NCBI RefSeq assembly: GCF_009914755.1
Contig: NC_060930.1
Reading direction: 5' to 3' (one strand)
Source of the DNA: the human T2T-CHM13v2.0 reference genome, Homo sapiens
Length of the DNA stretch: 64,000 nt
The position numbers and the translations under genes were made by a program. Below, one piece after another: positions 1-64,000 of this stretch. Under the pieces are notes generated by a model. That model saw only the letters and a list, made by a program, of their open reading frames with translations. It was not told where the DNA came from and searched no databases. Within the stretch, counting starts at the first letter, position 1, and the number at the start of each line of letters is the position of its first letter.

Positions 1-329
1 TAATAAATTCTGAGAGTCCCAGGTTAAAGTCTTGCCATGTTTGTTTGCTTGTTGCTTATTTATTTGGTTGCCATGTTTGTTTTGACTCTTTTTACTCTTG
101 GCAGATACTCAAGCAGTGAAAGATCTGCTTAAGCAGCCCAAAAGCTGCATAAATGCTTTAAATACACCTGATAAATGCTAGCTACACCTGGATTTTTTAC
201 TGAAGCAGTGAAAAAGATCTTTCGCTGCCTCAACCAGGTGACCAAGGTCAACATCCACAGCGTAAGTCATGTTCATGGTGTGCAGCCTTGATAAATGGGG
301 TAGCAACAACCCTTCACTTTGTGGTCTAC

Positions 330-765
330 CCTCCAAAGACCCAAAACCCCAGTCTAAACATGAGAAATACATCAGATAAATCCCTGCCGAGGATCATTCT
401 AAAACACACCTGACCAATGCTCCTCAAAACAGCCAAGGTTATCAAAAGCAAGAAAAGTCTGAGAAACTCACAGCCATGAGGGCCCAAGGAGACACAACGA
501 CTAAATGTTAAGTATGGAATCTTCGATGCGATTCTGGAGCAGAGAAAGGACATTGGTAAACTTTAAAGATATATGAATACAATATGGGCTTTAGTTAATA
601 ATAATTTAACAATATTGGTTCATTAATTTTAACAAAAATACCCCATTAAGATCAGATGTTAATACTAGGGAGCTTGGGTATGAGGTATATAGGAACTGTC
701 CATACTATTGTTCTAATTTTTCTGTAAATCAAAAACTATACAAAAAAGAAATTTATTTAAATAAT
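330..765 (+). mobile_element. Old L1M (L1MC-like) 3' UTR fragment
   Basis: Typical L1MC 3'-end motifs (CTCCTCAAAAC..CAAGGTTATCAAAA..AGTCTGAGAAACT; GTATATAGGAACT..TTTCTGTAAATC) ending in an A-rich tail; boundaries approximate. Confidence 0.65.
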
Positions 766-3700
766 TAATACACTAGTACTACTTAGAAAAAGGAAAGAAA
801 GGTTTTTATGTAAATTTTAATAGGGTAGTGCTGATGTTATGCTTGAACTTCAGAGATTCTCTTGTAAATTCTCTAGAGTTATGCTACCTTATACATTCTT
901 ATTGCTCACAGATTCTGGATATTTAAAAAAGAGAGAGAAATGGGGAGTGGATATTCCTTAGGGAATAAGAGGCCTTAAAATTGAATTTAGTGGCAAGATC
1001 AAATCTTTAAGACTAGGCTTCACTTTTTAAAATAGTGCAATAATTTTTATTATGCAATAACAAATGTTGTAAATATATGAAAAGGGAAAAAAAACCCAGT
1101 GCCCCTATATAGCATATCATCTATTTTCTTTTTTTATTCCATATTTCTTCCCACTCACTGCAATTATAATACTGATGAAATTGAGCATTCAGATTTTTAC
1201 ACTAAAATTTTATTGTAACATTTTTCTAGGTTATTTCGTATCTTAAAATTTTCACTTTAAAGTTCTGGATAATAGTCCACTGAGTGGTTATACCATAATT
1301 TAGCTGAACAATTCCCTACTGCTATTTTAAATAACCATTTCTACCACAGAAGAATCAAACTCTCCCCTACCCTTCCTGTGTCCCCAACTGAGAGCTGAGA
1401 TGTGACTATGGTACATTTATTCCTTGGAAAAACATGCAGTGTCTGAACTCTTGACCTGTACTGTACCTCCTGCCAGGGTCCCGGGAGGAGGTGTGCAGCT
1501 TTGAGGCTGCTCAGCAGTTTTTGGGCTGAAGAGTTTCTGCTCTGCCATTCTGGAGCTAGACCAGGCTTTGCCTTTCCCTTCCTAGGTTGTACAATGCTTC
1601 CCTCTAAAATCAAAGTTATCTGGCCTTAGGCATTTAAAATACATCCCCCTGCTCAAAAAAGAGAAGATGAAGTTTGCTGTTCTTAATTTTAGGCACTGCA
1701 TGTCTTAAAAGTGAAATCTTTTCATAGACAAGCACTCAACAAAGGGAATAATAACAGGTGAGGGAGGCAGAGCTGATCATCAATCATAAAGCTGCAGTGT
1801 CTGGAAAAGTGGAGGTCATGCATTATTTGTAAGATGTCATCACATTACGATCATCTCTGAAGCCTGTCAACTCCAGAGAAATAAATGCTAGCTGCACCTG
1901 GCCTTTACTCCTTGTGTGTACGTGTGTTTAAATCACAAGTGACTAAATGAGATTTGTTTTTCTTCTTAACGTCACTGCAGAAGTACAAGTTCAAGTTTGG
2001 TCTTGCCACAGTCAAAGAAAAGGAAGTGGATTTATCACAATTTTTTAAAAAGGTGTTCTATGGCAAAAAGCACAGGACAGCAGGGAGTTCACCCCAAAAT
2101 GTGTAAGAGCACCCTTCACCAACTCATAAAAATGGTCACTGCATTGGCAGAACTTACGTTAGGAAGATGAAAAGCATGAGTAATGTTCTTGTCAAAAAGG
2201 GAAGTTCTGGACTATTCCATACAAACAGGCAATAGAAAGAGGCTGGAGCCGTGCTGATCAGCCTCATGAATAAACATTTGTGAGGTCAGGCCCAGTGTGG
2301 AGACAGACAGGTCCTTTCTTTGTGAACTGGAGTTGACACATCCAGCCCCATGGCTCATCCCAAGAAAGAATGGAAGCGCCCAGAAAACTGAGATGAAGCA
2401 GATATGTCCCATAGGTCACCTCTGACCCACCTCGGTGACGATGACTGAGAGGCACACAGGGAACCGTGTGTCATGTGGGCAGACAGGCCCATGATCTGCT
2501 ACCCTGGGTCAGGCTTTTACATCTTGTGCAACACTCCTGGATGAGGGGCCTACAATATATTGGGGCCTTTTTACAGTTACACACAAAAATAGCTTTTATT
2601 TTTTTTGAGTTGGCCTAATGTACTTCCAGTAGGAATCCCTTGTATGTCCATAGGCCTCAATCCATCATTTGAGAATTTAAAGTCTTGAAAATCTCATGCA
2701 TCCTTTTCCCCCTGTAATTTTTGTCCTTGTCATATTTTCCTGTTTTCAGATTATTGCTGTCTTTTTAAAATGCTGGTAACATTTCTATGTTTAAGAGAAT
2801 AAAAAGCAGATGACTTATAATTCATTTTGTGCAGTTAGTTGGTCTTGTACTCCCAAACCTTCTCTTCTTCCATAGGAAATCAATCTGGTGTTCAAGAACC
2901 TGCTTGATTCATAGTCTAACTCAAACTTTAGTCAAATCCAGTGAATCAGGCTCCAAAGCAGGTTTAGCAATGTGGAAAAGGCTGCATTTTTATTTAACTT
3001 TTCAGAAAAATTAGTTAGTGAGTTCCCAGGGCACTGCGCCTACTTTATCCATCTTTGTGTTACTCATAGGGCCTAGCTGAGATCCTTGCCTACAATAGGA
3101 GGTCAGTGGTGTCTATTAAATGTGTTGAATAAGGTAGACAAAGAAAAGGAGATAAGTTAAGAAGCAAATATAAAGAAGGTTAAAAACAGAAATCCAACAC
3201 AATGTTTTTAAAGGTGGGTCCTCATGACTCCCTCTCGTCCCATGCTCTGTGGGGGCTGGGGGCTGGCTGCAGGGTACGGGGAGCCTGACACTCCTACCAC
3301 AGACTCCACTTCCTGTTTCTGACTACCTGGGCTGGGTGCAGGGTGCTGGGAAGGAGGGCAAGGCTTAGGGGTTGGGAGTCAGATAAAGCAGGACTAAGGA
3401 GTTGTGTGAATACAGGAAGAGCCCTCTGATCACAAGTCAGCTTCAGGGCATCAGCCTTTGGAAGGTGATGATGACATTGCCAGGTGGAAGCAACCTTGCA
3501 CCAGGGCACACACCTTGCCTGAGGAGGCTGGGCGGGCTTTGAGCCCATGTGTCTACTCTGAAGGGCTTCTTTATATGGTGTTCAATGGCACAATCATGTG
3601 TGACAGACCGTCTAGGCCTCATGTTAGAATGTGTCCAATAACAAAGGATGGAAGTTGGAGGGAAGTCAGGCAGTTATGGCAGTCAACACCAACCGCTCAC

Positions 3701-4064
3701 GCAGAGGACCCTGCTCAGCTAAACAGGTTGCTTCGAGTGTCACTTAATGAGCAAGTTCACCCAAAAGAGCCCTCACAGGGAGCTACACCTGAGCCTGCTG
3801 AGCCAGTATTCTGTCTTCTAAAGTACCAAGTGGTCCTAAGTTCAGAGACTGGAAGCAGGTACCCAAGACCCTTAGTTCTACTGGGACACAGAGCTCTCAC
3901 CCCATGTGGGTCAAGTGGGTGCAGTGTGAAATGTGAGTTTTTCCTCCTTTACTGAAGGGCTAGATGGTTTTCCAGCAGCATTTCTTCAGGTCGAGAACCT
4001 ACTGACTCCCCACCAAACAGGCATTGTTGACTTCCCTGGAGAGTGGGTATTAAGTAGGAAGGCA

Positions 4065-4364
4065 GCCCGGGTGCGGTGGCTCACACCTATAATCCTAGCA
4101 CTTTGAGAGGCCAAGGTAAGCGGATCACCTGAGGTCAGGAGTTCGAGACCAACCTGGCCAACATGGTGAAACCCCATCTCTATTAAAAAATACAAAAATT
4201 AGCTGGGCGTGGTACCACATGCCTGTAATCCCAGCTACTACTCCGAAGGCTGAGGCAGGAGAATCACTCGAACCCAGGAGGCAGAGTCTGCAGTCAGCCG
4301 AGATCACGCCACTGCACTGCAGCCTGGGTGACAAAAGCCAAGATTGAGACTCCATTTCAAAAAA
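4065..4364 (+). mobile_element. Alu (AluS)
   Basis: Full dimeric Alu; TSD AAGTA(G/C)GAAGGCA at 4052-4064 and 4363-4375. Confidence 0.95.
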
Positions 4365-5250
4365 GTACGAAGGCAGTGGGGTTGATGCATTGCAAGGACA
4401 AGATTCTGAGGAGAGGACTCTTCTAGCAGCGAAATGTCCTGCTCATATGCTGACCCATGCCTTCAGCCTTACACACAAGACAACTTGTCCAGGAAGCCCA
4501 AGGGATTCTAATGATAATTCATCTTGTAGCAACTCCCTGAGGGCTCCTCTGAACTGTGCCTGCAGCGCAGTGGATCTAGATGCTGAGTGGAAAGGCACTC
4601 CACTTAGGGATATACTGACTGCCCAGTGGCTGCCACCCTAACTCAGCCATTTGTATTTAGAGCTTGCTCTTAGCTCTTGGCTATTGCTGAGCCATTTGGC
4701 ACAGACATATTGACAGACACTTCTATTAGCTGTTTAAAGTGACACATGTACTCACCACTGGCTATTTGACAGGGGAGAAGCAAATATGGCATGTGGAAGT
4801 GGAAACACTCTCAGATCAAATTTAAATCTACAGTATTTACTGAGCAAGTACTCCTATTTTGGGAATTTGGAGAAATTCTGGGTTTTTGAGCTTTAACTAA
4901 AAGCCGTAGGAAGGAGAGAAGTTAGCACCCCTGCACCCCCCCACCCCAGGCCCCATTCTTCCATCTCTATTGTGCCTGTCACACCTTTGGGGTGTGGACA
5001 CTGCATGGCTCCTGCTGGGCAGTTGCACTCACATCTATCCATATAACCTAGACTTGGGACTTTTCAAATAAACATGTCAGAGGAGGCTAAACTCTATTAA
5101 TAGTGGAAGACAACTTATTTCTTTGAACATAGGGCTGTGAGCTATTAATCAAGATGAAGAATCTCATATTCTTTTTTTAAAAAAGCTGTGATTGAGACTA
5201 CAACACACTCCATAATCAATGTCTTTGTCTGGAGTAGAGCTCTAAGTATT

Positions 5251-6343
5251 CTCTTTTTTTTTAGTATTTTATTTTATTTTTCCATAAGTTATTGGGGTAC
5301 AGGTGGTATTTGATTACATGAGTAAGTTCTTTAGTGGTGATCTGTGAGATCCTGGTGCACCCATCACTCGAGCAGTATACACTGCACTGTATTAGTTGTC
5401 TTTTATCCCTCGCCCCACTCCCACTCTTTCCCCCAAGTCCCCAAAGTCCATTGTATCATTCTTATGCCTTTGCATCCTCATAGCTTAGCTCCCACTTATC
5501 AGTGAGAACATACAATGTTTGGTTTTCCATTCCTGAGTTACTTCACTTAGAATAATAGTCTCCAATCTCATCCAGATCATTGCAAATGCTGTTAATTCAT
5601 TCCTTTTTATGTCTGCTTAGTATTCCGTCATATGTATATATACCACAGTTTCTTTATCCACTAGTTGATCAATAGGCATTTGGGTTGGTTCCATGATTTT
5701 GCAATTGCGAATTGTGCTGTTATAAACATGCGTGTGCAAGTATCTTTTTCGAATAATGACTTCTTTTCCTCTGGGTAGATACCCAGTAGTGGGATTGCTG
5801 GATCAAATGGTAGTTCTACTTTCAGTTCTTTAAGGAATCTCCACATTGTTTTCCATAGTGGCTGTACTAGTTTACATTTCCACCAGCAGTGTAGAAGTGT
5901 TCCCTGTTCACCACATCCACGCCAACATCTACCGTTTCCTGATTGTTTGATTATGGCCATTCTTGCAGGAGTAAGGTGATAGCACATTGTGATTTTGATT
6001 TGCATTTCCCTGATCATTAGTGATGTTGAGGATTTTTTCATATGTTTGTTGGCCATTTGTATATCTTCTTTTGAGAATTGTCTATTCATGTCCTTAGTCT
6101 ACTTTTTGATGGGATTGTTTATTTCTTACTGATTTGAGTTCGTTGTAAATTCTAGATATTAGTCCTTTGTCAGATGTATAGATTGCGAAGATTTTCTCCC
6201 ACTCTGTGGGTTGTCTGTTTACTCTGCTGACTGTTCCTTTTGCCGTGCAAAAACTTTTTAGCTTAATTAGGTCCCAGCTATACTAGACATTGGCTTAGGC
6301 AAGGATTTCGTGACCAAAAACCCAAAAGCAAATGCAATAAAAT
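5251..6343 (-). mobile_element. 5'-truncated L1PB-like LINE-1 with a 5' inversion (inverted piece 6281-6343)
   Basis: ORF 5661-6089 is the L1 ORF2p C-terminus ([15 protein letters not shown]...). L1PB-type 3' UTR and T-tract at the left end. TAAGTATT flanks at 5243-5250 and 6345-6352. Confidence 0.9.
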
Positions 6344-6659
6344 GTAAGTATTTCTGTTAGCTGTTCATCTCTTTAACTTCTCTTTCGTGAAGGCACAGTG
6401 ATGGTGCATAGCAGGTGCTTGTTTGAGTTTGGGTTCCTCTGAAAGCAGGGTTAGGATACAGGTTTGCAGGCAGGCAGTTTATTTAGAGATGTGCATCTAC
6501 TGTATACTGGGTGTTTTTGCTTATCTCATCTCATTCAGTGTTCACAACAACATAGAAAGGATAACAATGACAGGCAAACTTCAAATGACACTTCTAAGCA
6601 GCTCACAGATACTCACTCCAACAATAACATTATGCAGTAATGTAACCGCAGTAACCACC

Positions 6660-6800
6660 AACAATATTGAGTACCCTCACTTAATAAAGACACAGAGAGG
6701 TTAGGAAACTGCCTAAGCTTTCGCAGCCAGTAAATGGCATGGTCAAGACCAAATCCAGGCAATCTGGCATCAGAGTTTTTGCTCTTAGCTGCAAAGCTCT
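6660..6800 (-). mobile_element. MIR fragment
   Basis: ACAGAGAGGTTAGGAAACTGCCTAAG...GCCAGTAAATGGCA...CCAGGCAATCTGGC, MIR core. Confidence 0.65.
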
Positions 6801-7925
6801 ACTGCCTCTGAATTATGGACTACTAGGTTTGTTTTATCGATGAAGAAACTGAGGCTCAGTGTACCATATATATTTGCATTAACTGTCTGGCCACAGACTC
6901 TTCTATCAAGCACTCCTAGTGTCCTGGTGGCCTGTGGGGTCATACTTTGTGTCACATGGTCCTGTCCCTCCCTCCCTGTCCTCTTCATCGGGACTTAGGT
7001 GATTAGAGGAGAGGTAAAAGGAAAAAGCAGCCATATGCTGCTAGCAACTTTTGATTTATGGAATGGTATTAAAAACAAAGTGACCTGAGCCAGTAATCAT
7101 ATCTCTTAGAAAAACTGAAAAGGGACAAGGACAATTTTAATTAAAGAGAAGTCAGAGAGGTAATTAGAGCAGACAGAGGGAATGGACCAGAGCCACATTA
7201 ATCACAAAATGGTAGTTTCACAAGCCCCAGGGGCCTCTAGTGTTGTCCTGAATCCAGTATAGCTCCAGTCCCAGGCTCACCAAGACCCAGAAGCACTTTG
7301 TTTTCTGTTCCTGGTTTTCCCTGAGATTTGCCTTCATGTGAATCTCTACGTAAACTCTCTTGATCTGAACTCTCTGCTCCTTATTACCAAGCTCCACATC
7401 AAAACCACTATGTAGTTAGTAGTGGAACCACATTTATCTGACTCAAAGTCCATGGACTTTCACAGCCTTCCATCTGGACCAAGGAGAACAGTGCGTCTAG
7501 CCTGATATTTTGTGATTATAGTCCCAGGTGCATTTGAAAGTGGAAAGGGGCCAAGGTGGATGGGATGTGCAGCCAAGTTTAACAAATGCTAAGTGGACAC
7601 AGCACATTATCGGTAACACAAGTATCTTAACACAGGAGAAACACTAAAGGTGAAGAGAGTTTCCTTGAAGTGAGGGTCCCTTTACCCTGGGCTCAGACTG
7701 GAGGAGCTCTGCTCAAGGAGTACTTGTGGGTCATCTCAAGTCTTGGAGAAAGTGAGTATGGCAATATTTCAAAATAATATAAGTATGGCAAGCTTTCAGC
7801 CTTGTCTACTCCCTTATTGCAATAAAAACAAAATTTGGTGTTATTCCTTAACTTCCTATATTCCTAAAAAAAACCACATAAATTTTTCTGCTTATAATAG
7901 CAATGTGTGTTTGTTGTATTCCTAA

Positions 7926-8289
<364 letters not shown>

Positions 8290-9053
8290 TAAATTTTAAT
8301 TATATTTCTTATTATTTTTCCATTCATTTTCTTTGGATTTTTAATTGTTTTATATCACCTCTAATCTGTCATTTGTTATTACTTTATAAAATGACAGGAG
8401 GGAACCATAGTTGGAAAGAGGCCAATTGTAAACACAGTCCTCTCAAGTATCCCATGAAGAGAACTATTCTACAGGAGTGATATTTCTCCTTCCTATTGAT
8501 TCTTCTAACATTAGTCCTTAGAAAAAGGTACAATATAATCATATATAAGCTTTATAGCCAGATTTGCAGAGTTCGGCATTCAATCTTTCTGCCTCCGACT
8601 TGTCTGTGACTGGTCTGATTAGCTCCTTCCAGAAAAGTTACAGGAGAACAACTTGAACTATTACGGTTGTTGTAAGTGCAGGATTTCTTATAAAACTAAA
8701 TGTACACTCAACCAAATAAGCCAGAAACCCACTTCTAATCTTACCCAAGAAAAATGAAAACTATGTTCACACAAAAAACCTAAACATAAATATTTAGGGC
8801 AGCTTTATATGTAAGTGCTAAAAACTAGGAATAATCCAAGTATCCTCTAACTAGTGACTAGATGCACACACTGTGATAGACCCATGCAATGGACCACTGG
8901 AAAACAATAGAAAGAAAGAATTGCTGGTACAGGAGACAACATGGAGGAAGCTCACAGGTGCACTATACTAAGTGAAAGAAGCTAGACTCAAAAGACTACA
9001 TACTCTATGATTCCATTTAGATGATATTTGGGACAAGAAAGCAGATCAGTGGT

Positions 9054-9382
9054 TGTTGGGGTGATCAGACCCAACACCAGGTCGTGGGGGCAACAAAGTC
9101 TGGCGGAGTTAAAGGAATCAGACAGTTTGAGAAAGTGGGACCAGGGGGCCATCGCGAGTGTGGAGGCTGCGAAGGCCCCGAGCTCTGGGAGCCCACGCTA
9201 TTTATTGGTGCTCAAACAGGTGGTGAGGATGTGGGGGTTAAAAGGAAACAGTGTATCAAGTGAATGAGAAATATACAGCTGCTTGAGATAATGGGAGTGC
9301 TAGAAGCAAGGAGCCAGCAAGTCTAGCAGGTATGGAAGCCCCACCTCAGCTTCTCTCCCAACACTCAGCTTTTCTCCCAACA
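9054..9382 (-). mobile_element. 3' LTR (LTR14A-like, 329 bp)
   Basis: Direct repeat of 13324-13669; minus strand begins TGTTGGGAGAAAAGCTGAG and contains AATAAA; preceded by the PPT. Confidence 0.9.
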
Positions 9383-9401
9383 TGCCCCCCTTCTCTTTTT
9401 T
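9383..9401 (-). other. Retroviral polypurine tract
   Basis: Minus strand AAAAAAGAGAAGGGGGGCA directly abutting the 3' LTR. Confidence 0.9.
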
Positions 9402-9512
9402 GTAAAAACCACCACAGCTATCATTATTATTAGCATAAGGTGGCCTCTTTTTAAAAATTAATTGAGCAAGGCAGTTGCAGGCTGTGCAGCCCTTAATTGC
9501 CAGTTGGTGATC

Positions 9513-9745
9513 CAGCTTCATTTTTCTTAGTCCTTATTCCAAATGGAGTTGCTCTGGTTTGAATGCTTCCTACATATCTCCCCTTTCCCTTTCACAAGAG
9601 GACCCTTAATCCTAGGGGTTGCAGAAGGATGAAGGTCCATCTTCTGCAACTTCTTCATGCTAAATAGGGGTGATGATACTCCTGCCTACCTATTGGGGTC
9701 TCTTGTATTCACGGTAGAGAGCAGTTCAGTCAGAAAGCATTGGTC
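9513..9745 (-). mobile_element. MER41/MER4-group (class I ERV) internal 3' end + PPT + start of U3, embedded in the HERV-K env region
   Basis: 9513-9679 aligns colinearly with 19229-19395 (MER41B U3 start/PPT/internal) in this same window. Extension to about 9745 rests on recalled consensus. Confidence 0.7.
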
Positions 9746-10125
9746 CATTAAGCATCTATAGGTAAAACTTTGGTGCTCCAGCAGTTTCTCAGCGTGGCTC
9801 ATACTGGGGAACCTCATCCATGGTTGGGATCCACGAGTCCTTCTAGTCTCCTGTTCCATGGTTGTACACATCTTGAGGGCACCTACACAGTTTATCTCCT
9901 GCAAAAACACAAGCATACCCTCACCCCATTTTAGTAACTCTACTAAAACAGAAGCAAAAACTTTTGTGGCTGTAGCCAGGAGGCATGCCATTGCTGAAGC
10001 ATTTGTAACTTCTGCCTCTTTGGTTAATTACCGTAGGGTAAAACTTAGCACTGATAATGAGAAACAGGCTTTTTTCTGATTAATAGAAGGCATAGAGAAA
10101 GCAAATTGAGGCTTAAGAGCAATCC

Positions 10126-10630
10126 TTAAACCTTCAATTTGCACTGTACAGGTGGGTCCACTAGATGCTGTGCCTCATGATAGATCTTCAGATGTTTGGT
10201 GGGCACCCACACAGGCACCTGATTGTCACCTGGAGAGACACAAACAAATCCTCTTCCCCAGAAAATTATCTTTCCTTTTTCCCAGCTCTTTGTATGTGCA
10301 TCCCTCCACCATATATCTTGTCCAGCCTTTTTATTTTCCTTTTGTCCTGTCAGGTGTTGTTCAGCTGCAGTCATGGGTTGAAACACAGCATTAACGGCCC
10401 TTAAATCTGTTAACATTCTCCATTTTCCTGATTTTTTTTCTTAATGACAAATACAGGAGAATACCAAAGGGAGAAAGTAGGCTCTGTATGTCCCTTTTGC
10501 AATTATTCCTGCACCAATTCTTGTAAAGCCTCCAGTTTTTCCTGTTTCAGCAGCCATTGCTCCACCTAAACTGGTTTGGCAGTTAGCCAAACAAGAGGAA
10601 TGGGAGCCAGAGGCTCAACAATGGCTGCTC
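10126..10630 (-). pseudogene. pol: HERV-K pol remnant: RT N-terminus fused to the integrase C-terminus
   Basis: ...SPVFVIKKK(fs)...[15 protein letters not shown] joined directly to TAAEQHLTG...WWRD...[19 protein letters not shown]...PVWVP; stop codons upstream. Confidence 0.9.
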
Positions 10631-11395
10631 CTAAAAATGACAGCCCAATCCAGTCTGATCTGTTTGCCCTTTTAATTCTAAAGGTTCTGATTGGCCCTTT
10701 TTATCTTTTCCTAGTCCTTTTCCCATATTTCTTATCATTTGTCTACTATTATTACTATATTGATCCATAGGAATAGATATTTCAGCACCCCATTGTTGCA
10801 ATAGGTCTCTACCCCATAAATTAACAGGAATAGGTGTAATGATAGGTTGGATTGTCCCTTCCTGACCATCCGGCCCTTAACATGGTAAAATCAAGGAACT
10901 CTGAAAAACTTCCTAGGCAGCTCCTACTCCAACAATACCAATGGATGCCTTTTGCTTAGGCCAGTGCTGGGGCCATTGATTTATAGCAATAATAGAGACA
11001 TCAGCTTCAGTATCTACTAGTCCTTCAAAATCTTTTCCCTGAATAGCTACTGTGCAAATAGGTCTTTTGTCCGACACCTGATTAACCCAATACACAGCCT
11101 TTCCTGCTGGATTAGTATTACCAAAGCCTCCTGTTCTTTTCACTGTGCTGCTTCCTAGTTTTAGGTAAGGTAACAGCAACAACTGAGCAATTCTTTCTCC
11201 TGGGGAGGCAGACCATGGAGTCGAGGAACTAATAACTAATTGAATTTCTCCGGTATAATCACAGTCAATTATTCTCATATGTACAGTGACACCTTTTAAA
11301 TTTAGACTAGACCTTCCACGTAATAGATCGACTGTTCCTGAGGGTAAGGGTCCCCTAACTCCTGTGTGGACCTTCTTTGGTGGCTCCCCAGGAAG
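10631..11395 (-). pseudogene. pro: HERV-K pro remnant: dUTPase (N-truncated) + aspartic protease + G-patch
   Basis: LPGEPPKKVHTG...GRSSLNLKG...IIDCDYTGEIQLVISS...KRTGGFGNT (dUTPase); LVDTEADVS (DTG mutated to DTE); NLWGRDLLQQWG; MGKGLGK G-patch; internal stop at 10913. Confidence 0.9.
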
Positions 11396-12978
11396 TGTGA
11401 ACTAAAAGATGAGTTACATAGGTGTTTACAAAACACAACTGGACATTTTCCATTATTCTGGGATAAACCAAAATAAATTTTAAAATTTCATTTGGAGATT
11501 TCAAAGCTGAAAATGCTTTCAGCAAATTCTTAGATCTTAAGAAAATATATATTGTCTATTGTTTGTAAAATAATTTGCCTTTTTGATCTAAAAATTTTAA
11601 TACTTGAATTTAAATAGGTTTTTCTTCTGGAAAAGTTCTTTGGCATTCAAGCAAAATCAATACTTTCAGAGTAGTCACCTGCATCACACTGGAGTGACTG
11701 CTTTAATTTCTAAAGCATCAATTAGTGTAACCCAGGGTACTGATGGCCTTGATACATGATTTAGTCTTGTCATTACAGTGTGTGGAAATCAGGGCTTTAG
11801 GGGGCATCATCTGACCCCATTTCTTTTTACCACAATGGTTCCTGCTACAATGTCATAGGTTTTTCGATTATGCTGAAAAAACAGCAGTGTGATGAAAGCA
11901 GTGAAAAAAGAAGCAATCAAAAAATTCTTGATCAAAGCTCGTATAGTGGACGTTGTAATACTAACATTTGAGGAAGGAATCACTAAAACCCAACTTAGTG
12001 CAATAAGCACTGATGTCACAACTCGAAGCCCCAGCAGGAACTTCCCTGGGGTAGCTCCACCTGCTCTCCAAATGCAAATTATCTCATAGAAACAAACTAA
12101 TAATCTGTATATAAGAGCCACAACCATCATTTTCTGCAAGTCTTCCATTGATGTGCCTTCATCTATTTATTCCAATATGTAATGCATAGCAAAGAGATAT
12201 CCTCTATCCCACTAAGGTGCATAATGCTTAAGACAATGGTTGCCTTTACAAAAAGAGAATAAAGAAATCCACCATCCTTGCCATAAATCTGTGGCCCAAG
12301 GATGGAATAACATATTCTCTCCCTGCCTCTCGCCCAGTCTCGCTCAGGCTTCACCAAGGGGCCATGGATCCTACCCTCCTCACTGGAGCAGCTCAGACGC
12401 CTGCACATGAGAAGCCTGGTGTCCCAGGCCCACGACTGGAGCAAGGGTGCTGATGCCAGCAGCTGCCCACAGGTCAGGCCCCACTGTCCGGAGAGAAGCG
12501 CCACCCGAAGAGAAGCTCTGTGGGGATGGCTGGGGGCTGCAGTAGGCGGGGAAGGTGACCAGGCACCAGGCCAGGCGAGGCAGCAGCAGCCAGACTGCCA
12601 CAGCCAGCCATGCACCCTCCAGGAGCACCCATGGGTGCTCAGCCACACTGGCCTCTCCCACAGTGCCATAGCTTCGGGCACTTTGCAGCCCGCCTGCTCC
12701 TGCAGCCCCACACGGGAGCCAGAGGCCATCTCCCTGCACCTCCTGAGCTTGTGGGGCGGCTTCAATCCATCAGCAGCAGCGGCCCCGAGGCCTGCGGCTG
12801 TGAGCCAGCCCCGGGGGGCCCCCGTGGGGGCATGGGATGGTGGCAGCAGGAGGGCCCCTCAGAAAAGGGATGGGCTTGTGGTCCCCTCTGCCCTCACACA
12901 CCTGGGAGGGTGGCCTCGTGCCCCCTCGGGACCCCCGCCATCATCGCTCCAGCAGCACCCCCCGCACCACCTGCCACT
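11396..12978 (-). pseudogene. FAM8A1: Intronless FAM8A1 pseudogene (short 5' UTR, whole CDS 12941-11807, about 410 nt 3' UTR) inside the provirus
   Basis: ORF 11807-12148 MEDLQKMMVVALIYRLLVCFYEIICIW.AGGATPGKFLLGLRVV...IVAGTIVVKRNGVR is the FAM8A1 RDD-domain C-terminus. Upstream frames give LQEQAGC..PEA, WLWQS, FPAYCSPQPSPQSF, KATIVLSIMHLSGI. Several frameshifts, no introns. Which numbered FAM8A pseudogene it is cannot be told from sequence alone. Confidence 0.95.
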
Positions 12979-13188
12979 GCTCTGTCCCTATACGCCCTTC
13001 CAAAATCTCCTCCAATTATCCCCCATCCATCCAACTCCACAGTTCCCCGCTCCAGGAACCATGGACAAAACTGTTTCACTGCACCAAACTGACAACAAAT
13101 TCTGAGCACTAACTTTTACTCCCCCACTTCATAACAAATGCTTTGAAAAACTTAAATAAGCAGAATGTCTGCTTTCACTTTGTCCCAT
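12979..13188 (-). pseudogene. gag: HERV-K gag 5' remnant (matrix N-terminus)
   Basis: ATG at 13188: MGQSESRHSAYLSFSKHLL*SGGVKVSAQNLLS (fs) FGAVKQFCPWFLERGTVELDGW, similar to HERV-K MA (MGQ..., QFCPWFPEQGT). Confidence 0.88.
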
Positions 13189-13300
13189 TGTCACCCTGGT
13201 TCTTCCCAGGCTCAGCTTCTTTTAGATGTCCTCGGGTGCCCTTTGACAATGCATCCTCAGCTTTCACATGCTCTGGCGTTCCTTCACCAGGGTCTTTGTC

Positions 13301-13319
13301 ACCCCACATTGGGCAGCCA
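13301..13319 (-). promoter_or_regulatory. Primer binding site, tRNA-Lys(CUU)-like
   Basis: TGGCTGCCCAATGTGGGGT, 4 nt after the 5' LTR, versus canonical TGGCGCCCAACGTGGGGC. Confidence 0.8.
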
Positions 13320-13323
13320 GGAA

Positions 13324-13669
13324 TGTTGAGGTGATCAGACCTAACACCAGGTCGTGGGAGCGACGAAGTCCGGTGGAGCCAAAGGAATGAGAAAAAGACA
13401 GTTTAGGAGAGAAAGTGGGACCACGGGGCCATCGCGAGTGTGGAGGCTGGGAAGGCCCCGAGCTCTGGGAGCCCACATTATTTATTGGTGCTCAACAAAC
13501 AAACAGGTGGTGAGGATGTGGGGGTTGATAGGAAACAGTGTATCAAGTGAATGAGAAACATATGGCTGCTTGAGATAATGGGAGTGCTAGAAGCAAGGAG
13601 CCAGCAAGTCTAGCGGATGTGCAAGCCCTTCCTCAGCTTCTCTCCCAACACTCAGCTTTTCTCCCAACA
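13324..13669 (-). mobile_element. 5' LTR (LTR14A-like, 346 bp)
   Basis: Direct repeat of 9054-9382; followed on the minus strand by the PBS and gag. Confidence 0.9.
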
Positions 13670-13736
13670 AGTGGTTGCCAGGAGCCGGGTATTGGGGGAG
13701 AAGTTGACTACAAAAGGGCATGAAAAATCTTTTTGG

Positions 13737-14026
13737 GGCCAGGTGTGGTTGCTCACACTCCAGCACTTTGGGAGGCTGAGGCAGGCAGATCACTTGATGT
13801 CAGAAATTCAAGACCAGCCTGTCCAACATGGTGAAACCCCGTCTCTACTAAAAATACAGAAATTAGCCAGGTGTGTTGGCAGGTGCCTCTAGTTACAGCT
13901 ACTCAGGAGGCTGAGGCAGGAGAATTGCTTCAACCCAGGAGGTGGAGGTTACAGTGAGCCGAGATTGAGGCACTGCACTCCAGTTTGAGCAATAAGAGCA
14001 AAACCCCATCTCAAAAAAAAGGAAAA
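13737..14026 (+). mobile_element. Alu (AluS)
   Basis: Dimeric Alu with A tail, inserted in the L1M relic. Confidence 0.93.
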
Positions 14027-14174
14027 AATAATTTTTTGGATCCAGGGAAATATTCTACATCTTACTGGTGTGGTAGTCACCTGGCTGCATGCATTCATGA
14101 AAACTCAGAACTGTACACAAAAATGGTAAATCACACTGCATGTAAATTACACTTTAATAAAAAAAAATTTAAGG

Positions 14175-14400
14175 GTCCAGGCTCTGGAATCAGACTGCAT
14201 TCAAACCTTTGCTTCTCCACATTTTGGCCGTGTGACCACAAGCTATATTGTAACCTTTCTGAGTCTAATTTTCTTGACTTGTAAAACACAGCTAATAACT
14301 CCAGAGGGTTGTTGGGAAAATTAAATAAAATAATGTACGTAATTGTTTACCATGATGCCAGGCCATACAAGTGCACAATAAATGGTAAGTATTACTATTT
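14175..14400 (+). mobile_element. MIR
   Basis: GGCTCTGGAATCAGACTG...TGTGACC...AATAAATGGTAAGTATTACTATT. Confidence 0.75.
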
Positions 14401-14904
14401 TTATCCTCCTGTTAAAGAGCTAAGAAGTTGTTTAGGGCAGAAGTTTCTAGACAGAGTTGTGTGAGTTATTCTTTTAAATAGGAAATAGTTTATTAGACAG
14501 CTTGTTAAGAACACTAGAGTCTCATAAAAAGAGGTCATCTATTTTACTTTCTGGGTAAAATTTTATACCCCCACAAAAATTCTTTTCAATTCTTTCTCTA
14601 AAATATTGGAGATCAGCTCCAGATGTCATTTGCTCACGTTTTTTGAGAGAACAGTGGCCATATTGGGTAAGTTTGAGTCCTTGGAAAATAAACGGAAGAA
14701 AGTGTGAATAAATAGATAAATAACCCTTCCAAATATACACCCCAATACTAGTTCCTGAAATATTAATTATGCATTCATTCAACCAAAGAGCACCTCTATG
14801 TGCCTGATACTGACTGACTGCCCTAGGTGTTGAAAATTCAGCAGTCACCCAAGTAGGCAAAAAGTCCTTATCCATGGGGAGCTTTGGAGTTACATTCAAT
14901 ATGA

Positions 14905-15213
<309 letters not shown>

Positions 15214-16118
15214 TGAAATTTTCTGAGTAAGCTTCCTAGGTATCCTGTCCACAGAGATTTGAATGACACCCTTCTAGCCCCTGGACATTTAGAAACAATT
15301 ATGAAGACATATCCCTCAACTACCTATCTCTTCTATTTAGTCCCACAACGTGTACCACTCTTCATTTTCTCCCTTGCAGATCTTAGACCCCCTCAGACTG
15401 TGCCTTATAGCCCTCTTTTTAAGTAAATTTTTATCTTAAAATAATTATCAACTCACAGAACATAGAAATGATAATACAGAGTCCAACGTACCCTTCACTC
15501 AGCTTCTTCCAATCATAAAATCTTATGTAACTATATATAGTACAATATCAAAACCAAGAAGTTGGTATTGGTACAATATTGTTAACTTGACAACTGGTCA
15601 TATCCAGATTTAAACCCCCACTCCATGCCCATTGATTGAAACTCTCCTCAGTTCCTTGATCTTCCAGTATCTTTCTAGATGGGAATAGTTTCTCCTCTTG
15701 TGGGGACCTGAAGCTGACGACCCTAAGACTCAGCTGGACTGTTCACACTCTTCCAATCAGGGAGACTCTATTCAAATGCTGTTGTCCTAAATTCCTATTC
15801 TCAGTCTGCTGTATCTCTGCCAAAACCTTATGCCAGAATTTTATTTGAAACCACAAGGACACTTATTTTGACCTTACATCTCCTCTGCCCCCACAGGTCA
15901 TTGTCTGAAATGTAAGCTTCTCATCTGTTTTCCCTACTGTCATCCTCAGATATCTCCATGTGTCCTTTTCACCAATCTAACCTTCCACTCTTTTCCTTTC
16001 TTCAACTTTTTTCAACTATACTTTCTGAAATTCCTATTTCATGGTAATTAAACTTTCTTACAGACACACACACATGTACACACATACACCCCTAAACACA
16101 CCTTCACAGAAAGACAAT

Positions 16119-16501
16119 TGTATTTATTTGTTCTTGCTACAAAGAACTACCTAAGACTGGGTAACTTATAAAGAAAAGAGGTTTAATTGGCTCACAGTTC
16201 CACGGGCTGTACAGGAAACATGGCTGGGGAAGCCTCAGGAAACTTACAACCATGTTGGAAGGCAAAGGGGAAGCAGGCATGTCCTACCTACATGGCTGGA
16301 GCAGGAGGAAGAAAGTAAGCGGGGAGGTGCTACACACTTTTAAACAACCAGATCTCGTGAGAACTCACTCACCATCACAGGATCAGCAAGGGGAAAATCT
16401 GCTGCCATGAGCCAATCACATCCCACCAGGCCCCACCTCCAACATTGGGGATTACAATTCAACATGAGATTTGACTGGGGACACAGAGCCAAACCATATC
16501 A
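16119..16501 (-). mobile_element. MaLR solo LTR (MSTA-like)
   Basis: TG...CA ends, MST motifs (AAGAAAAGAGGTTTAATTGGCTCACAGTTCC; GGGACACAGAGCCAAACCATATCA), 5-bp TSD ACAA(T/C). Confidence 0.85.
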
Positions 16502-17543
16502 ACAACTTTACCATCTTATCTTCAGTAAAACTAGATTTCTTCACAGTCACCACCTCCCCAGAAAACCTTCTGAAGTGAAGGACGCTAAACCTTCCTCCAC
16601 ATCAGCAAACCCGTTCAAATGACAGTGCCATCAGCCAACTATGAGACTGTGGTGGCGTCAGTATCTTCACAGATCCTCAGGTTTTCTTCCAAATCCTTGT
16701 TTCTCTATCCTTGCATGAAGACCCTCATGGCATCTGACTATTCTGCCTCCTTCCCTCCTGATTGCTGTCCTCTACCAGCTGTTTGACATCCATCATAAAT
16801 CTTGGTACCTGCTCATAGCGCACTTCTCTATCCCATGTCCTGCTATCATAATGATAACACCAGTGACCATTAGTGTCCATGTGGATGACATTTCCAACAC
16901 TCTAGATTCCCAGGTTCTTGAATTTATGAGTTCTAGTGGCCTTTACTTTCTCTAAACTCCAGCCTTTTATACCTACTGCCACATCCTAGACTGGGTTATA
17001 ATCCAGAATCCTCCCACATGTGACACCTTGAGCTCTAATGCCTACTCTCTGAACTTACCTCATATATTTTGAAGTTTTTCACATTCACTAGTGCCTTTAA
17101 ATCTATTTTTGGTGTTATATGTCTATTTCAAGTCCCCTGATGACTCCATTTTCTCCTAACAATCAGTGTCTTCCTAAAGTCACTTCCTTTACGACCTAGT
17201 CTGGACCCCATGGTTGATGACTTGAATTCATCACCAACAACCACGCACTCCTATTCTTATACTGTATGTTCTGTCAAAGTCCCAACACTGCACCACACTC
17301 AAAATCTCTGCTTTATTATTCTACAGCTAGAATGCTTACCACTGGTCTTCAGTGAAACCCTCAATGTCATTCGACGTATCTGTTTGATGCCCATAGTAAA
17401 TTGCTGCTTTATCTTCCATTCTCTTTCAGGCCTTCACCACCATTCTTCTCAATTCCTCTATCCACAGTGTATCTTCACCATTTCCACTTTAATTAGACAG
17501 GTTCATGTTTAAGGGATCACTCTGATAGCAGTGAGGTGAGTGT

Positions 17544-18075
17544 TGTGATAGCCAGCCTCCAAGATGGCTCCAGTGATCATGGCCTTTTGATATTCATGCC
17601 GTTCCATAGTCTCCTTCCTCCAACAGAACATGCATAACCAATAGAGTACAGTAGACGTGACAAAGGTAACTTTTGGGGCTAGGTTATAAAAGGAATTTCA
17701 GCTTCTGCCTTGGCATCTTGGACTGTTTGTTCTTGTGGAAGCTAGGCTGCCAGGCCATGAGGGCATTCAAACAATTCTGTAGAGAGGGTTACCAAGGAGG
17801 AACTGGGGCCTTCAACTAACAATCCCAACCAGTATGTGAGCCATTTGAGAGTCACCTGGGAAGTGGATCCTCCAGTTCCAATCAAAGCTTCAGACAAGTG
17901 CGACTCCAGCTAGAATCTTGACTATGACTTCATCAGAGACCCCAACACGGAACCACAGAGCTTAAGCTTCTCCTGAATTCCTGACCCACAGAAACTATAA
18001 GATAGTGTTTATTCATGTTGCTTTAAGTTACACAGTCTTAAAATAATTTATAATGCAGACATTCATAACCAACAC
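17544..18075 (+). mobile_element. MLT1 (E/F-like) MaLR LTR
   Basis: CAGCCTCCAAGATGGCTCC...GAATTCCTGACCCACAGAAACTATAAGATA, typical MLT1 motifs. Confidence 0.7.
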
Positions 18076-18729
18076 AGATGAGTTTAAGAGAACAAGACCA
18101 GAGGCATGCAGATTTGTAAAGAGGTCATAAAATAGTGCAGGCAAGTGCTGACAAGAGCTTGAATTAGAGCTGTGGGGTTCAGATGCAGAGAAGAGTAAAA
18201 TCTAACAAATATTCAGGGATATAAATACACACAAAACTGAGTGGATGTGGGTGTTCTGGGAGCATGTAATTATTCTCAGCTTTCTAGCTTTGCTGGCTAG
18301 ATGCCAAAATTAAAATAGAATGTGCAGGAGGAAGAGTATGATTGGAGAGAAGGATAATGAGCTCAGAATTGTGACTTTGAATCTGAGGTGCACTGATATT
18401 CTCCGTGGATATGCCACCAAAGACCTCTACAGTGCCCATTTCATTGGTCCCTTTTCAGCCTTTAGCTTTCTGGAGTGCTCTGCCTCATCTGACACCGTTA
18501 ACTGCTCATTACATCTGCACATTTTCTGCTTTCTTGAATCAATACTCTTCTGGTTCTTCTTGAATGCTCACATTTTCTCTCCAATCTCCCTTACCACTTC
18601 TTTTGTGCACCCAAATATTGGTGTTCCACAAGATTCCACCTCAACCTGCTACTCAACTTTCTCCAAAAGCTCTGCATTGTTTCCCAGAATCTAGGATTTG
18701 TTTCCTGGGATTCAGCAGAATGAGGTTTT

Positions 18730-19395
18730 TTTTGTTTTTTGTTTTTTATGTGAAGGCAAGTTTATTAAGAAAGTAAAAGAATAAAAGAATGGCTACTCCA
18801 GGGGCAGAGCAGAGGCATGAGCTGCTCAACTGAGTACATTTAAGTTATTTCTTGATGATATGCTAAACAAGGGGTGGATTATTCATGAGTTTTCCAGGAA
18901 AAGGGTGGGTACTACTCAGAATTGAGGGTCCCTCCCTTTTTTAGACTACATAGGGCAATTTGTGAATGTTTGCCATAGCATTTGTAAACTGTCATGGCGC
19001 TGGTGGGAGTGTCTTTTAACACGCTAATGAATTATAATTAGAATATAATGAGCAGCGAGGATGACCAGAAGTCACTTTCCTCACTATCTTGGTTTTGGTG
19101 GGTTTTGGCCAGCTTCTTTACCACATCCGGTTTTATCGGCAGGGTCTTTGTGACCTGTATCTCGTGCCCCCTATCTCATCCTGTAACTAAAAATGCCTAA
19201 CCTCCTGGGAATGTACCCCAGTAGGTCTCAGTCTTATTTTACCCAGCCCCTATTCAAGATGGAATCACTCTGGGTCGAATGACTCTGAAATATTTCCCCC
19301 CTCCCTTTTACAAGGGGATCCTTTATCCTAAGGGTTGTAGAGAGACAAAGATACATCTTTTGTATCTTCTTCAGGTTGAATAAGGGCAATGATAT
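18730..19395 (-). mobile_element. MER41B-type ERV 3' end (internal about 105 bp incl. PPT + U3 + R + poly(A)), L1-processed copy
   Basis: Matches recalled MER41B consensus (CTCCCACCAGCGCCATGACAGTTTACAAATG; GGAGTAGCCATTCTTTTATT...AATAAACTTGC). No U5; A-tail; 16-bp TSD AGCAGAATGAGGTTTT at 18714-18729 and 19396-19411. Confidence 0.88.
18892..18900. promoter_or_regulatory. GAS/STAT1 motif TTCCAGGAA in MER41B U3
   Basis: Fits TTCCNGGAA at the position of the MER41B tandem GAS pair; partner site at 18913-18921 is degenerate (TACTCAGAA). Confidence 0.55.
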
Positions 19396-19619
19396 AGCAG
19401 AATGAGGTTTTAAAATCAAATAACCTGATATATTGTCTCTTCTTACATCTATATATACAAGTTTCTAACTGACATAGTTATAATCTCCTTCACATAAGTT
19501 ATAATATCCTGTTATTGTTGTAATGCTGTATATGTATGTGTGTAGTATATCTCTCTACCTATATCAGTAATATTGAGTAACTGTTAGGTTTGGGGGAGTG
19601 CATGGCAGTGGACCCCTAA

Positions 19620-19997
19620 GTCATTAGAATAGTTTGCAAATATTCCTGTTGCCCTTCTGGACATACAGAATTGAAACTCCATGCTTCTTTGTCCTTGAAA
19701 CTAAAGTATGGCCATTTTCTTGCTCTGGCCAATAAAATGTGAAGAAAAGTGACACATGCAACTTCTGGCATGAAAGCATCAATAGCAACCACACCATTTA
19801 CCATGTTCTCTTTCCTATACCTTGGTTCTAGGTCCCTGAATGACTACGGGGAGCTGAACTCCCTATGGATGTGCATTAAGTATAAATATGGGAGGGAAAT
19901 ATGCATTAGGTATGGGAGGGAATTATGCAAAGTCATTGGTTTGTTTGTTTTTGTTTTTCTTTTCCTACCATATTACTAGGTTATCCCCACTGATACA
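19620..19997 (+). mobile_element. MLT1 (I/J-like) LTR relic
   Basis: CTTGCTCTGGCCAATAAAATGTGAAGAAAAGTGACACATGCAACTTCTGG motif; approximate ends. Confidence 0.6.
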
Positions 19998-20149
19998 ACT
20001 ACAATAAAATTCCAAGTAATATAAGAGTATGTCTCCTGAAGTTCTGAGGCCCCTTGTGTCAAAGGAGTAATAGAAAGTTAATGATCTCAAATACCTAAGT
20101 TAACTAAGTACTGCTTATGTATATACAGTCCCTCCTAGGTAATACATAC

Positions 20150-20578
20150 TGTGATGGTTAACACCAAGTGTCAACTTCATTAGATTGAGGGATACAATGT
20201 ATTAACCCTGGGTGTGTCTGTGTGGGTGTTGTCAAAAGAGATTAATATTTGAATCAGTGGGCTGGGGAAGGCTGATCCACCCTTAATTTGGTGAGCACAA
20301 TCTAATCAGCTGCCATCAAATATAAAGCAGGCAGAAAAATGTGAAAAGGAGAGACGGGCCTAGCCTCCCAGCCTACATCTTTCTTCCATGCTGGATGCTT
20401 CCTGCCCTCAAACATCAGACTCCAAGTTCTTCAGTTTGGGGACTCGGACTGGCTCTCCTTGCTCCTCAGCTTGCAGGCAGCCTATTGTGAGACCTTGTGA
20501 TCATGTGAGTTAATACTTAATAAACTCCCCTTTATATCTTGTTAGTTCTGTCCCTCTAAGAGAACCCTGACTAACACA
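20150..20578 (+). mobile_element. MLT2A (HERV-L) solo LTR
   Basis: TGTGATGGTTAA...GAGAACCCTGACTAACACA with 5-bp TSD CATAC. Confidence 0.88.
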
Positions 20579-20751
20579 CATACCAATCCCAGGAGTGGTA
20601 ACTGAAGACTTCCTCCTCCTGTTTCCACACTTAAAGAAGAGATAATTAGTTGGTTTAAAGTTATTTTTTTCAATTTCAATTTTAAAACTTAGGCCAAGTA
20701 CACAGAATACTTGAAACCTCTTTGGAACATCCTCTGGGCTCTCAAAAGTAC

Positions 20752-20850
20752 ATAAAATTTTCAGGACACCATCTAAATGTGCAAGATTGTTTAAAGGATA
20801 TAAAATTTTCAGGACACCATCTAAATGTGCAACATTGTTTAAAGGATATA
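20752..20850. repeat. 48-bp tandem duplication (2 copies, 1 mismatch)
   Basis: ATAAAATTTTCAGGACACCATCTAAATGTGCAA(G/C)ATTGTTTAAAGGAT x2. Confidence 0.95.
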
Positions 20851-20969
20851 GTAAAGCATTTAGTTCCTTGGTGGTAGTGGGATCAAGCTATGAAAAAACT
20901 ATAAGAACCTAATTTTAATATAGTCCTTCTATTATCTCTATGTATTTATTAAATATCATTATTTTATAA

Positions 20970-21272
<303 letters not shown>

Positions 21273-21679
21273 GACAAATTGTTATTATTAATTTTTTTCT
21301 TAATCTAGGTAAACTTTGGGTGATATTAACCCAGGAAAATTTGTAGAATACAGGTAGCTCATGTTAAAATGAGTTTTTCCAAGAGTTTACATATAATATT
21401 ACATGTATACCTTTTTAAATAAAAATCCTATAAGAGTTTCTCTATTTGTATCATTTCACCACTTCACCTTTTGACTTATTCCCATACAAGGGAATTATGG
21501 ATAAAGGCAAAAATGATAAATAAGGAATCACTTAAGCAAATGAAATCTTTCCAGAATACTGATGGGATCTTCAGTATGTCCATATCTTTCCTCAAATGGT
21601 TACATTAGCTACATTTTCCCAGAAGATTTTGAGAGAATTCTTAGATAGAATTTTTCAGCACTCTGAAGAACATATGATA

Positions 21680-22584
<905 letters not shown>

Positions 22585-23624
22585 TGATATAACACTCTTT
22601 AACAGTCATATTGTAGATCAATATAGTCATTGTTAAGCAAAGAATTTAGCATCTAGATAACTGAGGTAAAAAAAAAAACTTGGTCTTGAAAGAAAAAGTC
22701 ATCTTCTTTTTGTCTGAATTATTAGATTGCTTACTTACAATAAAACACATTGACCAGGTAATAAGCCAGCTCCACAATGAACCCATAAATGTGTGCAATG
22801 ATAAAAAGGGCCTAGACAAGAAAGTTTCCAAACCCTAAAGACTAGATCGAATAAGCTACATATGAGGCTTTGTGGTTAAGGCAATCTGACCATGTGCGAT
22901 CTCAACCCATAATGTATTTTCTCATTACACAATTAAAGAAATATTGCATAAAAAGTTATCCATAATACAAAAGCTACCATTAGGAAGCACGGTAGAACAA
23001 CTGGTTTTAATTTAAATATTGCGTAAGCTTACTTATTATTATAAATGAATCTTTGGTGTTCTGACAATTTATTACACTGTGCTTGGTATTTGGTACAATA
23101 TACAAATTTCCTTTCTCTAGAAGATAAACAAGTCATTTCTCAACAAGGGATAAAACAGTGGACAAGATTCCACTCTAGGGGTGGCCCCAGGCAAATGAAT
23201 AGAGTCATGGTACAGCTACTAAATGTTTGAGGAGGGCAAATGTCAGGAGTTATGAACACATTCAGGGGGCACCTGACCCTGTCTAGAAGTCTTGGGAAAA
23301 TCTTCCTGGAGGGAGTGCTATGCAACTGAGTACGGGTTAGTCATGTGAAGAAATGGGGGGTGGGAGTAGGGTGTTCAGGAGGAGGGCTGGAGTATTCTAA
23401 GCAGAAGAAAGGGGATAAGGCAACTGGAGGGGAAGATCTCACACACTAAGGGAAAAGCACATGCTTGCATACTCCAGGAGCATAATCTGAGGGTGGGGGG
23501 GAGCGCCCAGAGATGAAACTGGAGGTATCCAATTTAAATGGTAACTGTATATTCATGTTTGGTTTTTCAACACATCTAGGTATTAACTGAGTCATCCAAT
23601 AAACTTTTGGTATTTTTAAAATGC

Positions 23625-23965
23625 TACCTTGATCTCAAGATGGAGAATACCAGAGGCTGAGGGGTGGGGGAGATTGAGGAGATGTTAGTCAAAGATTACA
23701 AAATGTCAGCTAGACAGGAGGAATAAGTTCAAGAAATCTACTGTACGTCATGGTAACTACAGTCAATAACAGTACACTATATACTTGAAAATTGCTAAGA
23801 GAGTAGATTTTAAGTGTTCTCACACCCCAAAAATTATAAGGATGTGAGGTCATGCATATGTTAATTAGCGTGATTTGGCCATTCTATAATGTATGTAGAT
23901 AATATCAAAACATCATGTCGTACATTATAAATATATAAAATTTTTGTAAATTTAAAAAAGATAAA
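23625..23965 (+). mobile_element. L1MA-like 3' end
   Basis: TAGACAGGAGGAATAAGTTCAAGA...TACTTGAAAATTGCTAAGAGAGTAGATTTTAAGTGTTCTCAC. Confidence 0.8.
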
Positions 23966-24469
23966 CATTTCTGAAAAGATCAAGAGTAGCCTCATTTTAC
24001 TTTTATAATCATAATATATTTGCCATTTAAAATCTGCCTAGTTTTTCTTAATAATATTTCCATTCATGTCTCAAGAGTTTAGGTACTATTCTTTGATTTT
24101 TGTTTTTGTTCTTGTTTAATTTAACCCAACGTTATTGACATGTTGGAGCAATTGATCAACTGTCAGCTATAAATACTTTCTAGGTATTAAATTCACATGA
24201 AATATTTAACATTTTATTGAATATCATCAGTAGTTGGTACAAAACAGAGAAAGAAAATATCCATTTATGTATTCATTCAACAAATATTTAGAGTGCCCAC
24301 TATGTGCCAGGCACTGTGCTAACACCAGAGAAAGAGCAGTAAACAAAAAAGAGGGAAATTACGGAGGTTACTTTATAAAAGACAAACAAAAATACACAGA
24401 CACACACACAAAACCAGGATTCGTGAGTAAAATATATCATATGTGATGGCAAACACTATCTTAAGTATG

Positions 24470-25384
24470 GGATCAAGATTAACATCACCAGTGATATCAC
24501 ATGGCTGGCAGGGATGTCCTGCTGTCGTGTAATAAGAAAGGGCACTTCACCACTGTGCTAGCTTTCTAAAATCCAGAGCCCCAGGCTAATCATAAGAAAA
24601 TACACAAACCCAAATTGAGGGAGGTTTCTCAAAATACTTACTACTCATCAAAACTGTCAATGTCATGAAAAACAAGGAATGATTGAGAATCATAAATCTC
24701 AAATCTTAGGAGACTATGGAAACATAAAAACTTAATGCAACATAGTATCCTGGGTGGGACTCTGGAACAGAAAAAGGTAATGGAAAAATGGGTCAAATCC
24801 AAAGAAAGTCTGGGGTTTAGTTGATAGAAATGTACTAATGTTGGTTTATTAGCTTTGACAAACATAGCAGGGTGTATGTGAGATAACATTAGGGAAACTG
24901 AAGTTGGCTGAGGGGAGTCTGTGAGAATTCTCTGTGCTATCTTTACAACTTTTCTATAAATCTAAGCCATCCCCAAAGAAAAAAGTCTATTATTCATATA
25001 CAACCTCTACAACATAAATATGTAATATAAGAAAAAACATAACAAAAATGTGCAAGATCATTGTAAGAAAATTATAAAACTATCAAACAACATTAATGAT
25101 GACCTAAACAAATGGAGAGAAAGGCCACTTTATGCATAGAAACTTTCAATGTAATAAGAATATCAATTCTCCCTAAATTAATCTGTAAGTTCAATGTAAT
25201 TTCAATCAAAATGCTGATAAAATTGTTCACAGATCTCAAGAAACTGATTCTAAAAAGCATATGAAAAAGCAAAGAGACAAGAAAAGCCAATTCCAATATC
25301 AAAGAACAGAAGTGATCATAAAGCCACAGTAAGTAAAGCAGTGTGGCATTTTTATAGATGTTGGCAAATAAAACCAATGGAACA
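24470..25384 (+). mobile_element. Old L1M fragments (L1MC-like 3' end, then L1ME-like ORF2 relic)
   Basis: CAAAACTGTCAATGTCATGAAAAACAAGGAA...; ATATCAATTCTCCCTAAATTAATCTGTAAGTTCAATG. Confidence 0.65.
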
Positions 25385-25980
<596 letters not shown>

Positions 25981-26019
25981 TTAGATTTGCTAAAAATAAA
26001 TAAATAAATAAGAGAAAGG

Positions 26020-28300
26020 AGGGTATGCAGTGGAGAAGGGGTGGAGGCAGAGATTTTCGACGGCAAGGCCATGGAAGGCATCGGAGAAGGTGACTTATGA
26101 GGAGAGACCTGAGTGAAGGGAGGTAGCCACACACAAGGATCTGGGGAAAGAGCACCGGGCAGAGAGACCAGCAAGTACAAAACGCCCTGAGGCAGAATCC
26201 CACCTGCTGTGTCTGAGGAACAGCAAAAAAGACAGTAAGGTTGGAGAAAAGTGAAAAAGGAGGAGAGAAGTCACTGAAGAGTCAAAGAGGTGGTGGGGGA
26301 AACTAGCCATGTGGGGTCTCATGGGTCAGACCCTAAGTGAGGCAGGAACATTAGAAGGCTTTGAACAGAGGAGTGACATGATCTATCAAAATGTATTCCG
26401 GCTGTCATTTTCAAAATAGACAAGGGCAAGCAGGGAAGCAGAGTTGGTCCAAAGTAGCAGGAGTGATGAGAAGGGTTAAATCCTGATGACATTTCAAATG
26501 TAGAACTGACTAGATCTGTTGACACACTAGATACGGGAAAAGCAAGCATAACTCCGAGCATTTTGGCCTGAGCAGTGGAAGAATGAAATTGCTATTAACG
26601 AAGAGGTGAAAGAATACTGGAGAAGCCTGTTTAGTGGAAAGAATGGAAGCTCAGTTTTGAACAGCTTCAGTTGGGAATGCCTGTAAGACATCCATGTGAA
26701 AATGTGGGTAGGCAGTCGGATGAATAAGTCTGTCTTTTACCAGAGAATCTTGACTAGAGATATAAGATTTGGGAATCAAGTAAGCAAATAAGTGGAATTT
26801 AAAGCCACATAATTCGATAGTATTACAGGGTGATTATAAATATTAATGTGTAAATGGATCACCTGGAAATCTTGTTTAAATGCAGATTCTGAGTCAGTAG
26901 GTCTGGGGTAGGACATGTCTAACACTCTACAAGGTGAAGCTGACATTGCTAGCTCCCAACTTTGGCTAGTAAGGAGGACCTAAGAGGTGAGAGCAGATGA
27001 AAAAAAGAGATACATAGTCTGGCCGGGCACAGTGGCTTGTGCCTGTAATTCCAACACTTTGGGAGGCCAAGGTGGACAGATTGCTTGAGCCCAAGAGTTT
27101 GAGACCAGCCTTTGCAACAAGGCGAAACCCCATCTCTACAAAAAATACAAAATTTAGCCAGGCGTGGTGGTATGCACCTGTACTTCCAGCTACTCAGAAG
27201 GCTGAAGTGGGAGGCTCGCTTTAACCTGGGAGGTGGTGGTTGCAGTGAGCCACAATTGTGCCACTGCACTCCAGCCTGGGCTAGGCAATAGAGTGAGACT
27301 CTGTCTAGGAAAAAAAAAAAAAAGAGCGAGAGAGATACAGAGTCTGAATTCTGAGGTTCTCCAACACTGAGAGGTTGGATAATCCGCAAAGGAGACCAAG
27401 GATAAAGAGCCAGAGGCAAATGAAAAAGCAGGTATGTGCATTGTCCCAGAAGAAAGAGGAAGTGATCCACTCTGCACATGCTTCTGATAGGTCACGCAGG
27501 ATGAGGACTGAGAACTCTGAGAGCTGATCATTAGGTTTAGCAGTGCGTTTAAGTCATCAGTGACTGACAAGAACAACTGCAGGCGTGCATCTGATGGGGA
27601 TGGGTTCAAGAGAGAAGGGGAGAGGAGAAATTAGAGGCAGCTGATACAGTCAAGGCTTTCAAGGAGCTTTGCTCTAAAGGGAATAAGAAAAATAAAGATA
27701 TAACTGAAGGATAAAGAAAGGTCAAAATAAGATCTTTTAAGGTGGGAGGAAAAAATATTTTTATGCCAATGGGAACAATCAGCAGAAAGAAATCAATGAT
27801 GCAGGGAGATGGGGAAAATGCTGGAATAATGTGCTAGAGTGGGTAAGAGGAAAATGGGAGCTAGTGCTTGAGTGAAGGCACTGGCTTTACCAGGGGAACA
27901 GCAGGCCACAGTTTCAAGCAATCTAGAATTCATAGGTTTCTAGACACGTAGGTGAGGAGATGCAGGGAGGATGGGAGCAATCTCCTCTGATTGCATCTTT
28001 TTTTTCCCATTGAAATAGAAGTAGGATTATTAGCTAAGAGTGAGAATGGGGGAGGTTTGAGGCTAGAGAAGAAAGAACGAACTATCACCTAAGAGAGTGG
28101 GAAAATGACTGGATTAGAGAAATCCGGTGTGATTACTGGGCAGGGCAGCATTAAGTGCCTACTTGAGATTAACAGTCGGGAATTTAAAGTGAGGCCAGTC
28201 AGACTGGCTGTTGTTCTTCTCCAGCCACATTCAGCCCTGTAGGTCAAAACACAGAGAAAGCACGGAGCTGGATCAGCAAGACTGTGGTTTAACCACAAAA
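26020..28300 (-). mobile_element. Long L2 relic interrupted by a MER5-like element (about 26850-26970) and an Alu
   Basis: L2 motifs GGATCTGGGGAAAGAGCA..., TTTGAACAGAGGAGTGACATGATC, GCCTGTAAGACATCCATGTG. Confidence 0.7.
27021..27323 (+). mobile_element. Alu (AluJ-like)
   Basis: TTGCTTGAGCCCAAGAGTTTGAG (J-type); TSD AGAGATACA(T/G)AGTCT. Confidence 0.92.
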
Positions 28301-28369
28301 ATCAATTTAAAAAGTCTCATGTGAGTCAACAACCATGCCAGACACTGACATCACAATAATACAATAATA

Positions 28370-28600
28370 ATAACAATTAGAGAACTCTTCATATATGCCA
28401 AACAACATGCTGAGCTCTCTATCAAAAAGAATATTCACGAAAAAAAAGCCTATGCCAGAGAATGAGTGCTATTAGCACCATTTTATAAATGAAGGAACCG
28501 AGGCTAAAGTGAACACATAGCTCACTCAAACTTATATGTTTAGTAACAGAAATAACTGAGAGTTGAACCCAGTGTTCTTGGTCAGCTCCGAGACTAGTGA
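28370..28600 (-). mobile_element. MIR
   Basis: CCATTTTATAAATGAAGGAACCGAGGCT core. Confidence 0.65.
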
Positions 28601-31600
28601 GGACACTCACTAGAAAAGGGGTTGGAGTCCTGAGCAAAACATGCTACAGGAAGCCCAGGAACACAGAACAAGCTACTTTTATTTTTAAAACTTAAAAAAA
28701 AAATTCATACACTTGTAACAAAAATTGGTGGATTTGAAGATTTAATGGAAAGTGCACACTCCCATATGTATGAATATATTAATCATTTGTGCTCTAGTCG
28801 AATGACTAAATATCATTAGATATGACAGGAGGGATGCCCTCCCCGCACCTTGGGAGTGACCCAGAATGACTGTGCTTCTTATGCAGTGACTTCAGGACTC
28901 CACGACCTTGGCCACCCATGCAGGTGTCCCACAGATTCCCTCCTCAAAGATATTTTGGGAGACAACGAATTTCAGGACTTCAAATGTGTGCCTTTATCTT
29001 GATATCACTTCCATAGCTTTAGATACCAGAGTCTATAATGGGTAAAATAAGTGAAAAGAGGTTTTCTTATGTCAGGTTTATTTTAGGGATTCCTAATATA
29101 AAGGTTTGGAAGGTCCTTTCTTGAAATGGCTCTTATGGAAAGGAAACCCAGAAACTAATTCTGTAATGCTTTCTTTGGAAAAATGGCTACTAACTTCTAG
29201 CACAAAAGACCAGACAGGTATCTGTATGTTCTATTTGGACCTACAATGTGCCAGACTGGGCTAGCCAGTTTACAAATGTGTTCTTATTTAGTCAGCTCAT
29301 CAGCCCTGGGAAGTGGCATTTGGAGCTTGATAAATTGCCCAACGGCTCTCAGGTAGAAGAAGACAGAGCTAGGAGTCTAACCCACCACTTAAATAAAGCC
29401 CTCAGCCAATCAACAGGAGACAAACTCTACCTCGATTAGCTTCTTTTTTCCCATTCCTTCTCCCTCTTCTTTGCCTAGCAGAATCTCCTCTCAAAGCTTT
29501 AGAAATGACTCAACTTTTTCAACACAATCCAAAAATATGCTTCAAACCTTTATTCTTTTTCCCCTAAATAAGAAAACAAAACTTTATTAGCAGGTGAGTT
29601 TTCTCCTAGGCATTTTGTGGACTATAAATGAGGCCACGAATAATAATAATGGACAAGAAAACAGATAATGGCAACTGCCCAGGCTGCCAGGCAGTGTGCA
29701 GTGGCCAGTTGAGCCTCGCCATTCTTTAAAGATATAAAGTCTTGCTCTCCAGGTGCAGGAAAATTAATAAATACCCTTGGGGTAATTAGGGGCTGCTCCA
29801 CCCACATGATGAAGAGGTGCCGTGAATTTCATTCTCCAGCCCTCTCACCTAAGACACGCTTACACTAGGTGTTCCATAAAAGTTTTATGAAGCTAATTCC
29901 CGTTACAAAGAAAGGTCCTGCAGACGGATGGGAATGTAATAGTGCTTTAGCTAAGATGCCATATTCAAGGCAGCACATGGATATGTAAATTTATGCTTCC
30001 CTTGGGAAAGGCAAAGAAAGCCATGATGCCATAAAGAATGGAAACATGCTCTGAAGGCCGAAGGAATCCCTGAAGTTCCTCCAGTTTGTCCGGAGCTGCT
30101 TTCCTGGAGCAGGTCTTCCACAGTCCACAGGTGTGCACATTCTAAGAACCTGGTCAGGGAGCTCCAGCAGCCCTTTCTGCCAGCAACTGAGTTCTCCCCC
30201 AGTTCTTATACACCTCTGAGTCAAGCCTTAGGGTACTGTCCAGGTGCCAAGAACATCCAGTCTCCACAGTGGGGAAATCACATCCTTAACATAATAAGAT
30301 TAACTAGGAGGACAGGTGAGGTAAACCATGCATTTGTTCCAAGCTGGTATATTAAAATGCCCTGCCCAGCAACAGCTCTGATGCCATGTCAAACTGGTTA
30401 GAGCTGCTTCCTGGCAGAAGTCCTCAGTGACTCAATTCAGAAGGAAGACTAACATAAGATGAGAGAAAAAGTTGTCAGTTTCCAAACCTTCTTCAGGGGA
30501 TTAAGAAGCTAAAGTCACACAGTGTTAATAAAGCCCTTTGGGAAATCACAGAGAGCAGAATAAACGAACAGGAGAGTCAGAGTGGATTTTTCTTTTGCTG
30601 GTGTGTTTCAGTGTCATTGAAAAAAATCAGAGCCCACTCTCCAGACACTGACAACCAAGGACTGACCCCCATGAGTCCACGGCTCTGAAATTTGCACAGT
30701 GGCTGGCTTGCTATTGAGTTTGCGCATCTCAATACCCTCAAAACCCTCCTGGGTTCCTCTGTGTCTGCCTGACTGACCTCCAGTGGAGTCTTTCAATCAG
30801 TAAGGTTCTCTTGATGAGAAAGGTTCCCTTGTGCTACTCAGGATCCCAGGCTCCCAGGCGATTCTTGATCTGATCCTCCCTGGTAAACTCATGTGACTGG
30901 GGGAACTTGCTAGCTCATTTTGTTTTCACAATAGGACAGCTTTCTCACAAAAGCATCCCAAAGACTCAATCATTTAGGATTCCAAGTTTTTATTCTTAAG
31001 GAGAATGGCAGTCCTTTAAAATGTGCCTTGCATCAGAGAGAGGTGACGAGAGAAGTGAGGGAGGTAATGGTGGGTAAAACCTTTAAAAAATGGACAAGTA
31101 ATTCCATTAAAGTAATTAGGGCAAAGGTCCTAAAAGAGACCATGTTAAGAAACCTGATTCAAGTGCTGTAATTTAGCTAAGTGTATTGCTAAGTAATTCC
31201 AAGATTACTCAGCAGCTTACTATCCTCTTTTGGAGTTTCCCTTGATAAGATGTTTCCTTAATGAACTTGCAGGTGCTCATCTTCCTAAACCTGAGAAGGC
31301 TGGAAAAAAAAGTATCACAACCAGAGAGAGTGGGATAATTTTCTCTGCCCTTACCTCTCTATAAGAAATGTCCCCCCAACCACCACCTCCCTTACCCTTT
31401 AGATGCCTCTTCATTCTAGTTTAATAGTCTTTGATTTCAAGGAACAGAAATCCACTGAAATTAATTCAAACAAAGACAGAGAGAAGGAGAAAGAGGATTA
31501 CATAAGATAAAAGACCGCCCACCAAGCTCAGCAGAATCACATGCAAATTGGAGCTGGAACCTCAGAAGGTCTCAGAAATGGGGCTGCTCCTCTGCCCCCT

Positions 31601-31714
31601 CTCTCTGCACCATTGTGTCTTGTATTTCTGCTTCTCTCGCACATCCCTTCCATTCTCCTCACTGCCTCTGCTTCCTGAGCTTCCTGGGAGACAGAATAAT
31701 GCCTGCAGATATTT

Positions 31715-31905
31715 CATAAACGAGCTCGAGAATTGCCTTAGCTGCTCTGCCACTTACCAGCTGTGTGACCTTAGGAAAGTGATCGCATCTAAGACCTGGT
31801 TTCCTCATTTTCTAATGAAGATAGCGCTATTGCCCACCTGATAGGATTAGTCCAGTGCTTGGCACACAGGAAGCATGTCAGAAGTTGCAGCAACTAGCAT
31901 TATCA
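31715..31905 (+). mobile_element. MIR
   Basis: CTCTGCCACTTACCAGCTGTGTGACCTT...TTTCCTCATT core. Confidence 0.75.
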
Positions 31906-32570
31906 ATTGTGGCTGCTGCTGTTGTCACTGCTTATAGTTACTTCTTCTAATTCGAGTTGGCCCATAGCTTTGGCTTTGCAGGACACAAAGGCAATCTACT
32001 CCCTAGGCAACCTTGCATTCTAGCTCCCCCAGAGAACAGTCCTGGTTTATGGTATTCTCAATAAAGCTCACATTGGTGCCTGCCATGGTTCCATCAGCTG
32101 TAGCCAGGGAGGATGGTGGCTATGCTAGAGCAATATTGTCACCCAAGCTCTCATCAGAAGGGTCTGTTAGTGAGGGATGCTCCTAAGGAAGCATGCTTTG
32201 AATGTGACACCCCCAAAACATACCTACTACATTCTTCCATGAACTTTAAAACAAAGCTAAATATTGTTTAGCTTTTCTTAAAGCTATTATTCTTAAAGCT
32301 CCTTATTTTCTATTAGGAGTCCAGTATAGCATGAATATCGTCAGGAAACACTTTTGATTCGGAAGGTCTCATATATCTTTTTTTTTAATGTTAGGGGGAA
32401 ATCCTCTCAGAGGTTAATGCTGGGCCCCAAAATACCTGTCAGCCCTAAGAGCATGTTCTCTTCTCTCTTAAAATCCACACAGTTCACATCAGTGAGCCTG
32501 TGTCTGCCAGACACCTGCTGTCTTGTGACTGGTGTCCAACTCACCCCACAGAATGTTTCTTTCTTTTTAA

Positions 32571-33006
<436 letters not shown>

Positions 33007-36000
33007 ACAACATCTTCTTTCTATACACTGGTTTCTTATATGTGATCAGTACTTGGCTGTGCCTACACTTTCTGCTCACTGACCATAATGGATGCTTCAC
33101 TTGAGTATTTAACCCAGAGCTCAGCCACATTTCCCCCTCCAATTTCCCTGTGATTTAAGTAGCCTGTCCAGACATGCTCTAACCGCAGGTGCCCACAGTG
33201 CTGTCCTGCACCTCGGTTACTCTTGACTTCATGGCCACAACAGACAAACAGCAGCTGAACCTAGGATCGTGGCAACTTAGAATGTCTGAGTCAGTTTCTA
33301 TTACGTTCACAACTATGGAGATGGTCGAAAGGACAGATAGCGTTCAGTAGGCAGTTGGTTTGGGGTGGCCTGGGCAATTTTTTCACTATATCAATATTCA
33401 AGAGATTTAAATTTTTTTAATTTAAAATTAAGATAATATGCCTACAGTAAAGTTCACTCTCTTTAGTGTACAGTTGTCAGATTTTGACATCACGTACAAG
33501 TCATGTAACCACCACTATAACAAGATGCAGAACAGTTTCATCATCTGGAAATGTTCCCCCATGCTCCTTTGTGGCAGACACTCTATTCTAAAACACTCCT
33601 TAGGTGATTGTGATGGGCAGCCATGCAGGGGAATCGCTGATATGGCGCCAAACCTTTTATAAATGGAAAAGTTACGTGACTCGCCCGAGATCATGCTGCT
33701 TGACAGCTGGGGCTAGGACAGAACCTAGGTCATCGTTTCTCAGTTTTACTTTCTTCCAACACACACCACTTATTCTAAAGTATCCGGGTCCACAGTGGTT
33801 CCTCCAAGTAAAAACATACATATGAAATAAACAATAAACAAAAATAACCACAAACTGAAATGAAGAAACCCCAAATTAAAACAGAATGAAATAAAACAAC
33901 CACAACAGATAATCCTGAGATTCCTTAAATTTACCTGAATATACTCAGAAGCAATAGCAAGATAGGAAAGAATGATTGTACCTTATTTCCAGCACAAAAT
34001 GCTGTTCTTTTCTTTCTTTTTGTTTTTGCAAACACTGTGTGTCCTACCCAGTGCTAAAATACACCTATGGCAAGTCACCTCTAGGTATAATGTGCAGAAA
34101 ACCGAGAAACTGTAGGGAAATTAAAAACTTAACTCCACAACTTAACTTCCTTCTCTTATTATGCCTCTGATCTGGATAATGAAAAGAGGCACACTTGGAG
34201 AAAAACATGCTGCAAATATCTGAGGGTGACTGGCAGACAGTCCTGATCCAATTATGGCCCTAATGATCAGCCTATAAATAAAGCAGCTTTGCCTCTTTTA
34301 GATGAGCTTCCTAAAGATAGAAGTTATTTTGTCTTGAGAAGCTCACAGCCCTACCCAGGGGATGGGCCAAGTAAGGCCACAGAAGTTTGAAACCCTCTGT
34401 GTTTTTCCAGGGAAAACCACCAGAGCTTCAGGTGGGTGTGCCCACATATGGCAGCACAACGTGTGGGAAAGATCCATCCTGGGGGTAAAGAGCATTTGCT
34501 GCTTTGCTGTGTGTGTGCCAGAAGCCAAAGTCAAGAATCACTTAAAATCCTAGGCATGGACTCAAAAGAGAACAGCAAGCAAGAGTCATCACTTCCAACA
34601 ATGTGAACCTTTCATGAAGTCTGAATTAATTTTCCACCCGGAGATTATTTTTTTTTTTTCATGTTCTCTCCTGTCTGTCCCTCTGCAGGAAATGCCCCAG
34701 GAGGGCTCTCCATTCCCATGGGTCTTTAGGTGTTTCACAGAACCTCAGGCCTAAATCCTAAGCAGTTTGCTTTTCTTTCTTTGGTCTGTAATGCTACCAG
34801 CCCATTCCTGAGGTTAATGGTGATCTTATAAAGCCATGGCGGGAGACCTTTCTGTGACCTTGAACACAGAGTTGTATTCACTGACAATTAACTTCCCAAC
34901 CACGTGCCTGGCTCTCTCTGGCATTCAAGTACTGTACCTGGATGCTAGCACCAAACTACCAGGGTCTAAATCCTGATTCCACTATGTTTTTTCAAAGCAT
35001 GTTAGTGGACAAGCTATTTAGCCTCCCTTGGGTCTCAGTTTCCTCATCTGAAAATTGGGTGCAATCATATTACCAACCACAAAGGGGGGTTGTATGAAAA
35101 TGAAAATACCTAGCAAAGTGAACACTATTATCTTGGGGAAACTTGAAAAACTCTAGTCCATCCTGGCTTCCTTAAGAAATACTGTATCTGAAGTATCTCT
35201 TGCTGGGGACAGGCAACTGAGAACAAACAGTTACAAAGAATTTATGAACAATCTTAAATATTTAACTTAAAAATCATTTTTGTGATGCTTCGCCAAACTA
35301 TTTAAAAATATATAAAAATGAGCAATTTGCCCAGAATTTTAAAGAAAATGGCTAAAGAAATACTCTTCTGAATGCCCATATGTTTTTGCTGTTATTCAAC
35401 CTACGAGGCCACATCACCATTCCCAACATTCCTGTCAAACTAGGGGTGAATTTTAGAGCATCAGAGTTTAAAAACAGAGCATTTTTCCCCATTGTCCTTG
35501 CTGCCATTAACTGTGCCACACTGGACAAATGTGTTCTCCATCTGTGCTGATGAGGAGCACGTATGTGACTATTATGTTTGTGCTACTTTTAATTTCCCTA
35601 CAGTTTCTCAGTTTTCTGCACATTATATCTCAAGAATACCTAAAGAGGCACCTGTATGGAATGAAAAGCAAAACTTGCCCGTCTTCAGGCTCTGCTCCTT
35701 CTTCAAAGTTGGTTTGAGAAGGGGAGAATCTGTTGTGCTATCAAAGCCTGGCAATTCTTGGTGAGGATGTGTCTCAAGAAGCAACACGTGAGACAACTGT
35801 GCAGGATGAGCTCTGCACTCCCTTTTTCACCTGAAATTTCTTGCATTGCATCTTACACAACAACAGCATAGAGAGATGTGTGAAAAGTTTCAGAAGTGTC
35901 CTACAATGGACACAGCTCTGCCAACAACTAGCTATGTGACCCTGAGTAAGAAACATAGCCTCGCTAAGTCTCAGCTCTATCAGCTGTCAAATAATTTGCA

Positions 36001-37214
36001 CGACTATTCCGAGTGTTGACTAGCATATATAAAGTATTGGTACATATAAGTGCTTACAAAGTGAACTGTTTATTATTATGAGACTCCAACTCAGTCCACT
36101 AGCATCAAGCACCACTTCATAGGTATCAAGAGTTTTAACTACGTAAAAAAAAAAAAAAATCTCTGTGTAGTTAGGTTCTTTCTGCTCTAACACAAGGGCA
36201 GAGCTAAGAGTGAACAGCTCCCAGGCCAGATCCACCATAAAGAGCTCAAGGGAGGGTTTTGTTTTTGTTTTTGTTTTTATTTTGCAGTGGAGATTGCCAC
36301 ATATGAACAGACAGTAGCAAATAAGCATATATTACAATTTAATTGTTCAAATATGTATTTAGAATTTCTGTATCAAGTAATATCCTTTTCAGAAAGAGAC
36401 ACAAGAATTTATTAGCTAGATTGAAATGCCTTTTAAAAAATCATCATTGATTTTTTAAACCTTAAAGGACTTGTTGCTTTGTTTTTTCCATTTTCACTTC
36501 ACTTCGGTCTTTATTTGATCAGACTACAAGCTAGTTGGAGCTGGTTTTCTAAGAGCTAGTACACCTTCCTACATCAACATGGAAAAGTTAATTAATCATA
36601 ATAGCTGTTTGAGACATTGTGTATGCACCAAGTGAGAAGACCTGTTTGCTCAGTCAATGCCAAAGACCCATGTTTTTATAGTAAGCCGGTGGCTGGTACA
36701 CTTGTTTCTATATTCTCAATATCAATATTATCTGAATTCCTTTAACCTGGCCAAGCAATACAGAAGAGACAGGAATTCCAGGACAAACAGACAAATTGGT
36801 ATAGTATTTAAATGCACGGGTGCCCCAGCTAATAAATGAGATATAAGATCAATGTATTGCAGATGAACAAACAAGTCTAAAACTAAAACTATTAATGACG
36901 AATCCTGAGTACTTATTCAAAAATAAAATTCTGTATCTCTTGGGGTTTATTCGATACTATCTGAAGAAAAGTATAACATTCATGCTATAGAAGAATGAGA
37001 AAATTACTTGGAGGAGAAATCTTGTCTATAGTCAATTACAGAATTTCTCTGGCATGTTACTAGGCTCCACAAAGAGCTGTCAACAATTAATTTGACACAT
37101 GTGGGATCATCTAACTTTCAGTGCAGATATTCAGTATGCTAAATGTAAGACTCATTGTCATTACAACTCCACAAAAGCTTATTTTGCAGGAATTACAGAT
37201 GTAGGTGTTCATCA

Positions 37215-37685
<471 letters not shown>

Positions 37686-38238
37686 TCAGAATCTATCAAA
37701 ATCCTTTAAAAGTTTGTACCTTTTACTCAGTAATTCCATATTTATAGAAATTTATAATAAGAATGATTGTCTAAAAATTAACATACGAAAATATTTTAAA
37801 GAAGTACAAATACAGAAATATAAAAATATTTGTTTATATTATTATTATTAATTTATGCAAATATAAAAACATTTATAGCAAGGACAAAGTAGAAACAATT
37901 AGAATTTCAAACAAGCAGCAATTAGTTAAATAGTGTCACATCCTGAAAAGGAATGGCATACAACCTAGAAAAATTATGCTTCAGGAAAATATTTATTGAC
38001 TTGAAGAAAATATGATATATGTTTAAGGAAATAATATGAAATATAGAACACCCTATACTGTACAATATTAATCATATAACATCCATAAATAAATATAATA
38101 AAACATATGATCATACCCTCTATACTTCTGAAGGACGCTGGATGAAGATGATGACAATGAACCATTAAAGGGATTTCATCTCCTTTTCTGGCTCTGTGAG
38201 CCCTGAAAACCAGGGACATAAATTTCAGAAAGACTACA

Positions 38239-38486
38239 TTATTATTATTATTATTATTATTTTTACTTTAAGTTCTGGGATACATATGCTGAACGTGTAG
38301 GTTTGTTACATAGGTATACCTGTGCCATGGTGGTTTGCTGCACCTGTCAACCCGTCATCTAGGTTTTAAGGCCCTCATGCATTAGGTATTTGTCCTAATG
38401 CTCTCCCTCCCCTTGCCCCCCACCCCTCAGCAGGCCCCAGTGTGTGATGTTCCCCTCCCTGTCTCCATGTGTTCTCCTTGTTCAAT
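38239..38486 (-). mobile_element. Short 5'-truncated L1PA (PA7/PA8-like) 3' end
   Basis: (ATT)n tail, TTAAGTTCTGGGATACAT...; TSD AGAAAGACTACA at 38227-38238 and 38487-38498. Confidence 0.9.
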
Positions 38487-38837
38487 AGAAAGACTACACA
38501 TTTTTTTTACAGATACTAAATGACTACAGTAGTGTCACCTTCTTAGCTCCCAGAGTAAATAGATAAATTTAAGGTCATGAAACACGTGCAAAAAGGAGGC
38601 CATAAAAGAATAGCCCAATGTACTCCTGACATCGTCATCTCATCAAAATTAATTTTGTACTGCAGGAACAATGTTAATTACCATGACGTTTAACTGGAAA
38701 ATAAACGCGTTATTTAAAATCTAGGACATCTGTTAGGAGCACAAACTTAAAAAGTAAGCAGGCTAAGGGAAATGCCAAGAGTGTGCCCAGCTCTTGCCAA
38801 AGAGATCTTTCACCTTTATGTACAAACTCAAGTTCAC

Positions 38838-39215
38838 GCTGATCTTTGATGCAATAAAAAATGTACTGTACACTGTGAGACGAATCACCATAAACATTGT
38901 GGACTGTCATCCTGTGGAAGTGTGGGAGGCCACCTGTTCTCTGTACAAAGGACACAGACGCTGGTGCTGGGACCTGAAACTCAGACGAGGAAGAGAACTC
39001 AATAGGGACGCTGTCCCAGACCCTGCCCCAGGCTGATCTTTGGTGCAATAAAAAATGTACTGTACATCGTGAGACAAATTACCATAAATATTGTGGACCG
39101 TCATCCTGTGGAAGCATGGAAGGCCACCTGTTCTTTGTACAAAGGACATAGATGCTGGTGCTAGGAACTGAAACTAAGAAGAGGAAGATAACTCAATAGG
39201 GACGCTGCCCCAGAC
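38838..39215. repeat. Tandem duplication of a 184-bp unique segment (period 194, about 90% identity)
   Basis: 38838-39021 vs 39032-39215, about 19 substitutions by hand count, 10-bp spacer CCTGCCCCAG. Confidence 0.95.
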
Positions 39216-39870
39216 AAACGTCAAATCAGCCAGGACAGCCCCAGATAACACAGTTCTCTTATTGCTCAATCTCCAGGGACATTTGCCCAAAATTAGAGCC
39301 CACAGCCAAATACGTGGAGGCTAGGGAAGGACACTGCACTATAGGCTAAATGACTATTATCTTTGGCCTTCCAAGTCATCAGTAACTTTCCAAGGAGAAG
39401 AACTGCGAAAGAGCAGGAATATTACTACACTATTGACAGTGGTGCCGTGAAAAGCTGCAGGCTGTTAAGATAGAAAGACTTGATCCAACTCAGTCATTTA
39501 TCAGCTGTTTGAGGACAAGTGTCTTGTCCTCTCTGAATACATTTTTGGATCCATAAAACTGTGAATTATATCTCCTTGGCAAGGTTTTAGGAGGATTAAA
39601 AGAAATGTTATAGGTAAAATGCCCAGAATAAATGCCTAGCATACAATAGAGGTTTAATAATAGACAAACTCTATTTCCCTTTTTTCACCTTCTTTTTTAG
39701 GTATAGTTCTATTTATTAGTTGCTTTAAAACAGCAAAAAAGTGAAGGAGGAGGAGAAGAAGGAAGAGAACAAAGGGAATTATTTTAGTGGGTTCAGACAT
39801 TATAAAAATTGTCTAATAAAATAACAGGTTACTACCAACTCTAGTTTATGTCTAGGTGCCAGTTAATGCC

Positions 39871-39871
39871 A

Positions 39872-39908
<37 letters not shown>

Positions 39909-39910
39909 CT
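39871..39910. repeat. (CT)n(GT)n microsatellite
   Basis: Directly visible. Confidence 0.9.
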
Positions 39911-41133
39911 CTTTGCAAGAAGCTGTTTGCAGATTGTTCAACTGCAAATATTTCTGTGCATGTGTTTTGTGTTGACTTTCACGTGTTCATTTTTATTTTG
40001 TTAATAGAATTAAGAAAATAAAACCTGGAAACCAAATTTCTAGGCATTTTCTAGAGATCACAAGAAACTTGAGACCTGTTGTCAGTAGAACTATATCAGA
40101 ACCACCTGAAGAGATGGTTTAGTTTCATTTAATTAATTTGCATAAAACAAATGCACAAGGGGAGATTGAGAGAAAGCATGTGTTTGCAAAAGGGTCCTAG
40201 ATCAGAAGACCTACACGACACATTCATTCGTTTAACAAATATTTGTTGGGAAACTTTCACAGGACTGTGCTAGGGACGTGGATATTTCCCACGCTGCTAA
40301 TTGCACATGGTCTCCTAAGTGAGGGCTGCAAAAGCCCAGAGTCACTTTTTAGCTGCTCTTCTGCTATTTTCCCAATAAGCGTCAGAGTGGGGACTAACCA
40401 AACCAGAAGTTTCCAGAATGTAATGCTCCATAGCTTGTAATGAGCAGGAACTAGAATGAACAACTGCATGTTAGTCACTTTTACAAGCAATGAGGACTAC
40501 AGACCATGCAGCAATATAACAAAGTGGTGGCTTGTTCTAGGGAAGACACAGTGAAATACACTCACCCAGCTTGAGATACATGTGATGATCTAAAATCATG
40601 ACAAAGTGTGTTTTCATGTTACCTATCCCTCATCTGAACGCTCATACAATGAACAGCTGACCCTCTACACCAGTGGAAGATTTTTAAGCAAGGTGAGATA
40701 TTTCTACACAACACTCACCCATTTTGTGAAGAAAACTTCTGTACGTTGTCAAAATTTCTTATAATTATACCTAGTTTCCTGCAACTAGAAGTTGTCAGCA
40801 TAGTAGTCATGTAAATCGCAGTTAACATTTTCATGGATAGAAAATTTATCTGGCCTATTTGTACCATTCCTTTGGTCATTAAAGTCTGGCTCGCTATTTC
40901 TGTCTTTAGAAATATGTTACCCTGTCTCCCTTATCTGTTTTAGTAGTATGTTGTAGCAAGAGTTTTCATTAAAAGAAAACAACTGCTATGATTTGATAAG
41001 ATGGAAAAGAAGAGTTAGGAATAGTCACAGTCTCAGAAATAATTCTTGCTTTTCTTTACTTTTAGAATTTTTTTGATGGAAAAATAAGTAAAAAGAAGAC
41101 ATTATAAAAAATTAGTCATAATCCTAATCACTT

Positions 41134-42352
41134 TGTGTCCGGAATTGGTGGGTTCTTGGTTTCACTGACTTCAAGAATGAAGCCACGGACCCTCGCGGTG
41201 AGTGTTACAACTCTTAAGGTGGCGCGTCTGGAGTTTGTTCCTTCTGATGTTCAGATGTGTTCAGAGTTTTTTCCTTCTGGTGGGTTCGTGGTCTCGCTGG
41301 CTCAGGAGTGAAGCTGCAGACCTTCGCGGTGAGTATTACTGCACTTAAGGCAGCGCATCTGGAGTTCTTCCTTCCTCCGTTGGGCTTGTGGTCTGGCTGG
41401 CTTCAGGAGTGAGGCTGCAGATCTTTGCGGTGAGTGTTACAGCTCATAAAAGCAGTGTGGACCCAAAGAGAAAGCAGTAGCAAGATTTATTGCAAAGAGC
41501 AAACGATTAAATCTTCCACAGTGTGGAAGGGGACCCGAGCGGGTTGCCACTGCGGCTGGGGCAGCCTGCTTTTATTCTCTTATCTGGCCCCACCCACATC
41601 CTGCTGATTGGTAGAGCCAAGTGGCCTGTTTCGACAGGGTGCTGATTGGTGCGTTTACAATCCCTGAGCTAGACATAAAGACTCTCCACGTCCCCACCAG
41701 ACTCAGGAGCCCAGCTGGCTTCACCCAGTGGATCCCGCACCGGGGCCACGGGTGGAGCTGCCTGCCAGTCCTGTGCCATGCGGTCACACTCCTCAACCCT
41801 TGGGCGGTCGATGGGACTGGGCGCCATGAAGCAGGGGGCGGCGCTCGTCTGGGAGGCTCAGGCCGCACAGGAGCCCATGGAGGGGGTGGGAGGCTCAGGC
41901 ATGGCGGGCTGCAGGTCCCGAGCCCTGCCCTGCGGGAAGGCAGCTAAGGCCCAGGTGAGAAATCGAGCGCAGCGCCAGTGGGCCGGCACTGCTGGGGGAC
42001 CCAGTACACCCTCCGCAGCCACTGGCCAGGGTGCTAAGCCCCTCACTGCCCGGGGCCGGCAGGGCCGGCCGGCTGCTCCGAGTGCGGGGCCCGCCAAGCC
42101 CACGCCCACCCAGAACTCCAGCTGGCCTGCAAGCGCCGAGCGCAGCCCCCGTTCCCGTTCGCGCCTCTCCCTCCACACCTCCCTGCAAGCTGAGGGAGCC
42201 GGCTCTGGCCTCGGCTAGCCCAGAAAGGGGCTCCCACAGTGCAGCGGTGGGCTGAAGGGCTCCTCAAGTGCCGCCAAAGTGGGAGCCCAGGCAGAGGAGG
42301 TGCCGAGAGCAAGCGAGGGCTCTGAGGACTGCCAGCACACCGTCACCTCTCA
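41134..42352 (-). mobile_element. Solo LTR12 (ERV9 LTR, LTR12C/D-like), CpG-rich
   Basis: Minus strand TGAGAGGTGAC...ACCAATTCCGGACACA; 4-bp TSD ACTT; GC-rich U3, CCAAT boxes, AATAAAA TATA-like box near 41575, three U5 repeats. Confidence 0.93.
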
Positions 42353-45120
42353 ACTTCACCTAAAATACTGTTAACATTTTGGTGTATATAGTTCTGGCTC
42401 TGTACATATACAAATTGATATATATTTCCTTTAGCTATATATTTCCTTTAACTCAGGCAGGGTCACACTGTCGTGTTATATATCCTATTTCCCCACATTA
42501 TTCAATGTTCTTCTATGTTATCGTTTTTAATGGCAGAATAGTACTCTACTATATTATGAGTATTTCACCAATTGAGGCAAATATGTATGGACTCAGGAAA
42601 AATAATGCTTTTAGAGCTTCAACTTTTAAACCACTTTCCCCGCATTTGGTTGTCTTGGGAGTTATAGTCTCAGCTGGTGTCTGAGTCTGTGCCTCTGCTG
42701 TCAGCTAACACATAGTCAGTCCCCAGGGTTAGACTTCTGGGAATTAATGGAGCTCAGGACTCTGGAACTATCTGGGTCACCTATTGTCATTTGGAAAAAA
42801 GAAAAGTACAGCATATGTTAGAATATCACTTCCTTCTGCCCAGAGTGAGATGAAGAGTGTGAAATTTAGGAGTCGATTTTCATCATTCAATGAATATTTA
42901 CACAGTCCCTGCTACATGCATCAGTCATCCTTCTATTACACATGCTGGAGATGCCCTGGGGAACTAAATGCTCTACACTTTTGGAGCCCATGTTTTGATA
43001 GATTAACAATTTTGAAAAATTAAAAAAAAACAAAAAGCAGCCTCAAATCGTTTTCGATGATGTTGTTGTTGCATTACAATGGGGTAGAAATCATGTACTA
43101 TAAATATACCTGTATTAGACACTATCACAAAAGATCTAAGATTCTTTGGTAACCTCAGACTATTCCATTTTCTAGTGAAGATATTATATTATCTGTATAT
43201 CATACCTTACCTAAAAGACAACAGTGTCCAGAAAAGATATACTCTAACCTTAATTATGGAATAAAAAGGACACCTTAGTACAGGTATTTTAATTCATAGA
43301 AAACAAATTTCCTGGTGGTTTGGAGGCATTCGCCCAAGGAGTAGATTACCTCATTTTGGACATGGCCTGTCCTAGTTATAAAAAAGCAGAAGTTGATATG
43401 CAAGAGGCCAGGCAATGTGTTGATTAAATAAGAAGCTATTTAGAAGACAGTGGGAAGCTGAGTATTCACTGACGTGGGAATGGTTGAGTAAATTATGATA
43501 TATCCATTATAGGACTATTATGCAGCAATTAGAATAAATAAGCTGCATATTTACTGACTTGGAAAGTTGTCCGTGATATCAACATAAGTGAAAAAACAAG
43601 GTTGCAGAGTAATGTATGTAGAATAATGCTGGTTTTGCTTTAAAAATAATACAGGTGAATACTGTGTATGTGTCCATAGCTTGAATATACTTGTATGAAC
43701 ATGGAAATAGATGTGGAAGACTATCTACCTAACAGCATTAATTATTTTAAATATATAAAATGGGGCAGAGGTGGGAGATGATTATTTTATATTCAGTGCC
43801 TTTTTACGATGAGCAGTATTGGCTCAGCAATTTTTTTAAAGTAGGAAAAATAAAGAAAAAAGTTGTAGGGTAGGCCAGGGCTGAAAGTATATCCTTGTAA
43901 CCACCTTATTGTTATATTAATCAGCATTTATTCATGGAGCACTTATTGTTTGCAAAGATGAGAACACAAGTATTGGACTTAACAGTCTACCAGAGGGCCA
44001 ATAATTTGACTGGGGAGATAAAACCTCTTCACAGGAAAATAAAAGTATTTTCATGATGAGAACAGAGCTGGCTAATTTATATTCATTTTTTGAAATGAAT
44101 GTAGTGGAAGTGGTGTAACGAGTACAACTCAGACCTGGCAATCTTTTCACTCTGCTACATACTTGTATAAACTTAAGACAAGGCTTTTAACATCTGCACC
44201 ACCATCTCTCAGGCCCTCTACCTCTGAAGTTGAGAAAGGAAACATCTGGATATGATGCAATTAGCAATACATTAATGGGCATGAAAGGATTCCCTCCCTT
44301 CCCCACTCCAGCCCCTGTGTCCCACCCCTATCCCCCAACCCCTTCCCAGAGCTTGGAATTCATTGGGGCTATTTCTCCAAAACATTCTTTGAAGTTAAGC
44401 CTTTAGCTCCACAGTCATTAGGGAGACCTCTGAGAACCAAGTCAGCCCCAACAGCCAGTTCAGAATCTTGGCTAAACATGAGTCCTTTTACTCAATGGTC
44501 AAAATGCAAAACCAGGCAACTTTTGCTCATGGTGCTAAGTTGCAAACTATCTGTCTCTAGTCTTTAGCGAATGCTATTGGGAAGCATCAGGACAAAAGTC
44601 GTCATCCAAAAATTCCAATTCTAGTTTTCTCTTGGTCTGGGCTTAAAGCCAGAGGCGATTCTCCATAGGTGGCATGCCAGTGCCATCTGACTGCTGACAT
44701 ATTCTGTGTGGTGGTTGAGAAAACTGGAGAAGAAAGAGCCAGGGTAGTCAAAGGACTGCTCGTTAATTTTAAGATGTGCAGGATGAAGAGGAGAACAATG
44801 CAAGGGTAGGCACTCTGAACAATTTGTGTTATTGACAGCATCAGCAAAAAATAACCAGCTGGCTCTCAGCCAGGGAGTTCCCCATCCAGCTGCTGTGTGT
44901 GCATCACAGGTCTAAAGAGCGCCCACGGCCTATAACACTGATCAGTCTGAGTCTCAGTCCATCCTGCCATGGGTTGCAGACCAGACCGTGTTTCATGGGC
45001 CTCCTATTTTAGAAGAAAGGTTGAGGAGAAAGAAAGTTACATCCAGTCCTTCTGTGTCACCTGATATATTTAACAGCAAGGAAGGGAGGGAGGGAGGGAG
45101 GGAAGGGAAGGGAAGGAAGG

Positions 45121-45380
45121 ATCCCAGTACTTTGGGAGTCCAAAGCACAAGTATTGCTTGAGGCCAGGAGTTTCAGACCAGCTGAGCCATATAATGAGAC
45201 CCTGATTCTACAAAAAAAAAATTTTTTTTTTAATTAGCCAGGTATGGTGATACATGCCTCTAATACCAGCTACTTAGGAGGCTGAAGTAGGAGGATAGTT
45301 TGAGTTCAGGAGTTCAAAGTTACAGTGATCAAGCCACTGCACTCCAGCCTGGGAGACAGAGTAAGACTTTGTCTCTAAAA
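45121..45380 (+). mobile_element. AluJ lacking its first about 30 nt, preceded by a (GGGA/GGAA)n tract
   Basis: Starts at ATCCCAGTACTTTGGGAG; J-type diagnostic positions. Confidence 0.85.
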
Positions 45381-46978
45381 ATCATAATACTAATAACAAA
45401 ATGGAAAGAGCAAATTTTGATGCTTTACTGTTTTGTGGGCCTGTGTTGTCTACTTTCCCTTCATCCTCAGCTTTGTATTTCACAGTGTTGGTGATATATG
45501 GAAAAAAAACTAAGACACAGTCCTTTAGGAATTGCCAAAACTCCTATCTAAATGTGAGTGAGCAATGAAAAATAAGATACATGAAATATGAGGGCTGAGA
45601 AAGTGTGTTTTAGGGATGGGAGTGAGAGCTCCTCGTACTGTGTGGGTAGACTAAAGCAAGCTGCCAATCAAGATCTCCTTAAGATTATTTAGCAGGGGGA
45701 AGGAGAGAAGAGGGGGCGATCACTTAGTGAGCTGAGCACAAGAGGAATACCTCGCAGCTTTAGAGAATGTTTAGAGGTAGAAGTGCGAGTGGGCAGCCCA
45801 CATTTCTTCTGCTCCCACCACCGCCATCACACTGTCTCCTTGTCTGCTAAAATTTCATTATTTTTCCATCAAGCACTTACTCTCCAAATTAGGCAATCCT
45901 AAAATGCATTTAATTCCATATACCTAGGATCTGTTCAGTAGGCAAATGCCCTCACATAAAAATACTTTTGCAAGAATTGAAACTTCACTGTCTAATCAGG
46001 CCACTGATATTCTCTTAAACTAGTCTGTGCTTTCCATTTAAATTGTACCCAGGGAGGAAGTATCCTGTGGTGGAGAAAGCATTCACCTGAGAATCTAAAG
46101 ACCTGCACTCTAGTTCCTCATTTGAGACTCAGAAATTCTGTGACCTTGAGCAAATTTTGGCCCTTAGTATCTTCACTGGGATAAAATAATGGAGAAAAGT
46201 TACCTTTCAAATCCCTTCTCACTCCAGAATGCTGTTTTGCCAAGCCTATTAGAGGAGAACTAATGTTTTAACAGTTCAGTTCTATTGAGTCAGCACATAT
46301 TTATTGAGCATCTACTGTTGTGCCCTAGTGACTTAAAAGCATTGATAAAAGTGCATTCTTAGAAACATGCAATGCACTGGGCGAATCCTACTCATTTTAT
46401 AAACATGCTGTGATGGTGATTTTACTTAATCCACAGACCCTGAAACCTCCCAAGCAGGTAGCTCAGTGTAGTGGCAGTTTTAAAATGACAAAGACCTCTT
46501 TCTTGAAAACTGACTCAGCTACAATCAGTGTGCTTGTGACAAGACACTTCACTTTTCTTGGTCATGATTTTCTTCTCTGTGAATTTGGGACAATGAGGCC
46601 CACCTTAAATGGCTATGGTGAAGAGCAAGAACCCTACCTTCAGTAGAACAGCTGAGCAGAATAACCTAGTAGGAATATATTAAGTTTTGAGCTCAGCAGA
46701 CCAGGTTCAAGGGCTGGCTTTATGATTTCTTAGATATGTTACTGTTTGAAAGTCAGTTAATTTCTCCAAGCCTCAGCTTCTTGTGTGAGATGGGATAATA
46801 ACATTTACCACACACAATTACTGTATGGGAAGAGTTCAGCATAGTTTGTAACACTTGGTAAGAATTCAGTTAATAAGAGCAATTACTGTGAATTACCTAC
46901 AAATTCAGAATTGGCCTATCTAGACACAGTAAGCAGCTGGAGTTTACTTTTGTATTACAAAGGGAAGGAATCATGTCA

Positions 46979-47469
<491 letters not shown>

Positions 47470-49359
47470 TTATTCTATTTGTGACAAAGACTTCTACCTA
47501 ACCTATTATTTGTGAAGTTATTTCAGTATTTGAAATAGAGATTAAAAATATTGTATTTTCTTGGCACGATTGAAGTTTGGAGGGGTTGAAAGTGAATTTA
47601 CTTTGAGGCATTAGGTTCTTTGGTATGGGCAACTATGATTCAATTTATTAGAAGGATATTGGTGACCACAACACACCAAATCAATGGAAGTCTGAAGGAG
47701 CAGTTCCAGAAGTAGAATAGGAACAAGGAAAGAGACTTTTGGCAGGAACAGTTTCTTCCCTCCTTGTATCTGGGTTGAAAGTCCAGTTGACCAGGCTTAG
47801 ATCTTAGAAGGCCTTCCCTCCAGATCCTTTCAACAGAAAGAATCTGTCCAGAGGCTACTCTTTACTTTCATTGAGGAAGAACAGATTATCTGAATTTTCT
47901 GATCTACTAGAACTCTCCACAATGGGGGAAAAGCAAATCCTCCAAAGGAAATGGAAGATGTTGATAGGAAGTGGAGATGGATGTTGGGTGACCAATATTA
48001 ACAAAGGTCCCTACGGACAGACTTGTTTCCATATTTGACTCTGCCACTTGCTATACAAATTACTCCACTTTCCCAAGTCTATTGTAAAATGAAGGTAATG
48101 GTAAACCCAACTCCACAGGATTGCTATGAAATATAAATATAGCAATGTTTATAAAGTGCCCAGCATAATAACTGTCACATAAGTATGTCTATTAAGTTTC
48201 AGTAAATCAAACTTTCCTTTCTTATTTCAGTGATGCCTGTGTTAGGCTTTTCTATATTAGCTCCATGTATATTTACTTATATATTTCTTACATTCATGTG
48301 TATTAGTATTTTATTATCAAAGTATGTACTTCCAGAGAAAAAAGATCATGCCTCACTTTAACCAGTGCCATTTGCTTTTGATGATGACAGTGACAATAAC
48401 AATAATAACAGGGAGGCATTGTCCTAGTAATTAGTTTTAAGTACTTTTTGAGACTTTAAAAATAATCTACATAATATGGTATTTATACACATAGTCAATG
48501 GTTATAGTTATGTTTAGCATATAGGTATCCATTTTCTTTTTCATGGTCACGCTGAGGGACCCTGATGACACATAGACCATATTGCCCTTACAAGGCTCTT
48601 AATGACAGAATGGTTGGCATAGCCTTACTTTCCTAAATAGTTTGCTGATTCACTTGTTCCATTTTTAGACATCAGCAGATCGGCATTGGTGACATCTGCT
48701 AATTATTTGGTTTGACTCGTGACTGGCATGAGACTTCCATCTGCATCAATCAGTAAGACATGATTAGTGTGAGGTTAATACCACCCAATCCATGACCAAT
48801 TTGTTGTAATGAGAAGCCTTGTTTATTTATCGGTTTTCCCCAGAGGTAATCATTTGTTGGAAACATAGCTGCCAAAAGTCACATTGTCTTCGTATTAATA
48901 GCTTATCAACTCTCAAATTGCATTGACCTACCCAATTACATATTTAAGACCTTCTGCACCTCTCTTACGGTTTCCACCTCTCATTTCTACCTGGAAACAG
49001 TCTTGGAAGACAGCTGAAGACTGTGCTTCTATGGTTCGTCCTTCCTTGTTTCCCTAGTACAATATTTTGAGACATCCCCTCAAATGGCCCTCTTCTTTCT
49101 AAACCATCATCATGTGACAGTCACAGCTTCATTAAGACATGTTAGTTACGCTTCCTGGTTTAATTCAGAGTGAATTAAATCATACTCAATAAACTCACCA
49201 AGAGTTTTGTTGGTTTCTTGTGTAATGCTTGGGTAAGATTAGAAAGGCAATGACCTCCAATCATGGTAGTAGCTAATTCCTTGTTTAATACTTTAGGTCA
49301 AAGTGAGTGCACATTTCACCATTTTGTGGTCTACCAGAGCAAACACAGAAGAATGCTTT

Positions 49360-49406
49360 CTGCCCCCTGGTGCTCATTGTCTGCTACTGCAGCAGATGAG
49401 TCAGCT
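49360..49406 (-). promoter_or_regulatory. Candidate CTCF site (core + upstream motif) next to an AP-1/MARE site
   Basis: Minus strand CTGCAGTAGC-6nt-TGAGCACCAGGGGGCAG; TGAGTCAGC at 49397-49405; non-repeat DNA. Confidence 0.55.
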
Positions 49407-51341
49407 GAGATATGTTCCAGACAGAAGCAGAAGGAATTGTGTCTCTACTGCTTATAGCACATGAGCAAAGCCACAACTTTTCAGTGCGTCACATGTCAGA
49501 TACCTCCTAAATATGCAAGTGTCAGGGAAATGAATGAAGAGGATCTCTCAATTCTGTAACAGGAAGCACCACTGGGGAGAATGGCAGAGGCTCTGGGCTC
49601 TGGCTCTTGTTGCTTCATTAGCCTCTCATCTGGGAGCCCTCTGGGGTGCTGGCTGGTCCACCCTGGCCATGTCTGGGTCTCTTGATTATGCCAGGTTATT
49701 CCCTGACTCAACACACTGACATGTGCTTCTCTCTCTGCCTAAAAACTTCCTCACCCCCTTCATCTCCTAAATCGTATCTCTCCTTCAGAATGTAGCTGAA
49801 GGGCCACCTTCACAGGAAAGTCTCAATCAGGACTTCCTTAAATCTTCTCATACCACCTGATTCTTCTCCTTCAAGGCACCCATTACGATTGTAATTGAAT
49901 AACTAAATTGTTTAATGAATGTACAATCTGCTAAAATGTAAGCCCCTCTAAGGTCTTATTTACATTTGCATTTCCCATAGGTGTACAACATAATTTTTAA
50001 ATGAATGAATGAATTCTGAAGCGAAAACATAACATTCTTAAATTTGACAGCCCTTTTGTTTGCAGATAAACCAAAGCCAGGCTTATCCTGGAGTATAATT
50101 TCAAAGATAACCAGGGGAAGAAGAGAGGAGAAGATAGGGAAGGGGTGGGACTGAATTGGGTCAAGGTTCTCTTCATTCTGTCTCACCAAGGAATAGTTGT
50201 ACGCTAATGTAATTAAATGCCAAAACTAGCTTGCAGAAACTTTTCTCTTTTCTCAAAGTTCTCTAAGTTTACAAAGAGTAAGCATGCTTTTCAAATCCTA
50301 CTTATTTTTTATCCTTTGCCTATAGTATGGATCCACCCTCCAAGACTCTGAAAGTTTTTAATTGTAGTATCTGTGCATGGAACATAAGCTTAATTACTAA
50401 GGCAATGCCCATTGCTTTGTAGGGCCACGAACAATGCTTTTCATTACTGGGCATAAAGTACTCTGTTGTTATTTTCTCTATAGCCTTATATTGGAATAAG
50501 CAATAATTGTAGTTTATTCTTTACAGATGGAGGCAATAAGCACAGACAGATCTGGAACCCTTGCCTACTGTGACATACAGCCGCAGTAGCAGGCAAGCCT
50601 GGGTCAGCTCCAGAGCGGCAATGGAGGGAAATTCCCAGGACTCTGGGTGTCTTGGAAGTTTCCAAGGCCTGCAACTGATCACAGATCCTGGTTTTCCTCC
50701 CATTGGCTAAAAAGATAATAAATACAAGTTACAGCTTGACTACTGTCTGAAAAAATCTTGTAATGGTTAATGGAAGAAAGAAGAGAAAGTCCAGATGTTT
50801 GTTTTTTTTCCCTGCTTAGTGTGAGTTGAATGCTAACTTGAGACTAGGTCTAAAGTAGATCAGAAAATGCTTTCTCTTTATAAGTCAATTCATACCAGAA
50901 AAAATATAGGACACAGACAATGCCCAATAGTTACACTGGGACATGGAAATGGAGAGGAAGGGGAGTAACACTTGTGGGGTTGATATTATCATTTCATCAT
51001 CTATCTGAAATATCGCACAAGGGAGGGAAAACTGAAACAGTAAAAGCCACATACAGATTCCACTGTTTTTAACATTACATTTGTTTCTCATTCATTTAAC
51101 TTTCAATAAATATTTATTGAAAACTCGCAATATACTAAGCTTTGAAAACACAACAAAGAATAAAATGAAGCCCTTGGTCTTTTGGACTTTACTTTTCATG
51201 GGCAGGGTACAGATAGAGAACAAGGCGGAATAATGTTCAAGTAAATAAGCCAGGTAATTTCAAACACTAATAAGCGTTACAATCATGATAAAGCAGGGCG
51301 ATGTGATTGAGAGTGGCTGGAGGTGAGGGTTTGTTTTAGAT

Positions 51342-51650
51342 CTGTGCTGTCCAATACAGTTGCCACTAGCCATATGTGCCTCCTGAGTATTTGAAATGTG
51401 TCCAGTCCATGTTGAGATGTGCTGTAAGAGATGAACTGAATTTCAAAAACTTAGTATGAGAAAAAGAATAGAAAATTATCTCATTAACATTTTTATACTA
51501 ATCGTTGAAAATATCTTAGATATACTGGATTAAATAAAAATATCATGAAGAAGGATTTAACCTCTTTTTATGTGCTTTCACTGTGGCTACTTGAGCATCT
51601 AAAATTGCACTCACACTTGTTCTTTACCTTTTTGTACTGAGCAGCACTAT
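51342..51650. mobile_element. MER33/MER3-like hAT-Charlie MITE inside an L2
   Basis: CTGTGCTGTCCAATACAG..GCCACTAGCCATATGTG start and ...GCAGCACT end. Confidence 0.7.
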
Positions 51651-51937
51651 GGATGGATAGTGTCGTCAGGGTGGGCCACCCAGCCTCTTAAGAAGATGAT
51701 AATACACTTAGGAGGAACTGGGCATGCAAAGGTCTCAGGGCAGAGTAGTGCAGGCAAGGAGAACAGCAATTGCGAAGAACCTGAGGTGGGAACCAGCTTG
51801 GTGAGTTGGAAAAGAAAGAAAGCCAGTATGCCTGGAGAGAAGGCCAGGAGACAAGGAGGTCAAAAATAAGGTAAACCCCCGAGACCAAGGCTTGCTCATG
51901 CAGGGCTTTGTAAATGAGAGTAAAAAGTTTAATACAA

Positions 51938-52233
<296 letters not shown>

Positions 52234-52935
52234 AGTTAAACACAGGCTTTCCATAAAATATTGAATATTAGAGCAGATTTGCTCCTGTGTAATTTCCCAG
52301 GAACTGTTCCATAATATTAATATTCAGCATGAAACCCTGGTTTAAAAATGCAAAGAAACCCATTCAGCTTAGAATAGCTCCATGCTAATGAAGGCTTAGA
52401 CTGGAATATGCATTTACTAAACTCATTTATTTTCATATAATCGTTATAATGTTTCTGTGTAGCTGCTTCCTTGTAAGAAGGAAGAACATAGATAGAGAAT
52501 GCACTCAAATTAATTAAATAAGAATCTCAGGTTCATCTTCTTCTACTTTACTCATTGCAAGCTCAAACTCTGAGGGTGTGTGTAATAGAGGAAGGCAGGC
52601 AAACCTGAGTCCACCCAGAAAGTATAGGGTACAGGTTGGGAGATAAATATTAAAGTTTTCACTTCTTTACACATGAGTGTGTCCACCATACACAGATTTT
52701 CTACTGGGCTACTCCCAGGAAAAAGAAAATAAACTGAGTATGTTCTTTCTTTCCCTGGGGGAGTGGTTCAAAAAAAAAAAAGTAGTGAATCATTTAATGA
52801 CCAAATATTTCTGATGTATTTTAGAGTTTATATAATGAATGTATTTGTTATAAAAGCAAAATTTTGAGTTTCACCAGTAGAAACACTTCGTTCCCAAATG
52901 TCAAAGTGAAACTGACATCCATAATTATCACGCAG

Positions 52936-52944
52936 CTCTCTCTT

Positions 52945-52985
<41 letters not shown>
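52936..52985. repeat. (CT)n(CA)n microsatellite
   Basis: Directly visible. Confidence 0.9.
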
Positions 52986-53269
52986 AAGGCAAAGTTTATG
53001 TGTCCTCACAAGGGATATGTGGTTACTAAATTTAAAAGGAATGGCCCAAGTATTTGAGATTATCTAGGAACAATGTCAAGACTGGTGCCTTGTCAGAATA
53101 TGTCCAACCCTGTAAGTCACTGGGTCCTTGATCATCAAAAGCAGGGCAGAGCTCTTGCTGCACCCAGGTCATTAGAAACTCATGTGTGGGCAGAGCTCTG
53201 GGTTACAAGGCACAGGTGGGGCAAGGTGAGTCAGTCAGGTGTGTTCCTTTTCTTTAAGAGTCCTTACTC

Positions 53270-53563
53270 GACCAGGCACGGTGACTCATGCCTATAATCC
53301 CAGCACTTTGGGAGGCCGAGGCAGGTGGATCACCTGAGGTCAGGAATTTGAGACCAGCCTGGCCATGGCAAAACCCTGTCTCTACTAAAAATATAAAAAA
53401 TTAGCCAGGTGTAGTGGCAGGCACCTATAATCCCAGCTACTTGGGAGGCTGAGGCAGGAGAATCACTTGAAACTTGGAGAAAAGGTTGCAGTGAGCCAAG
53501 ATCACGCCACTGCACTCCAGCCTGGGTAACACAGCAAGACTCAAAAAAAAAAAAAAAAGAAAA
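53270..53563 (+). mobile_element. Alu (AluS)
   Basis: TSD AAGAGTCCTTACTC at 53256-53269 and 53564-53577. Confidence 0.94.
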
Positions 53564-55219
53564 AAGAGTCCTTACTCTCTGATATTATGGATGAATGGGG
53601 TCACAGTGCTTTGCTCTGATTACTAAGACTCTACATTCACAAGTAGTTTGTAGACCTAGAACCTAGATTTAGACTTATGGATGTTTCAACAAGTGAAAAC
53701 TTATGAATTGTGATGGCTTAAATGGATCCTAAGTGCATTACTGACTTAACTCTCTCAAAAATAAAAGCCTCTATTTAAACAACACAGAAAAAAAAAGTTG
53801 TGATAGCATAAATCAGTGCCTGGCACACAGTCGGTATTCAATAAATCTTTGCTGAATGTTAGAATGTACAAATGTTACTTAAGATTTAGGGGAAACTTAT
53901 CACGAGATTAGGCCTATTTTGGCCTAATCAGTTTCTCCTAATGAGCTTCCTGAGGAGTTATGCATATAAAAAACAAGGAAAAGTGAAAAATAAAAATACA
54001 TATTATTTGCAAGAGATCCCAATAGAGGCCTCTCTGGTAAGTTGAACTGGAACCCTTGTTGTAGGTTCCAGCTCACCATGTTCATGACACCGCTGAGTCC
54101 TAGTTTTCCTACAAGCTAACTCCAGCACCTGAAGAGATGAGTTCTCCGGAGCTCGGAAAGCTAGTCTTACAATAAGAAACAGAGAAAACAAGACAGCTGG
54201 GCCTACACTTTTGACACAGTGACCTGCCAGACAAATGGCATGGCCTAAACGGTGCCCTTCAGCTCAACAATCAGATTTGCAACTCCTCCTTTCTGGGACC
54301 TGAGGGTTCCGGGGATAACAATGGCCTCCATAGGGAGAAAACTAAAATGGAAATCAAGACTAGGTAGTCATGATCTGTAAACGACAAATTTGAAAACTTC
54401 AAGAATGAAAACAAATGCAATTTTGAAAATGTGGGTGTGTATGGTAATTACCATTACTAAACATAAACCCTGCAGATCAAGTTTTATGCAACCTATTTAA
54501 AATTTAATCAAATTGAGCCTCATGGTAGTTGAGCCTCATGGTAGTTAAGCCACTTGCTGGGGCCCAACGGTAAGCAAGTGGAGGAGCAGATATTTGAGCC
54601 CAAGACTGTGTTCCTTCTTCTCTGCTACACTGCAGATGGGCACATTTCTGTGAATTGAAGTAATAGCAGAACACTTTTATGAATGTTAGTATTGTGAAAG
54701 TACTAATGGAATTTTCCAAATAAGAAATTGCTTATTACATTTTGTGTTATCCATTGCTGTTGTGAATATAAATTGCATTAATTATACTTATGAAAACATA
54801 AATAATGAATAGTAGAAGCTACAGCAAGAAGCAAGCATTCATAATTTAAGAATTCCTCCAAGCCTATGGAAAGGAAAATAACTGTTTGGCTTGTGGTCTC
54901 ATTTCTCAGTTTGCCAACCCTGAACTTTGTAGAGACTTCTTCACATTACAATCAATATAAATCCATAAAATCTGGCTTATTAACTTCTTTCCCAATATGG
55001 TTCACCTTTTAAGTCTCTGTTTCTGTGTTTGTCACTCCACGCTCGCAATGACCCAAGCAGCCCTAGAACCTTCGTCATAGTTCTCCTTTCCACTGATACT
55101 CAGTTGTCTAATCCCACCAACCCTAATGCAGCAAAGATTTACTTCTGGGTCCCATACATTTGTTCCCTACTACTTTCCTTCTGCTTCTGCTCTAATTCAC
55201 AAACGTTTATTACTTCTTG

Positions 55220-55750
55220 CATTAGCATGAATGCTTTCTGCTGCACATATCATAAAACCTCAACTCATATTGACACAGACAATAAGAATATTCATTATCT
55301 CATATAACAAGATGTCTGAAGGGAAGGCAGTTCCAGGTTTGTTTAAATCATAATCAAGGAATCAGGTTCCTTGAATATTGGCTTTGTCCACAGACTAGCT
55401 CCTCCTATCATAGCAAAATTTTGGTGGCATGGTAGTTCCAAGTGTCACATGGAGACGACTTCCAGCAGAAGAAAAGATCGTCTCTTTTTTTGTTTCCCTT
55501 TTTCAAAAGGAGAAGACACTTCCGAGAAGGCACCTAAAGGACTTCTTTCACATCTCATTGTCTAGAAATAGACCCTAAGGGCTCATCCTAGAGTGGATTC
55601 CTCCTCTGGGCAGGGGATGGTGCCTCCTCTTCTGAAGGTTATAGCTAGGAGGAGATGGGGGTACCATGCACTAAAACCAGGATTCAGTTAGAAGATGGAA
55701 GGAAGGAAGAACAGAATGGATGGTGGATGGTTGACCAGTGATGTCTTCTA
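55220..55750 (-). mobile_element. Old MLT1 (J/K-like) LTR relic
   Basis: TTCATTATCTCATATAACAAGA..., ACATCTCATTGTCTAGAA, AAAACCAGGATTCAGTTAG motifs; approximate. Confidence 0.55.
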
Positions 55751-56647
55751 TATCCATCTCTTGCCTGGGCTGTCATGGTAGACTCCCAACTATGTCCTAG
55801 CCACTAGAGTCTCCTTATGCTAATTTGTGGCACAGACCCTATCGAGATCAATCTTTATAAAGTATAGCATTGTCACAGAACTCAATGCCAACTTCTCAAT
55901 CTGGCCTCCAAGGCTTTCTACAATTTACCGCAAACTTCCCTACTCCTGGTGTTATCCCATGCAAGATACTTTCTCTTGAGGGTGCCTTCTCTTTACTACC
56001 CACCCTTGCCATATCTCATGAATTTACCTCTATCCTGTCATCAAAGTAATATTCCTAAAAGCAAAAATCTGAACTGCACTGTTGTACTTAACTTCTTATA
56101 GGATGCGTTTAAATTCCTGAGCATGGTATACATAGCCTTTTAAAAATTAGTCCCCACATGTCTCTCAAGGTAATTTTTCTATTAAACTTCATTTTCTCCT
56201 CACCCTACCCCAACTCCAACCACAAAGAAAGGTCTCACCCTTCCCAAACACAGCACTGTCTTTATGTCTTCATGCCTTGTCATATGTTATGCTCACTGCC
56301 TGGAATGTATTTCTCATCTTTTTTCCATCTGGTAAAATTCCATTCATTATTCAAAGCCCAGATAAAAGCTCATTTCCTTCATAAATGCTTTCCCAATTCC
56401 CCAGACAGAACTAATTTCTTCCTCCCCGATGCTTCCAAAGAGTTCTATTACACCCGTCAACACATTGTATAGTAATGATTTGTTTATATCCATGTCCTCT
56501 ATCAATATATTTTTCTATGAGACTTTTTTATTGTTTTAATTATGTTAATTTTTCCCCCAGTTGCTGGCACAGGGCAAATCCTCAGTGAAAGATTGAGGAT
56601 AATTTATTTAGAATGACCCTTTTGTTTAAATTCTACCCATACCTCAT

Positions 56648-56851
56648 GGCCAGGCGCGGTGGCTCACACCTGTAATCCCAGCACTTTGGGAGGCCGAGGC
56701 AGGTAGATCACAAGGTCAGGAGATCAAGATCATTCTGGCCAACATGGTGAAACCCCACCTCTACTAAAATACAAAAAGTTAGCCAGGCGTGGTGGTGCAT
56801 GCCTATAGTCCCAGCTACTTGGGAGACCGAAGCAGGGGAATTACTTGAACC
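56648..56851 (+). mobile_element. 3'-truncated Alu (AluSc-like)
   Basis: Intact 5' end; stops abruptly at TTACTTGAACC with no tail or TSD. Confidence 0.9.
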
Positions 56852-57783
56852 TATTATTTGGGGATTCCTAACAGGACATCAGAATAATAGTAGGAAATCA
56901 GAAAAACAGTTAAGCCAATACTATGCCAAATGTTTCTCAAACATCTAAGGTATATGTGTGTGTGTGGCAGGGTGTTGTATGTATTTTGTGGTCAGCTTTA
57001 GAAATTCTATAAGAATTTTTAAATTTTACTATTTTATATAGACAATAATTTTTTAAAATACACAAACATTCTTGGTCACATATATATAAATAAATAAATA
57101 TATATATATATTTTTTTTTTTTACTGATACCTATGACAAGATTCCTTTCTCTCAATGACATTGCATTTGTGATCTTGTTGATGCCAGGAGATATGCTCCA
57201 TAGACTTCCCTCAAGTTTAAAGATAAACAGGAGCTAGCAATGGATATTTTTGTTTCAGGGGGGTTTAAAGATTTTATTTCTTTTCAAAACCAGTATTAGG
57301 CCTAAATGCCACAAGACCAGTTGCATTTTATTAATATAAGTGGTAAGATTATAATCACAAGTGATTATATCTAACATCAAACAATAAATGGACTTGGTTG
57401 ATTTAGTGAAAAAATCAACCAACAATAGTTCAAGTTTGAGAAACTCTGAAACCTTGCACTTCCCAGAAACCAGTGGTTCCCAAGTGTCTATCATTAACAT
57501 ACTGCATGCCCAGAATGAACTGTATCTGTGTGCCAAATACCGTATATCATGCCTTATACTGTAGTAAACTTAATACTTGTGATAAACCAATCCAAAATTA
57601 AATGCCAACATCATTTGTCATAAATAAGAGGTAATTATTTTAAAAAACTAAAAGCATAACGAGGTGATTCTAATTCCAGCTGGAATGTAGGAAAGCCTTG
57701 GTGCCTGAGGCCTAATCGCTCTTTTTTTTTTTAAGTGAGATTGACAAATGTTAAAGAAAATGAAAAAAAAAAAAGTTAGCACT

Positions 57784-58143
<360 letters not shown>

Positions 58144-58234
58144 TTATTTACTATTAACCATTGTTATTACATTCCTTAAAAAAATCACCTTTATACCATG
58201 GATGGCACCAGACTACATTTAAGAATTACAACCA

Positions 58235-58546
<312 letters not shown>

Positions 58547-61101
58547 TTACAACCATAATCAAAACAATCAACTTGTGGACTAAAATTAACATTTTAAGTC
58601 GGTGTTCTGATTTATGATCATGTGTTTTGAATTGTGACATGTTTCACTAAAGACAATAATACTTCATCATTTTTAAAGGAATTATAATATCTGACTAAGT
58701 AGGTAACATTCAGAAGCTAAAATATGAACTCAACATTATGAGAAAAGTTACATTTAAAGAAACTTTTGAAGAAAGAACAATGAAAAACGTAGGTGGATTT
58801 AGAAGATCTCCCCATTTCAATTTACATTTTAAGACTATTTCTTTCATTACTGGGCACTTAATGGCTTACCAACTAGAGCCCTACTTCTGAAAGATAAGTA
58901 CAAAAAAATTAAATAATGCCTTTTAATCTCCTTTATTTCCACCAGAATCTATAAAAAATTCAAAGATGATTATTTGAAGATATCTTTGGGGAGTATATTT
59001 TCATGCGTCAGCCTACATTTTAATCATTCTGAGATTTTTTTTAGTTCAAACATTCACCTCCAAAGAATTCTTTCTTTCCTTCCTCCTTCCTTCCTTCCTT
59101 TCTTTCTTTCTTTCTTTTTAAAAGAGAATATTCAAAGCAGCAGCAGCAATTAACTATGAAATTCTGGGAACAGAGACCTCCCCAGAGACTTCACTCAGCA
59201 TCCAGGTGGGCTAGAAGAAGGTAGCACTAGGTGCTCAGGACAGCGTGGTTAGGGCTTCATGGCTGTGGACACTGAGGTGGCAGAGCATGGTTTACCTGGT
59301 GGAGGCAGACAGTAGGGACAGGTCTCTACCACTGCTAACTTATGCCACAGAGTGACCCAGGCAATCAGAATTTCAACTTGCAGGGAGAGAATTAAGAATA
59401 ATAGAGATCCTTTCTTCATTTAACCAAGTTGCTGTGTCTTTTTAACTGGCAACTTTGGGCCAACCTATGCTCTAGACTAGGGAATAGTAGATGACTCGTA
59501 GGTGCCCAAACCATTTTGTTACTTAGTACTCAGTTAAGGACTCAGTAGGATGGCTCAGCCTTAGAGGGGCCAGGAAAGAAAACAACACATATCCAATGGA
59601 GTAAGTTAAGTTCTTAGGGATCAGATGCAGATGCAGGCAATGGGAGAAGACCAGCTAACGTCCTGAAGGTTGGAGATAGTCAGGAGAGGAAGGCATAGGC
59701 AGCCAGTAGACGACAGCAGGACCAGCAAAGTTCCAGCATTACAGCAGGTGATTGGAGCAAAACAATGGAAAATCTAAGCTCTTGCAAGCAGGTGGACAGG
59801 TCAGAGACAACCATGAGCAGGGAACAAGGTCAATGCTACAAAGCGGGGTTTCTGGGTCAGGAATTGAGTATACAAGGGACAAGTGACCTATGTGTGTCTA
59901 GGAATGGTGGTTAGAGCAGGGTAAAGCTCAGGTCTGGGAGGAAGTGAGTGCTGGGGGGGTTATCAAGGCAGTCTCAGGTATGAGAAAACAAGACAGAAAC
60001 CCGCAGAAGAGGTACAAGGGTAGAACTCTTTCGTTTAAAGAGAAAAGAGGCAAAAACCATTTATCAGAACTGGAGCAGGACTAGCAGTAAATGGAAGGCA
60101 GTGGAAAAATAAAGCCATTTTCTAAATGATCTGAATTTCTGATTTTTGTTTCCTTTTCTGTTTATATACTTGATTTTTCTCTTTCATACTAAAGGCTTTC
60201 TTGAAATGTCTGATAATCCCTGGCTATTAATTAACATTTAAGAACAATACACTAAAAAAGCTCTGTGTAAACATGAGCTTATTAACTGATGAAACTAGTA
60301 GAATAATTGGATGGGAGTCAGAGACTTTGAATGAAACTCTCAAACAGTAGGATGCGGAAATCAATGTCTCCTTAGATGGCATTTATTTTCTTCAAACAGG
60401 AATCCTCTGTCTTCTGCCTAAGAAGTAAATGTCTGGAACATAAAAATAGAGTGGAGGAGGGAGGAGGCTCCTACCATTCAATATGCAGACTCTTTCAATC
60501 CTTCCATGATCAGCCCAGTATTTCATCCCATCTTTCTGGTGCCTCCATGTCTGAAGTCCTCCTATTTAATGCTGCTTGAAAATAAACCTCAGATTTTTTG
60601 CCTGTGATGGGGTGTAAGTTAATCCCAGGTTATATGTAAGTACAAAAAGAGGCTTAAGGGTCCAGTCACTAAATAGCATGACTTACAACCAATTCCTTTG
60701 TTTTAAGTTCTTGTCCTCTGCAGAACCTGGTGTCTCTGATGTTAGACATGTTAAGAGTTCCATGATAGGAATAAGCTCACTTTTCATTAATACTCAACTT
60801 TAGAGGCCATATAAGTTATAGCCCCCTACTCTCTGTTGAGTCAGTTACCACTTCATCCTCTTTCCATCTCACAAAAAGGTTGAGATCTTAAGTTTCCTGA
60901 TTTTTCTTCTCCTGGGTTTATTTTTATTTATTTTTTTAATGTTCGAGACTTTTTAGTTTAGTTTTTTTTAATTAGCATATTATGATATTGCTGAGAAAGA
61001 TTCAAGGAGTCATCTTTAAGGAAAAATTCCTGTAAGTTACTATTGACAACATGAAAAATGTGGTGCATATTTGATACTTAGAATGTCAAAGGTAGCCTTC
61101 T

Positions 61102-61426
<325 letters not shown>

Positions 61427-62160
61427 TCAAAGGTATCAAAGGTAGCCTTCCAAAGGTAGCCTTCATATATAGATAAATTATTGTAACAGGTCTTGATGGA
61501 AAGAAAGGAGAGTGACTCATAATTATCCTGATGGCTTACAGAGAACAAGAAAGATAGTACCCTGGAGTCTAGTTAGTGGTCTTAATTTAACTCTCCATTT
61601 GGGGGTGAATGGGACTGGGCTTGCTAAGCAGAGCTGACTCAGTTGTTTCTCAGATTAGTTTTACCCAAATTACCAATCTATCTCACCTCTAGTTGATATA
61701 TTCCATTTCTTACTTTTGAAATCATGTATTCTCTCCCCTCCAAAGCAATTTACCCATCATCTGCTAATTATCCATGCTTATGGTGAACATTGCTCTCACA
61801 ATAAGATGAATTGTCTATCTGGCTCATTTGTTGATGAATGATTCCCAAATGCAGCTGGTGCCAGGTGCCTGGCAGGCTTTGTGTGAATAACTTAGGAGGT
61901 TTGTTTAAAAAAATAATGGATTTGCAGATCCCACCATCACACCTTGAGGAACTGATTCAACAGGTGGATTAAGGAGGGACTGATGAAGGTAATTCTGAGT
62001 TATTATTGTAGACCAGTCATTACAGTTATTTGTTTATTCTATATCTATCCATATCTATTTGCTTACATGTATATTGGCCACTTGTAGATAACTAGTACAT
62101 GAAGCATATGAAGATGCAAAGATGAATAGACAGTCTTGGCCTTTGAAAAATTAAAATTTA

Positions 62161-62469
<309 letters not shown>

Positions 62470-63138
62470 GAAAAATTAAAATGTAGTAGATGATATAGAC
62501 ATAGAAAGAATTCTAATTAAAGTCAATAGTGTAACTATAAAGACAATGTGAATTATCTAAAGTGTAGAAATTCAGAAGGGTCAGAAATGGCTTATAGAAT
62601 CAGGGAAGGTCTTATGAGGATGTAGCCACTAAGTTGGGTTATGAAGAATGAGTGAGATTTCCAAGGGCAGGAATGGAGAGCATTTGAGTAGGTTTTCAGG
62701 CATTTGCCTAAAATATCCAAAATCAAAATTGAGGTATACTAGATTCACTTTAATTTTGATATATTTTGTGTTAAGCATAAATAAATATTCTAAGTTAAAT
62801 ATCTAAGTTTGTTGATAGGGGCACAATGAAATATTTTCAACGGGCTTAATTAACACTAATAATTGTTATCACATATTTACTAAGTACCTGCTGCGTATTG
62901 ATATTTAACAGGTATTGGGCAAAATATAACAATAACATAAAACTCATCTACCTTGAAGAAGCTAAAAAAATAAAATGTGGAAATGTTAAGATAAAAAATA
63001 CTCAATATTTCTTAACAGATATATTGATAATGGTCCATATTCTTTCAACTTGATTTACCTCCCTACTAATTAATGTATGGTTTGAGTCTTTTTATAGGTC
63101 ACTTTTTGGGAAAAAATAATGTTTTGTTTCTATTTTAA

Positions 63139-63172
63139 ACACTTAATCTTAGCCAAAAGGCCAAGAAGCAAT
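63139..63172 (-). pseudogene. RNU2: U2 snRNA 5' fragment (nt 1-34), tailless retropseudogene
   Basis: Minus strand ATTGCTTCTTGGCCTTTTGGCTAAGATTAAGTGT vs U2 ATCGCTTCTCGGCCTTTTGGCTAAGATCAAGTGT (3 C>T); 13-bp TSD TGTTTCTATTTTA at 63125-63137 and 63174-63186. Confidence 0.9.
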
Positions 63173-64000
63173 GTGTTTCTATTTTAGTATCATCAATCAG
63201 CAGTACTTCCTCATGTAATAATGGGGAAACAGTTTATTTCTCCTTTCCTTATTCTATTTATAGCTGAAAATAATATTTAAACTTACTTTTTCTTCCCAAA
63301 TGTTCCATTTTATCTCTTGTGTTGCTTTTTCAACTTTATGTTAATATGCCTTTGCTGTTTCTTGGTAATCTTCATTTTCCTGTTTCAAATATAATGTGCT
63401 CTTCATATTCGTCTCAAGCTCTTCTTTCAGTTAAAGTACAAAATCAGGTTGGAATTTTTCCAGAATATTTTCAAGAAAAATGTTAATAATAGCCATACGC
63501 TGCACTCTGTATATTGTCTTTAAAATGATTAAAACTGTTATAAAGCACCTATTTGTGCTCAGTGGTATATAAAAAGATGGAAATTATTGCTACTCTCTGG
63601 GGAATCTAATATTGAGGAAGATCAATCAGTAAAGGACATAAGTTGCAAGCAGCAGATACAAATACATAAAGAAACAAGGTGACATAGAAGATAAACTCTA
63701 GACACTAATAAAGAGATCATGTTATGATCATCTTCTTCTTCTTTCCCTTTGCCTCTGAGCCACAACATGTCCTTCTTTTCTCTACATTCTGCCCTCTTTG
63801 TTCTTCCCATTTCTTTCTTTTCTTTTCTCCAATTTCTTAGTTTAATGGAAGAAGAGCTCCTCAGCCCTTTTCTGGTCTCACAAAAAGCATTTATTTCTCT
63901 CTTGGGATGGTTCTTGCCCAGTGACACTAAGGATGAAGAGCCCTCCTTGCTCCTGAACGGCCGCACTGGATATGCCTGGTCAGTCTCACTCTCAGTTGGC

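What the first reader, a model, noticed from the sequence alone, without database searches (positions are those of the whole stretch)
9048..13675. Endogenous retrovirus carrying a captured cellular mRNA (FAM8A1) as a fully integrated provirus
Seen: LTR-PBS-gag(MA)-[spliced FAM8A1, sense orientation]-dUTPase/pro-pol(deleted)-PPT-LTR, with a 6-bp integrase-type TSD. The insert has no poly(A) tail and no TSD of its own, and it replaces CA/NC and the start of dUTPase. That points to capture by RT template switching between co-packaged RNAs, as in acutely transforming retroviruses, not to an L1-made pseudogene landing in an ERV. Known: FAM8A1 transduction by a HERV-K was reported (Jamain et al. 2001), so the phenomenon is described, though germ-line retroviral gene transduction is rare. 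The element lacks functional gag/pol/env and must have been mobilised in trans.
Basis: partly seen in the sequence, partly recalled or inferred. Interest (0 to 1): 0.75.

Follow-up and report, generated by a model that had tools for sequence, protein, structure and literature searches.

The report
Old provirus carrying captured FAM8A1 mRNA
This is a roughly 20-30-million-year-old defective HERV-K14 retrovirus copy that carries a spliced copy of the human gene FAM8A1 in place of most of its gag gene; it is a real and neat example of gene capture by a germ-line retrovirus, but this very locus is already described in print.

Summary
Window 9054-13669 (minus strand) is a 4.6-kb HERV-K14 (HML-1) provirus. 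It has 329/346-bp LTRs that differ at 7.6% of sites, a perfect 6-bp target duplication (AGTGGT), a PBS and a PPT.

A fully spliced FAM8A1 copy (11385-12985) lies between the first ~70 gag codons (MA) and the dUTPase/protease frame. All four introns are gone and it runs from the 5'UTR to mid-3'UTR. It is in sense orientation, with no poly(A) and no flanking repeat of its own. It replaces 1.46 kb that in insert-free relatives holds the rest of MA, CA and NC.

Both joints show microhomology (12 nt, and 7-9 nt). All four processed FAM8A1 copies in this genome (chr6, chr2, chr11, chrY) lie in the same virus, with the same joints, at different sites. That means one capture followed by spread in trans.

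It is already in print: Jamain 2001 for the phenomenon, and Tan 2016, Table S8, for this very locus.

- The gag frame runs in frame into the FAM8A1 start codon.
- The 2.06-kb pol deletion is private to this copy.
- RefSeq's pseudogene span stops ~300 bp short.

Interest is low.

The parts
9048..9053 (.). Target-site duplication, left copy (AGTGGT)
   Evidence: Read directly. Identical to 13670-13675.
9054..9382 (-). 3' LTR (329 bp, TG...CA)
   Evidence: Direct repeat of 13324-13669. Differs at 25 of 329 aligned sites.
9383..9401 (-). Polypurine tract abutting the 3' LTR
   Evidence: The sense strand reads AAAAAAGAGAAGGGGGGCA just before the LTR. Conserved in the chr11, chrX and chr1 copies.
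9402..10125 (-). 3' internal region of unknown content (no env domain recognised)
   Evidence: About 88-90% identical to the same stretch of other family copies. No Pfam match at or above a curated cut-off (best E 0.08 and 0.23) for its ORFs, searched up to E = 10.
10183..10308 (-). Integrase C-terminal DNA-binding domain remnant
   Evidence: Pfam IN_DBD_C, E = 9e-8, residues 45-86 of ORF 10126-10440.
10372..10381 (-). Joint of a private 2,061-bp pol deletion (RT, RNase H and most of integrase gone)
   Evidence: The chrX copy has 2,061 extra bases here. CATGGGTT occurs at both ends of the deleted stretch. The chr11, chr2, chrY and chr1 copies each have different deletions.
10382..10630 (-). 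Start of pol, with a short RT N-terminal stub
   Evidence: ORF 10126-10440 begins [17 protein letters not shown], then jumps to the integrase C-terminus. That this motif belongs to RT is my recollection; no Pfam RT hit was obtained.
10640..11071 (-). Protease (RVP, in two frames) and G-patch
   Evidence: Pfam RVP E = 1.1e-15 and 4.5e-7; G-patch E = 1.7e-7. The frame is broken between 10876 and 10913.
11144..11380 (-). dUTPase domain of the pro frame
   Evidence: Pfam dUTPase E = 2.1e-12, profile positions 31-111 of 129.
11385..11396 (-). 3' joint: 12-nt microhomology (plus strand TCCCCAGGAAGT) shared by the virus and the FAM8A1 3'UTR
   Evidence: Three-way comparison of the window, the parent gene and insert-free copies.
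11385..12985 (-). Spliced FAM8A1 copy: exon 5 11385-11951, exon 4 11950-12084, exon 3 12079-12202, exon 2 12202-12325, exon 1 12318-12985 (BLAST bounds overlap by a few nt)
   Evidence: Matches to chr6:17472569-17480952. Pfam RDD, E = 2.7e-8. Many frame-breaking deletions.
12977..12985 (-). 5' joint: microhomology. Sense GGAGCAG is exact; up to 9 nt in the less-decayed copies
   Evidence: Alignment of the 4 chimeric copies, the parent and 2 insert-free copies.
12986..13188 (-). gag start: about 70 codons of matrix (MA), with one internal frameshift and a stop
   Evidence: Pfam Gag_p10 E = 1.4e-5, profile positions 29-58 of 85. The ATG at 13188 was read.
13302..13319 (-). Primer-binding site (sense TGGCTGCCCAATGTGGGG)
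   Evidence: Lies 4 nt after the 5' LTR and is conserved in the chr11, chrX and chr1 copies. Assignment to tRNA-Lys is recalled, not tested.
13324..13669 (-). 5' LTR (346 bp)
13670..13675 (.). Target-site duplication, right copy (AGTGGT)

Best explanation
A HERV-K14 (HML-1, betaretrovirus-like) genome and a mature FAM8A1 mRNA were reverse-transcribed into one chimeric cDNA in the germ line of an Old World primate ancestor.

Inferred mechanism: during minus-strand synthesis, reverse transcriptase copying the viral pro region met a 12-nt stretch that is identical in the FAM8A1 3'UTR and jumped to the mRNA. It copied the mRNA up to its 5'UTR. It then jumped back to viral RNA in gag-MA at a 7-9-nt identity.

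The product kept both LTRs, the PBS, the leader, the first ~70 gag codons, pro, pol and the PPT. It lost the rest of MA, CA and NC. In it, gag-MA is joined in frame to the whole FAM8A1 coding sequence.

The chimera could not make particles itself. Its RNA was packaged and reverse-transcribed by proteins of intact family members, and it integrated at four or more sites. The copy in this window is one of these integrations, made by integrase with a 6-bp duplication.

Since then this copy has decayed as a dead pseudogene. It shows frameshifts, loss of CpGs and a private 2-kb pol deletion.

Shown: the anatomy, the spliced origin, the substitution of viral sequence, the microhomologies, the shared joints and the separate integration sites.
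Inferred: co-packaging, the order of the two jumps, and the helper.
For: Anatomy and target duplication:
- See for the LTRs, TSD, PBS, PPT and Pfam domains.

Spliced origin:
- The insert matches all 5 exons of the parent gene, with the 4 introns missing, and splice sites sit at the exon ends in the parent.

Substitution of viral sequence:
- The insert-free chrX, chr1 and chr15 copies carry about 1,460 bp where the insert sits.
- In the chrX copy that stretch gives Pfam Gag_p10 (full), Gag_p24, Gag_p24_C and zf-CCHC_5.

No L1 marks:
- There is no poly(A) and no flanking repeat.
- The parental 3'UTR continues past the joint.

Microhomology:
- 12 nt at the 3' joint and 7-9 nt at the 5' joint.
- In 1,000,000 random joints per exon, P(>=12) = 6e-6 and P(>=7) = 2.9e-4.

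One capture, several integrations:
- 3' joint search: of 40 scored matches, 4 (this locus, chr11, chr2, chrY) span the joint, 1 is the parent gene and 35 match only the viral side.
- 5' joint search: of 30 matches, the same four loci span the joint, 1 is the parent and 24 are viral only.
- Searches with three parts of the insert find only these 4 processed copies plus the parent.
- Similarity between copies stops at the LTR ends, and the flanks differ.
- The exon-5 tree is star-like: 11-21 private changes per copy and 4 shared by all.

In-frame fusion:
- 35 nt of 5'UTR plus 1 nt make 12 stop-free codons between the gag frame and the FAM8A1 ATG.
- In this window's copy the frame is still open from the Pfam-matched MA part through to just past the ATG.

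Age:
- LTR K2P is 0.081, which gives 19-31 Myr at 0.13-0.21 %/Myr.
- This fits a family age of about 39 Myr quoted in Table 1 of PMC3778440 (passage seen).

Print:
- Tan 2016, Table S8 row 51, lists this locus as LTR-mediated: HERVK14 flanks, microsimilarity 12, no poly(A), no TSD.
Against: - A tree of the viral pro region does not place the four FAM8A1-bearing copies in one supported clade. It used 18 copies; 3 of 14 extra loci were dropped because their match was under 700 nt. Internal branches are <=0.006 and the four copies are scattered among insert-free copies. This is neutral, not contradictory, but the single origin rests on the joints alone.
- Only 2 of the 4 copies (this one and chr11) keep both LTRs. 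The chr11 duplication is degenerate (AAGAAT/AAGGAC, 4 of 6). chr2 lacks its 5' LTR and chrY is cut off within MA. Integrase-type insertion is therefore shown cleanly only for this locus.
- Two template jumps cannot be told apart here from a read-through or deletion origin of the 5' joint.
- No other primate genome could be searched, so the age and the absence of an insert-free provirus at the orthologous site are not tested.
- The PBS-tRNA assignment and the RT-stub label are recalled.
Confidence: 0.9

Rival explanations
1. Classic read-through capture. A HERV-K14 provirus integrated just upstream of FAM8A1. A genomic deletion or read-through transcript fused gag-MA to the FAM8A1 5'UTR, and splicing removed the introns. 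Only the 3' joint was then made by a reverse-transcriptase jump onto a co-packaged helper genome.
For: This is the textbook route for oncogene capture (Swain and Coffin 1992, as cited in the PMC5131818 passage seen). The 5' joint has the shorter microhomology (7-9 nt). The sense orientation and the in-frame gag fusion are what such a route tends to give.
Against: No HERV-K14 sequence was found within the parent gene, 20 kb upstream of it or 10 kb downstream. A provirus allele that was never fixed would leave no trace, however. The 5' joint lies inside exon 1, not at a splice acceptor. Its microhomology is itself improbable at a random joint (P = 2.9e-4).
Confidence: 0.08
2. An ordinary L1-made processed pseudogene of FAM8A1 landed in a HERV-K14 provirus. 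The composite was then copied.
For: L1 makes nearly all human processed pseudogenes (PMC5131818, passage seen). RefSeq lists the locus simply as a pseudogene.
Against: There is no poly(A) and no flanking duplication around the insert. The insert is truncated at the 3' end inside the UTR and is nearly complete at the 5' end. It replaces 1,460 bp of virus instead of interrupting it, and both joints show microhomology. By contrast, a true L1 insertion in the chr2 copy shows a T-run and a duplicated AATTGGAAGAGATTTTT on both sides.
Confidence: 0.01
3. The four copies arose by segmental duplication or gene conversion of one locus, not by reinfection or retrotransposition.
For: Two of the four copies lack a 5' LTR, so for them integration cannot be shown directly.
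Against: Similarity ends exactly at the LTR termini in all comparisons, and the flanks are unrelated. The copies lie on four chromosomes. This copy has its own perfect 6-bp duplication.
Confidence: 0.01

Closest known systems
FAM8A1 transduction by a HERV-K provirus (Jamain et al. 2001, Genomics 78:38; not held, seen only through citations)
   Same: This is the same phenomenon and, by all signs, the same set of loci. PMC5131818 summarises it as HERV-K capturing FAM8A1 with microsimilarity at the fusion points, giving an untranscribed processed pseudogene.
   Different: Nothing of substance. I could not read the paper, so I cannot say whether it reports the in-frame gag-FAM8A1 junction, the copy-specific pol deletions or the count of four copies.
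LTR-mediated retroposition (Tan et al. 2016, PMC5131818; passages and Suppl. Table S8 seen)
   Same: Table S8 row 51 lists a FAM8A1 retrocopy on chr6 (6:134924279-134925855 in an older assembly, 1,577 bp) with HERVK14 flanks, microsimilarity 12, no poly(A) and no TSD. Row 52 lists the chr11 copy with 12 and 8. Only one chr6 retrocopy exists in this genome, so it is this locus. Their double template-switch model is the one adopted here.
   Different: For this copy they score the second joint as -17, meaning 17 unaligned bases. Comparison with the three sister copies shows a 7-9-nt microhomology there that local decay has obscured. The two rows found cover the chr6 and chr11 copies; that search (for 'FAM8A1' and 'HERVK') would miss rows worded otherwise, and one supplementary file could not be searched.
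Acutely transforming retroviruses with gag-onc fusions
   Same: A spliced cellular mRNA in sense orientation replaces structural genes, is fused in frame to the N-terminal part of gag, and the genome is defective and helper-dependent. The comparison itself is from general knowledge.
   Different: This one is fixed in the germ line and amplified to several loci. There is no evidence that the captured gene gave any growth or replication advantage. The host gene is an ER-membrane ERAD cofactor (PMC6987440, passage seen), not a growth regulator.
HERV-K14I proviruses carrying TRPC6 mRNA portions (Flockerzi et al. 2005, J Virol 79:2941; not held, abstract recalled; title seen)
   Same: The same virus family mobilising another cellular transcript. 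Uniform deletions and lack of env in most members would fit the unassigned 9402-10125 stretch.
   Different: A different captured gene. The details are recalled and were not checked here.

Membership tests
HERV-K14 / HML-1 provirus (betaretrovirus-like ERV) | Paired LTRs with TG...CA ends, flanked by a short (5-6 bp) target duplication | tested here: met
   LTRs at 9054-9382 and 13324-13669, 92.4% identical. AGTGGT lies on both sides.
HERV-K14 / HML-1 provirus (betaretrovirus-like ERV) | PBS after the 5' LTR complementary to tRNA-Lys, and a PPT before the 3' LTR | tested here: inconclusive
   An 18-nt PBS-like motif and a purine tract are present and conserved across copies. The match to tRNA-Lys is recalled and was not compared with a tRNA gene.
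HERV-K14 / HML-1 provirus (betaretrovirus-like ERV) | Betaretroviral gene content: dUTPase in the pro frame, protease followed by a G-patch, Gag_p10-type matrix | tested here: met
   Pfam dUTPase, RVP, G-patch and Gag_p10. That this set marks betaretroviruses is from general knowledge.
HERV-K14 / HML-1 provirus (betaretrovirus-like ERV) | Nucleotide similarity over LTRs and internal parts to other members of the family | tested here: met
   83-92% identity to the chrX, chr1 and chr15 copies over all viral parts. The name HERVK14 comes from Tan 2016, Table S8. No repeat library was on hand to name the family myself.
LTR-mediated (template-switch) retrocopy | An intronless copy of a cellular mRNA inside an LTR element, replacing internal element sequence | tested here: met
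   4 introns removed. 1,460 bp of gag-pro replaced.
LTR-mediated (template-switch) retrocopy | No poly(A) tail and no target duplication around the retrocopy; 3' truncation | tested here: met
LTR-mediated (template-switch) retrocopy | Microsimilarity between mRNA and element at the fusion points beyond chance | tested here: met
   12 nt and 7-9 nt. Simulated P = 6e-6 and 2.9e-4.
LTR-mediated (template-switch) retrocopy | Both LTRs present, and the chimera can go through further rounds of retroposition | tested here: met
   Both LTRs are present here and on chr11. The same joints occur at 4 loci with different flanks.
FAM8A1 processed pseudogene | Collinear match to all FAM8A1 exons, a recognisable RDD domain, and a disrupted reading frame | tested here: met
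   Exon matches show 3.0-6.5% substitutions in exons 2-5 and 20.7% in exon 1. Exon 1 alone has 8 deletions, 6 of them (1, 1, 17, 1, 4 and 1 nt) not multiples of three, and exons 2-5 have further frame-breaking indels. Pfam RDD E = 2.7e-8.

The most novel reading that the evidence does not exclude
The chimera was not a passive passenger. It encoded a myristoylation-competent Gag(MA)-FAM8A1 fusion protein, in frame and with the whole FAM8A1 coding sequence. Expression of this fusion, or the structure of the FAM8A1 RNA, helped this defective genome compete for helper particles in germ cells. That would explain why one capture reached four or more fixed copies in a family of about 68 proviruses (the number is quoted in PMC3778440, Table 1). 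It would be a germ-line counterpart of a gag-onc virus whose cargo was selected for transmission rather than for cell growth.
Probability: 0.07. Interest if true: 0.55.

Novelty: already known. Interest (0 to 1): 0.15.

Why it matters
This is one of very few human examples of a germ-line retrovirus capturing a host mRNA and then spreading it. Tan 2016 found three LTR-mediated retrocopies in human, two of them FAM8A1 copies. It shows that the template-switch route known from transforming retroviruses and from fly or yeast LTR elements also operated in primate germ lines.

The scan gains little from it. The case and the locus are published.

Tried and rejected
- Env remnant. I looked for env domains in 9402-10125. 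Pfam gave nothing at E <= 0.01 and only noise at E <= 10. A first attempt that translated whole frames was rejected because of stop codons. I then sent the stop-free ORFs.
- Clade test. I tested whether the four FAM8A1-bearing copies form a clade in their viral pro region. They do not: the tree is star-like with weak supports.
- Read-through route. I looked for a HERV-K14 remnant around the parental gene. None was found in 40 kb.
- chr11 duplication. I tried to confirm a clean target duplication for the chr11 copy. Only 4 of 6 positions match.
- Missing 5' LTRs. I searched for the 5' LTRs of the chr2 and chrY copies up to 9.5 kb further out. They are absent.
- Papers. Jamain 2001 and Flockerzi 2005 are not held.
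- L1-made pseudogene and segmental duplication were considered and rejected; see the rival explanations.

Full report
**1. What is in the sequence**

Two direct repeats, 9054-9382 and 13324-13669, bound the feature. They differ at 25 of 329 aligned sites, plus 17 gap columns (K2P 0.081). Each begins TG and ends CA. The hexamer AGTGGT lies directly outside both, at 9048-9053 and 13670-13675.

The element reads on the minus strand. Four bases after the right-hand (5') LTR lies an 18-nt primer-binding-site-like motif (13302-13319). A purine tract (9383-9401) abuts the left-hand (3') LTR. Both are conserved in sister copies.

Pfam places the following on minus-strand frames:
- Gag_p10 in 12894-13115
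- RDD in 11807-12166
- dUTPase and retroviral protease in 10913-11401
- protease C-terminus and G-patch in 10631-10876
- the integrase C-terminal domain in 10126-10440

**2. The insert is a mature FAM8A1 mRNA**

A search of the window's own genome with 11400-12970 returns 10 matches. They are the window itself, three other full-length copies (chrY, chr2, chr11), and six pieces that are the exons of one gene at chr6:17472569-17480952.

BLAST against that locus gives five collinear blocks:
- exon 5, 11385-11951
- exon 4, 11950-12084
- exon 3, 12079-12202
- exon 2, 12202-12325
- exon 1, 12318-12985

Introns of 1.4-2.2 kb are missing, and splice-site dinucleotides sit at the block ends in the parent. 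The insert has the same orientation as the virus.

The insert starts 42 nt upstream of the parental ATG, counting the shared 7 nt. It ends inside the 3'UTR at a point where the parent simply continues, with no A-run and no nearby polyadenylation hexamer. No A/T tract and no direct repeat flank it.

The copy is dead. Exon 1 alone has 8 deletions, 6 of them not multiples of three. Exon 1 is 20.7% diverged, with only 14 of 82 parental CpGs kept, while exons 2-5 are 3.0-6.5% diverged. The RefSeq pseudogene span (to 12679) misses the decayed 5' 300 bp.

**3. It replaces viral sequence**

Insert-free relatives on chrX, chr1 and chr15 align to the window up to 11395/11396 and again from 12977/12978. 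Between these points they carry about 1,460 bp of their own sequence.

In the chrX copy that stretch gives Pfam Gag_p10 (whole domain), Gag_p24, Gag_p24_C and the gag zinc finger. So the rest of MA, CA and NC were lost.

Pfam aligns the dUTPase model from profile position 31 both here and in the insert-free copy.

**4. The joints**

At the 3' joint the window, the parent gene and the insert-free copies share 12 identical bases (11385-11396), and each pair diverges beyond them.

At the 5' joint the shared stretch is 7 nt exact (sense GGAGCAG). It reaches up to 9 nt in the less-decayed sister copies.

In one million random joints between the same sequences, P(>=12 nt) was 6e-6 and P(>=7 nt) was 2.9e-4.

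**5. One capture, several integrations**

- With 301 bases across the 3' joint, 40 matches were scored. Four span the joint (this locus, chr11, chr2, chrY), one is the parent gene, and 35 match only the viral half.
- Across the 5' joint, of 30 matches the same four loci span it (chr2 in two pieces because of an L1 insertion), one is the parent and 24 are viral only.
- Searches with two further parts of the insert find no other processed copy.

So 4 of 4 FAM8A1 retrocopies in this assembly sit in this virus with the same joints. Similarity between the loci ends at the LTR termini, and the flanks are unrelated.

The exon-5 alignment is star-like: 11-21 private substitutions per copy and 4 shared by all. 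This fits a short burst of copying.

Results that do not help:
- A tree of the viral pro region does not group the four chimeric copies. It used 18 copies, and 3 short matches were dropped. Supports are weak and internal branches are near zero.
- Only this copy and chr11 keep both LTRs.
- The chr11 duplication is degenerate (4 of 6).
- chr2 lacks its 5' LTR, and chrY is cut off in MA.

**6. Other features of this copy**

Relative to the chrX copy it lacks 2,061 bp of pol, between two occurrences of CATGGGTT. The chr11, chr2, chrY and chr1 copies each have a different pol deletion. The deletion is therefore private and arose later, or in the replication round that made this copy.

The 724 bp at 9402-10125 are conserved in the family. 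They have no Pfam match at or above a curated cut-off, the best E-values being 0.08 and 0.23.

**7. Mechanism**

The anatomy fits a double, microhomology-guided template switch of reverse transcriptase between a viral genome and a co-packaged FAM8A1 mRNA. That gives a helper-dependent chimera that was then packaged in trans and integrated by integrase. This is the model of Tan et al. 2016 (PMC5131818, passages seen).

Co-packaging, the order of the jumps and the helper are inferred.

The classic alternative has an upstream provirus with read-through or deletion making the 5' joint. It cannot be excluded. It gets no support from the 40 kb around the parent gene, which holds no HERV-K14 sequence.

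An L1 origin and segmental duplication are contradicted (sections 2-5). The true L1 insertion in the chr2 copy, with its T-run and flanking duplication, shows what an L1 insertion would look like.

One detail may or may not be in print. The gag frame continues through 12 stop-free codons of 5'UTR into the FAM8A1 ATG. The chimera therefore encoded a Gag(MA)-FAM8A1 fusion, as in gag-onc viruses. In this window the frame is still open across the joint. Being in frame without a stop has roughly a one-in-five chance, so this is an observation and not evidence of selection.

**8. Age**

LTR divergence gives 19-31 Myr at 0.13-0.21 %/Myr per lineage. The chr11 copy gives 32-52 Myr. Two insert-free copies give about 18-30 Myr. 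The family is quoted at about 39 Myr in Table 1 of PMC3778440.

**9. Comparison with what is known**

The phenomenon is Jamain et al. 2001. That paper is not held; it was seen only through citations.

Tan et al. 2016, Suppl. Table S8, lists a 1,577-bp FAM8A1 retrocopy on chr6 with HERVK14 flanks, microsimilarity '12, -17', no poly(A) and no TSD. It also lists the chr11 copy with '12, 8'. As there is only one chr6 retrocopy, that is this locus.

My 7-9 nt at the second joint refines their '-17', which reflects local decay in this copy.

Flockerzi et al. 2005 is not held and its abstract is recalled. It described the family and its mobilisation of TRPC6 transcripts. The supplements of Tan 2016 were searched in 9 files, and one file could not be searched.

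Two full-text searches for FAM8A1/FAM8A with 'endogenous retrovirus' or HERV found only 3 and 2 papers. None deals with the fusion frame.

**10. Verdict**

Novelty: already known. Interest is low. The report's value is a clean confirmation on a complete assembly plus minor refinements.

Noticed in passing
window 12680-12985: The RefSeq FAM8A6P span ends at 12679, but homology to FAM8A1 exon 1 continues to 12985. This part is 20.7% diverged, and only 14 of 82 parental CpGs are kept. CpG decay probably hid it from the annotators.
   Followed up: yes
window 10372-10381: The 2,061-bp pol deletion is private to this copy and is bounded by an 8-nt repeat (CATGGGTT) in an undeleted relative. Every other copy examined (chr11, chr2, chrY, chr1) has a different pol deletion of 1.2-1.4 kb.
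   Followed up: partly
window 12894-13115 (minus strand): One open frame still runs from the Pfam-matched matrix part of gag across the joint into the FAM8A1 start codon. The ancestral junction gives 12 stop-free codons, that is, an in-frame Gag(MA)-FAM8A1 fusion.
   Followed up: yes
L032 2815-4578 (chr2 sister copy): An L1 3'-end fragment with a T-run sits inside the matrix part of the chr2 chimeric copy, flanked by a duplicated AATTGGAAGAGATTTTT. This is a textbook L1 insertion and a useful contrast to the FAM8A1 insert. That copy also lacks its 5' LTR.
   Followed up: partly
L033/L040 (chrY sister copy): The chrY copy is cut off within matrix, with no 5' LTR within 9.5 kb. It carries two extra stretches of about 0.7 and 0.8 kb in pol that do not match the chrX reference copy. 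It is also the most diverged of the four.
   Followed up: no
window 11015-11045 (minus strand): The protease active-site region reads LVDTEAD in this copy, in place of the D-T/S-G motif expected from general knowledge. The protease frame is split between 10876 and 10913.
   Followed up: no
window 13730-14042: An Alu element lies 55 bp beyond the right target duplication. It matched Alus in several fetched loci. It is unrelated to the provirus.
   Followed up: no

What the first reader, a model, noticed from the sequence alone, without database searches (positions are those of the whole stretch)
12894..13188. Gag matrix frame runs in frame into the FAM8A1 start codon: relic of a Gag-FAM8A1 (v-onc-like) fusion protein
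Seen: one uninterrupted frame reads FGAVKQFCPWFLERGTVELDGWGIIGGDFGRAYRDRA (MA), then VAGGAGGAAGA (captured 5' UTR, no stop), then MMAG, where ATG 12941 matches the FAM8A1 initiator (MAEGPEEARGHPP; a 1-nt loss follows). Upstream is MGQSES, a myristoylation-type N-terminus. Inference: the founding recombinant encoded about 70 aa of myristoylated MA fused to full-length FAM8A1, an ER membrane cofactor of the HRD1 ERAD ligase. This is the architecture of gag-onc fusions, and could have affected ERAD or viral protein turnover. I am not aware that this in-frame fusion has been highlighted. Caveat: frame match has a 1-in-3 chance prior, and this copy is now broken by a stop and frameshifts.
Basis: partly seen in the sequence, partly recalled or inferred. 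Interest (0 to 1): 0.8.

Follow-up and report, generated by a model that had tools for sequence, protein, structure and literature searches.

The report
Old provirus carrying captured FAM8A1 gene
This is a decayed ancient retrovirus copy that long ago picked up the human gene FAM8A1 so that the start of the viral Gag protein ran in frame into it, but the capture is already published and nothing shows that the fused protein ever mattered.

Summary
On the minus strand, one open frame (12894..13115) runs from Gag matrix text through 12 codons of captured FAM8A1 5'UTR into the FAM8A1 initiator (12941-12939). The gag ATG is at 13188.

The phase is ancestral. The parent gene has 35 nt between the junction and its ATG. 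So do 3 of 4 human FAM8A-bearing proviruses (chr6, chr2, chrY); chr11 has a private 7-nt insertion. Ordinary copies of the same HERV-K-type family put the junction after Gag codon 71.

Both junctions are microhomologies (GGAGCAG; ACTTCCTGGGGA), as expected for reverse-transcriptase template switching onto a spliced mRNA. The frame is therefore a roughly 1-in-3 accident.

Nothing indicates selection for the fusion:
- Every copy carries 4-10 frameshifting indels and 2-5 stops in the insert.
- A 23-nt frameshifting deletion is shared by 3 of 4 independently integrated copies.
- Five replacements at residues conserved in other mammals predate all four copies.
- A stop at Gag codon 20 is present in all 3 copies that keep that region, though it is a CpG site.

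The transduction is published (Jamain et al. 2001, not readable here). Side finding: strand-asymmetric A-to-G hypermutation of the insert's 5' part.

The parts
13670..13675 (-). 5' copy of the 6-bp target-site duplication ACCACT
   Evidence: the same hexamer directly flanks both LTRs.
13324..13669 (-). 5' LTR (about 346 bp, TGTTGGG...CAACA)
   Evidence: K2P distance to the 3' LTR is 0.081.
13302..13319 (-). Primer-binding-site-like stretch just after the LTR
   Evidence: Read. Its likeness to a tRNA-Lys primer binding site is recalled, not tested.
12978..13188 (-). Remnant of Gag matrix, codons 1-71 (MGQSES start). It is broken here by TGA at codon 20 (13131-13129) and a 2-nt deletion, and is heavily A-to-G mutated.
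   Evidence: (Gag_p10).
12977..12983 (-). 5' junction microhomology. It reads GGAGCAG in both the ordinary HERV gag and the parent FAM8A1 5'UTR, and AGAGCAG in this copy.
   Evidence: alignment of 4 copies, the parent and 5 ordinary proviruses.
12942..12977 (-). 12 linker codons: the last junction base plus 35 nt of captured FAM8A1 5'UTR, open in the Gag frame
11807..12941 (-). FAM8A1 coding sequence, spliced and intronless. In this copy it is broken by 9 frameshifting deletions and 3 stops in parent-aligned codons. Its own stop codon is at 11809-11807.
   Evidence: RDD.
11385..11806 (-). Captured part of the FAM8A1 3'UTR (434 nt in the parent), with no poly(A). It ends in the 12-nt 3' junction microhomology ACTTCCTGGGGA (11396-11385).
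10631..11384 (-). Retroviral pro remnant: N-terminally truncated dUTPase, aspartyl protease and G-patch
10126..10620 (-). pol remnants: start of reverse transcriptase joined to integrase C-terminal text. This copy lacks about 650 bp (break near 10381) that the other three copies retain.
   Evidence: The reverse transcriptase and integrase labels are my reading of motifs, not a Pfam result.
9054..9382 (-). 3' LTR, preceded by a purine-rich tract
9048..9053 (-). 3' copy of the target-site duplication ACCACT

Best explanation
The window holds a 4.6-kb, long-dead HERV-K-type (betaretrovirus-like) provirus on the minus strand. About 1.46 kb of it, from Gag codon 72 into the dUTPase of pro, was replaced by a spliced FAM8A1 cDNA fragment: 35 nt of 5'UTR, the whole 1242-nt CDS and 434 nt of 3'UTR, without poly(A).

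Inferred mechanism: a FAM8A1 mRNA was co-packaged with viral RNA, and reverse transcriptase switched templates twice at short identities. One switch was at 12 nt in the 3'UTR/dUTPase, the other at 7 nt in the 5'UTR/matrix. The second switch happened to put 71 matrix codons, 12 UTR codons and the 413 FAM8A1 codons in one phase. The founder could therefore in principle have encoded a Gag(matrix)-FAM8A1 fusion ending at the FAM8A1 stop. Nothing downstream (pro, pol) would be translatable from it.

The element had no gag and only a truncated pol, so it was a passenger. It was copied at least four times into new sites by proteins supplied in trans by intact relatives, tens of millions of years ago. 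The insert evolved without detectable constraint. It took up A-to-G hypermutation, replacements at conserved residues and a 23-nt frameshift while it was still being copied.

Shown: the structure, the junctions, the phase, independent integration and the lesions. Inferred: co-packaging, template switching, trans-complementation and neutrality.
For: Structure:
- LTR pair and perfect 6-bp duplication ACCACT.
- Pfam Gag_p10, RDD, dUTPase, RVP and G-patch.
- The insert matches the 5 exons of the parent at chr6:17.47 Mb with the introns removed.

Junctions:
- GGAGCAG is common to the ordinary gag and the parent 5'UTR.
- ACTTCCTGGGGA is common to the parent 3'UTR and the ordinary dUTPase region.
- PMC5131818 (passages read) also states microsimilarity at the fusion points, citing Jamain 2001.

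Phase:
- 35 nt separate junction and ATG in the parent and in chr6, chr2 and chrY; chr11 has 42 nt through a private 7-nt insertion.
- The gag ATG lies 213 nt from the junction in 13 of 26 ordinary copies with both anchors, and 5 of those are open throughout.

Four copies only were found in this assembly: chr6, chr2, chr11 and chrY. They share one deleted architecture but have unrelated flanks.

No constraint:
- Each copy has 4-10 frameshifting indels and 2-5 stops.
- The 23-nt deletion at CDS 462-484 is shared by chrY, chr11 and chr6.
- Of 15 CDS differences shared by all four copies, 8 are replacements. Five of these (codons 113, 125, 166, 263, 289) fall where 9 outgroup mammals agree with the human parent (four codons) or carry P or A (codon 166).
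- The 7 shared silent differences are about what the parent lineage alone should have accumulated (my inference).

Age: LTR-LTR K2P is 0.081 (chr6) and 0.135 (chr11).
Against: The fusion is in phase and free of stops in the linker, with a myristoylation-type Gag start. A defective element that still reached at least 4 germ-line integrations could have been helped by its cargo.

The selection test is weak. It rests on only 15 shared differences, and the 7 silent ones could not be polarised without outgroup DNA. If all 7 lay on the stem, 5 replacements to 7 silent changes would be below the neutral ratio and would hint at constraint.

The 23-nt deletion lies between two CGGCGC repeats and could be recurrent. 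It also conflicts with 9 A-to-G changes shared only by chr2 and chr6. The pro-region tree does not resolve the order of the copies.

Only the human genome was examined.
Confidence: 0.75

Rival explanations
1. Functional Gag-FAM8A1 fusion. The founder expressed a myristoylated matrix-FAM8A1 protein from the LTR. Its effect on HRD1-dependent ER-associated degradation favoured the element, its helper virus or the host, at least until amplification ended.
For: The phase is ancestral and the 12-codon linker is open. The full-length CDS with its own stop was captured. There are at least 4 independent integrations. FAM8A1 is described as a cofactor of the Hrd1 complex (PMC6987440, passage read, citing Schulz 2017).
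Against: The phase has a 1-in-3 prior and follows from where the microhomology lies. Five replacements at conserved residues predate all four copies. The 23-nt frameshift is shared by 3 of 4 copies. A stop at Gag codon 20 is present in 3 of 3 copies that keep it. No extant copy is open. Ordinary relatives without the cargo are far more numerous: at least 40 matches scored out of 67-80 candidates.
Confidence: 0.07
2. The fusion frame was in phase but never open. The viral template, or the earliest recombinant, already carried the stop at Gag codon 20, so no Gag-FAM8A1 protein was ever made from the gag ATG.
For: TGA is at codon 20 in chr6, chr11 and chr2. chrY lacks the region. The three copies also share unique neighbouring changes seen in 0 of 21 ordinary copies, so the stem did change here.
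Against: The codon is CGA, a CpG site. Among 21 ordinary copies, 8 have TGA, 10 have CAA and 3 have CGA, so three independent hits have a probability of about 0.05. In the insert, all three copies show T at 3 of 65 CpG C sites, against 1.4 expected by chance. Shared descent and recurrence are therefore about equally likely.
Confidence: 0.15
3. The frame continuity is a coincidence of this one decayed copy, produced by its own indels, and says nothing about the founder.
For: This copy has many private indels and heavy A-to-G mutation around the junction.
Against: The 35-nt spacing is identical in the parent gene and in two other copies. The Gag phase comes from ordinary family members.
Confidence: 0.02

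Closest known systems
Transduction of FAM8A1 by an HERV-K provirus (Jamain et al. 2001, Genomics 78:38; known here only through citations in PMC5131818 and PMC6987440)
   Same: It is the same event and the same pseudogene family. PMC5131818 says HERV-K captured FAM8A1 with microsimilarity at the fusion points, giving an untranscribed processed pseudogene. RefSeq names this locus FAM8A6P.
   Different: I could not read the paper, so I cannot say whether it notes the Gag-FAM8A1 phase, the shared 23-nt deletion or the A-to-G bias. RefSeq's span (11385-12679) stops about 300 nt short of the FAM8A1-derived sequence, which reaches 12985.
Gag-oncogene fusions of acutely transforming retroviruses (recalled examples: Gag-Abl, Gag-Myc; no call)
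   Same: An N-terminal, myristoylation-type Gag piece is in phase with a captured spliced cell gene. Viral genes are lost, so the element depends on a helper.
   Different: The cargo is not an oncogene. The element is endogenous and was fixed in the germ line at least 4 times. No expression, activity or selection of the fusion is shown. Both junctions are microhomology switches onto an mRNA.
LTR-retrotransposon-mediated retrocopies (Tan et al. 2016, PMC5131818; passages read)
   Same: A retrocopy lies inside an LTR element, with microsimilarity at both switch points, 3' truncation and no poly(A). The paper lists this case as one of three in human.
   Different: Here the chimaera went on to make further copies.
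HERV-K14I proviruses carrying TRPC6 mRNA portions (Flockerzi et al. 2005; title seen in a reference list; content recalled; paper not held)
   Same: Another class II HERV that mobilised a cellular transcript. That family is recalled as largely lacking env, like the element here.
   Different: Whether the FAM8A1 carrier belongs to that group was not tested. I did not assign an HML group.
ADAR-type A-to-G hypermutated proviruses (for example the PCIP-seq paper PMC8025556; search listing only)
   Same: A clustered, strand-asymmetric A-to-G excess on the sense strand.
   Different: Here it is fossilised in germ-line copies and is graded between copies. The enzyme is inferred from the pattern only.

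Membership tests
Transducing retrovirus with a gag-cell gene fusion | Intronless cellular cDNA inside a provirus bounded by LTRs | tested here: met
   5 exons joined; LTRs and target duplication.
Transducing retrovirus with a gag-cell gene fusion | The cargo replaces viral genes, so the element needs a helper | tested here: met
   About 1.46 kb between the two breakpoints in ordinary copies is replaced. pol is truncated in all four copies. Helper dependence itself is inferred.
Transducing retrovirus with a gag-cell gene fusion | Gag N-terminus in the same reading phase as the captured ORF | tested here: met
   213 nt plus 36 nt before the FAM8A1 ATG. No extant copy is open.
Transducing retrovirus with a gag-cell gene fusion | The fusion protein is made and has a biological effect | not testable with these tools
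   No expression data. The step that would test it is referred.
Transducing retrovirus with a gag-cell gene fusion | Captured ORF kept by selection while the element spread | tested here: not met
   A shared 23-nt frameshift in 3 of 4 copies. Five stem replacements at conserved residues. Power is low, because the silent changes are unpolarised.
LTR-mediated retrocopy by template switching | Microsimilarity at both switch points | tested here: met
   7 nt at the 5' junction and 12 nt at the 3' junction.
LTR-mediated retrocopy by template switching | Truncated mRNA copy without a poly(A) tail | tested here: met
   The parent match ends 434 nt into the 3'UTR and passes directly into pro.
HERV-K / class II betaretrovirus-like ERV | Gag_p10 matrix, dUTPase in pro, G-patch after the protease | tested here: met
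HERV-K / class II betaretrovirus-like ERV | tRNA-Lys primer binding site | not tested
   The stretch at 13319-13302 looks like one from memory. No tool comparison was made.
HERV-K / class II betaretrovirus-like ERV | Assignment to a named HML group | not tested
   No repeat library is available here. A 346-bp LTR and a form largely without env are only leads.
ADAR-type hypermutation | A-to-G far above T-to-C on one strand, and clustered | tested here: met
   49 of 109 A sites against 4 of 80 T sites (Fisher 2.7e-10), confined to about CDS -35..460. One search shows it in the matrix of chr6.
ADAR-type hypermutation | G depleted 5' of edited sites | tested here: inconclusive
   17 of 49 edited against 30 of 60 unedited, p = 0.12.
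ADAR-type hypermutation | Edited region forms unusually stable double-stranded RNA | tested here: not met
   The parent 5' 515 nt folds no better than shuffles, z = +0.91. An antisense partner was not tested.

The most novel reading that the evidence does not exclude
In an early catarrhine germ line the founder element expressed, from its LTR, a myristoylated 71-residue matrix piece fused through 12 UTR-encoded residues to full-length FAM8A1. This membrane-tethered cofactor of the HRD1 ligase altered ER-associated degradation in a way that helped the defective element or its helper virus to spread, before the frame decayed. It would be a primate endogenous counterpart of a gag-onc fusion, with a quality-control gene as cargo.
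Probability: 0.05. Interest if true: 0.65.

Novelty: already known. Interest (0 to 1): 0.3.

Why it matters
The locus is one of three retroviral (LTR-mediated) gene captures that Tan et al. list in the human genome, and it is already described. This check adds three things.
- The capture joined Gag and FAM8A1 in one phase, as in classical transducing viruses.
- The chimaera was copied in trans to at least four sites.
- The cargo shows no sign of having been kept by selection.

It is therefore a clean natural example of neutral passenger transduction by double template switching, not a lost viral oncoprotein.

The graded, strand-specific A-to-G hypermutation across the copies is a small bonus. 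It may record RNA editing over successive copying cycles of a germ-line retroelement. It also explains why the annotated pseudogene span stops short of the true 5' end of the insert.

Tried and rejected
Literature:
- The primary paper (Jamain 2001, PubMed id 11707071) is not held. Flockerzi 2005 (PMC548434) is not held.
A broad six-term search returned no FAM8A paper among the 25 listed.
- 'FAM8A1 + endogenous retrovirus' gave 3 papers. 'FAM8A1 + HERV-K' gave 1.
- 'FAM8A1 + gag' gave 22 papers, 15 listed. By its title only PMC5131818 concerns the provirus.
- None of the passages I read mentions a reading frame or a fusion protein. These searches cover only the held open-access library.
- The supplements of PMC5131818 held as text contain no 'FAM8A1'. 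One file was not searched. That supplement (Table 8) may give junction details I could not see.

I worked from loci that had already been delivered.

Analyses that led nowhere:
- The tree of the 1-kb pro region (4 FAM8A copies plus 19 ordinary copies) did not group the FAM8A copies and looks star-like, so it cannot order the copies.
- The RNA fold of the parent 5' region shows no excess structure.
- I did not assign an HML group.

Rejected readings:
- Copies made by segmental duplication: rejected because flanks are unrelated and this copy has a perfect 6-bp duplication.
- Phase created by this copy's own indels: rejected.

No structure or complex prediction was run.

Full report
**Observation**

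The gag ATG (MGQSES) is at 13188-13186. Two adjacent ATGs lie at 12944-12942 and 12941-12939. The second aligns with the initiator of the parent FAM8A1 gene. I assembled the parent CDS from its five exons at chr6:17.47 Mb, and it translates to 413 aa beginning MAEGPEEARGHPP. A 1-nt deletion at CDS position 6 follows in this copy. Pfam finds Gag_p10 in the frame and RDD in the FAM8A-derived part. In this copy the Gag start is cut off from that frame by a TGA at codon 20 (13131-13129) and a 2-nt deletion.

**What the locus is**

- Direct repeats 13324-13669 and 9054-9382 are the two LTRs of a provirus on the minus strand. They are flanked by a perfect 6-bp duplication, ACCACT.
- In order, the provirus holds: leader; Gag matrix codons 1-71; FAM8A1 cDNA; an N-terminally truncated dUTPase; protease; G-patch; the start of reverse transcriptase fused to integrase C-terminal text; and the 3' LTR.
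- The cDNA consists of 35 nt of 5'UTR, a 1242-nt CDS and 434 nt of 3'UTR. It is spliced and has no poly(A).
- In ordinary relatives the two breakpoints lie about 1.46 kb apart. The cDNA therefore replaced most of gag and the start of pro.
- RefSeq's FAM8A6P span (11385-12679) omits about 300 nt of FAM8A1-derived sequence, which reaches 12985. There the identity to the parent is only 75%.

**Junctions and phase**

- At the 5' junction, ordinary gag and the parent 5'UTR share GGAGCAG.
- At the 3' junction, the parent 3'UTR and the ordinary dUTPase region share ACTTCCTGGGGA.
- This is the signature of two reverse-transcriptase template switches onto an mRNA. It agrees with what PMC5131818 reports for this case, citing Jamain 2001 (passages read).
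- The parent has 35 nt between GGAGCAG and its ATG. So do the chr6, chr2 and chrY copies. chr11 has 42 nt because of a private 7-nt insertion.
- In 26 ordinary family members with both anchors, the distance from the gag ATG to the end of GGAGCA is 213 nt in 13, the modal value. Five of those are open throughout.
- So 71 Gag codons, then 12 codons (the last junction base plus the 35 nt), then the FAM8A1 ATG are in one phase. The linker has no stop in the parent or in the three copies with the original spacing.
Because the switch point is set by microhomology, the phase is a 1-in-3 accident and carries no statistical weight of its own.

**Copies**

Two searches of the window's own assembly found four FAM8A-bearing proviruses and the parent gene. 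The tool warns that counts for repeats are lower bounds. The copies are:
- chr6, this window;
- chr2:149.77 Mb;
- chr11:56.27 Mb;
- chrY:13.23 Mb.

All four share the same deleted architecture, about 5.4 kb in chr11. Their flanks are unrelated, so they are separate integrations, not DNA duplications. An element without gag and with a truncated pol can only have been copied by proteins supplied in trans; this is an inference.

LTR-LTR distances are 0.081 (chr6) and 0.135 (chr11). This points to tens of millions of years, imprecisely, because the LTR is only about 345 bp.

**Tests for selection or early inactivation**

- Against the parent frame, every copy has 4-10 frameshifting indels and 2-5 stops. 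None of these lesions is shared by all four.
- A 23-nt deletion at CDS 462-484 has identical ends in chrY, chr11 and chr6 and is absent in chr2. It lies between two CGGCGC repeats, so recurrence cannot be excluded. Taken at face value, the element went on being copied with a broken FAM8A frame.
- Fifteen CDS differences from the parent are shared by all four copies: 8 replacements and 7 silent.
- I polarised the replacements with FAM8A1 proteins from 9 other mammals as outgroups. Two (codons 34, 86) are changes on the parent lineage and one (codon 17) is ambiguous. Five (codons 113, 125, 166, 263, 289) are changes on the proviral stem. At four of those five, all 9 outgroups agree with the human parent.
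- The 7 silent differences could not be polarised without outgroup DNA. Their number is about what the parent lineage alone should have accumulated (inference). That leaves a stem ratio compatible with no constraint. If all 7 lay on the stem, the ratio would instead hint at constraint. This test is weak.
- Gag codon 20 is TGA in all three copies that keep the region. In 21 ordinary copies it is TGA in 8, CAA in 10 and CGA in 3, so it is a decaying CpG.
- In the insert, all three copies show T at 3 of 65 CpG C sites, against 1.4 expected by chance. I put the chance that the stop was already in the common ancestor at roughly 30-50%.

**Side finding**

- In the 5'UTR and CDS 1-700, non-CpG A-to-G changes hit 34 of 95 A sites (chr6), 25 of 103 (chr2), 16 of 104 (chr11) and 14 of 107 (chrY).
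- T-to-C changes hit 0 of 67, 4 of 79, 2 of 75 and 3 of 78 T sites in the same copies.
- In the 3' part the two classes are balanced, at 2-4% each.
- Overall, 49 of 109 A sites carry G in at least one copy, against 4 of 80 T sites carrying C (Fisher 2.7e-10). The excess is confined to about CDS -35..460.
- Four of the five stem replacements are A-to-G. chr2 and chr6 share 9 further A-to-G sites.
- The pattern fits ADAR-type editing of the genomic RNA over several copying rounds. Two supporting tests did not confirm it: G depletion 5' of the sites is not significant (p = 0.12), and the region folds no better than shuffles (z = +0.91).

**Literature**

- The capture is published (Jamain et al. 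2001). I saw it only as cited in PMC5131818 and PMC6987440. The paper itself is not held.
- Searches for FAM8A1 with 'endogenous retrovirus', 'HERV-K' and 'gag' returned no other paper on the provirus. None of the passages I read mentions the frame.
- The role of FAM8A1 with the Hrd1 complex is stated in PMC6987440.

**Verdict**

The locus is a known transduction. The phase is best explained as an accident of template switching, and the available evidence points to a neutral passenger rather than a selected Gag-FAM8A1 protein.

Noticed in passing
window 12480-13150 (minus strand); the same region in L032, L033, L034: There is a strand-asymmetric A-to-G hypermutation of the 5' part of the FAM8A insert, graded chr6 > chr2 > chr11 > chrY. 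In chr6 it extends into Gag matrix. A-to-G reaches 13-36% of A sites, against 0-5% T-to-C.
   Followed up: partly
window 12680-12985: RefSeq's FAM8A6P span ends at 12679, but FAM8A1-derived sequence continues to about 12985, covering the 5'UTR and the first 260 nt of the CDS. It is only about 75% identical to the parent.
   Followed up: yes
L071 (chr2:149768814-149770577): The chr2 copy has an insertion of about 1.76 kb inside Gag matrix just upstream of the junction, with about 15 nt duplicated at its ends. No 5' LTR was found within the 3.5 kb fetched upstream of its gag.
   Followed up: no
L073 (chrY copy): The chrY copy loses homology upstream of the middle of Gag matrix (5' truncation or replacement). 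It also has about 1.5 kb of extra sequence in pol compared with chr2 and chr11.
   Followed up: no
window about 10381: This copy alone lacks about 650 bp of reverse transcriptase that the other three copies retain. The match pieces overlap by 10 nt at the break, suggesting a microhomology deletion.
   Followed up: partly
FAM8A CDS 87-565 against 462-484 in the four copies: The markers conflict. chr2 and chr6 alone share 9 A-to-G changes, but the 23-nt deletion groups chr6 with chrY and chr11. The cause is recurrent editing or deletion, or recombination between co-packaged RNAs.
   Followed up: partly
parent FAM8A1, codons 34 and 86 (L035): The proviral copies and the New World monkey orthologues agree against the human parent at codons 34 and 86. 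These replacements therefore arose in the parent gene after the capture.
   Followed up: partly
window 4097-4341, 8010-8262, 13762-14002, 14944-15198: Repeat families that look like Alu-type elements flank the provirus, one directly outside the 5' LTR. The Alu label is my reading, not a tool result.
   Followed up: no
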